In this document: one piece after another, positions 1 to 64,000 of the stretch
Layout of the letters: each line of letters begins with the position of its first letter
Position numbering within the stretch: position 1 is the first letter of the stretch
DNA from: Nitrosopumilus sp.
GTDB lineage: Archaea; Thermoproteota; Nitrososphaeria; Nitrososphaerales; Nitrosopumilaceae
NCBI GenBank assembly: GCA_965204345.1
Contig: OZ241981.1
Span: forward strand, 928,001-992,000
Length of the DNA: 64,000 bases
Direction: 5' to 3'
The notes under the pieces: generated by a model
Seen by the model: only the letters and a program-made list of their open reading frames with translations
The model's database searches: none
Told to the model about the DNA's origin: nothing
Position numbers and translations under genes: made by a program

Positions 1-1083
1 GCAAGACCATGGATTCATTATGGGCTTACTAGCAATGATCTGGTGGATACGAGTAACTCAATGCAAATGCGGGACGCCCTGCACATTATTGAGCCAAAGG
101 TTGCAAAAATGGCATCAATACTTGCAAAAAAAGCCGTAAGATATGCAAAGGTTCCGGCAGTTGGCAGAACACACGGACAGCATGCCAGCATAATTTCATT
201 TGGATTAAAATTTGCAAACTGGGCCGCAGAGATGGCAAAGCACATAGAAAGAATAGAGGAGATTAAAAAAAGAACTTTGATTTGCAAGACATTAGGCGTT
301 GTCGGTACCGGCTCATTGATGGGTGCAAAGGCACTTGAGGTGCAAAAGCGAACCGCAAAAAAATTAAGGCTGTTCCCAGCAGAAGTCACAACACAGATAG
401 TTCCAAGGGAGAGATATGCCGAATATGTATTTGAGCTGGCATTAATTGGTGCCACGCTAGAAAAGATTGCAGTAGAGATTAGAAATTTGCAAAGAACAGA
501 GATAGGCGAGGTTGCAGAGCAATTCAAGAAAGGACAGATGGGCAGCAGTGCGGTTCCTGTAAAGAGAAATCCGATTAAGAGTGAGAGGGTTTCATCCCTG
601 TCAAAACTAGTCAGAAGTCAGGTTGCAGTATCCTTTGAAAACATACCGCTATGGCATGAACGGGATCTTTCAAATTCGGCCAATGAAAGGTTTGTAATTC
701 CAACTGTATCAATTCTCGTAGACGAAATGCTAGAAACCATGACTAGAATAGTTTCAAACCTGCTGGTAAATGAGAAAAGAATCGCAGATAACCTATACGT
801 TACAAGGGGACAAATCTTTGCAGAGTTTGTTTTAGAGGCACTAATCAAAAAAGACATACCAAGATTTGTTGCCTACAGAGACGTTCAAAGAGTGGCATTT
901 GAGGCAAATAGCAAGGAGATGTTTTACAAGGATGCAATAAAAAAAGACAGGGCATTTACCTCAAAGCTAACAGAGAAGGAGATCGATGCAATATTCTCAC
1001 CAGAAAAACATCTTGGTGCATCGCCTGCAATAATTGGCAATGTAGAAAGGTCAGTCAGAAAAACGGTTGGAAAGTTTATCTAG
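1..1083 (+). CDS. purB: Adenylosuccinate lyase (5' end outside window)
   Basis: Frame is open from base 1 (ARPWIHYGLTSNDLVD). It has GRTHGQHA and the fumarate-lyase signature GSSAVPVKRNP. Confidence 0.95.
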   Translation, partial: ARPWIHYGLTSNDLVDTSNSMQMRDALHIIEPKVAKMASILAKKAVRYAKVPAVGRTHGQHASIISFGLKFANWAAEMAKHIERIEEIKKRTLICKTLGVVGTGSLMGAKALEVQKRTAKKLRLFPAEVTTQIVPRERYAEYVFELALIGATLEKIAVEIRNLQRTEIGEVAEQFKKGQMGSSAVPVKRNPIKSERVSSLSKLVRSQVAVSFENIPLWHERDLSNSANERFVIPTVSILVDEMLETMTRIVSNLLVNEKRIADNLYVTRGQIFAEFVLEALIKKDIPRFVAYRDVQRVAFEANSKEMFYKDAIKKDRAFTSKLTEKEIDAIFSPEKHLGASPAIIGNVERSVRKTVGKFI

Positions 1084-1831
1084 TTTTTAGCAGGGCCTTG
1101 TGAATTTTAGAGCCGTATTGCAGTGCCTTCTTTCTCTTTGTGCAGGAAAGTTCTGGAACATTTACTTGGCTTGCCAGTCTTCTGATAATATGCTTGCGGT
1201 ACAAATCCTCAGAGTCGTGAATTTTTTCAGAGACAGGTATGGTTTTGGCATACTCTACGAATTTTGATGAGAGTAATGGCTGTAGTATCCTGACTCCAAA
1301 CTCTGATGCAGTTAGATTCACAGCCCTCATCATCTTTAACTCATTATCCAATTTATCAAGCATCACCTCGTTGATTTTGGATTCTCCTCCAGAAAAGGCC
1401 TCCCTGTATGCATTGTAACCGCAAAACAGCTCATCTATACCATTTGCAGTAACTACAGTATCAAGACCAAGGCTGTTTGCCAGCTTTGAAACATAATAAA
1501 ACGCAATGCAATTTTCATTCCAGGACAAATTACTGGTTTTTATTGCTTGGCTGACTTTTGTGGAGATGCTGGCAAATGTGTCTGGATTAATCTCCAAAAT
1601 ATGATGCGGATACTTTAGGTATTGATTTACTTTTTTTGCAAACAAGATATCATGTGATTGGGCAAAACCGATTGTTAATAACGTGACATCATAGCTCATA
1701 TCTGAGCAAATCTTGGAGATTAAGGTGCTATCAACGCCGCCAGAAAACGCAATGCCAATCCTCTTTTCATTAACGGTTTCTGAAATAGAATCTTGTATGT
1801 TCTCAAGTAATCTTTGGTTCATCTTATCCAT
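1076..1831 (-). CDS. Asparagine synthase C-terminal (synthetase-only) domain protein
   Basis: PP-loop AFSGGVDS, NGIDELFCGY and RKKALQYGS; no glutaminase domain. Start set at ATG 1831 (the ORF extends to 1867). Confidence 0.8.
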   Translation of the reverse strand: MDKMNQRLLENIQDSISETVNEKRIGIAFSGGVDSTLISKICSDMSYDVTLLTIGFAQSHDILFAKKVNQYLKYPHHILEINPDTFASISTKVSQAIKTSNLSWNENCIAFYYVSKLANSLGLDTVVTANGIDELFCGYNAYREAFSGGESKINEVMLDKLDNELKMMRAVNLTASEFGVRILQPLLSSKFVEYAKTIPVSEKIHDSEDLYRKHIIRRLASQVNVPELSCTKRKKALQYGSKIHKALLKTR

Positions 1832-1898
1832 ATCTACCACACAGGGATATCCAAGGTAATGAATCAATCCTTTAATTTAGCGTTATTTTTGAAATATC

Positions 1899-2177
1899 AT
1901 GATGCGATTATCACAAACGGAGATAGACAAGCATCTAGAGGATTTGTCAGGATGGAGCGTTATCAACGAAAAACTCCACAAGGAATTTGAATTTGAGAGC
2001 TTCAACCAGGCATTTGGTTTTATGACCAGGGCAGCTATGGAAATTGAAAAAATGAACCATCATCCAGAGTGGTTTAACGTATACAACAGGATCACCATAG
2101 AGTTGACCACTCATGATGCAGGAGGCATTACAAAAAATGATATTGACTTGGCCAAAATCCTAGACTCCCTAGAATAA
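1899..2177 (+). CDS. Pterin-4-alpha-carbinolamine dehydratase
   Basis: [11 protein letters not shown] and [10 protein letters not shown] motifs. Confidence 0.92.
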
Positions 2178-2245
2178 TAGTTTGGAAGAATTTTAGGCAC
2201 AACCATTACAGAATTTATATTATATCCATAGTCAGTTGACTTCAC

Positions 2246-3067
2246 ATGGCTTCTTCCTCAAGTCCCACGGTTTTGGATTCAGACTTTAGATATATCGACA
2301 AAAAGGGCAATTTGCTCAGGACTAGGACAGAGTTAACAGTGGCACAGATGCTTTCATTTTTAGAACAGGAATATCAATACAGTCACAAAATTACACTAAG
2401 GGACGGAAACGAGACAATAGTTGATTTTAAGACAGAGAAAGGACTCATTGAGGTAATTGACAGTGATGAAGACATTGAAAAATACAGGCAGATCAAAAAA
2501 GACTTTCCCCAAGACAGGATAATGGCAATAGGACATGCAAAATATGTCGCACAGATTAAGGAACTGCAAGACATTGTATTTTACGACAAGACTCCGCAGA
2601 CAGGCTCTATATTTTTAGAAGACGCATCATTTTCATTTGACTATGCGCACATTCTTCCGCTAGTTGAAAAATGCTCGATATTACACGGACACACATCATC
2701 AGTAATGGTAGAACTGGTGGGACAGATGAGAGACAATCTTCTTTTGGATTTTGGGGAAGCTAAAAGAATCATAAAGGGTGTGGTCAATGTCTTTGATCAC
2801 AAATTTTTCATCAATAGAAAATATTTGCAAAGAGAAGACGGTTCGCATTACCAAATACAGTTTGAGGGTCCTAAAGGTATGTTTGAGCTGCAGGTTCCTA
2901 AAGATACGACCTATCTGTTGGAAGGGGAGGCAACTGTTGAGAACCTATCAAGTGAAATTATAAAGCTACTAGCGCCAAAAATGCCATCAAACGTAGAAGC
3001 AGTCGGAGTCTACATCTATGAAGGCTACAACAAGGGATCTCACATCATTTCAAACATTAAGAGATAG
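2246..3067 (+). CDS. 6-carboxytetrahydropterin synthase (QueD/PTPS family) with an extra N-terminal domain
   Basis: C-terminal half has FDYAH, CSILHGH, LLDFG, FDHKFFIN and TVENLS. Confidence 0.85.
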   Translation: MASSSSPTVLDSDFRYIDKKGNLLRTRTELTVAQMLSFLEQEYQYSHKITLRDGNETIVDFKTEKGLIEVIDSDEDIEKYRQIKKDFPQDRIMAIGHAKYVAQIKELQDIVFYDKTPQTGSIFLEDASFSFDYAHILPLVEKCSILHGHTSSVMVELVGQMRDNLLLDFGEAKRIIKGVVNVFDHKFFINRKYLQREDGSHYQIQFEGPKGMFELQVPKDTTYLLEGEATVENLSSEIIKLLAPKMPSNVEAVGVYIYEGYNKGSHIISNIKR

Positions 3068-3074
3068 TTAGAAG

Positions 3075-5390
3075 ATGGAACCCAAGATATCAGAAAAAGC
3101 ATGGAACCCAGAGTTGGAAAAAGAGATTCTGCTGCAGTGGCAGAAAGAAAAGATCTATGACTTTACACCGCAAGACGGCAATTATACGATAGATACCCCA
3201 CCCCCATATCCATCAGGCAGGCCCTGGCACATTGGTGCAGCGGCTCACTATTCACAAATTGACATGATTGCGCGTACTGCAAGAATGGCAGGCAAAAATG
3301 TCTATTTTCCAATAGGAATCGATCGAAACGGGCTTCCAGTTGAGCTGTACACGGAGAAAAAACACAAAATTAGAATGAGGGAGACAGACAGGGGTGAATT
3401 TCTAAATCTGTGCAAAAACGCATTGGATGATTTGGAGGTAGAGATGCTGCTTATCATGAAAAGGCTGGGTCTTAGTGGCGACTTTGAAAACTACTATAGG
3501 ACAGATTCAGAGGAATATAGAAAGCTAACCCAGGCAACGTTTATTGAACTATGGAAAAAAGGCCAGGTGTATCTTGCAAACAGGCCCAACAATTACGACT
3601 GGGTATCAGGCACCACCATTGCAGATGCAGAGATAATCTACCAAGATTTAGCGACAAAACTGGTGTATATGAAATTCAAGATAAAAGATACGGACAAGGA
3701 TATAGTCATTGCAAGTACAAGACCGGAACTGCTTTGTGCATGCAGGGCTATCATTGTAAATCCAGAAGACGCAAGATATTTGCAGCATGTTGGAAAGAAG
3801 ATAGTCGTTCCAATTACAGATGCAGAGGTGGAATTGAGGACACATCACACTGCTCAACAGGAATTTGGTTCGGGAGCAGTGATGGTATGTAGTTATGGTG
3901 ATCAAAATGATGTTGCGTTATTTAGGGAACTAGAGTTGGAGGAAACAGTTGCAATAGGCCTAGACGGAAGAATGACAGAGGTTGCCGGGGAATATACAGG
4001 ACTCAAAGTAAAACAAGCTAGAGCAAAAATCATAGAAGATTTAGAAGCTGGGGGATTTTTGGAGAAAACTGAGGATATTATTCACAGAACGCCGGTTTCT
4101 GAGAGAAGTAAGACTCCAATAGAGATTATTCCAATGGAAGAGTATTATCTAAAACAGAAAGAATCAGTGGGAAAAATTAAGACCTTGGGGAAGGAAATTA
4201 CGTTTCATCCATCAATGCACAAGCAGATCCTAATGAACTGGTTGGAATCAATCAACATAGATTGGCCAATTTCAAGAAGAAGATACTATAGTACAGAAAT
4301 TCCAATATGGTACTGCAAGAGCTGCTCTGAACCGCATGTTCCAGAACCCGGAAAATACTATAGGCCATGGCAGGAAGAATGTCCAATCAATAACTGCACA
4401 AAGTGTGACTCTACAGAATTTGTAGGCGAGGAACGAACATTTGACACATGGATGGATTCTAGCGTGTCACCGCTTTTCATCAGTAAGTTTAACAGAGATG
4501 ACGAATTCTTCAAAAAAGTCTATCCTGCCTCAATCAGACCACAGGCAAAAGACATTGTTAGAACGTGGCTGTACTATACCCTGCTAAGATGTGAGCAGTT
4601 GACCGGGGAAAAACCATGGCCGGAAGCCTGGGTTATGGGATATGGTCTAGATGAAAAAGGAATGAAGATGAGTAAGAGCAAAGGAAACGCAATAGACCCC
4701 CTGCCAGTGATTGAAAAGTGGGGTGCAGACACTTTTAGATTTTGGAGTGCAAGTGAGATTAACCACGGTTATGATTTTAGGTGTAATGAGCAGAAAATTG
4801 AGTCAACAAAGAAATTCCTCAGTAAATTATGGAACGTGTCAAGATTTTTGTCTAGTTTTCCAGTCATTGAATCAGGAAGACCATCGGCAACAGATGAATG
4901 GATTTTATCAGAATTAGACAAGCTGGTAAAAGAGTGTAAAAAGGGATATGAGGATTATAATTTTTTCATTCCAGCAATAGCAATTAGAGAGTTTACATGG
5001 AATGTGTTTGCGGCACACTATATTGAAATGGTAAAAGCAAGAGCCTACGGACTTGGTTTCTCAGATGAGGAAAGGGATGGCGCAATATTTACCCTGCATA
5101 AGACGTTATCGACAATATTGAAGCTGCTAGCTCCTATCGCTCCGTTTATCACAGAGCATCTTTGGAGGGTTCTTTATTCAAGGGACAGCATACACAAAGA
5201 AAAACAGGTAATTCCTGAAAATATTGAGGAACAAAACGAGATTACAGGAGAAATTTCAGAATTTAACTCAAAAGTATGGAATGAGAAAAAGAATCAAAAC
5301 TTGTCATTAAAAGATTCAATCAAAATTGAGATTCCCAAGTCTTTAGAGCCATTTAGGAAAGATTTGAGATCAATGCATCATTTAGAATAA
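3075..5390 (+). CDS. valS: Valine--tRNA ligase
   Basis: IDTPPPYPSG, HIGA (HIGH) and KMSKSKGN motifs; archaeal ValRS length. Confidence 0.95.
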   Translation: MEPKISEKAWNPELEKEILLQWQKEKIYDFTPQDGNYTIDTPPPYPSGRPWHIGAAAHYSQIDMIARTARMAGKNVYFPIGIDRNGLPVELYTEKKHKIRMRETDRGEFLNLCKNALDDLEVEMLLIMKRLGLSGDFENYYRTDSEEYRKLTQATFIELWKKGQVYLANRPNNYDWVSGTTIADAEIIYQDLATKLVYMKFKIKDTDKDIVIASTRPELLCACRAIIVNPEDARYLQHVGKKIVVPITDAEVELRTHHTAQQEFGSGAVMVCSYGDQNDVALFRELELEETVAIGLDGRMTEVAGEYTGLKVKQARAKIIEDLEAGGFLEKTEDIIHRTPVSERSKTPIEIIPMEEYYLKQKESVGKIKTLGKEITFHPSMHKQILMNWLESINIDWPISRRRYYSTEIPIWYCKSCSEPHVPEPGKYYRPWQEECPINNCTKCDSTEFVGEERTFDTWMDSSVSPLFISKFNRDDEFFKKVYPASIRPQAKDIVRTWLYYTLLRCEQLTGEKPWPEAWVMGYGLDEKGMKMSKSKGNAIDPLPVIEKWGADTFRFWSASEINHGYDFRCNEQKIESTKKFLSKLWNVSRFLSSFPVIESGRPSATDEWILSELDKLVKECKKGYEDYNFFIPAIAIREFTWNVFAAHYIEMVKARAYGLGFSDEERDGAIFTLHKTLSTILKLLAPIAPFITEHLWRVLYSRDSIHKEKQVIPENIEEQNEITGEISEFNSKVWNEKKNQNLSLKDSIKIEIPKSLEPFRKDLRSMHHLE

Positions 5391-5556
5391 GATTATTGAA
5401 AAGTTGGACTAGAGATCGGCCGGCAAGAAACAGAGGGGTGTGTGTTAATTCTGCCTGAATCGCATCTACAGTATTATTTCTGCAGTTGCAGTTGCTGCAT
5501 AAAGCATAATATCGAACTTATCAAGGGTAAATCAGATGGAAATTATTTTTTTTTGA

Positions 5557-5970
5557 CTAGAGGGTTTTTTTGTAACTGCATGAACCCTTCTCTTTAGTGA
5601 TTGGTTCAATTAATTGCTCGCCGGTTCCTGCATCAAGGACATAGTATGTTTTCGTGTCAGATTCCGTATAATCGACTAGTTTCCATACAAGAAAGTATTG
5701 ACCTGAATCATTAATTGCCTTTTGTAGTTTGGCCCTGTCAACATCATCATATCCCTGAGTGGCCTCTTCTTCTGAGATGGCAGAATCTCTGAGATCATCA
5801 ATGTTGGCATCTTCGGAAATCTCAATTGTCCCTACTGCATCCCCAATTGGAATTGACCAATCTCTTTTGTATTTGCCATCAGAATCTGCAAACGCCAGAG
5901 AAACAGAGCCAAATACCATTACTACTGCAAGAAAGGATAACAGAAGCGTTGGAATGAGAACTTTGCCCAT
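5557..5970 (-). CDS. Secreted hypothetical protein, PepSY-like C-terminus
   Basis: Signal peptide; ISEEEA ... YYVLDAGTGE resembles PepSY. Confidence 0.55.
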   Translation of the reverse strand: MGKVLIPTLLLSFLAVVMVFGSVSLAFADSDGKYKRDWSIPIGDAVGTIEISEDANIDDLRDSAISEEEATQGYDDVDRAKLQKAINDSGQYFLVWKLVDYTESDTKTYYVLDAGTGEQLIEPITKEKGSCSYKKTL

Positions 5971-6220
5971 GTAGGATATTGTATAATCTAATATATAAGG
6001 ATCTGCAATGGCTCTGCTGCATATCGGCAGGTAAGATGCGAATTCTCTCTGAATTGGAGCTTTAAACTCATGAAAAATTTGTTCTGCTCAAATCATACAT
6101 ACGCATATTCTTTGCAGTTTTAAAAGCTAGAAAGCAGCAGGCAATGATGCAAATCACATTTTAGACTGTCAAGAGACCAGTAATTGGATTTGGACATGCA
6201 GAGTATATTTTTTTCTGTGT

Positions 6221-6838
6221 TTAATTTTTGGTCTTTTTTACCAGATTAACAAAGTACTTGTGAATTGCTAGATCCTCTGTAAGTTCCGGATGAAAAGAAG
6301 TTCCAATGATGTTGTCTTTTTTGATTGCAACAATTTTCTCATTTAGTTTTGCAAGAACCTCAATGCCACTTGAAGCGGTAATTATTGTTGGCGCACGAAT
6401 AAAGACTCCATTGTAACTAGAAATGCCAATGGAATCCATAGATACGTTAGCTTCAAATGACTGACGCTGTCTTCCAAACGAGTTCCTCTCAAGATCAATA
6501 TTCAAAAAATCAAATAATGGCTGCTCAGTTTTACCTACAACCTTATCGGAGGCACTGTTTGCAAGCAGTACCATCCCCGCACAGATTCCCAAGACAGGCA
6601 TGCCTGATTCTACTTTTTGCCTGATTTGTCTCAGGGAACCATTTATAGAAGATAGCTGTCCAATGGTGGTACTCTCCCCCCCAGGAATAAGCAGTCCGTC
6701 AAGTTCTGCTATTTCTTCAGGAGTTTTTACCACCCTTACAACTGCATCTTGATTTAGTTCCTCTGCAGAACGCTCCAAGGAGGACACGTTTTCAGCAACG
6801 TCGCCCTGAATTGATAAAACTCCAAGTTTGAGGGTCAT
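6221..6838 (-). CDS. pdxT: PLP synthase glutaminase subunit
   Basis: [14 protein letters not shown] and SFHPELT motifs; adjacent to pdxS. Confidence 0.95.
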
Positions 6839-7803
6839 GCCGAACCGCCACGATCTTGCATGCGTAATTCTAATGTGTTAACATCCAACCCAATCATGGA
6901 CTGTCTTTCATCAATCATTTTTTGTGCTTCTTTGACCTTGTCTGGCTCATTCCAAAAAGTAGTAGCCAGAACAACTGCCCTGGCCCTCTCTTTTGCATCA
7001 TCAGAATCAAAAATTCCCGATCCAACAAAAATTCCATCACAGCCAAGCGACATTAGATAAGCAGCATCTGCAGGCGTTGCAATTCCACCGGCAGCAAAAT
7101 TCACAACAGGCAGCCTGCCCAGTTTTGCGGTTTGCTCAACAATGTCATAAGATACTTTGAACTCTCTTGCCATCCTAACTAAATCCTGGTTATCTCCTGA
7201 ATCATAAATTGATTTTATTGTTCTTAGCTCATCATTTACTTTTTTGATGTGCTTGATAGCTTCTGCAACATTTCCGGTTCCAGGTTCCCCCTTGGTTCTA
7301 ATCATTGATGCGCCTTCTTCAATTCTGCGTAATGCCTCAGCCAAAGACCTTGCACCGTTAACAACAGGGGTGGTAAAATCCCATTTCCAGATATGGCGAA
7401 GCTCATCAGCAGGAGTTAGTACCTCGGATTCGTCAATCATGTCAACATCAGTTTCTTGCAAAACCAGTGCCTCATTGACATGGCCGATTCTGCATTTGGC
7501 CATAACAGGTATTGTAACAGAACCCATAATCTCCTCAATAATTCTGATACTTGCAGTGCGTGCAACCCCGCCTGCCTTTCTAACCTCAGATGGAAGTTTG
7601 TCCAATACCATAACAGAGACGGCGCCTGCCTGCTCAGCAATCTGAGCCTGTTCCACAGTTGTAACATCCATTACAACTCCGTTCTTTAACATGTGTGCAA
7701 AGCCGCGCTTAACAGTGGATGAGCCACGCAACGTCTCAACTGAGTTGATTTTGTCAGAAATTATTCCTTTAGCATCCTGTCGTTGACCAGATAAGGGAAT
7801 CAT
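6835..7803 (-). CDS. pdxS: PLP synthase lyase subunit
   Basis: [20 protein letters not shown] and [18 protein letters not shown] motifs. Confidence 0.96.
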
Positions 7804-7834
7804 GTTCTAAATTTTTCCTAAAGACTATTTGTAT

Positions 7835-8368
7835 CTATTCACTAATCTCAGACATAATTTGATCAAGCTCGGATTCAACCATAGTTATTATTGGCGGGAT
7901 AAAATCAGATGTGACATTTTGCTGAGGCCAATGAATTTGGTTAACCCTTCCATTAAGAGTGACTTTGACATTTGATTTTTGGTATTCAGTAGCATTATCC
8001 ATAACTGCAAAAGACTCTGAAGGTATTGCAATAAACCCAGTCTCCTTAATCAACGCCTTAATTTTGTTTAACCTTGCCTCATCTAGCTGTGAATGAATAT
8101 CAGGATCCAGGTATCCGTTCTGGGTTACAGAATATTTTAGCTCACCGTCGTTTTTGATGTACAAAATTTCGGTTTTTTGTGAACCTATTCTCTCTGTAAT
8201 GCCATGAGAAATTTTCTTTAATTGGTGCTTGGTATATTCAATTTCAAGATTGTCAGTATAATTTGCAGCAGAGGTAGGAATCTCATTTTTTAGTATCAGG
8301 GGGGTGACCAGTAAAATGGCAGCAATTACGGGAACAGCGCCCAATACTAGATAAATTGGTTTTACCAT
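7835..8368 (-). CDS. Membrane-anchored hypothetical protein
   Basis: 177-aa ORF with an N-terminal hydrophobic helix. Confidence 0.7.
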   Translation of the reverse strand: MVKPIYLVLGAVPVIAAILLVTPLILKNEIPTSAANYTDNLEIEYTKHQLKKISHGITERIGSQKTEILYIKNDGELKYSVTQNGYLDPDIHSQLDEARLNKIKALIKETGFIAIPSESFAVMDNATEYQKSNVKVTLNGRVNQIHWPQQNVTSDFIPPIITMVESELDQIMSEISE

Positions 8369-8457
8369 AATCGATTAACAGTTACAGTTGGCAATTATTG
8401 CAAATAAATCTTGGTCAAAAATAACTTAAAATTCAAGTCTTTTCCATTCTTGTTTGT

Positions 8458-8611
8458 GGGGTCGTAGCCTAGCCTGGTAGGGCGACAGTGTCTACGAAAA
8501 AGATCACCGCTAAGGGCTCCAAAGGTTAACTAAGCTAAACTGACTCACGGATGATGTAAGTTTGGAGCTGTAGTGACCCGTAGGTCGCCGGTTCGATTCC
8601 GGTCGGCCCCA
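8458..8611 (+). tRNA. tRNA-Trp(CCA) with two introns (28/29 at 8487-8513; 37/38 at about 8523-8575)
   Basis: Acceptor GGGGTCG/CGGCCCC-A and T-arm GCCGG-TTCGATT-CCGGT. The spliced anticodon stem is ACGGG/CCCGT with loop CT-CCA-AA. The first intron is flanked by a bulge-helix-bulge (BHB) with a GGCG:CGCT helix. Confidence 0.85.
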
Positions 8612-8623
8612 CGTTAAAGAATT

Positions 8624-10891
8624 TTATTTATTTCTCAAGACATTAAGGGCTGATCCGGCCTTGAACCATTCAATCTGGGATTGGTTGTAAGAATGGCTCA
8701 ACAGGATTTCGTCTTTGCCAGAGTCAGCATGTGAAACTATGCATTTGACTTGTTTGCCTGGAGAGATTCCACCTAGATCAACTAGGCTAATTTTATCATC
8801 CTCAAGAATTTTTTCATAGTCATCAGGGTTGCTAAATGTCAAAGCTAGGATACCTTGTTTTTTCAAGTTTGTTTCGTGGATTCTAGCTAAACTTTTTGTA
8901 ATCACGGCAGCACAGCCCAAAAATCGCGGAGTCATAGCTGCATGTTCCCTGCTGCTTCCCTCACCGTAATTATCATCACCGATGATTGCCCATCTCATTT
9001 GGTTTTCCTTGTATTGTCTTGCAATTTTGGAAAAAGATTCAACATTATTGTTTAGAGTATTCTTACCATGACCCACTTGATCATTAAATGCATTGACTGC
9101 ACCCAAAAGCATGTTATCGCTTAGGTTATCCAAATGGCCACGTAGGGAAAGCCATGCACCTGCAGGCGAGATATGGTCTGTAGTACACTTGCCTTTGGCC
9201 TTTACCAGTACTGGAATGTTTTGGAAATCATTGCCGTCCCATTTTGAAAACGGTTCTAAGCGCTGCAGTCTTTTGCTGTCAGGATCAATAATGACTTTAA
9301 CGTCATCAGAATTCTCAGGGGGTGCGACAAAGATTCCTTCAGGTCGCATAAAACCTTCCCGAGGAACTTCTGGTGCAGGTTTAGGAGGTTCAAGCTTGAA
9401 CTTTGTTCCATCAGATGCGGTCAAATCATCAGTCAGTGGATTAAAAGAAAGCTTTCCCCCCAAAGCCAAAGCGATAATCATCTCAGGACTTCCAATGAAA
9501 TTTAGCGTGGAGCGCCTTCCATCATTTCGTCCTGGAAAGTTTCGGTTAAATGTCGTAACAATGGTATTTTGCTGATCATTTTCCAACTCAGGTCTGTTCC
9601 ACTGGCCAATACAAGGACCACACGCATTTGCCAAAACAGTGGCACCAATGTCTTTAAGCGAGTCCATCTGGCCATCCCTTTGAATGGTTCCGCGGATTTG
9701 TTCAGAACCGGGAGTAACCAACAAGGGAATTTTTGCCCTTATTCCCTTGGCTTTTGCTTGTTCGGCCAGGCTTGCCGCACGTGACATGTCCTCATAAGAT
9801 GAGTTCGTACAGCTGCCAATCAGTGCAACAGAGATTGGATCAGTGTAATCCTTGCTTTTTACATCCTCAGATAACTCTGTAATTGTTCTTGCCAAATCAG
9901 GAGTATGCGGACCGACAATATGCGGCTCTAGCGTTGAGAGATTAATTTCAATTACCCTATCAAAGAATTTTTCTGGGTTTGATTCGACTTCAGTGTCTGC
10001 AACAAGTGATTCTTTATTCTCATTTGCCAATTCGGCAATATCAGCCCTGTTAGTGTATTTGAGATAGGTCTCCATTCTTTTATCATATGGGAATACAGAA
10101 CATGTTGCACCAATTTCAGCACCCATGTTAGTGATAGTAGCCTTGCCTGTACAGCTGATAGACTTTGTTCCAGGCCCAAAGTATTCTACAATTGCATTTG
10201 TGCCTCCAGATACGGTTAGCTCATCGGCTACTTTCAATATGATGTCTTTAGGTGCAGTCCATCCGTTTAGTTCCCCAGTCAGTTTTACGCCGATTCGTTT
10301 GGGGTAAAGTAACTCCCAAGGCAGACCGGCCATTGTTTCAGCAGCATCCAATCCGCCAACACCAATGGCAACCATTCCAAGACCCCCGGCATTTGGAGTA
10401 TGAGAGTCAGTGCCAATCATCAGCCCCCCTGGAAACGCATAATTTTCAAGAACAACCTGGTGAATAATTCCAGCGCCAGGCTTCCAAAAACCGCATCCAT
10501 ATTTTGCAGATGCTGATTGTAAGAATTTGAAAACTTCGCTGTTTTCATCAAGTGAAACTTTCATGTCGATGTCACCTTGAACCTCAGCCCGAATTAGATG
10601 ATCACAGTGTACGGTTGTTGGTAATGATGTCTGCTTGAGTCCTGCTTGCATGAATTGTAGCATAACCATCTGTCCAGTTACATCCTGTAATGCAACCCTA
10701 TCAGGTTTTAAGAAGACATAGTCTTTTCCTCCGACAAAGACAGCATCATCATCAATATTGCTAAGATGTCCAGACAGTATTTTTTCAGTAAGCGTTAGTG
10801 GCCTGCCAACCATATTTCTGTATGTTGCAATATTTTGTTTTAATTTAGAGTAAACATCACAGACAAGTTCTGCAGTAGTATCTATATCCAC
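8624..10891 (-). CDS. Aconitate hydratase
   Basis: DRVALQD, HCDH, DSHTPN, IGSCTNSS, NACGPCIGQW, TTDHISPAG and GSSREHAA motifs. Start is probably GTG 10891. Confidence 0.95.
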   Translation of the reverse strand: MDIDTTAELVCDVYSKLKQNIATYRNMVGRPLTLTEKILSGHLSNIDDDAVFVGGKDYVFLKPDRVALQDVTGQMVMLQFMQAGLKQTSLPTTVHCDHLIRAEVQGDIDMKVSLDENSEVFKFLQSASAKYGCGFWKPGAGIIHQVVLENYAFPGGLMIGTDSHTPNAGGLGMVAIGVGGLDAAETMAGLPWELLYPKRIGVKLTGELNGWTAPKDIILKVADELTVSGGTNAIVEYFGPGTKSISCTGKATITNMGAEIGATCSVFPYDKRMETYLKYTNRADIAELANENKESLVADTEVESNPEKFFDRVIEINLSTLEPHIVGPHTPDLARTITELSEDVKSKDYTDPISVALIGSCTNSSYEDMSRAASLAEQAKAKGIRAKIPLLVTPGSEQIRGTIQRDGQMDSLKDIGATVLANACGPCIGQWNRPELENDQQNTIVTTFNRNFPGRNDGRRSTLNFIGSPEMIIALALGGKLSFNPLTDDLTASDGTKFKLEPPKPAPEVPREGFMRPEGIFVAPPENSDDVKVIIDPDSKRLQRLEPFSKWDGNDFQNIPVLVKAKGKCTTDHISPAGAWLSLRGHLDNLSDNMLLGAVNAFNDQVGHGKNTLNNNVESFSKIARQYKENQMRWAIIGDDNYGEGSSREHAAMTPRFLGCAAVITKSLARIHETNLKKQGILALTFSNPDDYEKILEDDKISLVDLGGISPGKQVKCIVSHADSGKDEILLSHSYNQSQIEWFKAGSALNVLRNK

Positions 10892-11046
10892 AATATGCAG
10901 CAAATCAATCCCGAATTTAATATTTACAATTAAAAAATCCAGAAAATGATTTTGACAGGCATGCTAATTCTTAACAATTATAAGCTAAAAGCAGCTTTTT
11001 AATACAGTGTCAGGTAGTAACAGATTTTTTAAGTGGAGGTGCAATT

Positions 11047-11679
11047 ATGGTCAATAAGGGATTTCCAAAATTTGGAATGTCTCAAGCAGGTGCGTTTGTT
11101 GCAGCCCTTAAAAATTATAATTTGCCGGATTTCATTTTGGTTTTGGTTGCAAAAGAATGCAAATCTGATCTTCTTGAAAGAGGAAGAATAGATGACAGAC
11201 TGCAGAGTATGAACGATGATGCCTTGGAATTATTGCACAAAGTTTTTGTTGGCTGCGAAGAGGATGCTGCAGGAAAATATGCACAATACAGATTCTTTGC
11301 ATATGTATCAAGCATGTATCACAAGTGTGAGGTCATAGTCAATGATACCATTCCGGGCGCATCAGAGAAGAATCACAAAATTCCAATAGCAGTAAAAAAT
11401 AACGGCATGTACATAGCAGTTGCATACAACAAGGCAACAGGAAATCCGGTAAACAAAAAAGAGACGGCCAGATTCTATCACATGGTTGATGATATCAAGA
11501 AAGGAGATCATGGAACCATGCTAACTGATGGAATTTATGGCTCCTCGGTAGGATTTAGGGGGGATGCGCTTGTAGAACTTGAGACGCTAAGCAAATCAAG
11601 AGATGATGATCCTGAAAACAAGTTGGATTTTAAAACCGCAAATTTTGAAAACAATATTTACTCAGTTACAAAGTGTTAG
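11047..11679 (+). CDS. Conserved hypothetical protein
   Basis: 210-aa ORF preceded by a TATA-like TTTTTAAG. Confidence 0.7.
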   Translation: MVNKGFPKFGMSQAGAFVAALKNYNLPDFILVLVAKECKSDLLERGRIDDRLQSMNDDALELLHKVFVGCEEDAAGKYAQYRFFAYVSSMYHKCEVIVNDTIPGASEKNHKIPIAVKNNGMYIAVAYNKATGNPVNKKETARFYHMVDDIKKGDHGTMLTDGIYGSSVGFRGDALVELETLSKSRDDDPENKLDFKTANFENNIYSVTKC

Positions 11680-11693
11680 TAGCTGTAAAAAAA

Positions 11694-12266
11694 TTATTCC
11701 AAACTAAATTGTCTGGTATCCATTGTCAAAAACATGGGTTTGCCATCTGTCTTTTGAAAGTCCTCGCCATACTGCTCAAATTCCAACTGTTCAAAAAGAT
11801 GTTTGGTCCATACGTCATGTACTTCCTGAATGAATCTTTTATGTCCGCTGAGCCTCAACATCTCATGAAGTAGTTCATGAGAAACAGTAGTGCAGTTTTT
11901 TTCTGCAAGAAACAAGGTATCGTCATTAGACTCCTTGGGGGATTGCCACAGAATCATTCCAAAGTTTTCAGCATGGTATCCCTCGCAGGTGCAGTCAGTC
12001 CACCAGGGCCTAAAATGAGTCAGATAAAAATGGTAAATGTCTTTTCCCCTTTGCTGATGATCACGTACTAGTGTATGTGTGTCAAGACGCTGCAGAATGC
12101 TTCTTGGCGTAGTTATCATTTCGTCACATTGAATTTCATAGTCTTTGCCGAATTTTTCTTTCAGCCAAACCTGAAAAAATTTGCTCATTTTTTTGACATA
12201 CTCAAACTCAGATTGTCGTTTTTCGCGGTCTGCCTCAGGTACTACAAAGATAAAATGTAGAATCAT
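11694..12266 (-). CDS. Hypothetical protein with an HExxH zinc-binding motif (zincin-like)
   Basis: SHELLHEM followed by a downstream GH. Confidence 0.65.
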   Translation of the reverse strand: MILHFIFVVPEADREKRQSEFEYVKKMSKFFQVWLKEKFGKDYEIQCDEMITTPRSILQRLDTHTLVRDHQQRGKDIYHFYLTHFRPWWTDCTCEGYHAENFGMILWQSPKESNDDTLFLAEKNCTTVSHELLHEMLRLSGHKRFIQEVHDVWTKHLFEQLEFEQYGEDFQKTDGKPMFLTMDTRQFSLE

Positions 12267-12284
12267 AATAAGAAAAAAGGGTGT

Positions 12285-12524
12285 TTATGTTTGACCTTCA
12301 ATACCCATCAAGGTTAGAGTTGAACGAATCTTTTCAATTTTTCTGATTTTCCAGGTAATTGTCTCTCTTAGTTTTTCAACAGTATCAGATTCGATCTTGG
12401 CCAAAATATCGTATGCGCCAAAAGTTCCATGAACTTCCTTAACACCTTCCAAGCCCTTTAGTTGCTGAATAATAGCTTCCTCAGAACCCAATTCACAGTT
12501 TATTAAAACATAAGCTGTTGCCAT
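12285..12524 (-). CDS. Lrp/AsnC ligand-binding (RAM) domain protein
   Basis: MATAYVLINC...GAYDILAKIE...IRSTLTL. Paralog of 50413-50652. Confidence 0.9.
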   Translation of the reverse strand: MATAYVLINCELGSEEAIIQQLKGLEGVKEVHGTFGAYDILAKIESDTVEKLRETITWKIRKIEKIRSTLTLMGIEGQT

Positions 12525-12561
12525 ACAGAATTTAGAAAAGTCGACTATATCAATAAACCGA

Positions 12562-12987
12562 TCACTGCTGGCTCTCAGACATCCCCAATATGGCATCCCA
12601 TATCGGCTTTGGGACAGGCATTACAGACAGTCGTGAAATGCGTACGAGTTCCCAGTCTTTGAATTTTTTCTCTTTTTTCATCTCATCAAGAGTCACAGGG
12701 CGTTTGAATGTTTTTTTGTACTTGACATCTACAACAATAAATCGCTTGACATCTTCTTTTGGGTTCGGATATGGTTTTGAGGTTACTTGCATGATTCCTA
12801 CGGCTTGTCTTTGATCACCGGTATGATAAAAAAAGACGAGATCCCCAGGCCTCATTTCTCTCATGTGCTTTAGTGCTAAATTATTATGGACCCCGTCCCA
12901 CACGGTTGTTTTGTCTTTCTTTAGCTGTTCAAAATTATAGCCCCTAGGACCACTAGGCTCTTGTTTTGCTAGCCAATAATTTACCAT
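12562..12987 (-). CDS. EVE domain protein
   Basis: YWLAKQEP, WDGVHN, MRPGDLVFFYH and RLSVMPV motifs. Confidence 0.92.
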   Translation of the reverse strand: MVNYWLAKQEPSGPRGYNFEQLKKDKTTVWDGVHNNLALKHMREMRPGDLVFFYHTGDQRQAVGIMQVTSKPYPNPKEDVKRFIVVDVKYKKTFKRPVTLDEMKKEKKFKDWELVRISRLSVMPVPKPIWDAILGMSESQQ

Positions 12988-13031
12988 TTCGTCTTTTGGT
13001 AGTATTATCCATGTTTAATGGTTTTTGGAAG

Positions 13032-13201
13032 AGATGTTCCCCGGTTCTGACTCGCACAAGATCATTGGTACATAGCCATACGCCTCCTCGCGTTCTCAAA
13101 CCGGGGTTTGCCCATAATGTAGCACACCTGGGTGAATTAGAAATCACTGGTATCATTACGATCGACTCATCCTAATCCGTCTGCATGCCTGCTCTTGGGC
13201 G
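13032..13201 (-). ncRNA. Putative two-hairpin box H/ACA guide RNA
   Basis: On the minus strand: hairpin 1 GCCCA...TGGGC followed by AAA, and hairpin 2 CCCCGGTT...AACCGGGG followed by A-ACA. Both have internal pockets, and there are K-turn-like TGA/GTGAT motifs. The tract is GC-rich relative to its flanks. Confidence 0.7.
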
Positions 13202-13270
13202 ATTAGATATAGAATTGCTCCCACTAATAACCATTAAAGAAAAAATTATGAAGAATTGTTTGTGGGCAGG

Positions 13271-14917
13271 TTAATTTTTGTTTTTGAGAACGGATTCAGA
13301 TAGGGAGATCTCAAATCCCACTACAGGGACACGAATCTTATAATTCTCGATAATTTTTGAGTTAATTTTTCCAATAATTCCAACTGGAACGTTGTTTAGA
13401 ATGATTGATGCACAGTGACCGTCTTCAAACGTATGACTGGTGGCAGTTTTTGTTTCAATTTTAATTCCAAATCCAGCATTTAGTGCAGATTGGATTATCG
13501 ATTTTATTTCTGTAAAGTTTGCATCCTTGTGTGCACTGATACCAGAAAAATTAATTTTTTCAGATACAGGATTGCCATGTGTGAAAACAGTTCCGGTTTC
13601 ATACATTTTTTGGGGATAGGATTCATGAATGTTTCTGGAGAGATTTTTCAGCAATCCTGGAAGTATAGAATCGCGTAAGATGGTATGCTCTTGACTCTTT
13701 GAGTCAAGTACAGAGATAGCTTTTGCAGAATCCCTGTTAGTCATATCATATAATACATGTTTGCTAGTCAAACTAGAATTCAGTGCTTCTAAAAATCCCA
13801 GACCAATCATAGTTTGATCCAGTGATTTGAGCCTTAGTGAGATTGGATTTGTCTTGCCTATTGTTTGGGAAGGCGATACGACAGGTTCAAGATTTTCAAT
13901 TCCATATCCTAGGGCGACTTCTTCAACTAGGTCCATGGGTCCAAATATATCAAACCGGTATGCAGGAATCGTACAAAGAATGCTAGTTCCCTTGGAGGAT
14001 GCATCCAGCCTAGATTTTTTTAAGGATGAGGTTATTTTAGAGGATGTAAGATTTAACCCTAAGATTTTATTTACCAGTGAGGAAGACACAGTCATTTTTC
14101 TTGTAGACAGCTTTGGTGAGGCGTTTTTTGCACCTGTAATGCTTACAGTTTCCAAGATAAATCCCGCACTTTGTAAAATGGTTGCCACAACTGCAAGCAT
14201 ATCTTCTGCATCCTCTTTGTTGATGCCAGTGACTTCAACGAAGAGATTTTTTGTTTTTGTAGTAACTGTGGTAATGGCAGCGTTGATTATTGGGGGAAAG
14301 GACACCGTATTTTCGTTATTATCAAAAATCAAGGGTACTTGGGAAGATTCCCCAAGTAAGGAACCATAGTCTCTTCCGACATCAGTATCTGCAAGTATTT
14401 CTGAGATAGTCATTTCATGGTCAGAGTTTAGGGGAGTAAATCTGTAATTCCTCTTAGTTGTGGTGTAAACTAGCGGAAATGTGATTTTATCCAAGTCATG
14501 TATGCCAATTGAGGATTTTTTTCTTTTTCGCCCAATTCCAAAATGAAGATCCTCTTGCATGGTCATCAATTGCCTGATGGTATTATCATCAATTTTCCCA
14601 TTTTTTGCAACAATCCCAGTTACAAAAGGTCTAACCCTGGAGACAGTTGGTTTAACATTGATGTGATACTTGGCTGATTTTTTTACGTTGAGCTTGACAG
14701 TACCGGTTTTGATGCCAAACAATCCTTGCAGGCCTAATGCAATTCCAAAATCAGTCGAATAGTCAGGCCTGTTTGGACTGTATTCTATTCTAACCTGATC
14801 ATTATCTTCAGATTCTATATCCAGTCCAAGGAAAGGCAGGGAATCAGAAATCTGCTTTTTTGATACTCTGCCAACCAGTCTTTGGAGACGCTTGTAAGAC
14901 AGCTCAATTACCGGCAT
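13271..14917 (-). CDS. pheT: Phenylalanine--tRNA ligase beta subunit
   Basis: PNRPD, QEDLH, PAYRFDI and DLVEEVA motifs; follows pheS. Confidence 0.95.
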   Translation of the reverse strand: MPVIELSYKRLQRLVGRVSKKQISDSLPFLGLDIESEDNDQVRIEYSPNRPDYSTDFGIALGLQGLFGIKTGTVKLNVKKSAKYHINVKPTVSRVRPFVTGIVAKNGKIDDNTIRQLMTMQEDLHFGIGRKRKKSSIGIHDLDKITFPLVYTTTKRNYRFTPLNSDHEMTISEILADTDVGRDYGSLLGESSQVPLIFDNNENTVSFPPIINAAITTVTTKTKNLFVEVTGINKEDAEDMLAVVATILQSAGFILETVSITGAKNASPKLSTRKMTVSSSLVNKILGLNLTSSKITSSLKKSRLDASSKGTSILCTIPAYRFDIFGPMDLVEEVALGYGIENLEPVVSPSQTIGKTNPISLRLKSLDQTMIGLGFLEALNSSLTSKHVLYDMTNRDSAKAISVLDSKSQEHTILRDSILPGLLKNLSRNIHESYPQKMYETGTVFTHGNPVSEKINFSGISAHKDANFTEIKSIIQSALNAGFGIKIETKTATSHTFEDGHCASIILNNVPVGIIGKINSKIIENYKIRVPVVGFEISLSESVLKNKN

Positions 14918-16299
14918 TTTGTAGTGCTCCTCAGCCATCCAAGATTATTATTGTAAAACTCTCTCACATCGTCTAGATCATGCTTTAGCATTGCAATTCT
15001 TTCAATGCCGCCACCCCAAGCCAAAACAGGCCGTGTAATTCCAAGCGGTTTTGTTACCTCTGGCCTGAAAATCCCCATTCCAAACAATTCAATCCATTTT
15101 CCTAATTTTTCATTGTAAACCATGGTCTGAAGGGAAGGTTCCGTGTATGGAAAAAACGTGGGCCAGAATTTTATTTTTGTAATTCCAATTCGCTTGTAAA
15201 ATTCCCGCTGAATGCCCATTAGATTTCTCAATGACGCATCCTTGCCAACAACGACGCCTTCGATTTGATTAAATTCAACTAGATGCTTGTAGCTTACCTT
15301 TTCGTTCCTAAACACGCGGCCCAAAGAGAAAATTCGTGCCTCATCAGGTTTGGTTTCAGCCAAATGCCTGATGGTGACACAAGTAGTGTGGGTTCTAAGG
15401 ACCATTTTTCTTGCTTCGTTTATGTCCCATTGGTATCTCCAATTCTTTTTGTGGGACTCAGATACTCTTTTAATTTGTTTGGCAGTTCCGATTTTTTTGG
15501 AATTTATTTTATCTAGGTAAAATGTATCTTGCAATTCTCTTGCAGGATGATCCTGCGGGGTAAACAGCGAATCAAAATTCCAAAAACTGGATTGAGTCAT
15601 GTTGCCAAGGATTTCAGAAAAACCAAGCGTAACAAAAATTTCACGGATTTCATCAATCGTGTCTTTAAGGGGATGGGTCCTTGCAACGAAAACCTCTGGA
15701 ACTTTGGCCTCAACATCAATACCTCCAACTGAATCTGAAATTTGGATTGATCTTGCAGCATCAGACAAGGAAATTTCTTTTGTTTTAATGATATCCTCAA
15801 TGATAAAATCAGGTCTTTTCAAAAGCATAGTCAGATCATCGCCATCGTCAATTTTATCCAGGGATATCTTTCCACTGCCAATTATCTTGAGAGTTTTTTC
15901 TCCTGGGAGTTCTGCAGGAGTATCTTTAATAGAAACTTCATCAGATGAGGCTTTAATCCAATTATTTTTTCTAGCCAAACCCATTGAAGGCCCAAATACA
16001 GGGCCCAATTCTTTTTGTAGCACGGACAATTTTTGGGAGCCATCTTTTAGTAAATCTAGCAGCCTTCTTTCAGGCAGCCCTTTCTCAAATGATTCAATAC
16101 CATTTTTGCCCAAGCTGATCACACTTGACTTTGATTCGGCAACAATTACTAGATCCTTTAACTTTAGCCATTCAATTCCTCGTCGTATCTGATCAGGAGA
16201 AAGCCGTGTTGATTTTTCTAATGTTTTGGGAGTTTGTTTTGGACTGTCTCTTAATGATGAGATAATTTTTTTTTCAATTTCATGAAAAACTTGCGACAA
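14908..16299 (-). CDS. pheS: Phenylalanine--tRNA ligase alpha subunit
   Basis: WNFDSLFTPQDHPARELQDTFY, LRTHTT and FPYTEPS motifs. Confidence 0.96.
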   Translation of the reverse strand: MSQVFHEIEKKIISSLRDSPKQTPKTLEKSTRLSPDQIRRGIEWLKLKDLVIVAESKSSVISLGKNGIESFEKGLPERRLLDLLKDGSQKLSVLQKELGPVFGPSMGLARKNNWIKASSDEVSIKDTPAELPGEKTLKIIGSGKISLDKIDDGDDLTMLLKRPDFIIEDIIKTKEISLSDAARSIQISDSVGGIDVEAKVPEVFVARTHPLKDTIDEIREIFVTLGFSEILGNMTQSSFWNFDSLFTPQDHPARELQDTFYLDKINSKKIGTAKQIKRVSESHKKNWRYQWDINEARKMVLRTHTTCVTIRHLAETKPDEARIFSLGRVFRNEKVSYKHLVEFNQIEGVVVGKDASLRNLMGIQREFYKRIGITKIKFWPTFFPYTEPSLQTMVYNEKLGKWIELFGMGIFRPEVTKPLGITRPVLAWGGGIERIAMLKHDLDDVREFYNNNLGWLRSTTKCR

Positions 16300-16350
16300 C
16301 AGCAAAGAATCCGAAAAAGACTTTTTAAACCTTAACCTAAGTCAAGATGA

Positions 16351-17463
16351 ATGTCAGCTGATGACTTTATCGTGACCCCTTGGCATGTTGAGGGCGATAT
16401 AGACTATGATAAACTAACCAAGCAGTTTGGAACTGAAAAGATTTCTTCAGAGCTGCTAGAGAGAATCAAGGAAATTACAGGCGAGGATCATTTTATGCTC
16501 AGAAGAGGTATTTTTTTCTCTCATAGAGAGATGACTAGAATACTTGATGAGTATGAGAAAGGAAACAAATTCTTTCTATATACTGGCAGGGGTCCATCAG
16601 GGCATACCCATATTGGACATTTGGTGCCATGGATGTTTGCAAAGTGGTTACAAGAAAAATTTGATGTTAACATGTACTTTCAGCTTACAGATGATGAGAA
16701 ATTTTATTCAAAACCAGATCTTACCTTAGAGGAAACAGGGGAATTTGCATATGAAAATGCATTGGACCTTATTGCATTAGGATTTAACCCTGAAAAAACA
16801 AAGATAATTATCAATACTAGAAATATTCAGACGCTTTATCCGATTGCAGCCCAGGTGGCAAAAAAAATTAATTTTTCTAATACAAAAGCGACATTTGGTT
16901 TTACAAATGAAACAAACATTGGAATGATTTTTTATACGTCAATACAATCAGCCCCGTGTTTTATTGAAGACAAACCGGTGTTGATTCCATTAGGTGTTGA
17001 CCAAGATCCTCATTTTAGATTAACAAGGGACATTGCGCCAAAAATCGGAAAACAAAAGCCGGCTTTGATTCACAACATCATGATTCCTAGTCTGGAGGGA
17101 CCGGGAGGAAAAATGTCAGCATCGGATGAAAGGGGAACAATATACACAACGGATTCTCCAAGTGCAGTAAAAAAGAAAATTAACAAGTATGCTTTTTCAG
17201 GAGGACAGGCAGACGTTGAACAGCATAGAAAACTTGGTGGAAATCCAGATGTGGATGTATCATACCAGTATCTACGAATATTTTTTGAACCAGATGATGA
17301 TAAATTAAAAGCAATTTACCAAGACTACAAATCTGGAAAACTGCTGTCAGGAGAATTAAAGGCAATTTTAATTGAAAAAATTAATGAGTTTCTTGCAGTT
17401 CATCAAGAAAACAGAGAAAAGGCAAGAGGACGGATTGAACAATTTCTTTTTGAGAATAAATGA
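16351..17463 (+). CDS. trpS: Tryptophan--tRNA ligase
   Basis: YTGRGPS, HIGH, DQDPHFR and KMSAS motifs. Confidence 0.96.
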   Translation: MSADDFIVTPWHVEGDIDYDKLTKQFGTEKISSELLERIKEITGEDHFMLRRGIFFSHREMTRILDEYEKGNKFFLYTGRGPSGHTHIGHLVPWMFAKWLQEKFDVNMYFQLTDDEKFYSKPDLTLEETGEFAYENALDLIALGFNPEKTKIIINTRNIQTLYPIAAQVAKKINFSNTKATFGFTNETNIGMIFYTSIQSAPCFIEDKPVLIPLGVDQDPHFRLTRDIAPKIGKQKPALIHNIMIPSLEGPGGKMSASDERGTIYTTDSPSAVKKKINKYAFSGGQADVEQHRKLGGNPDVDVSYQYLRIFFEPDDDKLKAIYQDYKSGKLLSGELKAILIEKINEFLAVHQENREKARGRIEQFLFENK

Positions 17464-17741
17464 AAATTAACATAGCCTGTGATGACAAGTATGAAGCTCA
17501 AAAACTGGCCAGTCTTATTTTTGTAAAAGATGGGAAAGAGACATACATTACAGGCATCCTAAATGTCATTGAAAATGAATTGGTAATTTCATTAAAAGAC
17601 AAGTCTGCTCATAGCATATTGCTCAAAAATCACGAAGAGGTAGAGAGGTTTGCAGATTTTATACAATCGGTTTTAGACAAGGAGCACACGTTAATCTCAA
17701 CTAGAGTTATTGAGCAGATTGTAGAAATAATCAAAGAATAA
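17460..17741 (+). CDS. Hypothetical protein
   Basis: 93-aa ORF overlapping the trpS stop (ATGA coupling). Confidence 0.75.
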   Translation: MKINIACDDKYEAQKLASLIFVKDGKETYITGILNVIENELVISLKDKSAHSILLKNHEEVERFADFIQSVLDKEHTLISTRVIEQIVEIIKE

Positions 17742-17743
17742 CT

Positions 17744-17827
17744 CTATAGGCCCAATACAGCATATGCAGTTACAATTCCAACAATAAGAATTAGAGAACC
17801 GCCTAGTGCTTTGAAATCACTATCCAT
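17744..17827 (-). CDS. Small 27-aa single-helix membrane protein
   Basis: MDSDFKALGGSLILIVGIVTAYAVLGL. It fills the gap exactly, with a TATA-like CTTTAAT about 25 nt upstream. Confidence 0.55.
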   Translation of the reverse strand: MDSDFKALGGSLILIVGIVTAYAVLGL

Positions 17828-17888
17828 GAATTTATTTCAAAATAGTTACAATTAAAGTGTTAACAAATCTGTAGAGATGATTCCATAG

Positions 17889-18791
17889 TTATCTGGGAAA
17901 ATATTTACTCTTTTTTGGTTTTGATCTTGATCTTTCTTCGGTTCTCTTGGCTACAGGTTCTCTAATTTGATTACAATTTAAGCAAAAAACCTTTAGTTCC
18001 TCCCGGGCAAGATCTGGTGATGAGATATATTTTCCCCAGAATGCAATAGCTTCACCACGGCCAGAATTATCAGAGGAAACATTTTGATATATAGGACTTA
18101 TTTCTAAAGCTCGTTCATCTTTAAAGCCACAGTTGGAGCAAACCTTTCCACCCAATATTTCATATAATTTTTCTTTAATGGTTTCAAAAAACTTGTCAGA
18201 ACCGCCTGAAAAGAAGCTTTTTTGTTTTCTTAGAAATTTGTCATTTCGAGATTTTTTAGATCTGGAATTGTCTCTGCTGGACTCTCGTTTAGAGGATGAT
18301 CGTGAATACCTATCGTCTCGTGAATACCTATCGTCTCGTGAATACCTATCGTCTTTGTTTCGTGAATACCTATTGTCTCGTGAATATCTATCGTCTCGTG
18401 AATATCTATCGTCTTTGTTTCGTGAATACCTATCGTCTCGTGAATACCTATCGTCTCGTGAATACCTATCGTCTTTGTTTCGTGAATACCTATCGTCTCG
18501 TGAATACCTATCGTCTTTGTTTCGTGAATACCTATCATTTCCTAAATCTTCTGGTTTGTTTTGTCTAAAACAATCACCGCAATAAACAGGTCTGTTAGTT
18601 CTTGGAATAAATGGAATGGTGCATTCAATGCCGCAATCAGAACAAGTTACAGTTGTAGATTCGTCCCTATCTCTAGATCGTCTGTCATTTCCAGAATTTC
18701 TAAAAGAACGATATGGTTTATTGTCTCGTCTGGAATTTCTTCCATCTGTTTTCCCATCTGAGTACTTTGATTTGTAGAATTTCATTGACAA
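17889..18791 (-). CDS. CxxC-x17-CxxC domain protein with a DDRYSR repeat tract and a C-terminal HNH-like zinc domain
   Basis: CSDC...PFIPRTNRPVYCGDCF; C-terminal CSNC...CLNCN. Confidence 0.85.
   Translation of the reverse strand: MSMKFYKSKYSDGKTDGRNSRRDNKPYRSFRNSGNDRRSRDRDESTTVTCSDCGIECTIPFIPRTNRPVYCGDCFRQNKPEDLGNDRYSRNKDDRYSRDDRYSRNKDDRYSRDDRYSRDDRYSRNKDDRYSRDDRYSRDNRYSRNKDDRYSRDDRYSRDDRYSRSSSKRESSRDNSRSKKSRNDKFLRKQKSFFSGGSDKFFETIKEKLYEILGGKVCSNCGFKDERALEISPIYQNVSSDNSGRGEAIAFWGKYISSPDLAREELKVFCLNCNQIREPVAKRTEERSRSKPKKSKYFPR
18296..18540. repeat. Coding tandem repeat: about 12 units of 18 and 24 bp (TCGTGAATACCTATCGTC with or without TTTGTT)
   Basis: Directly visible, with a higher-order 60-bp period (18+18+24). 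Confidence 0.95.
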
Positions 18792-18858
18792 TAAATTTTA
18801 GATCTAGTGGATATAGATACTTAGAGCTTTGATTTATGCCTAGAATCAAAAAATCACA

Positions 18859-19197
18859 TTAAACTAGGGGCTTGTCCATTTCAGTGGACATTATTTCTTG
18901 TACCTTGAGAAAATAGAGTTTTGTAGAATATGGCATTTCATCCAAATTATTGTCAACTACAATCATAAAATATCGTACAGCACGTTTTGAAATATCCAGA
19001 TTAAATTTCATGGTAAGCACAGAATCTTGATGAACCTTGATTTTATCCTCAAGCCAAGGAGGAGCCATTTCAATTGTTTCTTTGATAATTTTATCATACC
19101 AGTAAGAGAGATTTTGAGGGTGCAATCCCTGTTTGAGATTAGACACGTCAGTATCAATTTTTTTCATCATGTGATTTATGATTGTCATCAGGCTCAA
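18859..19197 (-). CDS. Conserved hypothetical protein
   Basis: 112-aa ORF downstream of coaD. Confidence 0.7.
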   Translation of the reverse strand: MSLMTIINHMMKKIDTDVSNLKQGLHPQNLSYWYDKIIKETIEMAPPWLEDKIKVHQDSVLTMKFNLDISKRAVRYFMIVVDNNLDEMPYSTKLYFLKVQEIMSTEMDKPLV

Positions 19198-19240
19198 TCA
19201 AGGAATTTTGTTTTATTCCAATTGCTCAAAGTTCGACAAG

Positions 19241-19717
19241 CTACTTGTCAATTGATAGCGTGTTTCCGTCAGCATCAATCTCTGAATTTTTAATTCTAGT
19301 CGTAGATATTCTTGCACCGTCTTTTGCCAGAAACATTGGAATCGTAACGACTTGGACGGAAGGGAGGTTCTTTTTTGCTCTTAATTTGTTGAGTGTGATA
19401 CCTTGAGAACTTGTTTCATCACTGACAACTAGGGCCTCTACCTTTTTTTCTAAAACAGCCGGACCAAAATCGTTTTCCAATCTGCTAATCTCAAAGGAAG
19501 AATCAGGAAAGTTTTTTGAAAGGACAGACAGTAAATTTTCAAAGCGCTGATCATACTTGTGTGTGGGAATTTTGCCCTTTTTTGATGCAAACTCATCACT
19601 AGTCAGCCCTATGATTACCTTGTCTGAAATTTCAAAGGCATTTGATAGCAGGGTAAGATGACCCTTATGGATTATATCAAAAGTTCCACCTAGTGCCACA
19701 AGGGAAAATTTAGACAT
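19241..19717 (-). CDS. coaD: Phosphopantetheine adenylyltransferase
   Basis: ALGGTFDIIHKGH, LVVSDET and RISTTRI motifs. Confidence 0.9.
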   Translation of the reverse strand: MSKFSLVALGGTFDIIHKGHLTLLSNAFEISDKVIIGLTSDEFASKKGKIPTHKYDQRFENLLSVLSKNFPDSSFEISRLENDFGPAVLEKKVEALVVSDETSSQGITLNKLRAKKNLPSVQVVTIPMFLAKDGARISTTRIKNSEIDADGNTLSIDK

Positions 19718-19803
19718 GTAATCTGTTAGTAATCTTTGAAAATAAGTCTACCAGTTTTTTATAGGATATTTACCGTAAATTATTTCAAAATTTGGCTTTT
19801 ATA

Positions 19804-20496
19804 TTATAATTTCATAAATCCTTCTCGGATTAAGAATTGAATGCCTTGAATAAAAGAACTGTCATCAATTTGTCCATCTGCCCACCAACCAGCATTATTC
19901 TTTATCCAGCCAGGGATTTGGCTGTCTTCAGACACAGAGCCCTGCTGGGTAATTGGAATCTTCATAAATCCTTCTCGGATTAAGAATTGAATGCCTTGAA
20001 TAAAAGAACTGTCATCAATTTGTCCATCTGCCCACCAACCAGCATTATTCTTTATCCAGCCAGGGATTTGGCTGTCTTGAGAAGAAATAGAATTATCAGA
20101 ACTTATTTGAAATGAAATAATTGCAACAGTTGCTTTTGAGTTTCCATATTGTGCCTTTACTGCAAATTTCCCATCGTTGAATTTCTCATTTAAAATAACA
20201 GCGTGTGAAAATGTTCCATCAGCATCAACAGGGGTTTTCTGGGTTAAAATCAAAGCGTTACCAGAATCAAAGATAGATATTCTCAAACTTCTTTGTTCAT
20301 CATACTTGTTTACGCTGCCAGAAAATATTACAGAATCCCCAAGGGCATATGATTCGTTATCAGAGTTGATTTCTACAGTATAATTATTAGAGCTGCTTTG
20401 TGCAGGAGGCCCACCATAACCCAAAACTGTTTGTCCTGAAGACAGCACGGCAAAAAAAGATATTATAAAAATAAGCAAAAGCCTGCGTTGATACAT
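19804..20496 (-). CDS. Secreted Ig-like protein with a duplicated thaumarchaeal 'IPxWIKNNAGWW' C-terminal module
   Basis: Signal peptide, a beta-rich domain and two identical C-terminal motifs. Confidence 0.8.
   Translation of the reverse strand: MYQRRLLLIFIISFFAVLSSGQTVLGYGGPPAQSSSNNYTVEINSDNESYALGDSVIFSGSVNKYDEQRSLRISIFDSGNALILTQKTPVDADGTFSHAVILNEKFNDGKFAVKAQYGNSKATVAIISFQISSDNSISSQDSQIPGWIKNNAGWWADGQIDDSSFIQGIQFLIREGFMKIPITQQGSVSEDSQIPGWIKNNAGWWADGQIDDSSFIQGIQFLIREGFMKL
19811..20078. repeat. Identical 118-bp direct repeat (19811-19928 and 19961-20078)
   Basis: Visible exact duplication with a 150-bp offset. Confidence 0.9.
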
Positions 20497-20562
20497 TGCT
20501 AGTATGACATGTTTGTCTGGACATTTAAACGGTTGGTAGAAGGCAAAATTTGGATACAGAAT

Positions 20563-21639
20563 CTAATTTACAAGGATTAAAACAAAGGGTCCCTGTTCGG
20601 CAATAGGCACGTTATTTCTATCCCACACAAAGGTTTCAATAAAAAATAATCCAGACTGCTCTGGAACCCAATCTATTACTTGAATTTCTTTCCCGGTTCC
20701 AATAAAACTCCCATCAAATTTTCCAATGTATTCTACAGTTGGAGGATCACCACGATTTTCAGGAGATTTTTTTATTTGTACATAGTAAGTATATGCTGTT
20801 TCATTAGATTTTTGATCTGCGGCAAACTGAATCCAGGTTTTGCTTTTTATGCTAACTGCTGAACCAACTGTAAGCTCAGATAACTTGTTTCCATTAGAAT
20901 CCTCTACAGAGATATCAGAAATTGTTACCAGTTTATCAGGTATCTGTGAAAGAGGAATTTTAATATCTACAAAATCAGAATTAAAAATATTGGATTCTGC
21001 AAATAGAAGAAGGCCTACAGCCCTTGAATCAATGATTTCATCAAATTCAAAACTGACCTCAATGTTTGAATCCACATATCCAAGTTCTATGGTTGATACA
21101 CTTAGTATTCTTGGAGGATCAAAACCATCATAAAATGCAAGATAGACATTAGTGTCAGAATTTGGAGCGCCTCCATTTTGCAAAACTCCTGAAAATCTAA
21201 AAGAACTATCTAAAAAAACATCAGTTGAATATACGGTCAAACCTTTTTGTTTTTCAACTGAAGAATCAAATCCTAAAAGAGATACGGATGCCTGAGTTAT
21301 GTTGGGATTTGCAGTCTGTGAACGAATTGCATATGGAGATTGTCCATTATTGGGAATCACTTCAAGTGTGGTAGTTCCTTGCACAATTTCTAATGGAATA
21401 GGGCTTAGATCATCAAAAAATTTTACTTGAATTTGGATATTATTTACAGGAGTTTGAGAATTATTATTTTCAACGATTCCTACTACTACAGTATGACCTT
21501 CAGAATCCTGATACACGTAGATATTTTCATTATCAATGGAAACAGTAAGGGTAGGTGTAGTATCTATAACTTGAGAAAATCCCTGATTAAACGGAATTAA
21601 GAGTAATATGAAAAAAAAGAGAAAAAGCGCTTTTATCAT
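20563..21639 (-). CDS. Exported hypothetical protein (beta-rich surface protein)
   Basis: Signal peptide; 358 aa; acidic and beta-strand rich. Confidence 0.75.
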   Translation of the reverse strand: MIKALFLFFFILLLIPFNQGFSQVIDTTPTLTVSIDNENIYVYQDSEGHTVVVGIVENNNSQTPVNNIQIQVKFFDDLSPIPLEIVQGTTTLEVIPNNGQSPYAIRSQTANPNITQASVSLLGFDSSVEKQKGLTVYSTDVFLDSSFRFSGVLQNGGAPNSDTNVYLAFYDGFDPPRILSVSTIELGYVDSNIEVSFEFDEIIDSRAVGLLLFAESNIFNSDFVDIKIPLSQIPDKLVTISDISVEDSNGNKLSELTVGSAVSIKSKTWIQFAADQKSNETAYTYYVQIKKSPENRGDPPTVEYIGKFDGSFIGTGKEIQVIDWVPEQSGLFFIETFVWDRNNVPIAEQGPFVLILVN

Positions 21640-21763
21640 GATCTTTTATAAAAACAGGGATTAATTTTCTGTAGTATATCATATTGTGGACAAGAAAGGT
21701 AACAACGTTTAACCTAGTTTACACTAGAATAAAATAAAAAGAAATTAAAAATAGATGTAAATT

Positions 21764-21865
21764 TTATTTTCTCTTTGCGGTAATTGCTATCCAGTAAATT
21801 AAACCAGGAGCTAAACCAACAATGAGTGGAATCCATACAGGCCATCCATCTACTACGCTTGCCAT
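21764..21865 (-). CDS. Small 33-aa single-helix membrane protein
   Basis: MASVVDGWPVWIPLIVGLAPGLIYWIAITAKRK. TTTAAATA lies about 25 nt upstream and a T-rich terminator downstream. Confidence 0.65.
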   Translation of the reverse strand: MASVVDGWPVWIPLIVGLAPGLIYWIAITAKRK

Positions 21866-21940
21866 AAGGGAAAATCAAAACTTATCCTATTTAAATCCAT
21901 CCAGCAGTATGAATTTCAGTCTAGATCGCAGGAGGAAAAG

Positions 21941-22014
21941 TGGACCGGACGGAATTTGAATCCGTGACCCCCCGCGTGCAAGGCGGGTATACTACCAGGC
22001 TATACTACCGGCCC
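21941..22014 (-). tRNA. tRNA-Ala(TGC)
   Basis: Reverse complement reads GGGCCGG...CCCGC-CT-TGC-AC-GCGGG...TTCAAAT...CCGGTCCA. Confidence 0.95.
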
Positions 22015-22094
22015 ACATGAACAATGAATAATGTATGGATTTTAATTGTTGTCTTCGTGGCAAGAATTTTATTTGAAATCATAATCCTTGTGTT

Positions 22095-22649
22095 ATGGTA
22101 CTATTAGAATCACAAATTAAATTAAAAACAGGAGATATTGCGCCAGATTTTGAATTAACAGGAATTGATGATAAAAAACACTCATTGAGTGACTATGAGA
22201 GTTACAAAGGTATTCTGGTAATTTTCATGTGTAACCATTGTCCATATGTTAAAGCTAAAGTCGACGCACTAAACGAATTATATGAAAAATGTGGAAAAGA
22301 TATAGCAATTATTGGCATTAACAGTAATGATTCCACAAATTACCCAGAAGACAGTTTTGAGGCTATGAAAAAAACAGCAGCAGAAAAAGGATTCAAGTTT
22401 GATTATCTAATAGATGAGACACAGGAAATTGCAAAAAAATATGGTGCAATGTGCACTCCGGACCCATTCTTGTTTAATGCACAAAAACAGCTGGTTTTTC
22501 ATGGAAGAATAGACAATGCCATGAAACCAGAAGATCATGCAACGGAGAAGACGATGATTCTCAACATGGAAAAATTAATTGCCGGAGAAAAAATTGAAAA
22601 GGATTTTGACCCGTCAATTGGTTGCTCAATTAAGTGGAAAGAAAATTAG
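22095..22649 (+). CDS. Thioredoxin/AhpC-TSA family protein (PRX-like1)
   Basis: APDFEL, FMCNHCPYV, GRIDN and SIGCSIKW motifs. Confidence 0.9.
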   Translation: MVLLESQIKLKTGDIAPDFELTGIDDKKHSLSDYESYKGILVIFMCNHCPYVKAKVDALNELYEKCGKDIAIIGINSNDSTNYPEDSFEAMKKTAAEKGFKFDYLIDETQEIAKKYGAMCTPDPFLFNAQKQLVFHGRIDNAMKPEDHATEKTMILNMEKLIAGEKIEKDFDPSIGCSIKWKEN

Positions 22650-22995
22650 ACAATAGTTTCTGCAAGTGGACAATAAACACTAGGGGAATAAAATACCCAA
22701 AAAACCAAACAGTTAGAATAATGCAACAGAGTCTCATTTCGTACTTGATGAATCGTAGTTGGAATTAATCTTGAATTTTTCAAAATTGTATTTTTGTAAT
22801 TATATTGTCATGATGACTGGGTTTAATAAAAGAATAATTTACTAAGAATCCTAATTAAAATTACAATAATGAGAATTTTATAATCTAGATACGATATATC
22901 TGTAATTAGTTAGGATCAAATGATCTCACTAAATAGTTAACAGAATTGATCGATATCATACTTGTGAGTGAAACATTCTTGATGTTGAGAGTGAT

Positions 22996-24318
22996 TTGAT
23001 GAAAAAAGGGAAAAAATTTCGCGATCCAATTCATAATTTTATTCATGTTAGTCAAGACGAATTAGATATAATCAATAGTCCTATTTTTCAGCGTTCGCAT
23101 AACATCAGACAACTTAGTTTAGGATACTATGTTTATCATGGTGCAGAACATTCTCGTTTTGGACATATGATTGGGGCTTGTCATGTTGCAGGTCTTGCAT
23201 ATGATTCACTTAAAAAAAATACAGAAGAATTAGGAGAAGATTTTAGAGGTAATGATATAGATAGATCAACCTTACGTATGGCAGCACTTCTACACGATGT
23301 AGGTCACGCACCATTTTCTCATTCTTTAGAAAATATTCTAGATGCATCTCATGAAGACTATACTAAAAAACTTGTCAAACATTACTTTGAAGACACATTA
23401 AAAAAAGCAAATGTCGATGTGAATGTTGTAAACAATCTAATTGATGGAGCATATCCAAAAAAGCCATACCTTAGTAAGCTTGTAAGCGGTCAATTAGATG
23501 TTGATAGACTAGATTACCTACTTAGAGATTCATATTATTCAGGAGTAACTTATGGCAGGTATGATTTGGGTAGAATTATTGATCAGTTAGCCATAGTAAA
23601 TGGCAAGTTTGTTGTTCTTCAAGGTGGATATGAGGCAGTAGAGCAGTTAATTTTTGCCAGATATCAGATGTATCAGCAAGTATATTTCCATAAAACAAAG
23701 CGTTCTTTTGAATTGATGCTGTGGCAATGTGGTGAATTGCTAAAGGAAAAAGGATTACTAGATTATCCGAAACTAAAAGATTTGGAAGATAATGTTGGAA
23801 TTGAAGAATATCTTAAACGTGATGATCGTTGGTTTCTAAATTTGATCCACAATGAATCAAACCCAAAAGAAGTAAAACAGATTGCAACTATGATAAAAAA
23901 TAGAAAGCCATATTGGGAAACATATTCGCCAATATCTAATAGAAAACAGTCTACACGAGTGAGAACAGAGCCTGATAATGCTATAGACGGACTAGAAGTG
24001 TTACAAACGGGATTACTTAATGAAATGACATCCCTTGAAATTCAACCACATGAATTTTTAACTGATGAACTTGCTCGTTCACCTTACAAGTTAATGCCAG
24101 ATTATAACATCTCAGATGAGACGGATGGTGAAGGAACGAGTATTTCTATATATTATAAAAATAATCAACTAATAGAACCTGTAGAAAAACGATCTCATGT
24201 TGTTTTTACACTTGCAAAGAATCAGCCATTTATGCTAAGAGGCTTTGTGATCCCTGAAAAATATGAAACTGTGAGAAAGTATCTATCAAAATTTGACTAT
24301 GTTTTACCAAAACGTTAG
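22996..24318 (+). CDS. HD-domain dNTP triphosphohydrolase (SAMHD1/YwfO-like)
   Basis: RDPIH, FQR..IRQL, HSRFGH, LLHDVGHAPFSH, DVDRLDYLLRD and MYQQVYFH motifs. Confidence 0.9.
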   Translation: MMKKGKKFRDPIHNFIHVSQDELDIINSPIFQRSHNIRQLSLGYYVYHGAEHSRFGHMIGACHVAGLAYDSLKKNTEELGEDFRGNDIDRSTLRMAALLHDVGHAPFSHSLENILDASHEDYTKKLVKHYFEDTLKKANVDVNVVNNLIDGAYPKKPYLSKLVSGQLDVDRLDYLLRDSYYSGVTYGRYDLGRIIDQLAIVNGKFVVLQGGYEAVEQLIFARYQMYQQVYFHKTKRSFELMLWQCGELLKEKGLLDYPKLKDLEDNVGIEEYLKRDDRWFLNLIHNESNPKEVKQIATMIKNRKPYWETYSPISNRKQSTRVRTEPDNAIDGLEVLQTGLLNEMTSLEIQPHEFLTDELARSPYKLMPDYNISDETDGEGTSISIYYKNNQLIEPVEKRSHVVFTLAKNQPFMLRGFVIPEKYETVRKYLSKFDYVLPKR

Positions 24319-24382
24319 CTAATCCGACGTATACTGATATTACCATGAGGATTAATATTGAAATTGATTTAATGAAATCCAG

Positions 24383-24946
24383 GTGTTACAAATGGTAAAA
24401 GTCGCTTCAAATAATTCAATAGTTTTACGATTAATTCAAAAAGCTACTGAAAATCCAAATGTGGAAGTCAAAGGAGTGATGGGCAAAAAAGCCCTGCAAA
24501 AAAGTCTCTACTTTTTTAATTTGAAGCACGGATTTTTTAATTTCAAATGGGCTGATTATGGACCGTTAAGTGGCGAAGTACAACAAATCGTTCAAGATCT
24601 TCATTTTGGTGGTAAAATCACCATCAATGATATTGAAACTAAAAAACCAGATGTCTTTATCAAGAATATGAAATACGTTGATGGTTCTGCGGATTTTACA
24701 GCCTTCCCCCCTGATTTAGATGATACTTTGGATGATATTGTAAAATTCACTGCCGGAAAGGGACCAAGGTCTCTTGAACTCTTAGCATCTGTTCATTTTT
24801 GGGCACAAAGACAACAAGATTTGACTGATGAATATACTGCTGAATACTGTCATGAAAAATTAACAGAACTAAAACCAGATGCAGGATTCAAAATTGAAGA
24901 TGTAGAACAAGCAATCAAGACGCTAGAAGTCAATGATTTTCTGTGA
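24383..24946 (+). CDS. YwgA/SocA (Panacea, DUF4065)-like winged-helix protein
   Basis: GKKALQKSLYF...FKWADYGPLS...LELLASVHF pattern; lies directly after the HD gene. Confidence 0.65.
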   Translation: MLQMVKVASNNSIVLRLIQKATENPNVEVKGVMGKKALQKSLYFFNLKHGFFNFKWADYGPLSGEVQQIVQDLHFGGKITINDIETKKPDVFIKNMKYVDGSADFTAFPPDLDDTLDDIVKFTAGKGPRSLELLASVHFWAQRQQDLTDEYTAEYCHEKLTELKPDAGFKIEDVEQAIKTLEVNDFL

Positions 24947-25115
24947 AGATTCTTTTGTATTCATTTCACGCATTACCTTTTCTCTATTTTTTATAATTCC
25001 GTTAAGACATTCTACCAGAGTTTAATTCTTTATTTCTTACTGAAATACTTTGGATATTTTTTACTCTTAAATTTTTCCAAAGTTTTTTCTATAAACTTTA
25101 GTACATCTATATGTA
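24940..25115 (-). pseudogene. DDE transposase C-terminal remnant
   Basis: Minus strand reads LVECLNGIIKNREKVMREMNTKESSQK, resembling the ERLNGxIRDREKVMRG motif of archaeal IS6-like transposases. Upstream sequence is frameshifted. Confidence 0.6.
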
Positions 25116-25546
25116 GATTTTATGAATGAACTAATTTTTCCAAACCAAGAACTATGTGTTTTTCATTTACTCCAAGTTTGTGGTAGTGAAAGACTTGATT
25201 ATAATCAGTTCATGAATACAAGGATGAAAGGAAGAGTTTTCAGACAAGGATGTAACAAGATGTAGTCAATTGAAATGTCTTGTTAGAAAATAATTGAAAT
25301 AAATGCATAGAGTATCCAGTGATGGTTTTCTTAAACGTCATATCAGAATTACACATAAATCTAAGAAATTAGTCTCACAAATCAAGTAATCTTTAAGATT
25401 TTTCATTAGTTTTTGATTATATCAAATTTAGCATTAGATGTATTCCAGTAAAAATATTCAACCACGGATATACATTGTTTTGATAATGATGATAAAAGTA
25501 TACTCTGATAATTAGTAAAAAAGTTATATTTAAGAAATAAATTTTT

Positions 25547-25883
25547 CTAGAGTTCTAATTCTTTATGATTTTGTATTTTGTTTATTTCTTCTATAGACAA
25601 CCAAGTATCTAATTCACCCATTGCTACACCACTACTTACATCCCATCTATCATTTCTTTCAGCTGAGATTAACATCTCATTTTTTCCTGTTTTCTTCTTA
25701 AAATATTCAAATTTACTATTATCATTTCTATATCGAGGATGTTTGTATTCTACCAATACATCAATTTGATGAATAGTTCCAGATTTTCCCTCCATTTTAA
25801 ATCATGAGTTACATGATATCCATTTTTTCAAATAATTCTGCAATCTTTAATTCAAACCTAATACCCTTCCTTAACGCAGACAT
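25547..25883 (-). pseudogene. Frameshifted restriction endonuclease (Mrr-like PD-(D/E)xK) fragment
   Basis: MSALRKGIRFELKIAELFEK, then a frameshift in an A6 run (25823-25828), then GYHVTHDFKMEGKSGTIHQIDVLVEY. Confidence 0.65.
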
Positions 25884-25960
25884 ATGATGATGTTATGAGT
25901 ACCAGCATTTAACAAAAGCGATATTGTTCAAGCAGAAAGTATTCAAATCATTATCCAAAT

Positions 25961-26717
25961 CTAAGATAGTTCATTTGCAAGATAAAGGGGATCTATACAT
26001 TTGATTCCAATTAGTGATTCAATGAGAGAGGAATTATTCAATAAATCTTTATGATCTAGAGTTGCCAGTAAGCAGATTTTCCCAGTGTTTTGTCGAAATG
26101 CTTCAACTTTACATAATATCTGAATATCATTTGGTTTTCTCTGAACTGTTTTTTTTAATTGTGGTTCGTTTCGTAGTTTTTCACAAGTTGAAGGAATTAC
26201 GATCTTAGGAATAATTTTGTACCCACTTAATTTTGTAAGAAAATCAAATTGTATATTTGATGAAATTTTATTAAATTCAACCATTGCCAAAACAACAAAT
26301 TCTGAAATATTTGGAGGGTTTTTTTGTGGGAATTTTCAATTAATAATTCACCAATACAGATTCAATATTTTCAATAATTTGGTGTTCTGATTTATTTACA
26401 GAATATTGACTTTTGAGAGTTTTGAAATGAGATTCAATAAATGACAAATCAGATATCATAATGTGCAAATTTATGCCTTTGAAGATACGATATTCTAAGA
26501 TAAAATTTTTAGATATAGTACCAATCAGAGTAATTATGTCTTTAATTCTATTTTCAACTTATTTTTTGACAGTTTCAGACAGATATTTTTTGAAAGTAAA
26601 GATTTTTTCCAGTTTTTCAATATTACCAGAACGAGATGAATGTGTTTCATTTCCAAATACTTCTGCAAGTAATAGTGAAGAATCTATACAAACAGCAATT
26701 TTCTTTGCTTTAACCAT
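25961..26717 (-). pseudogene. PIN-domain nuclease pseudogene
   Basis: AVCIDSSLL...YLSETVKK*V (TAA at 26559-26561 where Glu is expected), further disruption, then NDIQIL...LLATLDHKDLL. Confidence 0.65.
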
Positions 26718-27636
26718 GTTTTAGAATAAGCGCATGTAATTTTTCATCAAATTCAGTAAAAGATTCAGAATCTAATGAATTTAACATAATATCTTCATCT
26801 AGATATTTTTTATCGATAAAGTTTGTAAATACAGACAGATTATCCCTAAAAGAATTAAAAAATATCTTGAATCGGCTATCATAGATTGTATCTAGTTTTA
26901 ACGGCATTACTTTGAAAAGATCGTTAAGGCTTTGTGCAGTTTTTGAACGAAGATAGAATTTCAAGATCAATTCTGAACGAGAAACATTGGTTAGCAGTCG
27001 TGATATAGCATAATTTTTTTTTTCAAATTTTCCCAATTCATATCTGATTTTTCTTTCATCAGATCTCACCAAATGAAACATACTACGTAGACGCATGAGA
27101 TCATCAACTAGAGTTCTTAGAGCAGATATTTTTTCAATATATGAGATATTATACAAATTATATAATTCAAAAGACAAATTAGACTCTAGAAATTCTGCCA
27201 TAGATTTTTGATGCCATTCATCATACGAGGTTTTTAGTAATAGAGACAATTTAGATAAAGAATCTATTATTATTTCAAATTGAGTATTTACGTCATCAGA
27301 ATTTGATTCAAAAGAGTCAAGAGACTCTTGTATTTCAGTATGTTCATCTAAAAATTGTATAAAGTTTTTTTTCCATAATTCCACATATTGATCAGTGGAA
27401 AACCAATCAGCGTTAAAATCAACACTATTTGTAACATGTGCTATTTCACTGGAGAGCATTTTGAATAAATCAGGTTGTTCGTCTGGGAATAGATCTACAG
27501 TAGTTTTCTTTTGATAGTGCTTTCCGAAACTTTTCTTATGCAAGTTTGGTTTGAAATGATCTAGTACGTATAGAACCGCCGATTTGGCATATTCTTGCTT
27601 TTCATAACTTTGAAAATTAGAAGTTAACGCTTTCAA
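26710..27636 (-). CDS. Hypothetical helical protein, translationally coupled to the PIN pseudogene
   Basis: 308-aa ORF whose 3' end overlaps the ATG at 26717. Confidence 0.65.
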   Translation of the reverse strand: MKALTSNFQSYEKQEYAKSAVLYVLDHFKPNLHKKSFGKHYQKKTTVDLFPDEQPDLFKMLSSEIAHVTNSVDFNADWFSTDQYVELWKKNFIQFLDEHTEIQESLDSFESNSDDVNTQFEIIIDSLSKLSLLLKTSYDEWHQKSMAEFLESNLSFELYNLYNISYIEKISALRTLVDDLMRLRSMFHLVRSDERKIRYELGKFEKKNYAISRLLTNVSRSELILKFYLRSKTAQSLNDLFKVMPLKLDTIYDSRFKIFFNSFRDNLSVFTNFIDKKYLDEDIMLNSLDSESFTEFDEKLHALILKHG

Positions 27637-27807
27637 TTAATTCACATATACTTTTTGAAAGTTGGAGGAATATAATATCTTCTTTCATTTCTTCAAACGG
27701 TCTTTAATTATCAAACATAATTTAAAAATCTCATGAGTGATAAATTTACTAGTCACTTTGCGGATACAAAATTAGACTTAAATGACTCTTGCCTAGAGAT
27801 TTGTTCG

Positions 27808-27882
27808 GGGCTCGTAGCTCAGCTTGGCTGGAGCGTTCGACTGATAATCGAAAGGTCATGAGTTCGAATCTCATCGGGCCCA
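27808..27882 (+). tRNA. tRNA-Ile(GAT)
   Basis: GGGCTCG/CGGGCCC-A; TTCGA-CT-GAT-AA-TCGAA. Confidence 0.96.
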
Positions 27883-27887
27883 CTCAA

Positions 27888-28781
27888 TTATTTTAAATTT
27901 TGAGATACGGTTTCAGACCATTGCAAAACATCTTCTATTTTTTCAGATATCATGTCAGCCTTGATTTTGGATTTTTTAGATACCTTTCCACATAGGGTCA
28001 ACTTCATGTTTTTCCCAGATTTTTCTTTAATTGGGTTTATAGCATCTGCAAAAAAGTTCAGGCCCTCATCAGTGTGAGAAAAGACTACTGTAACCAAAAT
28101 ACCAGGTTTTTGTTTCCAAATTTTTCCTATCAATTTTTGAAAATCAAGGTCAAATAATACGTTGATTGATGAGGACATATCGCCCAAATGGGAGACTTTC
28201 CAGCCAGTGGAATGGTAAACTGCAGATGCAGCTTCAGAATACAGTCTACTTTGAAGATCAGATGCTATAACAACTATGTTCTTTTTTGGATCAGAGACCA
28301 CCTGAAGCTGATTAAAAATTTGAAATGATTTTGAAATGGTTGTCATTAGAAGATTCTGTTCGGATGTTCCGATTTTACCATCATCAAAAAGTTTTTTCAC
28401 ATGATCAACTGAGGGTAAAATCACTTCTAATATCAATCGGCTCACAATACCTCCGGAACGTAAAGAATTTCTAAGCAAAGAGTACACTTGATCCTCAGAG
28501 CCTTTTACTAAATATTCAATATACAGAGGCGCTACTTTGAAATAATCATCAGGAAAATGAAAGGATTCTTGTCCTGGTTCTAAAAACCAGAGCGTGACAT
28601 TACCAATATTTTTTTGACGTAACAGTCCTTCAGCTGCAAAAACCTTGAGATATTTAGACATGGTAATTCTATTTACGCCAATTTTTTCAGAAATCTCCAT
28701 TCCGGACATTCCAGAGACAGTATCATCTAAAACAGAGATTATCTTTTCCCTTATTTCTTCAGTGGAATATCCTTTGCCCAT
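27888..28781 (-). CDS. Winged-HTH transcriptional regulator with a B12-binding-like (cap plus Rossmann) C-terminus
   Basis: N-terminal HTH (SGMEISEKIGVNRITMSKYL). ILEVILPSV...KLFDDGKIGTSEQ resembles a B12 cap domain. Confidence 0.7.
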   Translation of the reverse strand: MGKGYSTEEIREKIISVLDDTVSGMSGMEISEKIGVNRITMSKYLKVFAAEGLLRQKNIGNVTLWFLEPGQESFHFPDDYFKVAPLYIEYLVKGSEDQVYSLLRNSLRSGGIVSRLILEVILPSVDHVKKLFDDGKIGTSEQNLLMTTISKSFQIFNQLQVVSDPKKNIVVIASDLQSRLYSEAASAVYHSTGWKVSHLGDMSSSINVLFDLDFQKLIGKIWKQKPGILVTVVFSHTDEGLNFFADAINPIKEKSGKNMKLTLCGKVSKKSKIKADMISEKIEDVLQWSETVSQNLK

Positions 28782-28899
28782 AATGCTCATGGGTGATGGT
28801 ATTCTATAAAGACTAATTTTCATTTTAGAACTCAAGGCACTAATTTGAGATAAAACATTATATACTTGAGTACTTTATTGTACGGTAAGGGAAAGTAAA

Positions 28900-29286
28900 T
28901 TGCCAAAAGCTGGATTCAAATCAATCACTGTTTCGGAAACTGTTTATGATAAATTCCATGAAGTTTATCAAAAGAGCAAAGACGACCTAACAATGAAGGG
29001 CGTTAACAGTTTTGCAGGCTATGTAACTTACATGTTAGAGGAGATGATGCAAAAGGACAAGACTTTTGCAAGGTATGCTCCAAAGATTGAAAAAATTTCA
29101 GTTGATGATGATCGTGTTGTTCTAAAAGACAATATCAAAAACAGAATTGCAGAAGTTGCCATTCAGAAAGGAGAGTTATTTTGCCAGCTCTGTGATGAGA
29201 AAGATTGCGTACACGTTGGTTTTGTATTCTCACTGCCAGACGTTTATGAAGTTCTAAATGCCAAAGGAATTAAAAATCCAAGGTAA
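28900..29286 (+). CDS. Conserved putative DNA-binding protein (RHH-like N-terminus, Cys/His cluster)
   Basis: GFKSITVSETVYDKF; CQLCDEKDCVH. Confidence 0.7.
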   Translation: MPKAGFKSITVSETVYDKFHEVYQKSKDDLTMKGVNSFAGYVTYMLEEMMQKDKTFARYAPKIEKISVDDDRVVLKDNIKNRIAEVAIQKGELFCQLCDEKDCVHVGFVFSLPDVYEVLNAKGIKNPR

Positions 29287-29410
29287 TGGAGGAGGTGGGA
29301 TTTGAACCCACGAACTCCTGAGAGACAGGATCACCCATTATTTGATCTTAAGTCCTGCATGTCCAAAAGCACTCAAAGTGCTTACTTTGGCCAGGCTTGA
29401 TTACTCCTCC
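29287..29410 (-). tRNA. tRNA-Leu(TAA) with two introns (D-arm at 29361-29384; canonical at 29332-29346)
   Basis: GGAGGAG/CTCCTCC acceptor, CAGGA-CT-TAA-GA-TCCTG after splicing, and a long variable arm. The D-arm intron has a BHB (CCAA:TTGG) with an AAGCACT/AGTGCTT stem. Confidence 0.9.
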
Positions 29411-29501
29411 AAAAGGATAAAAATCTGAGTGAAATTTAACAGTTTAGAGTAAATCCGTTCAGAATGAAGAATTATAAGGATTTTCTACAGGGGGAATTTA
29501 T

Positions 29502-29575
29502 GCTTCGGTAGCTCAGTCTGGTAGAGCGTTACATTGGTAATGTAAAGGTCACGGGTTCAGATCCCGTTCGAAGCT
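29502..29575 (+). tRNA. tRNA-Thr(GGT)
   Basis: GCTTCGG/TCGAAGC; TTACA-TT-GGT-AA-TGTAA. Confidence 0.93.
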
Positions 29576-29624
29576 CCTTTTCTTAAAATCATCATATTAT
29601 GAGATTACATTTGTTATTGATTGT

Positions 29625-29828
29625 TCAAAATGGTTTTGAATTAATCTTATCTTTTAAGAACTCATCTACAGATGTATTGGACATTACTTTCTGATATTCA
29701 GAAGATAATACTTTCAACTCATTGAGAGTTAATGGTTTATCAGTACTTGTATTAATTGCTAATCCACTAGATTCTGCTCTTTCACATATCTTAGTGTCTG
29801 CTTCTGTCCAATCACTAGTTTGACTCAT
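29625..29828 (-). CDS. Hypothetical protein inside the relic element
   Basis: MSQTSDW... 67 aa; the ORF is open further upstream. Confidence 0.45.
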   Translation of the reverse strand: MSQTSDWTEADTKICERAESSGLAINTSTDKPLTLNELKVLSSEYQKVMSNTSVDEFLKDKINSKPF

Positions 29829-30002
29829 GCTATATCTATAGCAGATATCATTATAATCTTTGCTAGATACACATGCATAAAGTAAAAGATACTTGCATAG
29901 AGTAATGGAATGACAACATATGCATAGTTTCTTTTCCAGATTTTGTAGTAAGTATAGCTTCCAATACAACAGATTATTTAATGATATGAGTTATGAGAGT
30001 TG

Positions 30003-30329
30003 TTATTGACTAACTAAAATTTTAAGATTTTTCACACCAATAGGTTTTGCTGCATTTGATTTAATTTTCCACAAGTTTTTGGTAAAATCTTTGACTTTAT
30101 TTTCTTTAACCAATGCTTTTCCAATTACACAGTATCTAGTACCTTCAAACGTAGTATCAGTCGTATAGGCCTGTAAGATGTTTTTAGATGACTTTAGAGA
30201 AGCGTTACGCATTGATATACAATTTGGATGTTTATCTCTGGTACATCTAAACATGAAATAGACATTCTTCAAATTTTGATTTTTAGGATTCATTACATAC
30301 ATCTTCAGATCAAACAATTGATTGTTCAT
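30003..30329 (-). CDS. Hypothetical protein inside the relic element
   Basis: 108-aa ORF in an AT-rich segment. Confidence 0.5.
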   Translation of the reverse strand: MNNQLFDLKMYVMNPKNQNLKNVYFMFRCTRDKHPNCISMRNASLKSSKNILQAYTTDTTFEGTRYCVIGKALVKENKVKDFTKNLWKIKSNAAKPIGVKNLKILVSQ

Positions 30330-30350
30330 TTATATATACATAAAGATGCT

Positions 30351-30388
30351 TTGGTAATGCAAAGATCACGGGTTCATCCCGTCTGAAG
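30351..30388 (+). repeat. Degenerate copy of the tRNA-Thr 3' half (att-like site)
   Basis: TTGGTAATGCAAAGATCACGGGTTCATCCCGTCTGAAG versus tRNA 29534-29573 TTGGTAATGTAAAGGTCACGGGTTCAGATCCCGTTCGAAG. Confidence 0.8.
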
Positions 30389-30392
30389 ATTT

Positions 30393-31256
30393 CTAATAAT
30401 TTTTAATCAATAACTCAAAGTGGCCAGTTCTCTTTTTAGAGTTGGAGTTAATTGAGCGGTTTGCCCTAATTTTGCTTACTTTCCAGGGTTTTGCTGAAAA
30501 CATCTCTGCGACCTCCTTTGAATTAGAATTTGACAAGAGTACCTTGCATCCTTTGGAATCCAAATCTTGGCATAGTTCTGTCAATCTGCCTAGATCATCA
30601 TATGTGAAATCTTTGTTTGTGTAGCTAGTAAAATTGGCAGTTTTGCTAACTGGCTGGTATGGAGGATCAAAATATACAAGATCGCCTTTTTTGGCATCTC
30701 CAAGAACTGCCTCAAAATCCCTGCATTTGATGGAGACCCTACCTGATTCTAAGATACGGCTAACAGAATGAAGATTATCCTCATTGACAATATTTGGATT
30801 GGTGTATTTTCCCAAGGGAACATTGAATTTTCCCTTGCTGTTAACACGGTATAATCCATTAAAGCAGGTTCTATTCAAAAAGAGCAATCGGGACGTTTTT
30901 TCAACCTCGCTTCTAGGATTGCTTTCTCTAACAGAATAATAGTATGCTTTGGAATCCTTTTGATAATTTTTTTCGTGATTTTTTAATGAAGCAATCAGAG
31001 ATTCAACCCTATCTCGAATTGTAGTATATGACAATACAAGATCAGAATTCAGATCAGAAATACTGCATTTTTGGGCAGGACGCTCAGTTAGCATATGGAA
31101 AAGTAACGCACCCCCGCCCAAGAAGGGTTCAAAATAAGTACCAAAAGATTTAGGCAAGTTTTCATTTAGAATTGGAATTAACTGTCGTTTTCCACCTGCC
31201 CATTTTACAAATGGTTTTGGGATAGCAGATGGAATTTGGCTATAGATTTGTTTCAA
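30393..31256 (-). CDS. dam: Dam-family DNA adenine methyltransferase (orphan)
   Basis: KWAGGK, EPFLGGG, FNGLYRVN and DPPY motifs. Confidence 0.92.
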   Translation of the reverse strand: MKQIYSQIPSAIPKPFVKWAGGKRQLIPILNENLPKSFGTYFEPFLGGGALLFHMLTERPAQKCSISDLNSDLVLSYTTIRDRVESLIASLKNHEKNYQKDSKAYYYSVRESNPRSEVEKTSRLLFLNRTCFNGLYRVNSKGKFNVPLGKYTNPNIVNEDNLHSVSRILESGRVSIKCRDFEAVLGDAKKGDLVYFDPPYQPVSKTANFTSYTNKDFTYDDLGRLTELCQDLDSKGCKVLLSNSNSKEVAEMFSAKPWKVSKIRANRSINSNSKKRTGHFELLIKNY

Positions 31257-31409
31257 TAACCAGTATCACATAGTTCATTATCAGATCCTTGGGTGAAATT
31301 ATTTGATCTTGAACTAACTTTTTTCTAGTTACAAAATAGGTTAAATAGAAATTTTGCAGTTAAGAAATTTTTTTAAAAAAAAATTATTCGTCTATAGAAT
31401 ACTCTATAC

Positions 31410-31443
31410 GCAAATAATAAAATGAAAAGGAAAAGGTTGGATT
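31410..31443 (-). terminator. Oligo-U terminator-like tract after amoA
   Basis: Minus strand AATCCAACCTTTTCCTTTTCATTTTATTATTT directly after the stop codon. Confidence 0.55.
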
Positions 31444-31444
31444 T

Positions 31445-32095
31445 TTAGTCCCACTTTGACCAAGCGGCCATCCATCTGTATGTCCAAGTGTTCAGTTTAC
31501 AACCCAAGGCTGCAAACGTACATGCCAATACTGCACCTGCACCTGCACCAAGAGCAACTGGGCTGTTATAGAACTTGCCTACTTGCGGTTCGATCGGTGT
31601 CATGTATGGTGGCAATGTTGGTCTCGGATATTTGAATGCCGTTTCTAGTGGGTCTGCAACTGTTATCAGGTTTACCATATTGAACAATGGTAATGACATT
31701 CCTACCAGTACGCCGCCAAACAGTATCAAGGAGTGCTTGTTCTTCTTTGTCGCCCAGTAAACCAAGTCCAACAGCATTGCTGATGGCAGCCAAACTGGAG
31801 TTACAATGAAGTCATATGGATATCCGAGTGCAAACCATGCACCTTTTGCTATCCATGTGTATACTGTCATAATCAGAGCATAGTACGTTGCTGTGCCTGG
31901 AACGCCCGTAAATGTTAGGTAATATGTTGCACCTACAATAAGCATCAATGTTTGCGATATTGAGAATACCGTGTACGAAGTCCAAGCCCAGTCAGTGTAG
32001 AAGATGTAATCTCCTGCATTAATTGTTAGCAGTGTTGAGTTAACTGCAACTACTACTATGAACAAGTAGTGTGTACATCGTCTTAACCAGACCAT
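31445..32095 (-). CDS. amoA: Ammonia monooxygenase subunit A
   Basis: MVWLRRCTHY...AGDYIFYTDWAWTS...WMAAWSKWD, 216 aa. Confidence 0.99.
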   Translation of the reverse strand: MVWLRRCTHYLFIVVVAVNSTLLTINAGDYIFYTDWAWTSYTVFSISQTLMLIVGATYYLTFTGVPGTATYYALIMTVYTWIAKGAWFALGYPYDFIVTPVWLPSAMLLDLVYWATKKNKHSLILFGGVLVGMSLPLFNMVNLITVADPLETAFKYPRPTLPPYMTPIEPQVGKFYNSPVALGAGAGAVLACTFAALGCKLNTWTYRWMAAWSKWD

Positions 32096-32114
32096 ATCAA
32101 GATGAAGAAATGGT

Positions 32115-32130
32115 CAGTATATAAAATTTT
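32115..32130 (-). promoter_or_regulatory. TATA box of amoA (leaderless-type promoter)
   Basis: Minus strand AAAATTTTATATAC about 25 nt upstream of the ATG. Confidence 0.55.
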
Positions 32131-32201
32131 AGAGTGTGATGAAGATCGTCTATTCTACTTAAAAAGGAAAATGAAAAAGGAGTGTCTGAAGGGGTTTCCT
32201 T

Positions 32202-32564
32202 CTAGTTACCAACGAATAGTGAGACGAATATCACGAATACTACCGATGCAGCAATACTGCCAGCAACGATACCATTGCTGTTCTTGTTGGAACCTTCTTC
32301 CATGACTTTAACACAGAAGATGTAACCTATTGCCTCAATGATTGCAAGTACGATGAATGCAAAGTGGCCACTTGGAGTTGGATATGCCCATGGATAATAA
32401 AAATATCCTGCTGCAGTACCGCCAAAAGTAGCTAATAATGCTGCCCAATATGAAATAGTAATCATACCAGTCATATTTTCAACGCGTCGTCCAATCATTC
32501 GTTCTACGTCAGCGCTAGATGATCCACCGCCACCGCCAGAACCGAATCCTTTAGGAAGAGTCAT
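32202..32564 (-). CDS. amoX: Ammonia monooxygenase subunit X
   Basis: MTLPKGFGSGGGGG...; hydrophobic helices; directly upstream of amoA. Confidence 0.92.
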   Translation of the reverse strand: MTLPKGFGSGGGGGSSSADVERMIGRRVENMTGMITISYWAALLATFGGTAAGYFYYPWAYPTPSGHFAFIVLAIIEAIGYIFCVKVMEEGSNKNSNGIVAGSIAASVVFVIFVSLFVGN

Positions 32565-32713
32565 TATGGAATTATTCTAATTCAGAATCCTTTTAAGTCT
32601 TTCTTAAGCTGGTTCTGTCGGATTATTAAGATCTGAGAAGAATTCCCCTTTAAAGTGCGATCTACTCTGAGTCAAATTTTCTTCAAATTAACTGGATTTG
32701 CCCCTGCCGAATT

Positions 32714-32870
32714 TCATGCCTTTTTTTCTAGGAGTGCCTTTAATTCAAACATTGTGAGTTTCTTGCCTTTTTGCCTGTTGCAGTTGCCACATAACAACTG
32801 GAGGTTATTATCATCATCCAGACCTCCCTTGCCTTTGGTATCATATAATCAACCTCATATTCCTTAAGGA
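32714..32870 (-). pseudogene. HNH endonuclease remnant
   Basis: YEVDYMIPKA, then a frameshift, then GGLDDDNNLQLLCGNCNRQKGKKLTMFELKALLEKKA*. Confidence 0.7.
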
Positions 32871-33059
32871 TTCTATAACGCATGGTTAAAACAAGAAAGA
32901 CGATAAAGAATACTAAAATCATAAGCTCAAAGAAGCCAATGATGAAACTTAGAGAGAGTCTGTTATTCCATGTTTTTGAATTTTCAACCAATATTTTCCA
33001 TATTAGTTTTTGAGATGTCCGCATGAATTCTCTTGTACGAAAATTATGTCCGCATGAAT

Positions 33060-33453
33060 CCACGACAGCAGAGGGCAAACCACATGATGTAGACCAAGGA
33101 TCATTGCTCACAGATAACCAGCATAATTTTTCAATCAGATCACAGACAAATCCAGAGAGCAGATACACGGTATCCAATACTGGCAATGGTCTAATCGGTC
33201 AGTGCAGGGATCACATCACAAGAAAGGAGGACACAATTACATCAAAATCGTATTGGAAATTATCAAAAACAACCATGCAGAAGAGACAGCACGTTACGAT
33301 TATGAAGCACTCAAAACTTGAACTATGCAATATTGTGATTCAGGCAAGATTATCAACAAAGGAACCAGAAAAAACAAATCTGAAAATGTCCGGATTTACA
33401 AGTGTCTAGACTGCAAAAGGAGATTTTCTTCAAAATTAGGTTTGAATGAATAA
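33060..33453 (+). pseudogene. Transposase N-terminal remnant (SWIM plus InsA-like zinc ribbon)
   Basis: FSIRSQTNPESRYTVSNTGNGLIGQCRDHITRK, then frameshifts, then QYCDSGKIINKGTRKNKSENVRIYKCLDCKRRFS. Confidence 0.65.
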
Positions 33454-33592
33454 AACTTACTGTACAAGGAAAATTCAATTTGGAGGGCTTTCAGATCTCG
33501 ATAAATCCTGCATATTCTTAAGCTGAGAAACCACGTACATCTATGGCTTTGAGAAAGATAATAAAAGAAAAAAATGTGCTTGTGCACTTTTT

Positions 33593-34156
33593 CTAAGGAA
33601 TTGATCTGCTGTACAATTTGCCTTCTAAGGCCATCTTGTACATCTCTGCAACGTATGGATTCTCACCAGGAGTTTCTGCGCCTAATTCTACGAGTCGAGC
33701 ATATACTCTGACTACGTATGCAAGTGCACCCATGAAAGCCACTACGACTCCCATGTTAAACATCCAGTGGTTTGGAACTGCGAAAATTTCTTCCACAAAC
33801 CAAAAGTGCCACATCTCATTGACTCCAATTGTGAACATGGTTGCAAGGTAACCAAGAATGGTCATCTTCAATCCAGTGTTCATTGAATTATTTGGACCTC
33901 TAAGAACTGGAACTTTTCTATCATAGATTGCTGCTGCACCCCATCCAAGTGGTAATGCAACAAAGTGGGAATATAACCACCAGTGTGCTGGTGTAAAAGC
34001 ACTATCTCTGATAGAGGTCTGATGCAAGGAACCATCAACGAAGTTATCAACTTCGACTGATGCTGCAGTAGAACCCATAGCAATAACGATGAGCCAGATC
34101 TTCTTTAGTCTCTGGATCTCAACTTCTTTTGGGATTAATGCGGGCATCTGTGCCAT
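33593..34156 (-). CDS. amoC: Ammonia monooxygenase subunit C
   Basis: VDGSLHQTSIRDSAFTPAH and NEMWHFWFVEEIFAVPNHW motifs. Confidence 0.99.
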   Translation of the reverse strand: MAQMPALIPKEVEIQRLKKIWLIVIAMGSTAASVEVDNFVDGSLHQTSIRDSAFTPAHWWLYSHFVALPLGWGAAAIYDRKVPVLRGPNNSMNTGLKMTILGYLATMFTIGVNEMWHFWFVEEIFAVPNHWMFNMGVVVAFMGALAYVVRVYARLVELGAETPGENPYVAEMYKMALEGKLYSRSIP

Positions 34157-34408
34157 GTAGTTAATGATGTGAATTCGAAATATAAAGTAAGAGTTTGAGA
34201 AAGAAAGTATATTTACTAATATTTTATATTAATCCAAAAATATTATGTAAATATTATATATAATTTAATTTAAAAGCAAATAAATCAATCATTTTTTTCA
34301 TAGTTTTGATGTTATACACTAATGATTAGCATTGTACAAAGTATCGATCCTCGCCGCTAAGGTAAAACATATAACGACGTGTCTTATTTTCAAAACTTAG
34401 GGATAACT
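34157..34408. promoter_or_regulatory. Divergent amoC/amoB promoter region, very AT-rich
   Basis: Minus strand CTTTATAT at about 34180-34187 for amoC; plus strand AAAACATATAA at about 34364-34374 for amoB. Confidence 0.55.
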
Positions 34409-34978
34409 ATGGTCGAAAAAAGAATTTTCGTATTTGGACTAGCAGTCGTACTTGCACTAGGAACCCTAGGTTTCAACTGGGTTGAGACCATACTTCCAAC
34501 TGCAGATGCACACGGTGTCCAAGCACAACTCCAGAGTCGTTTCATTAGAATTGAAGATGAAACCTTCAGCAACCAATCCTTACAAACTGGCGATACCTTG
34601 ACACTTAAAGGAACTCTAGTCAGTTTGGTAGAAAGAGACCTTAGAGGATGGCTATCCATTTTCTCAGAGTCAACCAACGCAGGTAACAGATGGGAGATGT
34701 TGGCAAGAGACCCACCAGGAAACGTCTTTGATGTTCCAGGCAACACAGTCATCGATTACTCACTATCAGCCAAAGCACTTGAAGCAGGTGTATACCACGT
34801 ACACACCCAACTCAATGTAGCACAAGTTGGTCCAGGACTTGGTCCAGGTCAAACAGTAGTTGTTGAAGGCGAACCAATTATCAAACCAATTCCATACACT
34901 AACATCGCATATCAATCAATCATTATCGGTGTAGGTTATGTCATTACGTTTGCAACACGACCCTGGCAAGTAATCTAA
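34409..34978 (+). CDS. amoB: Ammonia monooxygenase subunit B
   Basis: Signal peptide then ADA-HGVQAQ; YHVHTQLNV; C-terminal TM ending RPWQVI. Confidence 0.98.
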   Translation: MVEKRIFVFGLAVVLALGTLGFNWVETILPTADAHGVQAQLQSRFIRIEDETFSNQSLQTGDTLTLKGTLVSLVERDLRGWLSIFSESTNAGNRWEMLARDPPGNVFDVPGNTVIDYSLSAKALEAGVYHVHTQLNVAQVGPGLGPGQTVVVEGEPIIKPIPYTNIAYQSIIIGVGYVITFATRPWQVI

Positions 34979-35069
34979 ACAACAATCCAACCTTTTCATT
35001 TTATAGATACAGCCTACGTCTAACGTAAGAAAACCAAGTTTTATCTTTTAGAAGATAGCACTATAAAAT

Positions 35070-35387
35070 ATGCTAAGTTTTAGGATAACAAAATTGGATA
35101 TTTTTCAGAGTTATTTTTTTGGAGAAACCGAATTTCGTTCTGATAAATACAAGGTAAATATTCAAAATGAAAGAAGGGGCAAAGTCCTCAGATTGCCATT
35201 TGCAATAAATCCAAAAACTGAAAAGATTGTTGTAAGAATATCAGGAAAGGAAGAAGAATTGTTTGTAGAAGATTATCTTCCATACAAGGGGGAATCAGAA
35301 TGGCTTGAGATTGACTCTGATGAAATAACCTACTTTTTGGCAGATCATCAGGATCAATGCGATATGATTGAGATCATGCTAGAGTAA
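35070..35387 (+). CDS. Hypothetical protein
   Basis: 105-aa ORF with an upstream TATA-like sequence. Confidence 0.7.
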   Translation: MLSFRITKLDIFQSYFFGETEFRSDKYKVNIQNERRGKVLRLPFAINPKTEKIVVRISGKEEELFVEDYLPYKGESEWLEIDSDEITYFLADHQDQCDMIEIMLE

Positions 35388-35427
35388 GAGAGAAAGGACT
35401 TTAAGGAATCCGCTCAGAGTCATCACG

Positions 35428-35961
35428 ATGAAGTATCCTGGAATGGGAGATCCTTACAAAAGGAAAAAAACTATCAAGTTCCTAGCAATTACCGCAGTAA
35501 TTGCAATCTCTGTAGGACTAACCAGCAGCGTACTCCAAGGTCAATTCAGTCAAAATGATCCTCTCAAGGTTTGTATCAATGACAGAGATACGCCCTACAA
35601 AATGACAGTTACTCTAGAATTAATTATTGATGGCCTGCCAACTCCAATTCCTGCCAACATCCATTCAGGGCTAGGGGATGATCAATGTCAAAGAGCAATG
35701 TATACTCTGACAGATGATGGTACTATTCACATTGAATGGGAGGAAGAATATCCATGGCAAATTGGCCACTTTTTGTGGATGTGGGATTTTCCACTAAGGG
35801 ACATGAATCAGGACAAATCAACAATCTATGTTAATGATAAAGAGTCATCTCATTTTATCAATCATCCATTACAGGATGGATATCACTACAAGGGAGTATT
35901 CACTACAAAGGATTATGACTCTTCAAAGGATTCAGACTTTCTTCCAGAACTAGAAAAATAG
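35428..35961 (+). CDS. Membrane-anchored hypothetical protein
   Basis: N-terminal TM; IPANI...C...YTLTDDGTIHIE. Confidence 0.7.
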   Translation: MKYPGMGDPYKRKKTIKFLAITAVIAISVGLTSSVLQGQFSQNDPLKVCINDRDTPYKMTVTLELIIDGLPTPIPANIHSGLGDDQCQRAMYTLTDDGTIHIEWEEEYPWQIGHFLWMWDFPLRDMNQDKSTIYVNDKESSHFINHPLQDGYHYKGVFTTKDYDSSKDSDFLPELEK

Positions 35962-36053
35962 CAACTGCCAGATAGGCAAAAAGCAAGACTTGCACAGATC
36001 TTGTGGTTCTCACAGAGATATCAAAAATAATGAAAAGATGTAAGTTGGTAATT

Positions 36054-36323
36054 TTACCAGTATTTACCGTTGTCTGGAATAAGACCGATACCTTCTCTCT
36101 CAAAGTGTCTGTCTAATTCATCAACCCATCTCTCACGGTTGTCTTTGTAAGCCCATCCGTGTACACGCAACCAGAATGAGATAATTCCAAGAAGGAATAT
36201 TGTGAACATAATGGTTCCGAAGATGTAAATCATTACATCGTAAAATAATGGATCATAGTTTGGTCCTAGTTGTCCTGTAATTGTAGACAGGATGCTTAGG
36301 AAAGTACCTACGATAGGAATCAT
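36054..36323 (-). CDS. amoY: Probable ammonia monooxygenase accessory subunit (AmoY-like)
   Basis: Small TM protein in the amoB-rps15 interval where the additional archaeal AMO subunits are encoded. The Y/Z assignment is from recall. Confidence 0.55.
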   Translation of the reverse strand: MIPIVGTFLSILSTITGQLGPNYDPLFYDVMIYIFGTIMFTIFLLGIISFWLRVHGWAYKDNRERWVDELDRHFEREGIGLIPDNGKYW

Positions 36324-36464
36324 AATAATTTGGCTCTATTTGTGCGATATATACATTTCTTTTAGTATCAGAAGGCATGAGATCAGCATACGCCAAGGAT
36401 ATGAGAGAACTGGCCTAGCATCCGCTAAGAGATGATAATAAAATAAGAGAAAAGTGAGGTTTTT

Positions 36465-36797
36465 TTATCCTCTGCCCATTGCTGCGTATTTGCCAGATCT
36501 TCCTCTAATGAAGAAGGCTCCTGCAATACCACCAAACACTGCACCTGCAATAACTGCTGCACCAACTACACCATCTGCACCAAGATATGGAGTTCCTGAA
36601 CCAGCGGCTGGATTGTCTCTAGCTGCTTCGGTTCTTGCTGCTTGAAGTGCAAGTGCTTCCTCTAAGGTGTATTTTCCAGTTTGTCCTTCATCACCGACGT
36701 TACCCAGATATGTTGCAAATGCTACTGCACTTTCTGCATAAAGTCCAACGGTGAAGACAGCGATTAAGGATGCTGCTAATAGTATTTTTGTATTCAT
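36465..36797 (-). CDS. amoZ: Probable ammonia monooxygenase accessory subunit (AmoZ-like)
   Basis: Signal peptide, extracellular helix and C-terminal TM; amo-like codon style. The assignment is from recall and synteny. Confidence 0.55.
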   Translation of the reverse strand: MNTKILLAASLIAVFTVGLYAESAVAFATYLGNVGDEGQTGKYTLEEALALQAARTEAARDNPAAGSGTPYLGADGVVGAAVIAGAVFGGIAGAFFIRGRSGKYAAMGRG

Positions 36798-36921
36798 GTC
36801 GTTTACCTGCTCACTTTGATGCTAGAGACTTATTTAACTTTTATTCTGAACTCCGAATTTCGATACAATGTACGAGATCAGTATAAGTAACGTTTAATTC
36901 TGCTTTATGGTGAGCCAAACC

Positions 36922-37371
36922 ATGGGACGAATGCACACACACAGGCATGGAAAATCACATTCAATCAGACCAGCTACACTACGTGCACCTTCGTGGATTA
37001 CACAGAGTCCGGCAGAAATTGAGGAATTAATCATAAAATATTCTAAAGAGGGCTTGACGCCTAGTCAGATAGGAATTAAACTAAGGGATCAACATTCAAT
37101 TCCTTTAATCAAGCCCATAACGAGAAAAAGCATGGGTCAAATTTTAGAGGAAAATGACTTAAAGGCAGAAATGCCTGAAGACCTTGAGAACATTGTTAGA
37201 AAAGCAGTAGGCCTTCAAAAGCATCTCAAAGCAAACAAAGGGGACAACAGAAACGTTAGATCCTTAGAGCTGATTGAGGCCAAAGTCCACAGACTGTCAG
37301 TATACTACAAAAGGATTGGAAGGATCTCCAAGACATGGAAGTATAAATCTGTGGTTGCCCAACTAGAGTAA
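36922..37371 (+). CDS. rps15: 30S ribosomal protein S15 (uS15)
   Basis: MGRMHTHRHGKSHS; PSQIGIKLRDQ; PEDL. Confidence 0.96.
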   Translation: MGRMHTHRHGKSHSIRPATLRAPSWITQSPAEIEELIIKYSKEGLTPSQIGIKLRDQHSIPLIKPITRKSMGQILEENDLKAEMPEDLENIVRKAVGLQKHLKANKGDNRNVRSLELIEAKVHRLSVYYKRIGRISKTWKYKSVVAQLE

Positions 37372-37373
37372 TA

Positions 37374-38795
37374 ATGGCAAAATCGCTAGATGAATCACTC
37401 TCGTTTTTCAAAGATAAAATCTCAGACTGTATAAAGTCAAAAAAATCTATTTCGGTTACAACACATATTGATTGTGACGGACTTACATCTGGCAGTATAA
37501 TCACCAAGGCCCTAATCAGGGCAGGAGCTAACTGTACGGTTAGGACATCAAAAGAGTTTAGTAAAAATATCATAGAATCCTTCAAGGCAGATTCCAGAGA
37601 TTTTCATCTCATAACTGATTTGGGGGGAGGCTTTGCAAAAGAGCTGGACAGTTCTCTAGGAGACAACTGGATTGTCTTAGATCACCATCAGATCCCAGAT
37701 GAAGAGATAGAGAATCAAAATGTCATAAACTCATGGAAATACGGGATTGATGGAGGGGCAGATATCTGTGCAGGTGGAATGGCATACCTTGCATCAACTG
37801 CATTGGATGAAAAAAATTCAGACCTGGCTGCAGTTGCTGTTGTCTCTGCATTAGGAGACAGGCAGGACCAGGGGGAAAGAAAGTCATTTACAGGTAAAAA
37901 TTTTGAGATTGCCAGTATTGCCAGAGAGCAAGGACTGGTGGATATTGACTTGGATTTGTTGCTGGTAGGAAGAGAGACAAGGCCTCTAGTAGATGCCTTG
38001 GCATTTACATCACAGCCATTTATTGAAGGATTGACATGGAATAGGGATACTTGTCTTTCGCTCCTAAATTCGTCTGGAATTAAGCTAAAAGAAGAGGGAA
38101 GATGGAGAGTGCCAGCTGAGCTAGATGAGGAGGAGAAGAGGCAGGTGATTGAGGCCATTGCAAAATTTGCTGCTGGAAAAAGCGCCACTGAAATAATGTC
38201 AGAACTGATTGGATATACCTACACATTTCCCAGAGAAGACAGCAGAAGTTTCTTGAGGGATGGAAGGGAGTTTTCAACCATGCTAAACTCATGCGGTAGA
38301 ATCAATCGCTCAGGGGTGGGCATGGCAGTCTGCATGGGTGATAGAAACAAGATTCTAAGAGAAGCTGAAACTATTCTAACAGATTACAGAAAAATGATCA
38401 GAGAATACATGAATATTTTATCAAATGAAAGGTGGAGGATTTCAGAGAGTGAGACATGCGTTATGGTCAATGGGGAAGACATTGTTCCTGAAACGATGAC
38501 TGGAACCATTTCATCACTGATAGCAGGCTCTCCTAAGAATTCAGGAAAAATCGTAATATTGAGAACAAAGGCAGAGGAGAACACGATCAAGTTTTCATCA
38601 AGGAAATCATTTGGATGTACGTCAGATATCAATTTGAGCGAGATAATGAGGACTGGCGCTGAGAAGTTTGACGGGATTGGAGGGGGCCATAATGCTGCTG
38701 CCGGAGCAAAAATAACTAAAGACAAATTGGATGAATTTCTTAACTATTTAGAAGCAAATGTCGTTAACGTGCCAGGTTCAAGTGATCCTCAGTAA
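37374..38795 (+). CDS. DHH/DHHA1 phosphoesterase (RecJ/GAN-like)
   Basis: HIDCDG, DLGGG, LDHH and GGGHNAAAG motifs. Confidence 0.9.
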   Translation: MAKSLDESLSFFKDKISDCIKSKKSISVTTHIDCDGLTSGSIITKALIRAGANCTVRTSKEFSKNIIESFKADSRDFHLITDLGGGFAKELDSSLGDNWIVLDHHQIPDEEIENQNVINSWKYGIDGGADICAGGMAYLASTALDEKNSDLAAVAVVSALGDRQDQGERKSFTGKNFEIASIAREQGLVDIDLDLLLVGRETRPLVDALAFTSQPFIEGLTWNRDTCLSLLNSSGIKLKEEGRWRVPAELDEEEKRQVIEAIAKFAAGKSATEIMSELIGYTYTFPREDSRSFLRDGREFSTMLNSCGRINRSGVGMAVCMGDRNKILREAETILTDYRKMIREYMNILSNERWRISESETCVMVNGEDIVPETMTGTISSLIAGSPKNSGKIVILRTKAEENTIKFSSRKSFGCTSDINLSEIMRTGAEKFDGIGGGHNAAAGAKITKDKLDEFLNYLEANVVNVPGSSDPQ

Positions 38796-39000
38796 CATAT
38801 CTGATGAAAAGGCTGAGGCGGTCAAAAAAGCCCTAGAGCCAGATAATGTAGATTTTCCAGAAGGATTGAGTCTTTGTGTTGAAAATATTGATAACAAACT
38901 AGTTTTTAATTTTAAAAGTAAAAGGAATATGAGGCAGCTTACCAGTACAGTTGATGAAGTGCTAGAACACATCCAAGTCGCATTAAAGGTGATTGAGTAA
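38758..39000 (+). CDS. pcc1: KEOPS complex subunit Pcc1
   Basis: AVKKALEPDN motif and conserved position after the DHH gene. Confidence 0.75.
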   Translation: MSLTCQVQVILSNISDEKAEAVKKALEPDNVDFPEGLSLCVENIDNKLVFNFKSKRNMRQLTSTVDEVLEHIQVALKVIE

Positions 39001-40268
39001 TGCTGGATCCAAAACTAATCAAGGAAAAGCCACAGGTTATTCAAGATATGCTCAAAGCAAGGGGGGCAGTTGACTTTGATTTGGATGCGCTAGTCAAGCA
39101 TGACCAAAAACGGCGAGAGTTTATCCTCAAGACAGACGAATTGCGAAAAAGGAAAAATCAGGTCGCATTAGAGATTGCCCAAAAAAAGAGATCAGGCAAG
39201 GATGCTTCGTCAATTTTGTCAGAAATGAAGAATGTTTCATCTGAGCTTACAAGATTAGAATCAGAGCAGGCCAGTATCCAAGGCGCATATTCCAGACTGG
39301 CATCAACGATACCGAATCTCATTGACAAATCAGTTCCCGTAGGAGCAGATGAGAGCGCAAACAAGGAGATAAAAAGATGGGGAGACGTGCCAAATTTTGA
39401 TTTTAAGATTAATGACCATATTGATATTTCAGAGAATCTGGGCCTGGTTGATTTGGAAAGGGCTGCAAAAGTGGCAGGTTCCAGATTTTATTACTTGAGG
39501 GATGATCTTGTGAGATTGAACCAGTCATTAATCCACTACGGACTGGATTTTCTTGCAAAAAAAGGATATTCCCTTGTTCAGCCTCCGTACATGATCAATC
39601 GGGAGTCGATGGAGGGGGCAGTAATTGCAGATGACTTTGAGGAGGTCATCTACAAGGTTGAAGACGAGGATCTATACATGATTGGAACATCTGAGCATGC
39701 AATGGCAGCAATGAGGGCAAAAGAGATTCTGGATGGAAAGGACCTGCCTTTACGGTACGCAGGGATTAGCCCATGTTTTAGGAAAGAAGCAGGTGCGCAT
39801 GGGAGGGATCAAAAGGGAATTTTCAGGGTCCATCAGTTTGATAAAATTGAACAATTTGTATTTTCAAGACCTGAGGATTCCTGGAAGGAGCACGAAAAAA
39901 TGCTATCAGCTGCTGAAGAATTTTACCAAAATTTGGAAATACCCCACAGGGTTATGCTGCTATCAACTGGAGACATGGGGAAAATTTCGGCAAAAACATA
40001 CGATATTGAGGCATGGATGGCAGGACAGAACGCTTACCGAGAGATTGTTTCATGCTCAAACTGCCTGGAATATCAAGCAAGAAGGCTAAAGATTAGGTTT
40101 AGAGACAAAACAAATGAGGCCACCCAGTATGTACACACACTAAACAGTACCCTGATAGCGACAACAAGAGTTCTAGTATCAATTATGGAGAATTTTCAAA
40201 CCAAGGACGGACACGTCAAAATTCCCAGCGTTTTACAGAGTTACATGGGAAATCAGAAAGAGCTCTAG
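39000..40268 (+). CDS. serS: Serine--tRNA ligase
   Basis: IGTSEH, CFRKEAG, FRVHQFDKIEQF and EIVSCSNC motifs. Confidence 0.96.
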   Translation: MLDPKLIKEKPQVIQDMLKARGAVDFDLDALVKHDQKRREFILKTDELRKRKNQVALEIAQKKRSGKDASSILSEMKNVSSELTRLESEQASIQGAYSRLASTIPNLIDKSVPVGADESANKEIKRWGDVPNFDFKINDHIDISENLGLVDLERAAKVAGSRFYYLRDDLVRLNQSLIHYGLDFLAKKGYSLVQPPYMINRESMEGAVIADDFEEVIYKVEDEDLYMIGTSEHAMAAMRAKEILDGKDLPLRYAGISPCFRKEAGAHGRDQKGIFRVHQFDKIEQFVFSRPEDSWKEHEKMLSAAEEFYQNLEIPHRVMLLSTGDMGKISAKTYDIEAWMAGQNAYREIVSCSNCLEYQARRLKIRFRDKTNEATQYVHTLNSTLIATTRVLVSIMENFQTKDGHVKIPSVLQSYMGNQKEL

Positions 40269-40308
40269 TGATATACCCTTATATTTTGGGTTCAAAGGTC
40301 GTTAATAA

Positions 40309-40920
40309 TTGGCACGTAGAAAAGGTCGTATTAAGGACAAGTGGAGAGATAAGCGCTGGGTTACAGTTCAAGCACCAGACTCGTTTAACAATGTTGCAAT
40401 CGCATACGTCCCAATCACAGATGATGAAAATGCAAAGGGCAGGGTCTTGGAAGTTACACTGTATGATATTTTAAAAGGGGATCCCTCACAACACCAATAC
40501 AAAATCTATTTTCAGATTAACAAAGTTGAGGGCGACATTGCATCGACAATTTTCAAGAGATACGAGTACTCAAAGGAATTTTTGCGCAGTCTGGTCAGGC
40601 GCGGTTCATCAAAAATTAATTTCATCATAGACATCAAAACAAGAGACGGATATATCTTCAGGATTAAGCTGCTTGCACTAACCCACAGGCAGTTAAACAC
40701 ATCCAGACAACACGCACTGAGACTAATTGCCAGGGATGTAATTAATAAGACAATTCCAGAAATGAGCATTGATCAGTTTGTTCAAGCAACATGTTATAGC
40801 AAAATCAATTCAGACATAATGGCAGCATTCAAAAAGGTAATCAGAGTCAGGCACGTAGGCCTGGAGAAAGTAAAACTCATCAGAACAGCAGACAAAGAGA
40901 CAAAATTACTAGAAGCATAG
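40309..40920 (+). CDS. rps3ae: 30S ribosomal protein S3Ae (eS1)
   Basis: KDKWRDKRW, GRVLEVTLYD and LRSLVRR motifs. Confidence 0.93.
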   Translation: MARRKGRIKDKWRDKRWVTVQAPDSFNNVAIAYVPITDDENAKGRVLEVTLYDILKGDPSQHQYKIYFQINKVEGDIASTIFKRYEYSKEFLRSLVRRGSSKINFIIDIKTRDGYIFRIKLLALTHRQLNTSRQHALRLIARDVINKTIPEMSIDQFVQATCYSKINSDIMAAFKKVIRVRHVGLEKVKLIRTADKETKLLEA

Positions 40921-40951
40921 CCAACAACAAAGAGATTATTCTTTTGCAATT

Positions 40952-41386
40952 ATGACGGCAAATAAGATTGAAATTTCAATTGACGTCATTGTTCATGCAA
41001 CTGAGGACATTTCAAAAATTTTTCAGTCTTTTGAAGAGTCTTTAGAGATTCGCCAGGATGATTTTGCCATCAAAGAGACAAGGGGACACTATGATAATCC
41101 AATAATTATGCTAAACGCAAGTATTGAAAAAAAGCAGGCCCAAGATTTTATGGGCAGGCTGCTTGAGTTTTTTTCAGCCAAGCAAACAAGCAGGCTAGTT
41201 GAAGAAATCGAAGAAAGGACAGAAAATTCCAGATTTCACTTAAGATTAAGCAAACAGGAGCTCATCAAAGGAAATTTGGTAGTTGAGGAAAAGGGCACAA
41301 TAAAAATAAAGATACACACGCCAATCTACAACAAAAAAGAGACCGTCAAAAAACTCTCTGAAATTTTTCATTGTCAACTAGATTAA
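40952..41386 (+). CDS. Archaeal RNA-binding protein (exosome-associated, HATED motif)
   Basis: VHATED, GHYDNPI and FHLRLSKQ motifs. Confidence 0.8.
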   Translation: MTANKIEISIDVIVHATEDISKIFQSFEESLEIRQDDFAIKETRGHYDNPIIMLNASIEKKQAQDFMGRLLEFFSAKQTSRLVEEIEERTENSRFHLRLSKQELIKGNLVVEEKGTIKIKIHTPIYNKKETVKKLSEIFHCQLD

Positions 41387-41563
41387 ATAGGAACAAAACT
41401 AGCATAATTTGGGAATGAGGAAATAACAGCCGCTCCAGTCTGAGCCAAAGCCTTGAAGACGCCGCGACGAACCGACCCCTTCATCGATCAATGGTTTTAC
41501 AAGATTGATTTGCAGACTGTTTGATGGTATTATTTTAAATACGGATAGACAGGCCTCAATATC

Positions 41564-43021
41564 GTGGCAGATTATGACGTTATAATCGCAGGAGGGGGTC
41601 TTGCAGGAACCATTACAGCACAGGCCATTTCCCACTACTCAGACCAAAACTTGAAAATCTTGGTAGTTGATAGAAATACCGAATTTTTGCCGGGTCGAAA
41701 ATCTCTGGCAGGATGGGTATGTGGAGATGCATGCTCCAAAGAGGCAGTTGATTTCATGTCCGAAAGAATCAAAATTCAATGGACTAGACCGGAAATTGAG
41801 CATGACGTAAAAGGAGTAATGGCATTTTCACCAGACAGGGAGACTGCAATTCCATTTGACGGTGATGGATTTATGTTAAACCGCCAGAGGCTGCCAGAAA
41901 TTCAAAATGAGAGGTGCAAAAAGATGGGAATAGAATTCGAATATGAGATTAACATAACAGGTTTAATCTATGAAGGCCAGCAGGCAGTTGGAATACAGGG
42001 AATAGATAACAAAACAAAACAGCCATTTAAGAAAACCTCAAAGATCGTAATTGATGCCACGGGGGTTACATCCATGCTAAGAAACGGTCTGAAGAATTCT
42101 GCCAAGGTAGAAAAAAGAATTGATAGAAGGGACTTGGAGTCAACTGGAAGATACATTATGCATTTTGAGCCAGGACAAAAGGAGTTATCTGAGTTTGATC
42201 CTGATTACTGCATTATTCATTTAGATCAGGATATTGCACCTGGCGGATATGGATGGGTGTTTCCAAAAGGGGACACCAAGGTCAACATCGGCCTAGGCGT
42301 TGAAAAATCCCTTTTGGATAGAAGAAACAAGAGGCTGGGCAAGAAGGACAACGTGGAATCGCTGATGAAAGAGTACCTTCATAGAAATGTCGCAATTAAG
42401 AATGCAAGACTATCAGAGGAGGCCCAAGACATCAACAACAACTCGGGCATCTTTCAGGTCTCAGTAAGAAGGCAAAATGACTGCATGGTATCAGGGGGAT
42501 ACATGATGGTTGGGGATTCGGCATGGATGCCAAAACCAATAGATGCCGGAGGAATAGGTCCGGCACTAATTGCAGGTACAATTATTGGAAACAATGTTGC
42601 ACAGGCCATAGAAGCAAACGATGTTTCTGAAGCGGGGTTATGGCAGTACAATTTAGACTTTATTGAGGAATACGGATACAAGACAGCTGGACTAGAACTG
42701 TTTAGAAGGCTGGTTCAGCAGATGACTAATGAGCAGATAAGCTATGGCATGAAACACTTTTTGGGCAATATGGATGTCGAATCAATTAGCAAGGGGGAGC
42801 ATCCAGACTTTTCAGGACTGGGAAAGCTTGGAATGATTATCAGAGGCGCAATGAACAAGACGGTTGCAGATGGATTAAGATACACATCAAAAGAAAACCA
42901 GTGGCTGGTAGGCCATTACAATGACTATCCAAAAGATCCTTCCGGGTTTGATGATTGGAACAAGACGCTGCATCAGAGAATGGATGCAGCATTTGCCAAA
43001 GTAGAGGCATTTGGAAAATAA
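41564..43021 (+). CDS. Geranylgeranyl reductase family FAD-dependent oxidoreductase
   Basis: GGGLAG, VCGDA, PGGYGWVFPK and VGDSA..PIDAGGI motifs. Confidence 0.88.
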   Translation: MADYDVIIAGGGLAGTITAQAISHYSDQNLKILVVDRNTEFLPGRKSLAGWVCGDACSKEAVDFMSERIKIQWTRPEIEHDVKGVMAFSPDRETAIPFDGDGFMLNRQRLPEIQNERCKKMGIEFEYEINITGLIYEGQQAVGIQGIDNKTKQPFKKTSKIVIDATGVTSMLRNGLKNSAKVEKRIDRRDLESTGRYIMHFEPGQKELSEFDPDYCIIHLDQDIAPGGYGWVFPKGDTKVNIGLGVEKSLLDRRNKRLGKKDNVESLMKEYLHRNVAIKNARLSEEAQDINNNSGIFQVSVRRQNDCMVSGGYMMVGDSAWMPKPIDAGGIGPALIAGTIIGNNVAQAIEANDVSEAGLWQYNLDFIEEYGYKTAGLELFRRLVQQMTNEQISYGMKHFLGNMDVESISKGEHPDFSGLGKLGMIIRGAMNKTVADGLRYTSKENQWLVGHYNDYPKDPSGFDDWNKTLHQRMDAAFAKVEAFGK

Positions 43022-43062
43022 GATCTAATATTAAATATTGATTGAATTAACCAAGACATACT

Positions 43063-43857
43063 TTGAAAGAAGCGCAATATCTTGATTGGAACAACTCTAT
43101 TGAAATTCTAAACAGAGCCTATGAAACGGGTCTTTTTGTGCTTATCATAGGTCCAAAGGGAACCGGAAAAACATCCCTAGTAAGAGATTTTGCCAAAAAC
43201 AAGAACATCAGCTTAGAGTCGATTAATTTTAGTCTTAGAACAAGAGAGAGCCATCTGATTGGCACAAAAACACTAAGGGATGGAACAGTGAGTTTTGATG
43301 AGGGGCTGCTAATAAAATCAATGAAAAGCGGCGAGATGCTTTATCTTGATGAGATCAATTCAGCAGAAGCAGATGTGCTATTGCGGTTAGATGAGGCATT
43401 AGATGACAGGCGGCAGATTGTATTAAAAGAATCCACAGGAGAGACGGTCAAGGCAAAAGAAGACTGGTTTGTAGTGGCAACAATTAATCCATTAACACAC
43501 AGCGGAACCAAGGAATTGCCGCCGCAATTACTAAGCAGATTTCCAGTACGAATCAGATTAGAGTATCCGCCAGAAAACATAGAGCTGGAAATTGTAAAGA
43601 AATATGTTTCAGGGAATCACGACTCTGAGATAGTTCAAGCAATCAAGCTGGCAAATACGCTTAGACAGGCAGCAGCTGTTGAGGAATTATTTTATTCGCC
43701 TAGCTTAAGGGAGACTATTGCTTTTGGAAGACTGTTGGACAAAGGAATGTCGCCAAAGCAAATAGCGGAAATTGTTTTTGGAAATGTCTACATGCAGTGG
43801 GGCAATATAGAATACCAAAAAGTAAGCGACATAATAACCTCGATGTTTGGAAGTTAA
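43063..43857 (+). CDS. MoxR-family AAA+ ATPase (CbbQ/NirQ/NorQ-like)
   Basis: GPKGTGKT, LYLDEIN, VATINP and LSRF motifs. Confidence 0.9.
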   Translation: MKEAQYLDWNNSIEILNRAYETGLFVLIIGPKGTGKTSLVRDFAKNKNISLESINFSLRTRESHLIGTKTLRDGTVSFDEGLLIKSMKSGEMLYLDEINSAEADVLLRLDEALDDRRQIVLKESTGETVKAKEDWFVVATINPLTHSGTKELPPQLLSRFPVRIRLEYPPENIELEIVKKYVSGNHDSEIVQAIKLANTLRQAAAVEELFYSPSLRETIAFGRLLDKGMSPKQIAEIVFGNVYMQWGNIEYQKVSDIITSMFGS

Positions 43858-45420
43858 ATGCAACCAACTCAACTCCAAAATGATTCTCTGGTGGAAATTG
43901 CAACTTTTCTAGTCAGGAGGTGGTCTGAGAAGGACGACATCATAATTGAAATTTCAGAGAAGACAGAAACCAAAACCAGACTAAAGGAAAAAAAAGTAAT
44001 CCTAACGCCGCTAGAAAAAAGAGTTGGGGATGACTTTCAAAAGTACCGGCAGTTTAGAACGTCACTGTGGTATGAGGCCATGCGAATCAAATATTGCCAG
44101 AAGATTCTCAGCGATGATCACGCGTTTGGATTTATTCTCAACACCATGGAAACCCGGAGAATTGAGAAGCTGGGAAGGAAAATTTGGAAGGGCATGGATA
44201 ATGAAATAATTTTTAATTATACCTACATGCTAGTTGCAAGGCCGCAACTGCACACGGTTTATGGAAAGGCAAGGATTGTAGAGGCGTTTTACCAGTATTT
44301 CATGTTTGGGGCAATCAAGGGAGAAATACAAAAAAGCAATTTTGAGAAAATAAAACAGGCAACAGTCTTTGCAAGGAAAATTGTTAACCAATCAATAGAT
44401 GAAAATCAGAATACGGAATGGATTGAACAGCATGTAGGTGAAATAATCAAGATATTGGATATTGATTCTCTTCTGACAATACCAGTATCGCTGCCATTTA
44501 TGAAAGCCGGAATGGCATTATCAGAGGCGGAGCTGCTCAAGGTACTAAAGATAATTTCCAAAAATAAGGAGGGTGACTTGGGAACCATTGATCCAAACTC
44601 GGTTATGAGCGGCCAGGACGTCTACGATGAGTACAAGGTATTGCTAGATGAGAATAAAAAAACAGAAAATAAGGGTCTGAGCACAGAGACCATTGGAATA
44701 CAGACTCCGTCAACAAGAAACGTAGATGAGGCAACAATCTACGATATTGCTTTGATCAACGGATTAAAAATGAAGTTCAAAGAGTGGAAGTCAGGATGGA
44801 AGGAACAGCATCTAAGATCCGGCGATGAATTTGACGAGGAGAGCTACATTGATGGCAATGAGCCATTTTTTACCGATATTAAAAAATCAATTAAAACAAA
44901 GATTGTGATACTGTTAGATCACTCATCTAGTATTGCATCTGATGCTGTTGAATACAAAAAAGCAACTCTGGCATTATGTGAGGTATTGTCATTTCTTAAA
45001 GTGAAATTTGCAGTATATGCATTTAGTACCGAAAATAGGGCAATGGTGTGCTGGTCAGTCAAGCCAGAGAATGTCAAATGGAATAGCATTACTGCAAAGA
45101 GATTAGCGCAGATTGTTGCCAACGGTTCAACGCCGCTGGCCGAAGTCTATGACAAAATATTCCCAATCCTGCAATCAAAGAGGCCAGATATTTTCCTGAC
45201 ATTGACTGATGGCGAGCCATCTGATCCGGATTCGGTGAGAAACATGATCAAGTCATTTAAGGGACTGGGAATTGGCATGATTGCCTTGGGATTAGGCCCA
45301 AATACAGTAAGGGCCACAACAATAGCAAACAACCTAAGACGCCTGGGATATGAAAAGACCATGGCAGTTAGCAGGCTAAATGACATTCCAAATAAGGTCA
45401 TGAGCATTTTAGGGGGATAG
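43858..45420 (+). CDS. VWA-domain partner of the MoxR ATPase (CbbO/NorD-like)
   Basis: MIDAS motif LLDHSSS, GSTPL and LTDGEP. Confidence 0.88.
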   Translation: MQPTQLQNDSLVEIATFLVRRWSEKDDIIIEISEKTETKTRLKEKKVILTPLEKRVGDDFQKYRQFRTSLWYEAMRIKYCQKILSDDHAFGFILNTMETRRIEKLGRKIWKGMDNEIIFNYTYMLVARPQLHTVYGKARIVEAFYQYFMFGAIKGEIQKSNFEKIKQATVFARKIVNQSIDENQNTEWIEQHVGEIIKILDIDSLLTIPVSLPFMKAGMALSEAELLKVLKIISKNKEGDLGTIDPNSVMSGQDVYDEYKVLLDENKKTENKGLSTETIGIQTPSTRNVDEATIYDIALINGLKMKFKEWKSGWKEQHLRSGDEFDEESYIDGNEPFFTDIKKSIKTKIVILLDHSSSIASDAVEYKKATLALCEVLSFLKVKFAVYAFSTENRAMVCWSVKPENVKWNSITAKRLAQIVANGSTPLAEVYDKIFPILQSKRPDIFLTLTDGEPSDPDSVRNMIKSFKGLGIGMIALGLGPNTVRATTIANNLRRLGYEKTMAVSRLNDIPNKVMSILGG

Positions 45421-45448
45421 GAGATCAGCATCGATCAGGATATTTTAT

Positions 45449-47026
45449 ATGAGCAAAAAATTGACGGCGTTTAGGCAAAGTATGTCAGAAAACAGTATTG
45501 ATAAAGCACTGCTTGATAAATTTGAGCAGGAAATCTGGGGCAAGATACCACATCTGGATGAGGGTGGCAGAGTAGTCAATGCAACACCGCTAGTTGATCT
45601 TACAGGTGATCTCAAAGAATGTGCAAAGAACCTATACAAGCTTGACATATCAGATTTGGATTTGAAGGTTTATGGCAAGTTTGATGCTGATTTGCTAACA
45701 GGTTCAATCAAGGTCAGACCTGCAATTCACATTATGCATGATGCCATCAAGACAGGCAAACTAAAAGGCGGACAGGCAATTATTGAGGCAACATCAGGGA
45801 ATTTTGGAATTGCATTAGGCCAAATGTCAAAGCTTGGACTAACAGTCATTTCTCTTGTTTCAAGAAAATTACAAGAGGGAGTATTCAAAGAACTAAGAAA
45901 CGAAAATATTCGAATAATGGATTTGGATATGGATATTTGTCCAGCTCCTGGAATCAAAGACAGTGTTGCTGATGCGTTAAAGGCAAAGGCAACTGCTGCT
46001 AACATTCGATCCCAGCTAACGGAGATGGGTTTTGATCCTGCGATTTTTGATGGTTCAATTGCAGAAATTGAATCACTGCTAGGAGCAGAGGATATCATTA
46101 ACTTGGCAAAGCTGCTTGCAAAAATCTACGGATGCTTTTGTCCAGAACAGTACGACAATGAATTAAACATCAATGCACACCAAACGATAACTGCCGTAGA
46201 AATTGAACAGCAATTGCATGAAAACGGAGACTCGCTGGAGGATTATAAAATAATGTGTACATTTGGGACAGGTGGCACCTCAGGGGGACTGGGCAGATAC
46301 ATGGATGAGAAATATAATAAAAAAGCAGTCCATGTGGTATTTCCTCCTGCAGGCCAAGACGTGGCAGGAATCAGGACAAAGGCAAAGGCTGATGGATTAA
46401 GGCTGTATAATCCAGACGCATATGCAGCAGAGCACGAAGTAGATTTTGGACAAGCCAGGCACCTGCTAAAATTCTTTGTAGAGAAGGGGCACAATATCGG
46501 CGAAAGTACGGCACTTGCACTGTACTCGGTACTAGAGATGCTAAGTGATGGAGGCAAGGGCAAGTTTGTAGTCGTAGTTGCCGACGGAATAGAAAAGTAT
46601 AAAAAAAATCTAGAGGCCATCTCAGGCAATCAGCGCATTCAGGTATCACTAGATGAGGCATCAGCAAGTGCTCAAGACTATGATAAAATAATTTGGGTTC
46701 ATACCTCATACACACCAAAGGAGGAGGGAATTGAGATGATTGCCAAGTCGCTAGGAGTGGATAAGGAAAAAATTGCAATACCAAAGGCCAGTACCATTAA
46801 TCAGCTACTATCAACACAGCAAGTTCCAGAAGAACTCAATAAGGACCTAGACGGTTCCAAAGGCAAATCACTGCTAATTTGTATGGCTGGAAATACCTCA
46901 CTGATGACTGCCCAGGTACTTGCAAGCAAAGGCATAGCAACTGAGAGCCTGAATGGCGGAATCACCAGCTTGCCTGAAGGGCAGGGCAAGAATCCAGGCC
47001 AATATATCAGGGCAGCCACTGAGTAG
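45449..47026 (+). CDS. PLP-dependent cysteine synthase-like enzyme fused to a rhodanese-like domain
   Basis: TGSIKVR, EATSGNFG and FGTGGT motifs; C-terminal LICMAGNTS...LNGGI. Confidence 0.8.
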   Translation: MSKKLTAFRQSMSENSIDKALLDKFEQEIWGKIPHLDEGGRVVNATPLVDLTGDLKECAKNLYKLDISDLDLKVYGKFDADLLTGSIKVRPAIHIMHDAIKTGKLKGGQAIIEATSGNFGIALGQMSKLGLTVISLVSRKLQEGVFKELRNENIRIMDLDMDICPAPGIKDSVADALKAKATAANIRSQLTEMGFDPAIFDGSIAEIESLLGAEDIINLAKLLAKIYGCFCPEQYDNELNINAHQTITAVEIEQQLHENGDSLEDYKIMCTFGTGGTSGGLGRYMDEKYNKKAVHVVFPPAGQDVAGIRTKAKADGLRLYNPDAYAAEHEVDFGQARHLLKFFVEKGHNIGESTALALYSVLEMLSDGGKGKFVVVVADGIEKYKKNLEAISGNQRIQVSLDEASASAQDYDKIIWVHTSYTPKEEGIEMIAKSLGVDKEKIAIPKASTINQLLSTQQVPEELNKDLDGSKGKSLLICMAGNTSLMTAQVLASKGIATESLNGGITSLPEGQGKNPGQYIRAATE

Positions 47027-47030
47027 TACT

Positions 47031-47486
47031 TTGAAATGTCTCTCAGTATCCCAGCCATTTGCTGAGCTAATTATCTCAGGCAAAAAAACCATAGAATTGC
47101 GCAGCTGGAATACAAAGTTTCGCGGGGAATTTTTGGTTCATGCCCCACTCAGTGTTAAAACAAAGGATGTCAGACGGCTGAAAATTAACAAGAAATTTGT
47201 AACCGGTGCAATAGTTGGAAAGACAATACTGTATGATGTAAAAAAATACAATTCAAAAAAAGAGATCAAGGAGGATGGAAGATTCCATCACGCAGAAAAA
47301 GATTTTCAAAACAAAACATATGGGTTCATCCTAAAAAATTCAAAACCGTTTAGAGTTCCAATCCCATGGAAGGGACAGTTAGGATTTTTTGATGTGGATG
47401 TTCCAAAAATGAAAACAGGGAACAGAGAAATTGTAGCTGACATCATTGATGAGGAATACCGGTACCAGTGGATTGGACATCATTAG
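47031..47486 (+). CDS. ASCH domain protein
   Basis: LSVSQPFAELIISGKKTIELR and KGQLGFF motifs. Confidence 0.88.
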   Translation: MKCLSVSQPFAELIISGKKTIELRSWNTKFRGEFLVHAPLSVKTKDVRRLKINKKFVTGAIVGKTILYDVKKYNSKKEIKEDGRFHHAEKDFQNKTYGFILKNSKPFRVPIPWKGQLGFFDVDVPKMKTGNREIVADIIDEEYRYQWIGHH

Positions 47487-47549
47487 ATGATCTAAAAAAT
47501 GAAAAAATCGGACTAGTATATATAAAGGAACTATATAAAGTCCCTCGTT

Positions 47550-48113
47550 ATGCCTCAAACCAAGCCAATTGTTAGTGTTGAGAATGTTGTTGCATCTGCA
47601 TCAGTTGATCAGAAGATTGATTTGATTGAGATTACTAAAAAATTTCCAGACACTGAATATCATCCGGAACAATTTCCAGGGCTTGTCTTTAGATTGGCTA
47701 ATCCTAGGACAGCTACGCTGGTCTTTAGGACAGGCAAAATGGTATGTACAGGGGCCAAATCCGAGGAGATGTCAATAAAGGCAGTCAATACAGTCGTCCA
47801 AAAATTACGAAAAGGCAAGATAAAAATAAAAAAAGACGCGGTGATTACAGTTCAAAACATAGTAGCATCAATTAATCTTGGAGGAAAAATTCATTTAGAA
47901 AAGGCGGCCAGGACATTGCCAAGAAGCATGTATGAGCCAGAGCAGTTCCCAGGTTTAATTCACAGAATGCTTGATCCTAAAACAGTCATACTGTTATTTG
48001 CATCAGGAAAGCTTGTTTGCACCGGGTCCAAGAAGGAATCAGACGTTTATAGATCTGTCCATAATTTACACTCGTTGTTAGAGGAAAAAAACCTAATGAT
48101 TTATGATCAATGA
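47550..48113 (+). CDS. tbp: TATA-box binding protein
   Basis: Two repeats of YxPEQFPGL...GKxVCTG; ENVVAS/QNIVAS. Confidence 0.97.
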   Translation: MPQTKPIVSVENVVASASVDQKIDLIEITKKFPDTEYHPEQFPGLVFRLANPRTATLVFRTGKMVCTGAKSEEMSIKAVNTVVQKLRKGKIKIKKDAVITVQNIVASINLGGKIHLEKAARTLPRSMYEPEQFPGLIHRMLDPKTVILLFASGKLVCTGSKKESDVYRSVHNLHSLLEEKNLMIYDQ

Positions 48114-48363
48114 TTCCAGAGATATCAAAGAATTGATCAATGATAATGATGATGCCTTTGAGGAGGAAAAGATCAGGCTCACACCCGAAAAAGGCTTTGA
48201 TTTGATTGGAATTGATTATTTTGCAGAGCCGGGAAACCAGCTGTACCTTATTGAGCATTTTGAGATGTATCAAGATGCGTTAAATGCTAAAAAGGATAGA
48301 AAAAACCAGGATGAGTTTTTTGTCTTATACAAGGGAACAAACGATGAATTTTTCTGCAGATAA
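48103..48363 (+). CDS. Hypothetical protein
   Basis: 86-aa acidic ORF overlapping the tbp end. Confidence 0.65.
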   Translation: MINDSRDIKELINDNDDAFEEEKIRLTPEKGFDLIGIDYFAEPGNQLYLIEHFEMYQDALNAKKDRKNQDEFFVLYKGTNDEFFCR

Positions 48364-48774
48364 AAGAACAAAACCTTACTAAACTTTACAAACTTTTAGC
48401 ACTTGGCTAAAAATCAGGGGAACGCTCCCTAAGGAAACAAGTATCTAGTTGAATACCAGAATTCAAAGGATTCCATAATAATGAATTAGCATCGCAAGGG
48501 ACAGATGTTGCATAGGAGAATCTGCATGAAAAATTAGACATGGTTACAAAATGCTGTCTCTATGTCATAGGATGTGATGATATTGATTTTTCAAACCCAG
48601 ATTCGGCAGTTGTGGATGTCTGAAATCTCACGGTGAAAAGCATTGCCATTCCAAAAAAAACGGCAGAGACATTTACGGCAAAGATTCAGGAAAACAAAAA
48701 AATCATAGCACGTCAAATGCATGGATGAAATTAGTGTCAAAAAATTAAGAGGAATGGCAGTTCATTGGAAAGAA

Positions 48775-49503
48775 TCAGGCAGTAAATGAAAATGTATTTG
48801 ACTTGGTATCGCCTCCGTTATCTGCTTTAATTGTATAAGTGCCAGAATTTTCCCATCCAAGGCCGCCTGCAATAGCCAAGGTTGAAAACCTTCCATCACT
48901 TTTTGTAGATACCTGCTCTGTCCATACAATCTCAGCATCCTGATTTTCAATGGACAAATTTACATCTCCAGATATGCTAGAAACACCACTAATGGAGATT
49001 AGATCCTGGTTATCATATACTGCCAAATCGGTTTGAACAGACAATGAGGCTGCAGCAACAGGCGGAGCAGTGGGATTGCCGTTACCAGTATTATTATTAT
49101 TATTAGGAATCTCACCAGTAATTCCGCTAAGAGATATGCCAACTGCCAGGATTACAACCAAGGCAATACCTGCAATTCCAAACATTACTTTTTTATTTTT
49201 AAGCCTAGAGTAAGTTTGTCTGGAAGTTTTTGTCTGAATTATAGGAGTTTGTGCTCTGGAAGTAACTATAGGTATTCTCACGTCTGGAATTGCAGGTTTT
49301 TCCTCAACAGGTAGAGAAGAAGGCGATATAAATTCAGGTCTTCTTCCCAAATGTTTCTCTGCTAACTGTTTTACATAATTTCTTTCATAATTGCTAATAA
49401 TTTCATTATGCTCGCAGGCCCTGCAAATTTGTTTTAATATTCTATCATCTCCAAAATCTTTATCCAAAAGAGCCTTTACGTCATCTAAGAGCGAATCAGC
49501 CAT
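48775..49503 (-). CDS. Membrane protein with a C-terminal extracellular Ig-like domain
   Basis: Central TM helix and a beta-rich C-terminus. Confidence 0.75.
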   Translation of the reverse strand: MADSLLDDVKALLDKDFGDDRILKQICRACEHNEIISNYERNYVKQLAEKHLGRRPEFISPSSLPVEEKPAIPDVRIPIVTSRAQTPIIQTKTSRQTYSRLKNKKVMFGIAGIALVVILAVGISLSGITGEIPNNNNNTGNGNPTAPPVAAASLSVQTDLAVYDNQDLISISGVSSISGDVNLSIENQDAEIVWTEQVSTKSDGRFSTLAIAGGLGWENSGTYTIKADNGGDTKSNTFSFTA

Positions 49504-49610
49504 CTCAATAATTATCCTATACTTGATTATTTATGAATATCTTGTGAATCATGCTCTAGACGAGTCTTAAAGATTGGAAATTAAAACAAGGTAAAATTTG
49601 TTCAAAAAAA

Positions 49611-49787
49611 TTACTTTGCACATATTTTTTGTGCTTGAATAATTACAGTTCGGATATAGTCCTTGGCAGTAGAATCAGTTACTCCCATTTGTTTTGCCTT
49701 CAAATACAGACCAGTTTCTGTGGGGTTTGATAGATAATATTTCAGAAGGTAATTCAGCCTATGTGATCTTTTCTCGTCATTTTTCAT
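49611..49787 (-). CDS. Small 58-aa basic protein, HTH-like
   Basis: MKNDEKRSHRLNYLLKYYLSNPTETGLYLKAKQMGVTDSTAKDYIRTV; CTTTAATA upstream. Confidence 0.65.
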   Translation of the reverse strand: MKNDEKRSHRLNYLLKYYLSNPTETGLYLKAKQMGVTDSTAKDYIRTVIIQAQKICAK

Positions 49788-49907
49788 GTTCTTCCTTTCT
49801 TTTGATATTAAAGAAGGTAAAGGATAATGACATAACCAATCATAGTATCATAAAAATTGCATAAAAACATATGATCTTTTTTAAACAATACGTAAAAAGG
49901 AATTGAA

Positions 49908-50249
49908 ATGAAACGAATTGAGGCAACTATTCAAGGCAACAAAATAGGAGCAGTATCTGATGCAATTAATGATATTGTAGGAGGATTTACAGTTCTGGAA
50001 GGAAACGGTAGAGGCTCTGGTGCAAGGCAAGAGATTAGATCAGGTAGAGGTACAGGTACAATTACTGCAGAATATAACAAAGTTGCAACTGTTAGTACAA
50101 TTGTTGATGATTCAGATGTAGAAAAGATCACAGCGGCAATTGTAGATGCAGCTTATACTGGAAAAGGCGGAGATGGAATTATAATCGTCTCCAATGTCGA
50201 CAGTGTTCTGAACATAGCGTCAAAAAAGAGCGGTTCTGAAGCCCTCTAA
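49908..50249 (+). CDS. P-II family nitrogen regulatory protein
   Basis: MKRIEATI, GRG T-loop and AYTGKGGDGIII motifs. Confidence 0.93.
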   Translation: MKRIEATIQGNKIGAVSDAINDIVGGFTVLEGNGRGSGARQEIRSGRGTGTITAEYNKVATVSTIVDDSDVEKITAAIVDAAYTGKGGDGIIIVSNVDSVLNIASKKSGSEAL

Positions 50250-50412
50250 TCATTTTATTTTATTCAAATGAGGATGATTTTGTAATTTTTAATTTGTTAC
50301 TGAGAGGATTAACTAATATCCTCCTCTCAGTGTGGCGTCCCTTTGGAGGACATGTTTTTGAAGGGATAACTAGTATTGCAATTTGAGTATAAAAGTGAGG
50401 GGTTTTGGGAAG

Positions 50413-50652
50413 TTATTCCTGTCCTTCAATTCCCATCAGTGTCAGCGTTGATCTAATTTTTGGGATTTTTCTGATCTTCCAAGTAATGATTTCACGAAGT
50501 GTTTCTACTTGACTTGATTCAACCTTGACTAGAATATCATATGCTCCAAATGTACCATGCACTTCAACTACGCCCTCTATGGATTTTAACTCCGAGATTA
50601 CTGCCTCCTCAGAGCCTAGCTCACAGTTTATCAGAACATATGCTGTAGCCAA
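50413..50652 (-). CDS. Lrp/AsnC ligand-binding (RAM) domain protein
   Basis: Close paralog of 12285-12524. Confidence 0.9.
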   Translation of the reverse strand: MATAYVLINCELGSEEAVISELKSIEGVVEVHGTFGAYDILVKVESSQVETLREIITWKIRKIPKIRSTLTLMGIEGQE

Positions 50653-50791
50653 TTATAGTCTGACCCCCTTACTCATGCTTAAAATAATATCTTAGAATAT
50701 ATAAGAATAGTTTTGGTTTTTTTTAAAATTTGATATTATTTCTAGCAGTTATATGAACAAACGTTAACTAATATTAAGAAATTCCACGGAT

Positions 50792-51754
50792 TTAAGGCAG
50801 AAGATATGCATCACTCATAATTTTTTCTAATTCTGTGGTGCTAGTTGAAGAGGTAATTTTTGAGCGCAGTTTTGAGCCGCCTCTCATACCCTTTGTGAAT
50901 CGCATTGCCTGGCTTTTGATATTGGCAAACTTGATTTTGTAATTCTCTGTCAGATGTAAATAATTAAAAAAAGAGTCCAATCTATCCCTGAATGAATATT
51001 CATTGTAAGAACCAGTTTTAAGGTAATCATTGATTTGCTCAAATAAAAACGGATTGCCCATGGCGCCACGGCCAATCATTACATAATCACAGTTAGTTTC
51101 ATCAAGCATGGCTTTGGCATCCTCAGGTGTAATGATATCGCCATTTCCCACAATAGGGACATTAGAGACTTGCTTTAATTCTTTAATTAGCTGCCAATCA
51201 GCACTTCCAGAATAACCCTGTTTAACGGTTCTGGGATGCAAGGTGATCATTTCAATTCCCTCATCTTCTGCAATTTCTGCAATATCCCTAAACAAGAATT
51301 TGCTAGCATCAGTTACACCGGAACGAATTTTTAGGGTTACGGGTTTTTTTACTGCACTAACAAGAGTGCTAAAGATTTGCCGTGTTAAGTTAATCTCTTG
51401 TAAGAGGGCGCCACCTGCCATCTGCTGAGTAATATGAGGTGCAGGGCAGCCCATGTTATAATCAATCATATCAAAATAAGGTTCAACAATTTTAGCTGCC
51501 TGCTCTAATGCAGGCAAATTAGAACCAAACAATTGAATTGACAAAGGTCGCTCTTGATCAGAATATTCAATGAACTGCTGTATTGTTTGCATTTTTTCTT
51601 TGAGTTGGTTTGCCTTGGCAATTATGCTATGAATGCTAGTAAATTCTGTAACCACCAATCCAGCCCCCATTTGCTTACATTGTAATCGTAATGCAGGATC
51701 GCTAACTCCTGCCATCGGGGCCAAAAACGCCCTACTGCTAAACTTTGGAAGCAT
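50792..51754 (-). CDS. tRNA-dihydrouridine synthase (Dus family)
   Basis: LAPMAGVSD, QLFG, NMGCP, LHPRT, GNGDI and MIGRG motifs. Confidence 0.93.
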   Translation of the reverse strand: MLPKFSSRAFLAPMAGVSDPALRLQCKQMGAGLVVTEFTSIHSIIAKANQLKEKMQTIQQFIEYSDQERPLSIQLFGSNLPALEQAAKIVEPYFDMIDYNMGCPAPHITQQMAGGALLQEINLTRQIFSTLVSAVKKPVTLKIRSGVTDASKFLFRDIAEIAEDEGIEMITLHPRTVKQGYSGSADWQLIKELKQVSNVPIVGNGDIITPEDAKAMLDETNCDYVMIGRGAMGNPFLFEQINDYLKTGSYNEYSFRDRLDSFFNYLHLTENYKIKFANIKSQAMRFTKGMRGGSKLRSKITSSTSTTELEKIMSDAYLLP

Positions 51755-51809
51755 GGAATAATTTTGTTACTTGAATATATTTACCATATCAAAAATATAC
51801 ACGTGATTA

Positions 51810-53984
51810 CTAGGTGTCTGGGCAGCCATCAGTGTCTAGGTCACCGTCATAATCCTCAGGTTCTAGGGGACACGAGTCTTCATCATTGATTATACCGTCT
51901 AAATCATCATCGTGAGCAAATCTTTGTTGTTCTGGGGCAGTGTCAGGGCAGCCGTCATGATCATTATACTTGTTCCAGGTTTCAGGAATTGCCGGACAAG
52001 AGTCAGTCGTATCATAATAGCCATCGCCATCAGAGTCAAATTTTGTCGGTGCCATTGACTGGGCAGCTAATACGTCTGGGCAGCCGTCCCAGTCCAGATA
52101 TCCATTATAATTCTCAGACTCGTCAATACATGCATCCTTTCGATCATCAATTCTGTCACCATCAGAATCGGCAAATATGTATGATGAAGGTATGGCCGAA
52201 CGAGTCAAGTCAGGGCAGCCGTCATCATCTTGGAACATATTATAGATTTCAGGTTCTAGGGGACATGCATCGGAGACATCTGTAATGCCATCCATGTCAG
52301 AATCAAGTGTAAGTGTAAATTGGTCAGGGCAGCCGTCCTCATCTAAAATATCATTGAACGTTTCAGGCTGGGTTGGGCAGGAATCTAAAACATCCGGAAT
52401 ACGATCGCCATCAGAGTCTGCTGTACGTTTGTTGTCTGCTATAGAGTCTGGGCAGCCGTCATCATCTTGGAATCTATTGTAAGTTTCTTTGAGAGAGGGA
52501 CAATCATCAACATTATCAGTTATGCCATCCAAATCAGCATCTCCAAGGGAATCATATTCTACAGAGTCTGGGCAGCCGTCATCATCTTGGAATCCATTAT
52601 ATCTTTCAGCTAGTGCTGGACACATATCATAGTCATCTGGAATATAGTCGTAATCAGAGTCAGCTAATGCGGATTTGAAGAAGCCAGACACGTCTGGGCA
52701 GCCGTCCTTGTCTAAAAAGTCATTATAGTTTTCTGGCTCATCAATGCATTGATCCCACCTATCATCGATGCCATCGCCATCAGCATCTGGGAATTGATAT
52801 GAAGAAAGAATTGAATCAGTAGAATCTGGGCAGCCGTCCTCATCTTGGAACTTGTTATAGGTTTCAGGTTCTAGCATACATGCATCAGAGACATTCGGAA
52901 TGCCATCCATGTCAGTGTCTAGGTCTGATGAGAATTTGTCAGGGCAGCCGTCCTCATCTAAAATATTATTGAACGTTTCAGGCTGGTTTGGACAATGATC
53001 TATGTTATCAACAATGCCATCACCATCAGAGTCTGAAGTACGTTTGTTGTCTGCTATAGAGTCTGGGCAGCCGTCCTCATCTTGGAACTTGTTAAATGTT
53101 TCCAAGATAAACGGACAAAAGTCATTTTGATCTAAAATGCCGTCATTGTCAGCATCACGGACAAGTAAAAATTCAATTTTCTCTGGGCAGCCGTCGCTGT
53201 CTTGGAACTTGTTAAAATTTTCACGATCAAACGGACAAGAATCCACAGAATCTGGAATAGAATCATAATCAGAGTCAGCTAATGCGGATTTGGAGAAGCC
53301 AGACACGTCTGGGCAGCCGTCCTCATCTAAAAAGTCATTATAGTTTTCTGGCTCATCAATGCACTGATCCCACCTATCATCGATGCCATCGCCATCAGCG
53401 TCTGGGAAATTATACTGTGAACTAGTTGAATCATCAACATCTGGGCAGCCGTCATCATCTTGGAACTTGTTATATTTTTCAGGTTCTAGGGGACATGCAT
53501 CTAAAGAATCAGAGATGCCGTCCTGATCACTGTCCATTAGATTCAAAGTATTGTCAGGGCAGCCGTCCTTATCATCAACCCCATTGAACGTTTCAGGCTG
53601 GTTTGGACAGGAATCCAAAAAGTCAGGATAACCATCAGCATCAGAGTCTGCAATATTCTTTGTGTTATCAGGTGACAGGTCTGAGCAGCCGTCCTCATCT
53701 TGGAACTTGTTATATGTTTCTTTTACAGTTGGACAATCATCAACATGATCCTGAATGCCGTCATAATCAGCATCATACCATGGAACAAAATCTGCAGGAC
53801 AGCCGTCTATGTTATCGCCATATTCTAAATCATAATCCTCTAAAAGATGAGGGCAGAAATCAATATCGTCTGGCACCCCATCACCATCAGAGTCAATTTC
53901 TTGATTGGCAAAGGCACCGTTTGGCATCATACCAACAGTGGATGTAAGCAAAAGCAAAAAGCCTAAAAGATATTGTTTTTTCAT
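51810..53984 (-). CDS. Secreted thrombospondin type 3 repeat (Ca-binding) protein, 17 units
   Basis: Signal peptide plus DxDxDGIxDxxDxCP...DGCPD repeats. Confidence 0.9.
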   Translation of the reverse strand: MKKQYLLGFLLLLTSTVGMMPNGAFANQEIDSDGDGVPDDIDFCPHLLEDYDLEYGDNIDGCPADFVPWYDADYDGIQDHVDDCPTVKETYNKFQDEDGCSDLSPDNTKNIADSDADGYPDFLDSCPNQPETFNGVDDKDGCPDNTLNLMDSDQDGISDSLDACPLEPEKYNKFQDDDGCPDVDDSTSSQYNFPDADGDGIDDRWDQCIDEPENYNDFLDEDGCPDVSGFSKSALADSDYDSIPDSVDSCPFDRENFNKFQDSDGCPEKIEFLLVRDADNDGILDQNDFCPFILETFNKFQDEDGCPDSIADNKRTSDSDGDGIVDNIDHCPNQPETFNNILDEDGCPDKFSSDLDTDMDGIPNVSDACMLEPETYNKFQDEDGCPDSTDSILSSYQFPDADGDGIDDRWDQCIDEPENYNDFLDKDGCPDVSGFFKSALADSDYDYIPDDYDMCPALAERYNGFQDDDGCPDSVEYDSLGDADLDGITDNVDDCPSLKETYNRFQDDDGCPDSIADNKRTADSDGDRIPDVLDSCPTQPETFNDILDEDGCPDQFTLTLDSDMDGITDVSDACPLEPEIYNMFQDDDGCPDLTRSAIPSSYIFADSDGDRIDDRKDACIDESENYNGYLDWDGCPDVLAAQSMAPTKFDSDGDGYYDTTDSCPAIPETWNKYNDHDGCPDTAPEQQRFAHDDDLDGIINDEDSCPLEPEDYDGDLDTDGCPDT

Positions 53985-54059
53985 CTCTCTCTGATTCCGC
54001 TATTATCAAGTATTTATTAAGTCTCACGCTAAATTGGTTCTTCTTAAAGTAAGGACAGA

Positions 54060-56231
54060 TTATGGATCTGGACAGCCGTCTAGATCTTGGTCACCATCAT
54101 AATCCTCAGGTTCTAGGGGACACAAGTCTTTGTCATCGATTATACCGTCTAAATCATCATCGTGAGCAAATCTTTGTTGTTCTGGGGCAGTGTCAGGGCA
54201 GCCGTCATGATCATTATACTTGTTCCAGGTTTCTGGAGTTGTTGGACATAAGTCAGTCGTATCAGGATATCCATCAGCATCACTGTCTCCATAAATAGGA
54301 ACTGTAGACTGTGCGCCTAGAATATCTGGGCAGCCGTCCTTGTCTAAAAAGTCATTATAGTTTTCTGGCTCATCAATGCACTGATCCCACCTATCATCGA
54401 TGCCATCGCCATCAGCGTCTGGGAAGTAATATTGTGATCTAACTGAATCATCGACATCTGGGCAGCCGTCATCATCTTGGAACTTGTTATATTTTTCAGG
54501 TTCTAGCGGACATGCATCAAAGATATCTGGAATGCCATCACTGTCAGAGTCTAGGTTTGATGTGAACTGGTCTGGGCAGCCGTCCTTGTCTAAATAATCA
54601 TTGAAGATTTCAGGCTGGGTCGGACACAGGTCAATGACATCTGGAATGCCATCACTGTCAGTATCAGAAGTAAGTTTGTTGTCTGCTATATAGTCTGGGC
54701 AGCCGTCATCATCTTGGAATTTATTGTAAGTTTCAGGAACTAAAGGACACTGATCCAGATGATCATAAATTCCGTCACCATCAGAATCTCCAACTGTTTG
54801 ATAATCAATACCATCAGGACATCCGTCAGCGTCTTGGAATTTATTGTACCTTTCAGCCAATGTCGGACATTGATCCAGATGATCAACTAATCCATCATAA
54901 TCAGAATCTAATGCTTCAGACAATGTAACACCTGGAATATCTGGGCAGCCGTCCCTGTCTAAAAAGTCATTATAGTTTTCTGGCTCATCAATGCACTGAT
55001 CCCACCTATCATCGATGCCATCGCCATCAGCGTCAGGAAATTCATATAAAGAAAGAATTGAATCATCGACATCTGGGCAGCCGTCATCATCTTGGAACAT
55101 ATTATAGATTTCGGGTTCTAGTATACATGCATCAGAGACATTCGGAATGCCATCCATGTCAGTGTCTAGGTTTGATGAGAACTGGTCTGGGCAGCCGTCA
55201 TCATCTAAAATGCCATTAAAGATTTCAGATTGGTTTGGACAATGATCTATGTTATCAGCAATGCCATCACCATCAGAGTCTGAAGTACGTTTGTTGTCTG
55301 CTATAGAATCTGGGCAGCCGTCATCATCTTGGAACTGGTTATATGTTTCAAGACTAAACGGACAAGAGTCATTTTGATCTAAAATCCCGTCATTGTCAGC
55401 ATCACCGGTGATCTTGAATTTTAACATGTCAGGACAGCCATCGCCGTCTTGGAACTTGTTAAAATTTTCACGATCAAACGGACAAGAATCCACAGAATCT
55501 GGAATTCCATCATAATCAGAATCTAATGCTTCAGGCAAAGTAACACCTGGAATATCTGGGCAGCCGTCCCTGTCTAAAAAGTCATTATAGTTTTCTGGCT
55601 CATCAATGCACTGATCCCACCTATCATCGATGCCATCGCCATCAGCGTCTGGGAAATTATACTGTGAACTAGTTGAATCATCGACATCTGGGCAGCCGTC
55701 ATCGTCTTGGAACTTGTTGTATTTTTCAGGTTCTAGGGGACATGCATCTAAAGAATCAGAGATGCCGTCCTGATCACTGTCCATTAGATTCAAAGTATTG
55801 TCAGGACAGCCGTCCTTATCATCAACACCATTGAACGTTTCAGGCTGGTTTGGACAGGAATCCAAAAAGTCAGGATATCCATCAGCATCAGAGTCTGCAA
55901 TATTCTTTGTGTTATAAGGTGACAGGTCTGGGCAGCCGTCATCGTCTTGGAACTTGTTGTATGTTTCTTTTACAGTTGGACAATCATCAACATGGTCCTG
56001 AATGCCGTCATAATCAGCATCATACCATGGAACAAAATCTGCAGGACAGCCGTCTATGTTATCACCATATTCTAAATCATAATCCTCTAAAAGATGAGGG
56101 CAGAAATCAAGATTGTTTGGCACACCATCACCATCAGAGTCAATTTCTTGAGTGGCAAGGACACCGTTTGGCATCATACCAACAGTGGATGTAAGCAAAA
56201 GCAAAAAGCCTAAAAGATATTGTTTTTTCAT
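54060..56231 (-). CDS. Secreted thrombospondin type 3 repeat protein, 17 units (paralog of the adjacent gene)
   Basis: Same repeats; N- and C-termini are nearly identical to 51810-53984. Confidence 0.9.
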   Translation of the reverse strand: MKKQYLLGFLLLLTSTVGMMPNGVLATQEIDSDGDGVPNNLDFCPHLLEDYDLEYGDNIDGCPADFVPWYDADYDGIQDHVDDCPTVKETYNKFQDDDGCPDLSPYNTKNIADSDADGYPDFLDSCPNQPETFNGVDDKDGCPDNTLNLMDSDQDGISDSLDACPLEPEKYNKFQDDDGCPDVDDSTSSQYNFPDADGDGIDDRWDQCIDEPENYNDFLDRDGCPDIPGVTLPEALDSDYDGIPDSVDSCPFDRENFNKFQDGDGCPDMLKFKITGDADNDGILDQNDSCPFSLETYNQFQDDDGCPDSIADNKRTSDSDGDGIADNIDHCPNQSEIFNGILDDDGCPDQFSSNLDTDMDGIPNVSDACILEPEIYNMFQDDDGCPDVDDSILSLYEFPDADGDGIDDRWDQCIDEPENYNDFLDRDGCPDIPGVTLSEALDSDYDGLVDHLDQCPTLAERYNKFQDADGCPDGIDYQTVGDSDGDGIYDHLDQCPLVPETYNKFQDDDGCPDYIADNKLTSDTDSDGIPDVIDLCPTQPEIFNDYLDKDGCPDQFTSNLDSDSDGIPDIFDACPLEPEKYNKFQDDDGCPDVDDSVRSQYYFPDADGDGIDDRWDQCIDEPENYNDFLDKDGCPDILGAQSTVPIYGDSDADGYPDTTDLCPTTPETWNKYNDHDGCPDTAPEQQRFAHDDDLDGIIDDKDLCPLEPEDYDGDQDLDGCPDP

Positions 56232-56243
56232 TCTAAGATACTC

Positions 56244-58679
56244 CTAAGGATCAGGGCAGCCGTCAGCATCTCTATCACCATCATAATCTTCAGGTTCTAG
56301 AGGACACGCATCATATTCATTAATTATATCATCTAAATCAGCATCATGCTTGTATCTTGATTGCTCTGGAACAATATCTGGGCAGCCGTCATGATCATTA
56401 TACTTGTTCCAAGACTCTTTTTCATTTGGACACAAATCAATTTCATCATCAATGCCATCATCATCACTATCAATTACAACATCTCCAATAGGTAAAATAT
56501 CTGGGCAGCCGTCATAATCTACATATCTATTCCAAACTTCATCTTGGTTCGGACATATATCCATCACATCTGGGACACCATCACCATCACTGTCTGGTTG
56601 GGTATCATCAACATCTGGACAGCCGTCCTCATCTTGGATGCCATTATAGTTTTCAGCAACTAGAGGGCAATCATCATAAACATTATGAATTCCGTCATTG
56701 TCTGAATCAATCACATGTGATTCAGATATGGTATCAGGGCAGCCGTCCTCATCTTGGAACTTGTTATATGTTTCCTTTGCAGTTGGACATGCATCAATTC
56801 CATATGGAATTCCATCTAAATCTCTATCGTGTTGTAAAGTGTAATTATCAGGACAGCCGTCTAGATCAAGGATATCATTGAATGTTTCAGGCTGGTTTGG
56901 ACAATTATCATCAAAGTCATTAATTCCGTCATTGTCTGAATCTGGAGTATCTTTGTTATCAGCCACAAAGTCGGGGCAGCCGTCATCATCTTGGAATTTA
57001 TTGTATGTTTCCTTAACTTGAGGGCATTGATCAAGTTCATCAACTATTCCATCAAAGTCCGTATCTAAAGTTGTGGTAAACTCTGGATGATCTGGGCAGC
57101 CGTCATCATCTTGGAAGCCATTGTAAGTTTCACGATCAAGGACGCATTCATCTAGGGAATCAACTATTCCATCAAAGTCAGAATCAGTATCAGATGGATC
57201 ATCTGGGCAGCCGTCATTATCCTGATAACGATTCCAGGTTTCCGGAGTAGAAGGGCATTGATCTAAGGTATCCCTAATTCCGTCATCATCAGAATCTAAC
57301 ACAAGAACATCTGGGCAGCCGTCCTCATCATTATAGCCATTTAATGTCTCTGGTTCTAATGGACACTTGTCATTCAAATCAATAATACCATCAGCATCAT
57401 AATCTGAGTTAAACAATCCAAACACCGTGTCAGGGCAGCCGTCATCATCTTGGAATTTATTGTAGGTTTCCTTAGCAGTTGGACACAAATCTAAACTATC
57501 AACTATGCCATCAGAGTCTCTATCAAAGGGAGAATCTGTGTCAGGACAGCCGTCTCGATCAAAGACACCATTGAACGTTTCAGGTTGGTTTGGGCACAAG
57601 TCTGAAAAATCATTAATTCCATCATTGTCTGAATCTGGTGTATCTTTGTTATCAGTTACAAAGTCGGGGCAGCCGTCATTATCTTGGAATTTATTATAAG
57701 TCTCTTTAACTTGAGGGCATTGATCAACGGTATCAAAAATTCCATCAAGGTCAGAATCGACATCGCCTGAATAAGGAGGAATGTCAGGACAGCCGTCATT
57801 ATCCAAGTATCCATTGTATCGTTCTGGCTTTAATGGACACTCATCATCAATATCAAATATCCTATCACCATCTGCATCATTTTGTGTACCATCAAAAGAT
57901 TGTATTGTATCAGGGCAGCCGTCATAATCAGCAAATTGATTAAAAGTTTCAGGATTATCAGGACAAATATCAAATTGATCAGCGATTCCATCATCGTCTA
58001 AATCACTAAATGAAGAATCAAGTGCAACATCAGGGCAGCCGTCAGTGTCTTTGTAATCATTGTACACCTCAGGCTCTGTTATACAAAAATCAACTTTGTC
58101 TTGAATACCATCATTGTCAGTATCAACAAAAGCAAAATCGTTTACAGAATCAGGGCAGCCGTCCTCATCTTCGAACTTGTTGTAGGTTTCAGGATTAAGT
58201 GGACATTCATCTGCAAAGTCTGAGACTCCGTCCAAGTCCCTATCGCCAGAACCATATGAATCCGGACAGCCGTCTCGATCAAGTATACCATTGAATGTTT
58301 CAGGTTGGTTTGGGCACAAGTCCACCAGATCAATAAAACCGTCACTGTCCGAATCAGATGCGCCACCTTTTCCGCTTCCGGGAATGGTATCAGGGCAGCC
58401 GTCTAGATCCTCAAATTTATTATAATTCTCTTTAAGATTTGGACACTGATCAATATGATCCTCTATTCCATCATAATCCTCATCATACCATGGAACAAAG
58501 TTTGACGGACACCCATCTATCGTACTTTCATAATCTTCTTGCAAATTAGGACACATATCTATGAAATCCTCAACTCCATCTTTGTCCAGGTCATCAGCGG
58601 CAAAAGCTGGATTAATAGGCATACTAGTTAAGGTAGTTACAAGCAACAACAGAAATGATAAATAGTGTATTTTTTTCAA
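56244..58679 (-). CDS. Secreted thrombospondin type 3 repeat protein, 20 units
   Basis: Signal peptide plus repeats; a more divergent paralog. Confidence 0.9.
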   Translation of the reverse strand: MKKIHYLSFLLLLVTTLTSMPINPAFAADDLDKDGVEDFIDMCPNLQEDYESTIDGCPSNFVPWYDEDYDGIEDHIDQCPNLKENYNKFEDLDGCPDTIPGSGKGGASDSDSDGFIDLVDLCPNQPETFNGILDRDGCPDSYGSGDRDLDGVSDFADECPLNPETYNKFEDEDGCPDSVNDFAFVDTDNDGIQDKVDFCITEPEVYNDYKDTDGCPDVALDSSFSDLDDDGIADQFDICPDNPETFNQFADYDGCPDTIQSFDGTQNDADGDRIFDIDDECPLKPERYNGYLDNDGCPDIPPYSGDVDSDLDGIFDTVDQCPQVKETYNKFQDNDGCPDFVTDNKDTPDSDNDGINDFSDLCPNQPETFNGVFDRDGCPDTDSPFDRDSDGIVDSLDLCPTAKETYNKFQDDDGCPDTVFGLFNSDYDADGIIDLNDKCPLEPETLNGYNDEDGCPDVLVLDSDDDGIRDTLDQCPSTPETWNRYQDNDGCPDDPSDTDSDFDGIVDSLDECVLDRETYNGFQDDDGCPDHPEFTTTLDTDFDGIVDELDQCPQVKETYNKFQDDDGCPDFVADNKDTPDSDNDGINDFDDNCPNQPETFNDILDLDGCPDNYTLQHDRDLDGIPYGIDACPTAKETYNKFQDEDGCPDTISESHVIDSDNDGIHNVYDDCPLVAENYNGIQDEDGCPDVDDTQPDSDGDGVPDVMDICPNQDEVWNRYVDYDGCPDILPIGDVVIDSDDDGIDDEIDLCPNEKESWNKYNDHDGCPDIVPEQSRYKHDADLDDIINEYDACPLEPEDYDGDRDADGCPDP

Positions 58680-58818
58680 TGCCTAAAATTACCTTGAGGA
58701 TCCAGTTATTAAACCTCACTCTACAAAGAGCTGAAAATATCATTCAGTATTAGGCAAAGTTTCCATGTTGGACAAAAAACACGAACAATTTAAGTAAACC
58801 ATAGCACGATCTGAACCT

Positions 58819-59847
58819 ATGAGCTGTTCTGGGGAAACCGTGGAGGAGAAGGAGGAACTGATCCAGATCAGGCCTGCTGTATCTGCGCAGTTAAAAAAAG
58901 CAAAGTATGGGGTAGCTGACCATTCAACGGTAGGACTCTGCCATTGGACAAAAAAATCATTCAAGCATGAAGGAAGTTGCTACAAACACAAGTTTTATGG
59001 AATTTCAACCCACAGGTGCATGGAATTTTCCCCTGCAGGAATGTATTGTGAAAACAGATGTGTGTATTGCTGGAGACCAATGGAATTTTATGATTCAATG
59101 CAAATGGAGCCAGAACAGGTGGCAGAGCCAGAGCAAATTTTAACAAAATTGATGGCCGAAAGAAAAAAACTAATCAACGGATTCTATGGAGATTCAAGAA
59201 ACGACAAGCAAAGACTGGATGAATCACTATTGCCTGCCCACTATGCAATTTCACTTTCCGGAGAACCTACAATGTATCCAAAACTGCCAGAATTAATAAA
59301 GTATCTAAAGACACTAGAAGCAACAAAATCAATTTTTCTTGTAACTAACGGACAGGAACCGGACATGATTCAGAGATTACAAGACGAAGATGCATTGCCA
59401 ACACAGCTGTATCTGTCAACTAATGCCGCAGACTATGAGTCATTTATGAGAATAAACAAACCAAGATATGATGATTCGTGGGAAAGATGGAACAAAACAC
59501 TTGACATGCTAAAAAGTTTGGATACAAGAACGGTGTTAAGAATTACACTGATTAGAGACTACAATGATCATAAGGAATCAATACCGGCTTTTGCAAAGAT
59601 GTTCAGAGAAGCAAGTCCGCATTTTATAGAGATTAAATCATACATGCACATTGGACGTTCAACTAACAGATTAGAGCATGAAAACATGTTAGAAATGCAG
59701 GAGATAAGAAAATTCAGCCAAGAGATAGCAAAACAAAGTGAGATGTTCTCGGTGATGGACGAGAGTATTGTTTCAAGAATATCAATACTGCAAAATAACA
59801 GACGGCATACTGATCGTTTTATTTCTGCTTGTGCAAATACCACTTAG
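58819..59847 (+). CDS. taw1: 4-demethylwyosine synthase TYW1/Taw1 (radical SAM)
   Basis: CHWTK, CYKHKFYGI, CENRCVYC and SLSGEPT motifs. Confidence 0.93.
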   Translation: MSCSGETVEEKEELIQIRPAVSAQLKKAKYGVADHSTVGLCHWTKKSFKHEGSCYKHKFYGISTHRCMEFSPAGMYCENRCVYCWRPMEFYDSMQMEPEQVAEPEQILTKLMAERKKLINGFYGDSRNDKQRLDESLLPAHYAISLSGEPTMYPKLPELIKYLKTLEATKSIFLVTNGQEPDMIQRLQDEDALPTQLYLSTNAADYESFMRINKPRYDDSWERWNKTLDMLKSLDTRTVLRITLIRDYNDHKESIPAFAKMFREASPHFIEIKSYMHIGRSTNRLEHENMLEMQEIRKFSQEIAKQSEMFSVMDESIVSRISILQNNRRHTDRFISACANTT

Positions 59848-60373
59848 AGAATTTTTTTAAGGCCTTGTATCTGTGGGAAAGCTCATTTTTGTTGGTAATT
59901 TCTGCAAATGTTTTCTTTGAGTTACCTGGAATGAAGATTGGATCATACCCCCAGCCTTCTCCCTTCTGTGATCTGGCTATGCTCCCATGCAGCCTGCCTT
60001 CAAAGGACTCTAGGACGGCTCCATCACAATAAGTAATGATGGAGACAAACTTTGCCTTTCTATTTTTTTTTACAAGGTGCAGTATCCCGTCATTTCCAAT
60101 GGTCTTAAAGACGTATGATGAATACGGACCTGGAAAACCTGCAATCGCATCAATGAATAATCCGTCATCTTCAATGATGATGGGTTTCTTGAATTTAGAA
60201 AATGCATCTCTTGCCTTTCTCATTGCTATATCATAAAGGGAACCTGATTGAATTTCCTCCAAGCTGGATTTTAAAAAGCCAAGACTTATTCCAAGGGAAT
60301 CCAAAATGCCCCTAGCCTCACGATACTTGTGATTGTTTGAGGATACAAAAAACAGATCAAACGACTTGTGCAT
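59819..60373 (-). CDS. rdgB: RdgB/HAM1 non-canonical purine NTP pyrophosphatase
   Basis: SNNHK, EDDGL, GFPGPYS, GWGYDPIF and SHRYKA motifs. Confidence 0.93.
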   Translation of the reverse strand: MHKSFDLFFVSSNNHKYREARGILDSLGISLGFLKSSLEEIQSGSLYDIAMRKARDAFSKFKKPIIIEDDGLFIDAIAGFPGPYSSYVFKTIGNDGILHLVKKNRKAKFVSIITYCDGAVLESFEGRLHGSIARSQKGEGWGYDPIFIPGNSKKTFAEITNKNELSHRYKALKKFSKWYLHKQK

Positions 60374-60992
60374 ATCTGCCTCGGCTCTCTATATCTGAGA
60401 CTAGCTTGGTAATTTTGGCACAGTATCTGCTGCCAACAACGGACTTGTAGCCGCCAAGAAAGCTTTTCCAAGCAGAAATCATGATTCTTGCATGAGCACT
60501 ATTGAGAATTTCTTTTATCAGCCTCAAATCAACTGCGTGATCTTCAGGTTTTACTGAAACTTGGGAAAGGCCAAAATCAATGACATAAATTCTGTTTTGG
60601 GACAAAATAAAGTTCGAAGTGGTCAGATCACCATGCATGACTCCATTCTTGTGTAATGTGCCCACCAATCTTCCAATGTCCCTTGAGAACCCAATGATCT
60701 TTGATTCAGACAAGTCATGTACGGGGGTTCCGGGAATTTCTTGCATCATAATGGATGTGTCTTTCAAATTTACAAAATAAACAAGCGGGGCAGGAACCCC
60801 ATACGACTTTACAAGGGACAGCATCTGCGATTCCCTGATTGTTCTCTGCTTGCGAATTTTTGAGTCCAGTAAAGAATTTCTATACTTTTTGACTTTTCTG
60901 ATTTTTAATATTGCCTTGGAGTTTTGCCAACGGGTTTGGTATAGGTCCGCCTCGGCTCCTTTTTTGATTAGTTTCACTAACATTATATCCAA
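60357..60992 (-). CDS. bud32: KEOPS kinase Bud32
   Basis: KGAEA, HGDLTTSN and IDFGL motifs. The true start may be a few codons downstream. Confidence 0.93.
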   Translation of the reverse strand: MDIMLVKLIKKGAEADLYQTRWQNSKAILKIRKVKKYRNSLLDSKIRKQRTIRESQMLSLVKSYGVPAPLVYFVNLKDTSIMMQEIPGTPVHDLSESKIIGFSRDIGRLVGTLHKNGVMHGDLTTSNFILSQNRIYVIDFGLSQVSVKPEDHAVDLRLIKEILNSAHARIMISAWKSFLGGYKSVVGSRYCAKITKLVSDIESRGRYAQVV

Positions 60993-61014
60993 AAGAATTC
61001 AATAAAAATTAACC

Positions 61015-61347
61015 ATGGATAAAGGAGAAAAGAGAATCAAGCAGGAGGACTGTAGTGAGGACAAGCTGGGAGCAGGGATTCTGACACTGACAAGTAACAG
61101 ATTGGCATTTGATAAGACCAATGCAAGGATAATGGATTTTTCAAAACGTTTTGGAGATACGGTGCTAGATGTTTCGCTAGACCAGGTAACCAAAACATGG
61201 AAGGAGGGATTACTGATCAAAAAGGTATGCTTTATTGCAAAGATAAATGAGAAGGAGGAGGAACAGACCTTCAAGTTTGGAGTTTTTAATACCAAAAGCT
61301 GGCTTGGGGCAATTGATCAGGCCATTGCTAAAAGCAAGGATCAGTAA
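61015..61347 (+). CDS. Hypothetical protein, PH/GRAM-like fold
   Basis: GILTLTSNRLAF...W..AI pattern. Confidence 0.6.
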   Translation: MDKGEKRIKQEDCSEDKLGAGILTLTSNRLAFDKTNARIMDFSKRFGDTVLDVSLDQVTKTWKEGLLIKKVCFIAKINEKEEEQTFKFGVFNTKSWLGAIDQAIAKSKDQ

Positions 61348-62336
61348 CGTACCTTGACAGAGTCTAGTCTCCAAGACTGGGTAACAAATGTGTCTTTTAA
61401 TGAAGCGCCCTGCTTGACTTGTGATTCTAGCAGGCCAGTCCAGCATATTTGGCTGCCACAGTCTCCTGCGTACTTTAAGGGAACCACAAAAAATTTGCAG
61501 CCGTGCCTTTTGCATACGTCTTTGAGCATTTCAGCTAGTCGCCTGTTGGCTGCAACACCCCCAACAATCATCAATTCCTTTTTTTGGGTAAACGAGAGGG
61601 CACGCTCGACGGCCTCGCTAATCATTGCAAATGCAGTCTCCTGAAGTGAGTAGCATGCATCCTCCTTGTTTTTCATTGCAGCGGATTTTGTTGCAGATAA
61701 CAATCCAGAAAAAGACACATCGTTTCCCTTAACAGAGTAAGGCAGAGACACGTAATTTGAAGAGGAATTTGCCAACTCTTCTATGTTCTTCCCACAGGGA
61801 GAGGCATATCCAATTGATCTTCCAAACTGATCAAGCAGCTGGCCCAGGGTAATATCGAGCGTTTCGCCAAAGACCCTCCACTGCCTGTTTAGAAATGCCA
61901 AAAGCATGGTATGCCCTCCAGATACCAAGAGTACCAGGGGATTGGTTGCCCCAGTCAGTAATTTTCCCAACTCAATATGTCCAATTGCATGATTGACAGG
62001 ATAGATGGGAATTTTATAAAACGATGACAGGGATCTTGCAACCACGGCGCCTACACGTAAACAGGGACCCAGACCTGGACCTGCAGCATATGCGATAATA
62101 TCCAAATCAGCGACAGATACGCCTGCCTCTGTAAGGCAGTCAGATAAGACCTGGGGACTATATTCAATGTGGTGACGAGATGCCTCACGGGGATGTATTC
62201 CCTGGCCATCCTCTGGGCGGTAAATTCTTCTGATGTCTGAGAGAATTTTGCCTTTTTTTCCGTTTTTTTTATCAATAATTGCACATGAGAACGTATGGGC
62301 TGTGCTTTCAATTCCAAGGCCCAACATGTCATCCAC
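61341..62336 (-). CDS. kae1: KEOPS t6A synthase Kae1
   Basis: GIESTAHT, GPGLGPCL, VNHAIGHIE and VSGGHT motifs. Confidence 0.95.
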   Translation of the reverse strand: MDDMLGLGIESTAHTFSCAIIDKKNGKKGKILSDIRRIYRPEDGQGIHPREASRHHIEYSPQVLSDCLTEAGVSVADLDIIAYAAGPGLGPCLRVGAVVARSLSSFYKIPIYPVNHAIGHIELGKLLTGATNPLVLLVSGGHTMLLAFLNRQWRVFGETLDITLGQLLDQFGRSIGYASPCGKNIEELANSSSNYVSLPYSVKGNDVSFSGLLSATKSAAMKNKEDACYSLQETAFAMISEAVERALSFTQKKELMIVGGVAANRRLAEMLKDVCKRHGCKFFVVPLKYAGDCGSQICWTGLLESQVKQGASLKDTFVTQSWRLDSVKVRY

Positions 62337-63516
62337 GACTCAGAGTAGAGATAATTTTGATGACATCGCCGTTGCTTAACTTTTGATCACCGCCAATCCT
62401 TTGTTTTGTCTTGCAATCAATAGCATGTAAGAATCCCTTTGCAATGTCTGCATGAATCAGACTTGCCAGATCCTTGGCAGTGGAATCCTGCGGGACCAGC
62501 TTTGCATCAGGGAGGATAACGCCATCCTTGTTTGTTAGTTTTGTCTCATCCTCTACAGGATAGACTGCAATGAATTTCAGCGAATCAAATACGGCAGTGT
62601 TTAAAATTTTTTGAATGCCAGTGGAGGGAATCTTTGAGAAGACTGATTTTACCAAGTCAAGGGCCTTTTGTTGGGGCAAGGGAATTTCTTTTCCCTCAAC
62701 TAACGCAAAACCCCCATCACCGGAGGAGTAATTTACAATGCCTGCCTTTGATGCCTTGCGTAAAAGCAGCTCAGTCTCGGCACTGCATGGAATAACATTA
62801 TCTGAAATTTTTTTAACAATATCAAGATCCTGGCAGAGATCGGCCTTGTTTGCTGCAATGACCATAGGCTTTGTATCTTTTCTTAGCTCTTTGACAAAGG
62901 TTTCAATGTCATCATCGCTCCATTCTTTTGGGTTTTTGGTCATAAATCCCAACTTTTGAAGAACTTTCTGGACTTGGAAATCTTTGATTCCCAACCCGGA
63001 GAATCTTTTTGCAATGCCGTCAGTAAGCTTGGCTCGCTTTTGATCTATCTCGCGAGTTACCTTGTCCCATTCTCTCTTCAAGATATCTGCAAACCATTGA
63101 TCAAACTCGTTTTGTACAAAGGCAATATCCTCCAGTGGATTATGGGTGCCAATAGATACTGGCTGCCCTTGGATGTCAGTTGTTCCGGCAATATCGACAA
63201 CATGGATTAAAACCTCGGCCTGTCTTGCATCATCAAGAAACTGATTTCCCAGTCCCTTTCCCTGATGGGCACCGGGAACTAGCCCTGCAACATCAATTAT
63301 CTTAACTGGAATGAGCCTGGTCCCATCTACACATAGTTCGTTTTGGTGTTTGATTTTAAAGAATTTGCAGGCACAGTCTGCTTTGAGATGGGCTACTCCA
63401 ATGTTTGGCTCAATTGTAGTAAACGGAAAGTTTCCTGTAGTCACCAGAGTTTCAGTTGCAGCAGAGAAGAATGTGGACTTTCCGACATTTGCTTTTCCTA
63501 ACAATCCAATTTGCAA
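62329..63516 (-). CDS. ychF: YchF/OBG-family ATPase/GTPase
   Basis: GKANVGKS, FPFTTIEPN, DVAGLVPGA and NKAD motifs plus a TGS domain. Start approximate. Confidence 0.9.
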   Translation of the reverse strand: MQIGLLGKANVGKSTFFSAATETLVTTGNFPFTTIEPNIGVAHLKADCACKFFKIKHQNELCVDGTRLIPVKIIDVAGLVPGAHQGKGLGNQFLDDARQAEVLIHVVDIAGTTDIQGQPVSIGTHNPLEDIAFVQNEFDQWFADILKREWDKVTREIDQKRAKLTDGIAKRFSGLGIKDFQVQKVLQKLGFMTKNPKEWSDDDIETFVKELRKDTKPMVIAANKADLCQDLDIVKKISDNVIPCSAETELLLRKASKAGIVNYSSGDGGFALVEGKEIPLPQQKALDLVKSVFSKIPSTGIQKILNTAVFDSLKFIAVYPVEDETKLTNKDGVILPDAKLVPQDSTAKDLASLIHADIAKGFLHAIDCKTKQRIGGDQKLSNGDVIKIISTLSRG

Positions 63517-63589
63517 TAATGTAAAAAATCCAATTCTACTTATTAGTATTGCAGAAATCATTTAATCTGCAGGATTGTGAGTTCAGTAC

Positions 63590-64000
63590 ATGTCAATTGT
63601 AATTACGGGCAGTCCGGGGGTTGGAAAGCACACCATAGCACACAAGATCGCCGAGAAGCTAAGGCTTCAGATCTTAGATATCAATGCAGTTGCAAGGGAT
63701 TCAGGATTATTTGAAGAAGATCAGGAGGATGATACAAGCGACGTAGATGTTAAGCAGCTAAAAGAGATCTTAAGACAGAGGATTTCAACGAAAAGTACAG
63801 TAGTTGTGGGCCACCTGGCCCCATATGTTCTAGAAAAGGACCAAGTGAAGACTGTGATAGTGCTTAGAAGGAGTCCCTATGACTTGGTTTTAGTTTATCA
63901 AGGGAGAAAATATTCTCAAAGTAAAATCAAAGAGAATGCGGCAAGTGAAATTTTAGGAATCATTGCACATGATGCAATTGCCAAATTTCAGGAGAAGGTA
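63590..64000 (+). CDS. AK6/Fap7-type nucleotide kinase (3' end outside window)
   Basis: MSIVITGSPGVGKHT..., VVGHL, and RKYSQSKIKENAASEI. Confidence 0.85.
   Translation, partial: MSIVITGSPGVGKHTIAHKIAEKLRLQILDINAVARDSGLFEEDQEDDTSDVDVKQLKEILRQRISTKSTVVVGHLAPYVLEKDQVKTVIVLRRSPYDLVLVYQGRKYSQSKIKENAASEILGIIAHDAIAKFQEKV

Follow-up and report, generated by a model that had tools for sequence, protein, structure and literature searches.

The spacer between the gene for the phenylalanyl-tRNA synthetase beta chain (pheT) and an EVE-domain protein gene in Nitrosopumilus sp. raises the question of what, if anything, it encodes. The window is the whole stretch of DNA that was analysed, 64,000 nucleotides in length (GCA_965204345.1 OZ241981.1:928001-992000), and coordinates are positions within it unless rRNA numbering is indicated. 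A first-pass annotation had proposed an unannotated two-hairpin H/ACA guide RNA at this place, with the 3′ hairpin directed at helix 69 of 23S rRNA, and this proposal is borne out by covariation, by invariant ACA boxes and K-turn GA dinucleotides, and by the match to rRNA. The spacer carries an unannotated small RNA element on the minus strand; the element is real and is a new member of a well-known RNA class. Very probably, it is an archaeal box H/ACA sRNA of approximately 168 nt with two guide hairpins, predicted to serve as guide for sites in both helix 69 and the peptidyl-transferase centre. The element and the reading frames around it are as follows:

13271..14938, minus strand, pheT, phenylalanyl-tRNA synthetase beta chain, upstream of the element on the same strand (Pfam PF17759, PF03484, PF03483)
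13033..13200, minus strand, whole predicted sRNA, ~168 nt, as delimited by BLASTN conservation at query positions ~3-182 and a covariance-model match, with putative ends; order of parts: clamp, hairpin 1, ACA, clamp, hairpin 2, ACA
12953..13156, minus strand, short ORF of 67 aa, open in this genome
12966..13175, plus strand, short ORF of 69 aa, open in this genome
12562..12987, minus strand, EVE-domain protein gene, downstream of the element (Pfam PF01878, E = 6e-41)

An H/ACA guide is thereby added for the ammonia oxidisers, a major archaeal group without an Rfam model. The two pseudouridines are predicted at the most functionally sensitive parts of the LSU, namely helix 69, which forms an intersubunit bridge, and the peptidyl-transferase centre. 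A literature search, with subscription journals outside its coverage, returned no described H/ACA RNA in ammonia-oxidising archaea.

Conservation and Covariation of the Element

When all 4227 Rfam models were searched, no family reached its gathering threshold at the locus, the best related match being SNORA62 on hairpin 2, which scored 14.8 bits where 80 would be needed (E = 2.2). Folding of the single sequence (a 186-nt stretch) gave two hairpins with a minimum free energy of -55 kcal/mol, but the z score was only -1.23 and 26 of 200 shuffles folded at least as well, an energy no better than chance. Since the single-sequence fold is non-significant and Rfam offers no match, the case rests on comparison among homologs.

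Using a query of 196 nt, BLASTN searches of 151 genomes of the family detected the element in 127 of them, representing 24 of the 27 genera; for a spacer, the identity of 70-91% across query positions ~3-182 is high. For the alignment, 90 loci were taken and five exact duplicates left out, which yielded 85 distinct homologs, and a covariance model (R1) was built on this alignment. R1 matched 79 of 80 sampled family genomes, once each, including a single copy in the genome of the window (G000:C1:941033-941202, equivalent to window positions 13033-13202). Elsewhere in the class, matches were found in families f2 (3/3), f3 (2/3), f7 (5/10), f12 (2/2), f8 (1/8), and f5 (1/14), while this narrow model gave no match in f4 (0/9), f9 (0/17), f6 (0/1), f10 (0/2), and f11 (0/1). 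In the phylum sample, four of 130 genomes outside the family were matched, all weakly, and with so narrow a model a miss does not amount to absence. Several segments are invariant in 85/85 homologs: both ACA boxes, the 3′ UGA of both K-turns, GACGGA, CACCCAG, G.GUCAG, and CCCCGG/CCGGGG.

Of the 27 pairs predicted by RNAalifold, 15 show compensatory changes. A 32-pair structure of our own was then scored on the 85 distinct homologs against 500 shuffles and against slid controls, in which partners were moved by 1-3 columns. In this structure, 91.6% of cells were paired (84.4% in shuffles), 20 of the 32 pairs had changes on both sides (14.2 in shuffles), and 234 cells had changes on both sides (80.7 in shuffles); 0/500 shuffles reached any of five measures, so the covariation that the first-pass annotation had asked for is present within the family. 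Pairing in the slid controls fell to 33-55% (at most 55.1%), a comparison in which the 32-pair structure has an advantage because it was derived partly from the same sequences. Despite this shared origin, the compensatory counts remain strong.

Architecture of Hairpin 1 and the Outer Clamp

The sequence pieces quoted in the first-pass annotation all occur on the minus strand within 13032-13201, that is, GCCCA/UGGGC, GCAUGC/GUGUGC, GGAUUAGGA/UUCUAAUUC, and UGA..GUGAU for hairpin 1, and CCCCGGUU/AACCGGGG with ACA and the pocket strands UUGAGA and GAGUCAG for hairpin 2. The parts of hairpin 1 are arranged, from 5′ to 3′, as follows:

13196..13200, minus strand, outer clamp, 5′ strand, GCCCA, pairing with 13110-13114
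13183..13189, minus strand, lower stem, 5′ strand, GGCAUGC (helix 1, 7 pairs)
13177..13182, minus strand, 5′ guide strand, AGACGG, of which GACGG pairs with CCGUC at LSU 2688-2692
13136..13176, minus strand, upper stem with K-turn and apical K-loop-like motif (helix 2, 9 pairs)
13128..13135, minus strand, 3′ guide strand, UCACCCAG, of which ACCCAG pairs with CUGGGU at LSU 2677-2682
13121..13127, minus strand, lower stem, 3′ strand, GUGUGCU, partner of 13183-13189
13118..13120, minus strand, ACA box, directly after the lower stem, invariant in 85/85 homologs
13110..13114, minus strand, outer clamp, 3′ strand, UGGGC, partner of 13196-13200

Hairpin 1 had originally been drawn one level too far out. 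The helix GCCCA/UGGGC, which had been taken as its lower stem, is an outer clamp; the pocket is not AGAGCAG/UACAUUA but the inner loop formed by AGACGG and UCACCCAG; and the AAA behind UGGGC, previously read as the box, belongs to the linker, the true box being the invariant ACA at 13120-13118 within UACAUUA. The outer loop was also considered as a guide pocket in its own right and rejected, as its rRNA matches are weak and mismatched and its 3′ strand contains the invariant ACA. The conserved AAGAGCA of the 5′ linker has no complement in the LSU, and in the SSU only GCUCU(U) was found. The linker between the two hairpins is approximately 11 nt long.

The clamp has at least 4 bp in 85/85 homologs and occurs in covarying forms (ACCU/AGGU and GCCU/GGGC, with the extensions UGCC/GGCA and CGCC/GGCG), and in one distant family it is CCAC/GUGG. 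In the 7-bp lower stem, six pairs show changes on both sides and 92.9% of cells are paired; in the upper stem, the corresponding values are six of nine pairs and 96.5%. The K-turn, as judged from sequence, consists of GA at 13168-13167 and GA at 13145-13144 with an adjoining U.U layer. In the long form of the hairpin, the apical GA-UCGUAAU-GA (13163-13153) resembles a second K-loop, and genera with the short form have a single K-loop in hairpin 1 instead.

In productive archaeal guides, the lower stem is reported to span 7-9 bp, 10 stacked layers separate the pocket-closing pair from the second G:A, and the closing pair lies 14-15 nt away from ACA (PMC4652768). The K-turn or K-loop of such guides, with its tandem sheared G:A in the upper stem, is expected at 8-11 layers over the pocket, 10 being best. 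Counted from A13176:U13136, hairpin 1 reaches the second G:A after 10 layers and ACA after 15 nt, and thus agrees exactly with the stem, layer, and spacing values only if the basal G:C and G:U pairs are assigned to the pocket; when these two basal G pairs are counted as stem, there are 12 layers and 13 nt to ACA. The two guide Gs concerned, which pair with the target, are paired in the free RNA (G:C in 85/85 homologs; G:U or G:C in 85/85).

Architecture of Hairpin 2

Hairpin 2 comprises the following parts:

13099..13106, minus strand, lower stem, 5′ strand, CCCCGGUU (helix 3)
13093..13098, minus strand, 5′ guide strand, UGAGAA, whose AGA core pairs with UCU at LSU 2025-2027
13055..13092, minus strand, upper stem, CGCGAG/CUUGUG, with K-turn (helix 4)
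13047..13054, minus strand, 3′ guide strand, CGAGUCAG, of which GUCAG pairs with CUGAC at LSU 2018-2022
13039..13046, minus strand, lower stem, 3′ strand, AACCGGGG (helix 3)
13035..13037, minus strand, ACA box, invariant in 85/85 homologs

This anatomy, a lower stem of CCCCGGUU and AACCGGGG followed by ACA, had been described correctly from the single sequence, as judged by alignment and covariation. Six of the eight pairs of the lower stem never vary and the other two have changes on both sides, and all six pairs of the upper stem (6/6) have changes on both sides, the closing pair being C:G in 80 homologs and U:A in four. The K-turn is made up of GA at 13086-13085, a 3-nt bulge AAU followed by GA at 13063-13062, and a C-stem of GG/CC, with CC..UGA invariant.

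In the 5′ guide strand, A13094 is invariant, A13096 is conserved in at least 90%, and AGA is kept even in the distant family f7, while the strand is weak in GAAAAC variants. The 3′ guide of f7 is UGGUCAG, in which GUCAG is kept and the two bases 5′ of it differ and are not both able to pair with the target; GUCAG and AGA are the guide bases conserved class-wide in this hairpin. There are eight Watson-Crick/GU layers, or 10 if the non-standard A.C and A.G below are counted. The distance of 14-16 nt between pocket top and ACA that had been claimed for hairpin 2 holds for the base opposite the predicted target U2023, which lies 15 nt from ACA, but not for the covarying closing pair C13092:G13055, which lies 17 nt away.

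Predicted Targets in 23S rRNA

The genome of the window has one 23S and one 16S rRNA gene. The helix 69 sequence quoted in the first-pass annotation, CUGACUCUCUUAA, is indeed present in the organism's own 23S rRNA, exactly once (LSU 2018-2030, within GGGAGUAACUCUGACUCUCUUAAGG), and does not occur in 16S rRNA. The complementarity of the hairpin 2 guide strands to LSU 2017-2031 is unbroken, so that one or two bases must stay out of the duplex; the helix 69 site had been located correctly, although no U stays free in the pairing as originally given (7 + 6 contiguous bases). For hairpin 2, n+15 falls on U2023 and n+17 on U2025. Aligned through helix 69 with E. coli numbering, U2023 is taken here to be E. 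coli 1921. The bases U2023-C2024 are favoured as the unpaired ones because family f7 keeps GUCAG only, even though its helix 69 sequence is identical. This favours CUGAC-[U2023 C2024]-UCU as the conserved helix 69 arrangement, which fits the n+15 rule, and the predicted target of hairpin 2 is U2023 (E. coli 1921), with U2025 (E. coli 1923) as an alternative. A 7-bp duplex GAGUCAG:CUGACUC with U2025 as target was set aside as a main proposal and retained as the alternative only, as it leaves 2 bp for the 5′ guide and its 7 bp are lost in f7.

For hairpin 1, the best match is CUGGGU[uuaga]CCGUC in the peptidyl-transferase centre, with 6 + 5 bp and five unpaired target bases. CUGGGU occurs once in the LSU (2677-2682) and not in the SSU, and UUAGA lies between it and CCGUC (2688-2692). 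The n+15 position is LSU U2684, the third U of GGGUUUAGAC, followed by A; this third-U n+15 position is common to class- and phylum-level homologs, in which n+14 is C, A, or U. With A at n+14, U2683 is base-paired to it and the first free U is U2684. The predicted target of hairpin 1 is therefore given as U2684 (E. coli 2586), with U2683 as an alternative, and the pairing predicted for this hairpin is non-standard, with 4-5 target bases unpaired rather than two. The target sequences of both hairpins are identical in G163 (family f7) and in G012.

The target scan was loose with respect to the duplex (gaps of 1-6, offsets of 0-2) and used strict pockets, with 200 mononucleotide shuffles of the rRNAs as the control. 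The observed score was reached by 11 of 200 shuffled rRNAs for hairpin 1 and by five of 200 for hairpin 2, which suggests modest statistics for the targets when one hairpin is taken at a time. Other candidate sites were rejected: a tie at LSU 573-575 is an artefact of allowing duplexes to extend into stems, which the strict-pocket scan excludes, and pairing of hairpin 1 with 16S rRNA at SSU 735 (CCCGGG-UA-GUC) would give a 3 + 2 bp duplex interrupted by a central mismatch. Both predicted target sites are known pseudouridine sites. The bases that pair coincide exactly with the invariant ones, and the peptidyl-transferase centre as target of hairpin 1 had been missed on first reading.

Proposed Mode of Action

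The genome encodes Cbf5 (370 bits), Nop10 (86 bits), Gar1 (31.6 bits), and L7Ae (96 bits), all above curated cut-offs. In the proposed mechanism, a dedicated TATA-type promoter immediately behind pheT probably drives transcription of the sRNA, and each hairpin would provide a lower stem, a pseudouridylation pocket, an upper-stem K-turn to bind L7Ae, and an ACA to be recognised by the Cbf5 PUA domain. The RNP with Cbf5, Nop10, Gar1, and L7Ae would bind 23S rRNA through both strands of each pocket and leave one uridine per pocket unpaired in the Cbf5 active site. In hairpin 2, GUCAG would pair with CUGAC and (U)UGAGA with UCUUAA(G) on the 3′ strand of helix 69, presenting U2023 at 15 nt from ACA. 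In hairpin 1, the duplexes ACCCAG:CUGGGU and GACGG:CCGUC would form at the peptidyl-transferase centre, presenting U2684 at the same distance of 15 nt from ACA, while the outer helix GCCCA/UGGGC may clamp hairpin 1 together with its ACA box. We infer transcription, RNP assembly, the identity of the modified U, and the modification itself.

Comparison with Known H/ACA RNAs

Two guide hairpins in one RNA are also found in Haloferax volcanii sR-h45, with which the element was compared in layout and targets. In sR-h45, Psi2605 is made by the 5′ stem-loop at a third U that precedes an A and lies 15 nt from the box, and Psi1940 and Psi1942, both in helix 69, are products of the 3′ stem-loop acting on an unpaired UNUN; a 4-nt unpaired target is tolerated, and distances up to 17 nt work (PMC7075261). 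The same report treats yeast 2258/2260 as equivalent to E. coli 1915/1917 (PMC7075261). Like sR-h45, the element has a 5′ hairpin aimed at the third U of GGGUUUAGAC in the peptidyl-transferase centre, 15 nt from the box, a 3′ hairpin aimed at helix 69, K-turn motifs with sheared G:A in each upper stem, and a presumed dependence on Cbf5, Nop10, Gar1, and L7Ae, whose genes are present here.

On the other hand, there are also differences. The 3′ hairpin of sR-h45 acts in the loop of helix 69, at E. coli 1915 and 1917, whereas that of the element is aimed at the 3′ strand of the helix (E. coli 1921, or 1923). A 56-nt linker, a possible pseudoknot, and an AUA box are described for sR-h45, in contrast to the ~11-nt linker, the ACA, and the hairpin 1 clamp found here, and the 5′ pocket of sR-h45 has standard UN pairing as opposed to the 4-5 unpaired target bases of the present prediction. 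A UNUN-type placement of hairpin 2 on E. coli 1915/1917, as in sR-h45, was rejected, as the 3′ guide has no complementarity to GGAGUAAC; its GUCAG pairs with E. coli 1916-1920, 1917 included, which departs from the UNUN pattern. A relation of the orphan Psi2589 of Thermococcus to the hairpin 1 site was considered and dropped, as its E. coli equivalence could not be derived from the report on it (PMC6138745).

With the H/ACA sRNAs of Pyrococcus, Archaeoglobus, and Pyrobaculum, as modelled in PMC4652768, the element shares a lower stem of 7-9 bp, an internal guide loop, an upper-stem K-turn or K-loop, an ANA/ACA 14-16 nt from the pocket, and targets in rRNA. Unlike these canonical archaeal sRNAs, none of whose Rfam models matches here, it combines a K-turn with an apical K-loop-like motif in hairpin 1 and has a clamp around one hairpin and its box. 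Eukaryotic H/ACA snoRNAs for helix 69 lack K-turns and have an H box hinge, and no homology between them and this RNA is claimed. In yeast, the helix 69 stem is served by snR3 (Psi2264) and snR84 (Psi2266). U2023 lies, by our reckoning, 6 nt 3′ of the equivalent of E. coli 1915 and by this offset would be yeast 2264, and we take the position of E. coli 1921 to be a pseudouridine in both yeast and human rRNA.

The non-standard pairing of hairpin 1 leaves room for a second reading, in which only hairpin 2 guides modification and hairpin 1 makes no pseudouridine, serving instead as a folding chaperone or as an L7Ae/Cbf5 assembly platform on the strand of the peptidyl-transferase centre. Five target bases would stay unpaired and two intramolecular pairs would have to be opened, and departures from the standard fold have been reported to give non-productive guides (PMC4652768). 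This reading is nevertheless considered unlikely. Both guide strands of hairpin 1 are invariant in the 85 homologs and persist in homologs from the class and the phylum, and the n+15 base is the very U targeted by the 5′ stem-loop (SL1) of sR-h45. When the GG/UC pairs are placed in the pocket, the hairpin conforms to both the 10-layer and the 15-nt rules, and a 4-nt unpaired target is productive in SL2 of H. volcanii (PMC7075261). Under the preferred reading, in which both hairpins act as guides, the class-wide non-standard pairing of hairpin 1 offers a natural test of how far the guide rules bend.

Gene Context, Putative Promoter, and RNA Contigs

The position of the element could also suggest a cis-regulatory K-turn RNA without guide function, that is, a pheT 3′ UTR or an EVE 5′ leader that binds L7Ae. 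In agreement with such a role, the element lies directly behind pheT, on the same strand, in eight of nine class-level loci (the exception being G012), and here it also lies in front of EVE. However, a leader role is unlikely because the downstream gene varies, with EVE, Toprim, ThiI-like, class I W/Y aaRS, pterin dehydratase, and YcaO genes all found at class-level loci. In addition, a TATA-like block lies between pheT and the RNA:

13225..13230, minus strand, TATA-like A/T block, TTATTA, 25-30 nt upstream of the first clamp G

This block is TTAATATT in most genera, with conserved A/T at -30 to -23. When homologs are anchored on the clamp G, C is found in 0% and G in at most 1% at -28 to -25, and T in 91% at -29. 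A T-rich tail follows the 3′ ACA in most homologs. The A/T block and the tail would fit an archaeal TATA promoter and terminator, and the putative ends of the sRNA are set by this promoter-like block and the T-rich tail.

The RNA data consist of contigs of RNA libraries, which can hold DNA, and such contigs decide neither the presence nor the absence of a transcript. X1 and X5 contigs (99%+ identical and assigned to the same strain) cover only 12600-12990 and 13410-13600, in EVE and pheT, and leave the sRNA uncovered. The X1 contig over EVE ends at 12990, 3 nt above the ATG and short of the element, a weak hint against a shared EVE leader. Contigs from X7 span 13035-13196 and are assigned to relatives on account of their 2-7 differences and unlike flanks, and library X13 has no contig over the locus. 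A purely cis-regulatory role also fails to explain the correctly spaced invariant ACA boxes and two invariant bipartite matches to functional sites of rRNA, and it is regarded as very improbable.

Scarcely any weight is given to a small-ORF coding region or to chance spacer hairpins: both short ORFs are open here and the single-sequence fold is non-significant, but neither ORF has a Pfam match, the start and open frame are kept in only 15/85 (sense) and 5/85 (antisense) homologs, element length varies between 149 and 174 nt by increments not divisible by three, and the base-pair covariation is strong. Both ORF calls are spurious, as the first-pass annotation had suspected, and their removal is a gain for annotation.

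Distribution beyond the Ammonia Oxidisers

The guide RNA reading also bears on the weak matches outside the family. Two of the four phylum-level matches have pheT on one side and a class I W/Y tRNA synthetase gene on the other, and the deep linkage to pheT provides an easy route to further archaeal copies of this RNA. Three of these four matches carry AGAGAGAG as the 5′ guide of hairpin 2, which would fit a loop target like that of sR-h45, and ammonia oxidisers may have shifted within helix 69. Tentatively, the element could represent a single lineage within an ancient, phylum-wide type of clamped double H/ACA RNA that is tied to pheT and perhaps linked to haloarchaeal sR-h45, with a 5′ pocket on E. 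coli 2586 or 2585 via a non-standard duplex and a 3′ pocket re-aimed in ammonia oxidisers from the helix 69 loop (1915/1917) to the stem (1921).

Hairpin 2 guide outside the class and variant matches in sister families

In three of the four phylum-level homologs detected outside the class with the sRNA covariance model (L157, L159, and L160), the 5′ guide of hairpin 2 is AGAGAGAG, which would pair, by predicted complementarity, with CUCUCU of helix 69. Such a guide would fit the loop target corresponding to E. coli positions 1915/1917, and in this respect it would resemble sR-h45, the double H/ACA sRNA of Haloferax volcanii whose 3′ stem-loop is directed to the same loop. Comparison with these guides suggests that the ammonia oxidisers may have moved the target to another position in helix 69. 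In L160 (genome G313, match region ~2201-2381), a long outer helix formed by AGGUGAAGUGA and UCACUUCACCU also encloses hairpin 2, and therefore both hairpins are clamped there.

The covariance model also matches the sRNA differently in sister families of the order, represented by L133 (G230), L138 (G228), and L140 (G239). Only hairpin 2 and a stub seem to be retained in the match in G230, and two adjacent matches are present in each of G228 and G239. Judged from these match patterns, the sRNA may have been split, duplicated, or expanded in these families.

Linker and apical motif of hairpin 1

Two short motifs were located in the 5′ part of the sRNA:

13190-13196 (RNA positions 5-11), minus strand, AAGAGCA linker motif between the clamp (the outer GCCCA/UGGGC helix) and hairpin 1
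13153-13163, minus strand, second GA...GA motif (GA-UCGUAAU-GA) in hairpin 1, above the K-turn

Long-form genera conserve the linker motif, and so does one phylum-level homolog (L159); it is absent from the sRNA of short-form genera. A search for its complement in 23S rRNA found none. The GA-UCGUAAU-GA motif resembles a K-loop and is a possible second L7Ae site; in short-form genera this second motif is lost and a single K-loop is retained.

RNA-library contig ends

A contig of the RNA library X1, identical to the window, covers the EVE gene and terminates at position 12990, only 3 nt before the ATG (12987). This single contig end hints that the EVE mRNA is leaderless and separate from the sRNA. 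A metatranscriptome contig of library X7 has a loose end at window position 13109, where adapter-like letters directly adjoin the match; this end is an artefact and not an RNA end.

tRNA match elsewhere in the window

One further RNA match was present:

29287-29410, minus strand, tRNA match of 124 nt to a model of 71 positions, scoring low at 34.1 bits

Judging by the match itself, this is probably an intron-containing tRNA gene.

What the first reader, a model, noticed from the sequence alone, without database searches (positions are those of the whole stretch)
22996..24946. Intact SAMHD1-like dNTPase plus Panacea/YwgA-like partner: candidate two-gene archaeal antiviral or toxin-antitoxin system
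These are the only recognisable intact genes in an AT-rich island of decayed nuclease and transposase genes. The HD protein keeps all metal-binding motifs. dNTP depletion is an established antiviral strategy (SAMHD1, bacterial dGTPases). The downstream protein has the LQKxLY...F.W..YGP signature of SocA/Panacea antitoxins and of YwgA, which follows an HD gene in Bacillus. Inference: this is a regulated nucleotide-depleting defence module in an ammonia-oxidising archaeon.
Basis: partly seen in the sequence, partly recalled or inferred. Interest (0 to 1): 0.75.

Follow-up and report, generated by a model that had tools for sequence, protein, structure and literature searches.

The report
Mobile archaeal dNTPase-antitoxin gene pair
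An ammonia-oxidising archaeon carries a mobile pair of genes, one for an enzyme that destroys DNA building blocks and one for a small protein shaped like a known toxin blocker; it may be an untested antiviral or toxin-antitoxin system.

Summary
Both genes are intact. The 440-aa protein is an EF1143/SAMHD1-type (YdhJ) HD dNTPase with every catalytic residue kept, but two dGTP-activator contacts are changed. The 187-aa partner is a YwgA-type protein whose fold is a stand-alone DarG C-terminal domain (Z 16.2), the part of DarG that blocks its toxin by mimicking ssDNA; it is only distantly related to Panacea. The pair is accessory. Twenty related thaumarchaeal loci lie in about 18 neighbourhoods, apart from a separate tmk-linked HD paralogue. 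Nine keep both genes and three keep the partner behind a 3' HD remnant. Six planctomycete loci have the pair in reverse order. A complex prediction gave weak support (0.52, best control 0.00). Against: defence neighbours occur at only 8 of 20 loci, the Priestia pair sits among housekeeping genes, B. thuringiensis has the HD gene alone, and the 'decayed nuclease/transposase island' was not confirmed. An HD(YdhJ)-Panacea pairing was already predicted, untested, in five clostridia (Kurata 2022). Best reading: a type II toxin-antitoxin-like dNTP-depleting module, probably antiviral. Nothing is shown biochemically.

The parts
22996..24318 (+). SAMHD1/EF1143-type (YdhJ) HD dNTP triphosphohydrolase, 440 aa (probable start ATG 22999); predicted effector
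   Evidence: Pfam HD + HD_assoc_2; EF1143 E 4e-54; model pLDDT 92, best fold EF1143 4lrl TM 0.77; catalytic residues kept; activator-site R44 is H35, K330 is W307
24383..24946 (+). YwgA-type protein, stand-alone DarG C-terminal-domain fold with an N-terminal winged-helix-like part, 187 aa (probable start ATG 24392); predicted inhibitor
   Evidence: PADLOC DarG 163-326/329, E 2.4e-10; NCBIfam DarG 171-338/338; model pLDDT 93.5; 7yk3 Z 16.2, rmsd 3.1, 163 aligned, next hit Z 8.8
24319..24391 (+). AT-rich spacer, possibly holding a promoter of the partner's own (inference)
   Evidence: similar AT-rich spacers in the other intact pairs, and kept in front of orphan partners in L001, L006, L017; no archaeal promoter test was available
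22944..22954 (+). TTGATCGAT-type motif about 50 nt before the HD start; possible operator or Dam site (post hoc, speculative)
   Evidence: GATCG/CGATC at the same distance in 6 of 10 intact loci against 31 of 374 other ORFs; motif picked by eye
22650..27807 (.). AT-rich accessory stretch between a peroxiredoxin gene and tRNA-Ile; also holds unassigned ORFs 25547-25795, 25961-26290 and 26710-27636 (minus strand)
   Evidence: GC 0.299; tRNA-Ile 27808-27883; no convincing terminal repeats; no family hits

Best explanation
A horizontally moving, type II toxin-antitoxin-like module. The HD protein is a metal-dependent dNTP triphosphohydrolase (dNTP to deoxynucleoside + triphosphate; family and active site shown, activity inferred). 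Its dGTP-activator pocket is partly eroded, so it probably depends less on dGTP for activation (inferred). The partner is a DarG-C-terminal-type protein that binds the enzyme and holds it off, perhaps as an ssDNA mimic in the allosteric/nucleic-acid cleft (fold shown; binding weakly supported; site and mimicry inferred). Loss or displacement of the partner, most plausibly during virus infection, frees the enzyme, drains dNTPs and stops viral and host DNA replication (inferred by analogy).
For: Active site complete and nearly invariant in 107 relatives; purifying selection on both genes, dN/dS 0.09-0.19 in 8 of 8 pairwise comparisons. Partner fold equals DarG CTD; the only longer relatives found are two Macro-domain proteins; DarG CTD occludes DarT by mimicking ssDNA (PMC11481870, passage); SAMHD1 allosteric sites bind oligonucleotides, which can inhibit it (PMC7854603). 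Accessory: 20 thaumarchaeal loci in about 18 neighbourhoods, none sharing the window's flanks; two chromosomes hold two copies about 55% identical while the window's partner is 83% identical to L001. A separate tmk-linked paralogue (L010, L019) keeps R44 and K330 and falls outside the partner-linked clade. Pair kept in reverse order in 6 of 6 planctomycete loci. Distances of the two proteins correlate, rho 0.77, 40 pairs, 0 of 5000 permutations. Intact partner behind a 3' HD remnant in 3 of 20 loci; intact HD before a partner fragment in 0 of 20. Defence genes near 8 of 20 loci. Complex score 0.52, best of 3 controls 0.00, runs agree in at least 50% of contacts, partner pLDDT at least 83; the mark was reached by 116 of 157 solved complexes and 2 of 215 mismatches, but at 0.60 or under by only 18 of the 157 and by both mismatches, so weak. 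HD(YdhJ)-Panacea pairs predicted as TA in 5 genomes (PMC8832971 Dataset S1).
Against: The genome scan was anchored on the partner, so HD-only loci were invisible and the loss asymmetry is biased; 3 against 0 is not significant on its own. Nine of 20 loci, and 4 of 9 intact pairs, have no recognised defence or mobile neighbour. The Priestia HD-ywgA pair lies among housekeeping genes and B. thuringiensis has the HD gene without ywgA. In planctomycete L022 the partner is split over two frames while the HD ORF is open. In L016 the two genes are divergent. The partner is only mildly acidic (net -6, median -3). No HD-partner fusion was found (weak). The window's own island has no recognised defence gene.
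Confidence: 0.5

Rival explanations
1. Accessory dNTP-pool or nucleotide-sanitising enzyme with a co-inherited winged-helix transcription regulator; no toxicity and no defence role.
For: The partner's first 115 residues match PadR/RTP-type winged helices at Z 7-8.6; a motif recurs upstream of the HD gene; the Priestia pair lies in a housekeeping locus and ywgA is absent in B. thuringiensis; EF1143 is described as a dNTP-pool regulator (PMC3190883); YwfO was proposed as a sanitiser (PMC4993169).
Against: The full-length match is DarG CTD at Z 16.2, far above the winged-helix hits; a tmk-linked paralogue with an intact activator site is already there in L010 and L019; scattered positions and repeated loss are not typical of housekeeping genes.
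Confidence: 0.2
2. A selfish addiction module: toxin and antitoxin as above, maintained by post-segregational killing or by stabilising its island, with no antiviral benefit.
For: Many copies sit between core genes or beside transposases; frequent decay with the partner left behind.
Against: dNTP depletion is an established antiviral route (10.1101/2021.04.26.441389; PMC12265719); L002, L004 and L009 lie among restriction and AbiE genes.
Confidence: 0.15
3. The partner is a sensor or activator: it binds invader DNA or protein and switches on an otherwise latent dNTPase whose own dGTP switch has decayed.
For: Winged-helix-like surface; loss of R44/K330 could silence the enzyme instead of freeing it, as R145A lowers SAMHD1 activity (PMC7045340); HD genes without partner appear tolerated in B. 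thuringiensis.
Against: Both characterised relatives of the fold, DarG CTD and Panacea, are inhibitors; intact orphan partners (8 of 20 loci) are easier to explain as left-over antitoxins than as left-over activators.
Confidence: 0.1

Closest known systems
Predicted PanAT cluster T34 (HD/YdhJ toxin + Panacea; Kurata et al. 2022, PMC8832971 Dataset S1)
   Same: YdhJ-type HD gene followed by a Panacea-superfamily gene, toxin first, in 5 thermophilic clostridia
   Different: Untested there and not mentioned in the main text; bacterial; partner passes the Pfam Panacea model, this one does not. I could not fetch those proteins, so direct homology was not tested.
DarTG (DarG C-terminal domain, PDB 7yk3)
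   Same: Fold over 163 residues and the QK.Y / YGP / ELLASxH motifs
   Different: No macrodomain; no DarT hit among the 150 nearest neighbours; the linked gene is an HD hydrolase
Enterococcus EF1143, human SAMHD1
   Same: Fold, metal site, catalytic dyad and substrate contacts
   Different: R44 (SAMHD1 R145) is His and K330 is Trp; no SAM domain; neither has a linked inhibitor gene in the passages read
Bacillus-type ywfO-ywgA pair (gene names recalled; 'YwgA' also given by JGI)
   Same: Same two families in the same order in Priestia; the partner profile hits it at E 1.4e-6
   Different: Lies in a housekeeping neighbourhood; activator site intact; ywgA missing in B. thuringiensis
Anti-phage dGTPases (Tal et al.) and Clover (CloA-CloB)
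   Same: dNTPase as effector; Clover also has a second gene that restrains it
   Different: The single-gene dGTPase models match only weakly (16.9 bits against cut-off 400); CloB is a nucleotidyltransferase that makes an inhibitory nucleotide, whereas this partner has no enzyme fold

Membership tests
SAMHD1-like (YdhJ) dNTPases | H...HD...D metal site, His-Glu dyad and substrate contacts | tested here: met
   EF1143 H66/H110/D111/D183, E122/H129, Q48, H61, R63, H114, H119, Y187, D191, Y239, Y243 all kept
SAMHD1-like (YdhJ) dNTPases | N-terminal beta hairpin and C-lobe, overall fold | tested here: met
   model; Foldseek TM 0.77 to EF1143, 0.7 to SAMHD1; criteria from PMC7854603 section 10
SAMHD1-like (YdhJ) dNTPases | Guanine-specific activator site (EF1143 K14, N36, Q41, R44, F64, R326, K330) | tested here: inconclusive
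   5 of 7 kept; R44 is His (29 of 91 relatives too), K330 is Trp (Lys in 6 of 90 of the clade)
SAMHD1-like (YdhJ) dNTPases | Tetramer and dNTP triphosphohydrolase activity | not testable with these tools
   needs purified protein
Panacea / SocA (PF13274) | Match to the Pfam model at its cut-off | tested here: not met
   no hit at E up to 0.1; 5 of 105 close relatives hit weakly, best E 0.023; 25 of 129 distant relatives at E up to 0.01, 4 at or above cut-off
Panacea / SocA (PF13274) | GPV signature in strand 2 | tested here: inconclusive
   G60 and P61 invariant in 105 of 105, third residue Leu here
Panacea / SocA (PF13274) | Neutralises the neighbouring toxin by direct binding | tested here: inconclusive
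   prediction only, weak support 0.52 against 0.00
DarG antitoxin | C-terminal toxin-binding domain | tested here: met
DarG antitoxin | N-terminal macrodomain | tested here: not met
   187 aa, matches only DarG 163-338; no Macro hit
DarG antitoxin | Linked darT | tested here: not met
   neighbour is the HD gene; no DarT hit in the island or among the 150 nearest neighbours of related loci
Anti-phage dGTPase (PADLOC dGTPase, NF041026) | Full-length match to the family model | tested here: not met
   25.6 bits over 87 of 395 positions; 16.9 bits against cut-off 400; the tmk-linked paralogue scores higher
Clover | Partner is a Pol-beta nucleotidyltransferase | tested here: not met
   partner has the DarG CTD fold; definition from PMC12265719
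Type II toxin-antitoxin system | Adjacent, co-inherited two-gene unit with patchy, mobile distribution | tested here: met
Type II toxin-antitoxin system | Toxin alone inhibits growth and the antitoxin rescues | not testable with these tools
   needs expression assays

The most novel reading that the evidence does not exclude
An archaeal antiviral system in which a SAMHD1-type dNTPase has swapped its dGTP switch for a protein switch: an ssDNA-mimicking DarG-C-terminal-type inhibitor sits in the nucleic-acid/allosteric cleft and is displaced by viral ssDNA or a viral protein. YwgA, DarG CTD and Panacea would then be one antitoxin superfamily, and the Bacillus ywfO-ywgA locus a domesticated copy.
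Probability: 0.2. Interest if true: 0.8.

Novelty: new variant of a known kind. Interest (0 to 1): 0.52.

Why it matters
No SAMHD1-type dNTPase with a dedicated protein inhibitor turned up in the ten paper-search slots used, apart from an untested supplementary prediction. If the reading holds, it adds a way to restrain a toxic dNTPase that differs from Clover's nucleotide signal, gives a function to the uncharacterised YwgA family, links it to DarG and Panacea, and provides a small testable antiviral candidate in ammonia-oxidising archaea. The two proteins can be tested directly in vitro.

Tried and rejected
Panacea membership: not met. Known PADLOC system: only partial dGTPase and DarG hits. 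Decayed nuclease or transposase genes in the island: no support; the Atlas gave no usable hit for the 308-aa ORF. Island boundaries: no convincing att-type or terminal repeats; the sigma-70 promoter scan was at chance level, 14 against 13.3, and does not fit archaea. Partner on plasmids: no match with the window protein; more distant queries hit mostly Macro-domain DarG-like genes. HD in phages: 13 distant hits under 40% identity, context not examined. Viral fold search for the partner: one weak winged-helix-like hit, E 7e-4. R44-to-His as a sign of decay: rejected, 29 of 91 relatives share it. The Hjc gene before the orphan partner in L008 was considered as a swapped toxin and dropped: it looks like the ordinary resolvase. 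Six of eight plasmid-collection HD loci inspected had no partner homologue nearby, and B. thuringiensis was a seventh. NetFlax paper PMC10440598: no HD or YdhJ term in the main text or in 2 supplements; its file 1 could not be searched. PMC9503650 and PMC3632139: passages not relevant. The 2023 paper on nucleotide-targeting effectors cited by Clover was not held, so it may bear on novelty. Names and taxa of the distant partner homologues stayed unchecked. The tree is the quick version; the careful search did not finish.

Full report
Observation. The two ORFs exist as described: 22996-24318 (440 aa) and 24383-24946 (187 aa), both on the plus strand. Database versions start at the ATGs at 22999 and 24392 (439 and 184 aa), which leaves 73 nt between the genes. 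They lie in a stretch of GC 0.299 (window 0.386) between a peroxiredoxin gene and tRNA-Ile, about 6.5 kb from amoA. The claim of decayed nuclease and transposase genes was not borne out: 18 island fragments and the island ORFs gave no such family in Pfam, PADLOC, NCBIfam or PHROGs, and an open 308-aa ORF of unknown function is also there.

The enzyme. It hits Pfam HD and HD_assoc_2. The best solved relative is Enterococcus EF1143 by sequence (E 4e-54) and by fold (TM 0.77); SAMHD1 follows. With the residue list of PMC3190883 (passages) and the printed alignments, all four metal ligands, the E122/H129 dyad and nine further active-site residues are kept and nearly invariant in 107 relatives. The dGTP-activator site differs: K14, N36, Q41, F64 and R326 are kept, R44 is His35 and K330 is Trp307. 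His occurs in 29 of 91 relatives with a residue there and Lys330 in only 6 of 90 members of the archaeal clade, whereas the two tmk-linked paralogues, two Bacillus-type and two planctomycete enzymes checked keep both. The equivalent Arg145 matters for SAMHD1 activity (PMC7045340, passages) and is highly conserved in prokaryotic SAMHD1-like enzymes (PMC7854603 section 10). That the clade has changed its activation logic is an inference; the change could free the enzyme or silence it. It is not a member of the anti-phage dGTPase family.

The partner. It does not match Pfam Panacea. It matches the C-terminal half of DarG in PADLOC (E 2.4e-10), NCBIfam and the PDB. Its model (pLDDT 93.5) aligns to the DarG C-terminal domain 7yk3 at Z 16.2, rmsd 3.1 over 163 residues, with the next hit at 8.8 among 48,161 chains. 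The only longer relatives found were two Macro-domain proteins. The profile finds 564 cluster representatives; 25 of 129 scanned hit Panacea weakly and 4 reach its cut-off, and it hits the gene after the HD gene in Priestia (E 1.4e-6). So YwgA, DarG CTD and Panacea are linked by sequence; this protein is nearest the first two. DarG CTD blocks DarT by mimicking ssDNA (PMC11481870, passage citing Deep 2023, which I did not read), and Panacea proteins bind their toxins (PMC8832971, passages).

Distribution. One partner-anchored scan of GTDB genomes gave 26 loci: 20 thaumarchaeal from 18 records and 6 planctomycete. Of the 20, eight have intact HD then partner, one (L016) has both intact but divergent, three have an intact partner behind a 3' HD remnant (L001, L006, L017), five have an intact partner and no HD trace, one ends at the contig edge, and two have only a partner fragment. 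Only L010/L019 and L003/L011 share flanking genes, and none shares the window's. Two chromosomes carry two copies, 55 and 56% identical, while the window's partner is 83% identical to L001. In L010 the pair sits beside a second HD gene, about 35% identical, between thymidylate kinase and an amino-acid-kinase-family gene; L019 has the same gene with only a partner fragment at that site. In a quick tree the ten partner-linked archaeal enzymes fall on one side of a branch with support 99, apart from that paralogue. All six planctomycete loci have the partner directly before an HD gene; in L022 the partner is split over two frames. This shows travel as a unit, not function. dN/dS was 0.09-0.19 in all 8 comparisons, orphan partners included.

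Neighbours. I scanned 246 of 329 neighbour representatives in Pfam and the nearest 150 plus 24 others in PADLOC. Defence-type genes lie within 10 kb at 8 of 20 loci: L002 (PDC-S02, GmrSD, Eco57I-type), L004 (type ISP, HNH), L009 (Mrr, AbiE), L012, L013, L017, L018, L020 (TIR, AbiEii). Three more have only transposase pieces and nine have nothing recognised. Among the nine with both genes intact the split is 3, 2 and 4. Fifty-four window ORFs away from the island had no restriction, toxin-antitoxin or transposase family, the nearest being an EVE gene and a MoxR-vWA pair; that is one genome, not a matched control. For comparison, 53% of close Sp-dGTPase homologues and 10% of distant ones lay next to defence genes (10.1101/2021.04.26.441389, passage; different method). 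Against a strict system, the Priestia pair lies among housekeeping genes and B. thuringiensis has the HD gene without the partner.

Binding. One HD chain with the partner scored 0.52 against 0.00 for the best of three controls; runs agreed in at least 50% of contacts, partner pLDDT at least 83. The mark was reached by 116 of 157 solved complexes and 2 of 215 mismatches, but at 0.60 or under by only 18 of the 157 and by both mismatches: weak support, no interface given. The enzyme is probably a tetramer, which was not modelled.

Mechanism. Most likely (0.5) a type II toxin-antitoxin-like unit: the partner binds and silences a dNTPase, and its loss or displacement, probably in infection, drains dNTPs. 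Shown: families, folds, active site, linkage, mobility. Inferred: activity, toxicity, binding site, trigger, antiviral role. The ssDNA-mimic idea rests on DarG and on SAMHD1's allosteric sites taking oligonucleotides (PMC7854603 section 12); the partner is only mildly acidic. Rivals: accessory housekeeping enzyme with a winged-helix regulator (0.2), selfish addiction module (0.15), partner as activator (0.1).

Prior knowledge. Dataset S1 of PMC8832971 lists five predicted, untested pairs of an HD/YdhJ protein and Panacea, toxin first, in thermophilic clostridia (cluster T34), and marks the Nitrosopumilus genome shown as lacking Panacea; the main text does not mention T34 and its second supplement could not be searched. 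Clover restrains a dNTPase by a nucleotide signal (PMC12265719, abstract and opening). PMC13519002 (abstract and section 6) covers fused dGTPases, not this pair. A search for YwgA gave 12 listings, none evidently on the protein (listing only). The kind is thus known in outline; the archaeal mobile clade, the DarG-CTD identity of the partner and the eroded activator site were not found in print in these searches. Verdict: new variant of a known kind, interest 0.52.

Noticed in passing
window 22944-22954 and upstream of HD in L002, L005, L007, L009, L010: A GATCG/CGATC motif 67-80 nt before the conserved FRDP codons in 6 of 10 intact loci against 31 of 374 other ORFs. Chosen post hoc; could be an operator or a Dam site. 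An orphan Dam-type methylase lies at window 30393-31256.
   Followed up: partly
window 26710-27636 (minus): Open 308-aa ORF with no family, Atlas or plasmid match.
   Followed up: partly
protein P0043: A 59%-identical partner homologue has the same longest-contig length as the window's own protein, which suggests a second copy in this genome.
   Followed up: no
L007 16235-17955: A second, more distant YwgA/Panacea-like gene overlaps a 388-aa gene with no family hit that by recall resembles tRNA-guanine transglycosylases; possibly another toxin-antitoxin pair. L002 2-532 holds another such gene.
   Followed up: partly
L030 3628-7413 and L031 3794-7413: On Sinorhizobium and Labrenzia plasmids a related HD gene ends a conserved four-gene run (radical SAM, 3'-5' exonuclease, AAA ATPase, HD) among defence genes.
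   Followed up: no
L032 5409-8280 and L033 5463-8352: HD proteins of about 810 aa, each preceded by a small unassigned gene, near CBASS-like or HNH genes on plasmids.
   Followed up: no
window 32740-33590: Between amoX-like and amoC genes lies a stretch with a weak match to a transposase-associated ORF of L006 (E 1e-4); possibly an insertion remnant inside the amo cluster.
   Followed up: no
window 29287-29410: A tRNA-like stretch on the minus strand, probably with an intron, that ARAGORN did not list.
   Followed up: no
window 17889-18791 (minus): Zinc-finger protein with a tandem RYSRDD/RYSRNKDD repeat tract.
   Followed up: no
window 51810-58679 (minus): Three adjacent large genes with thrombospondin type 3 repeats.
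   Followed up: no
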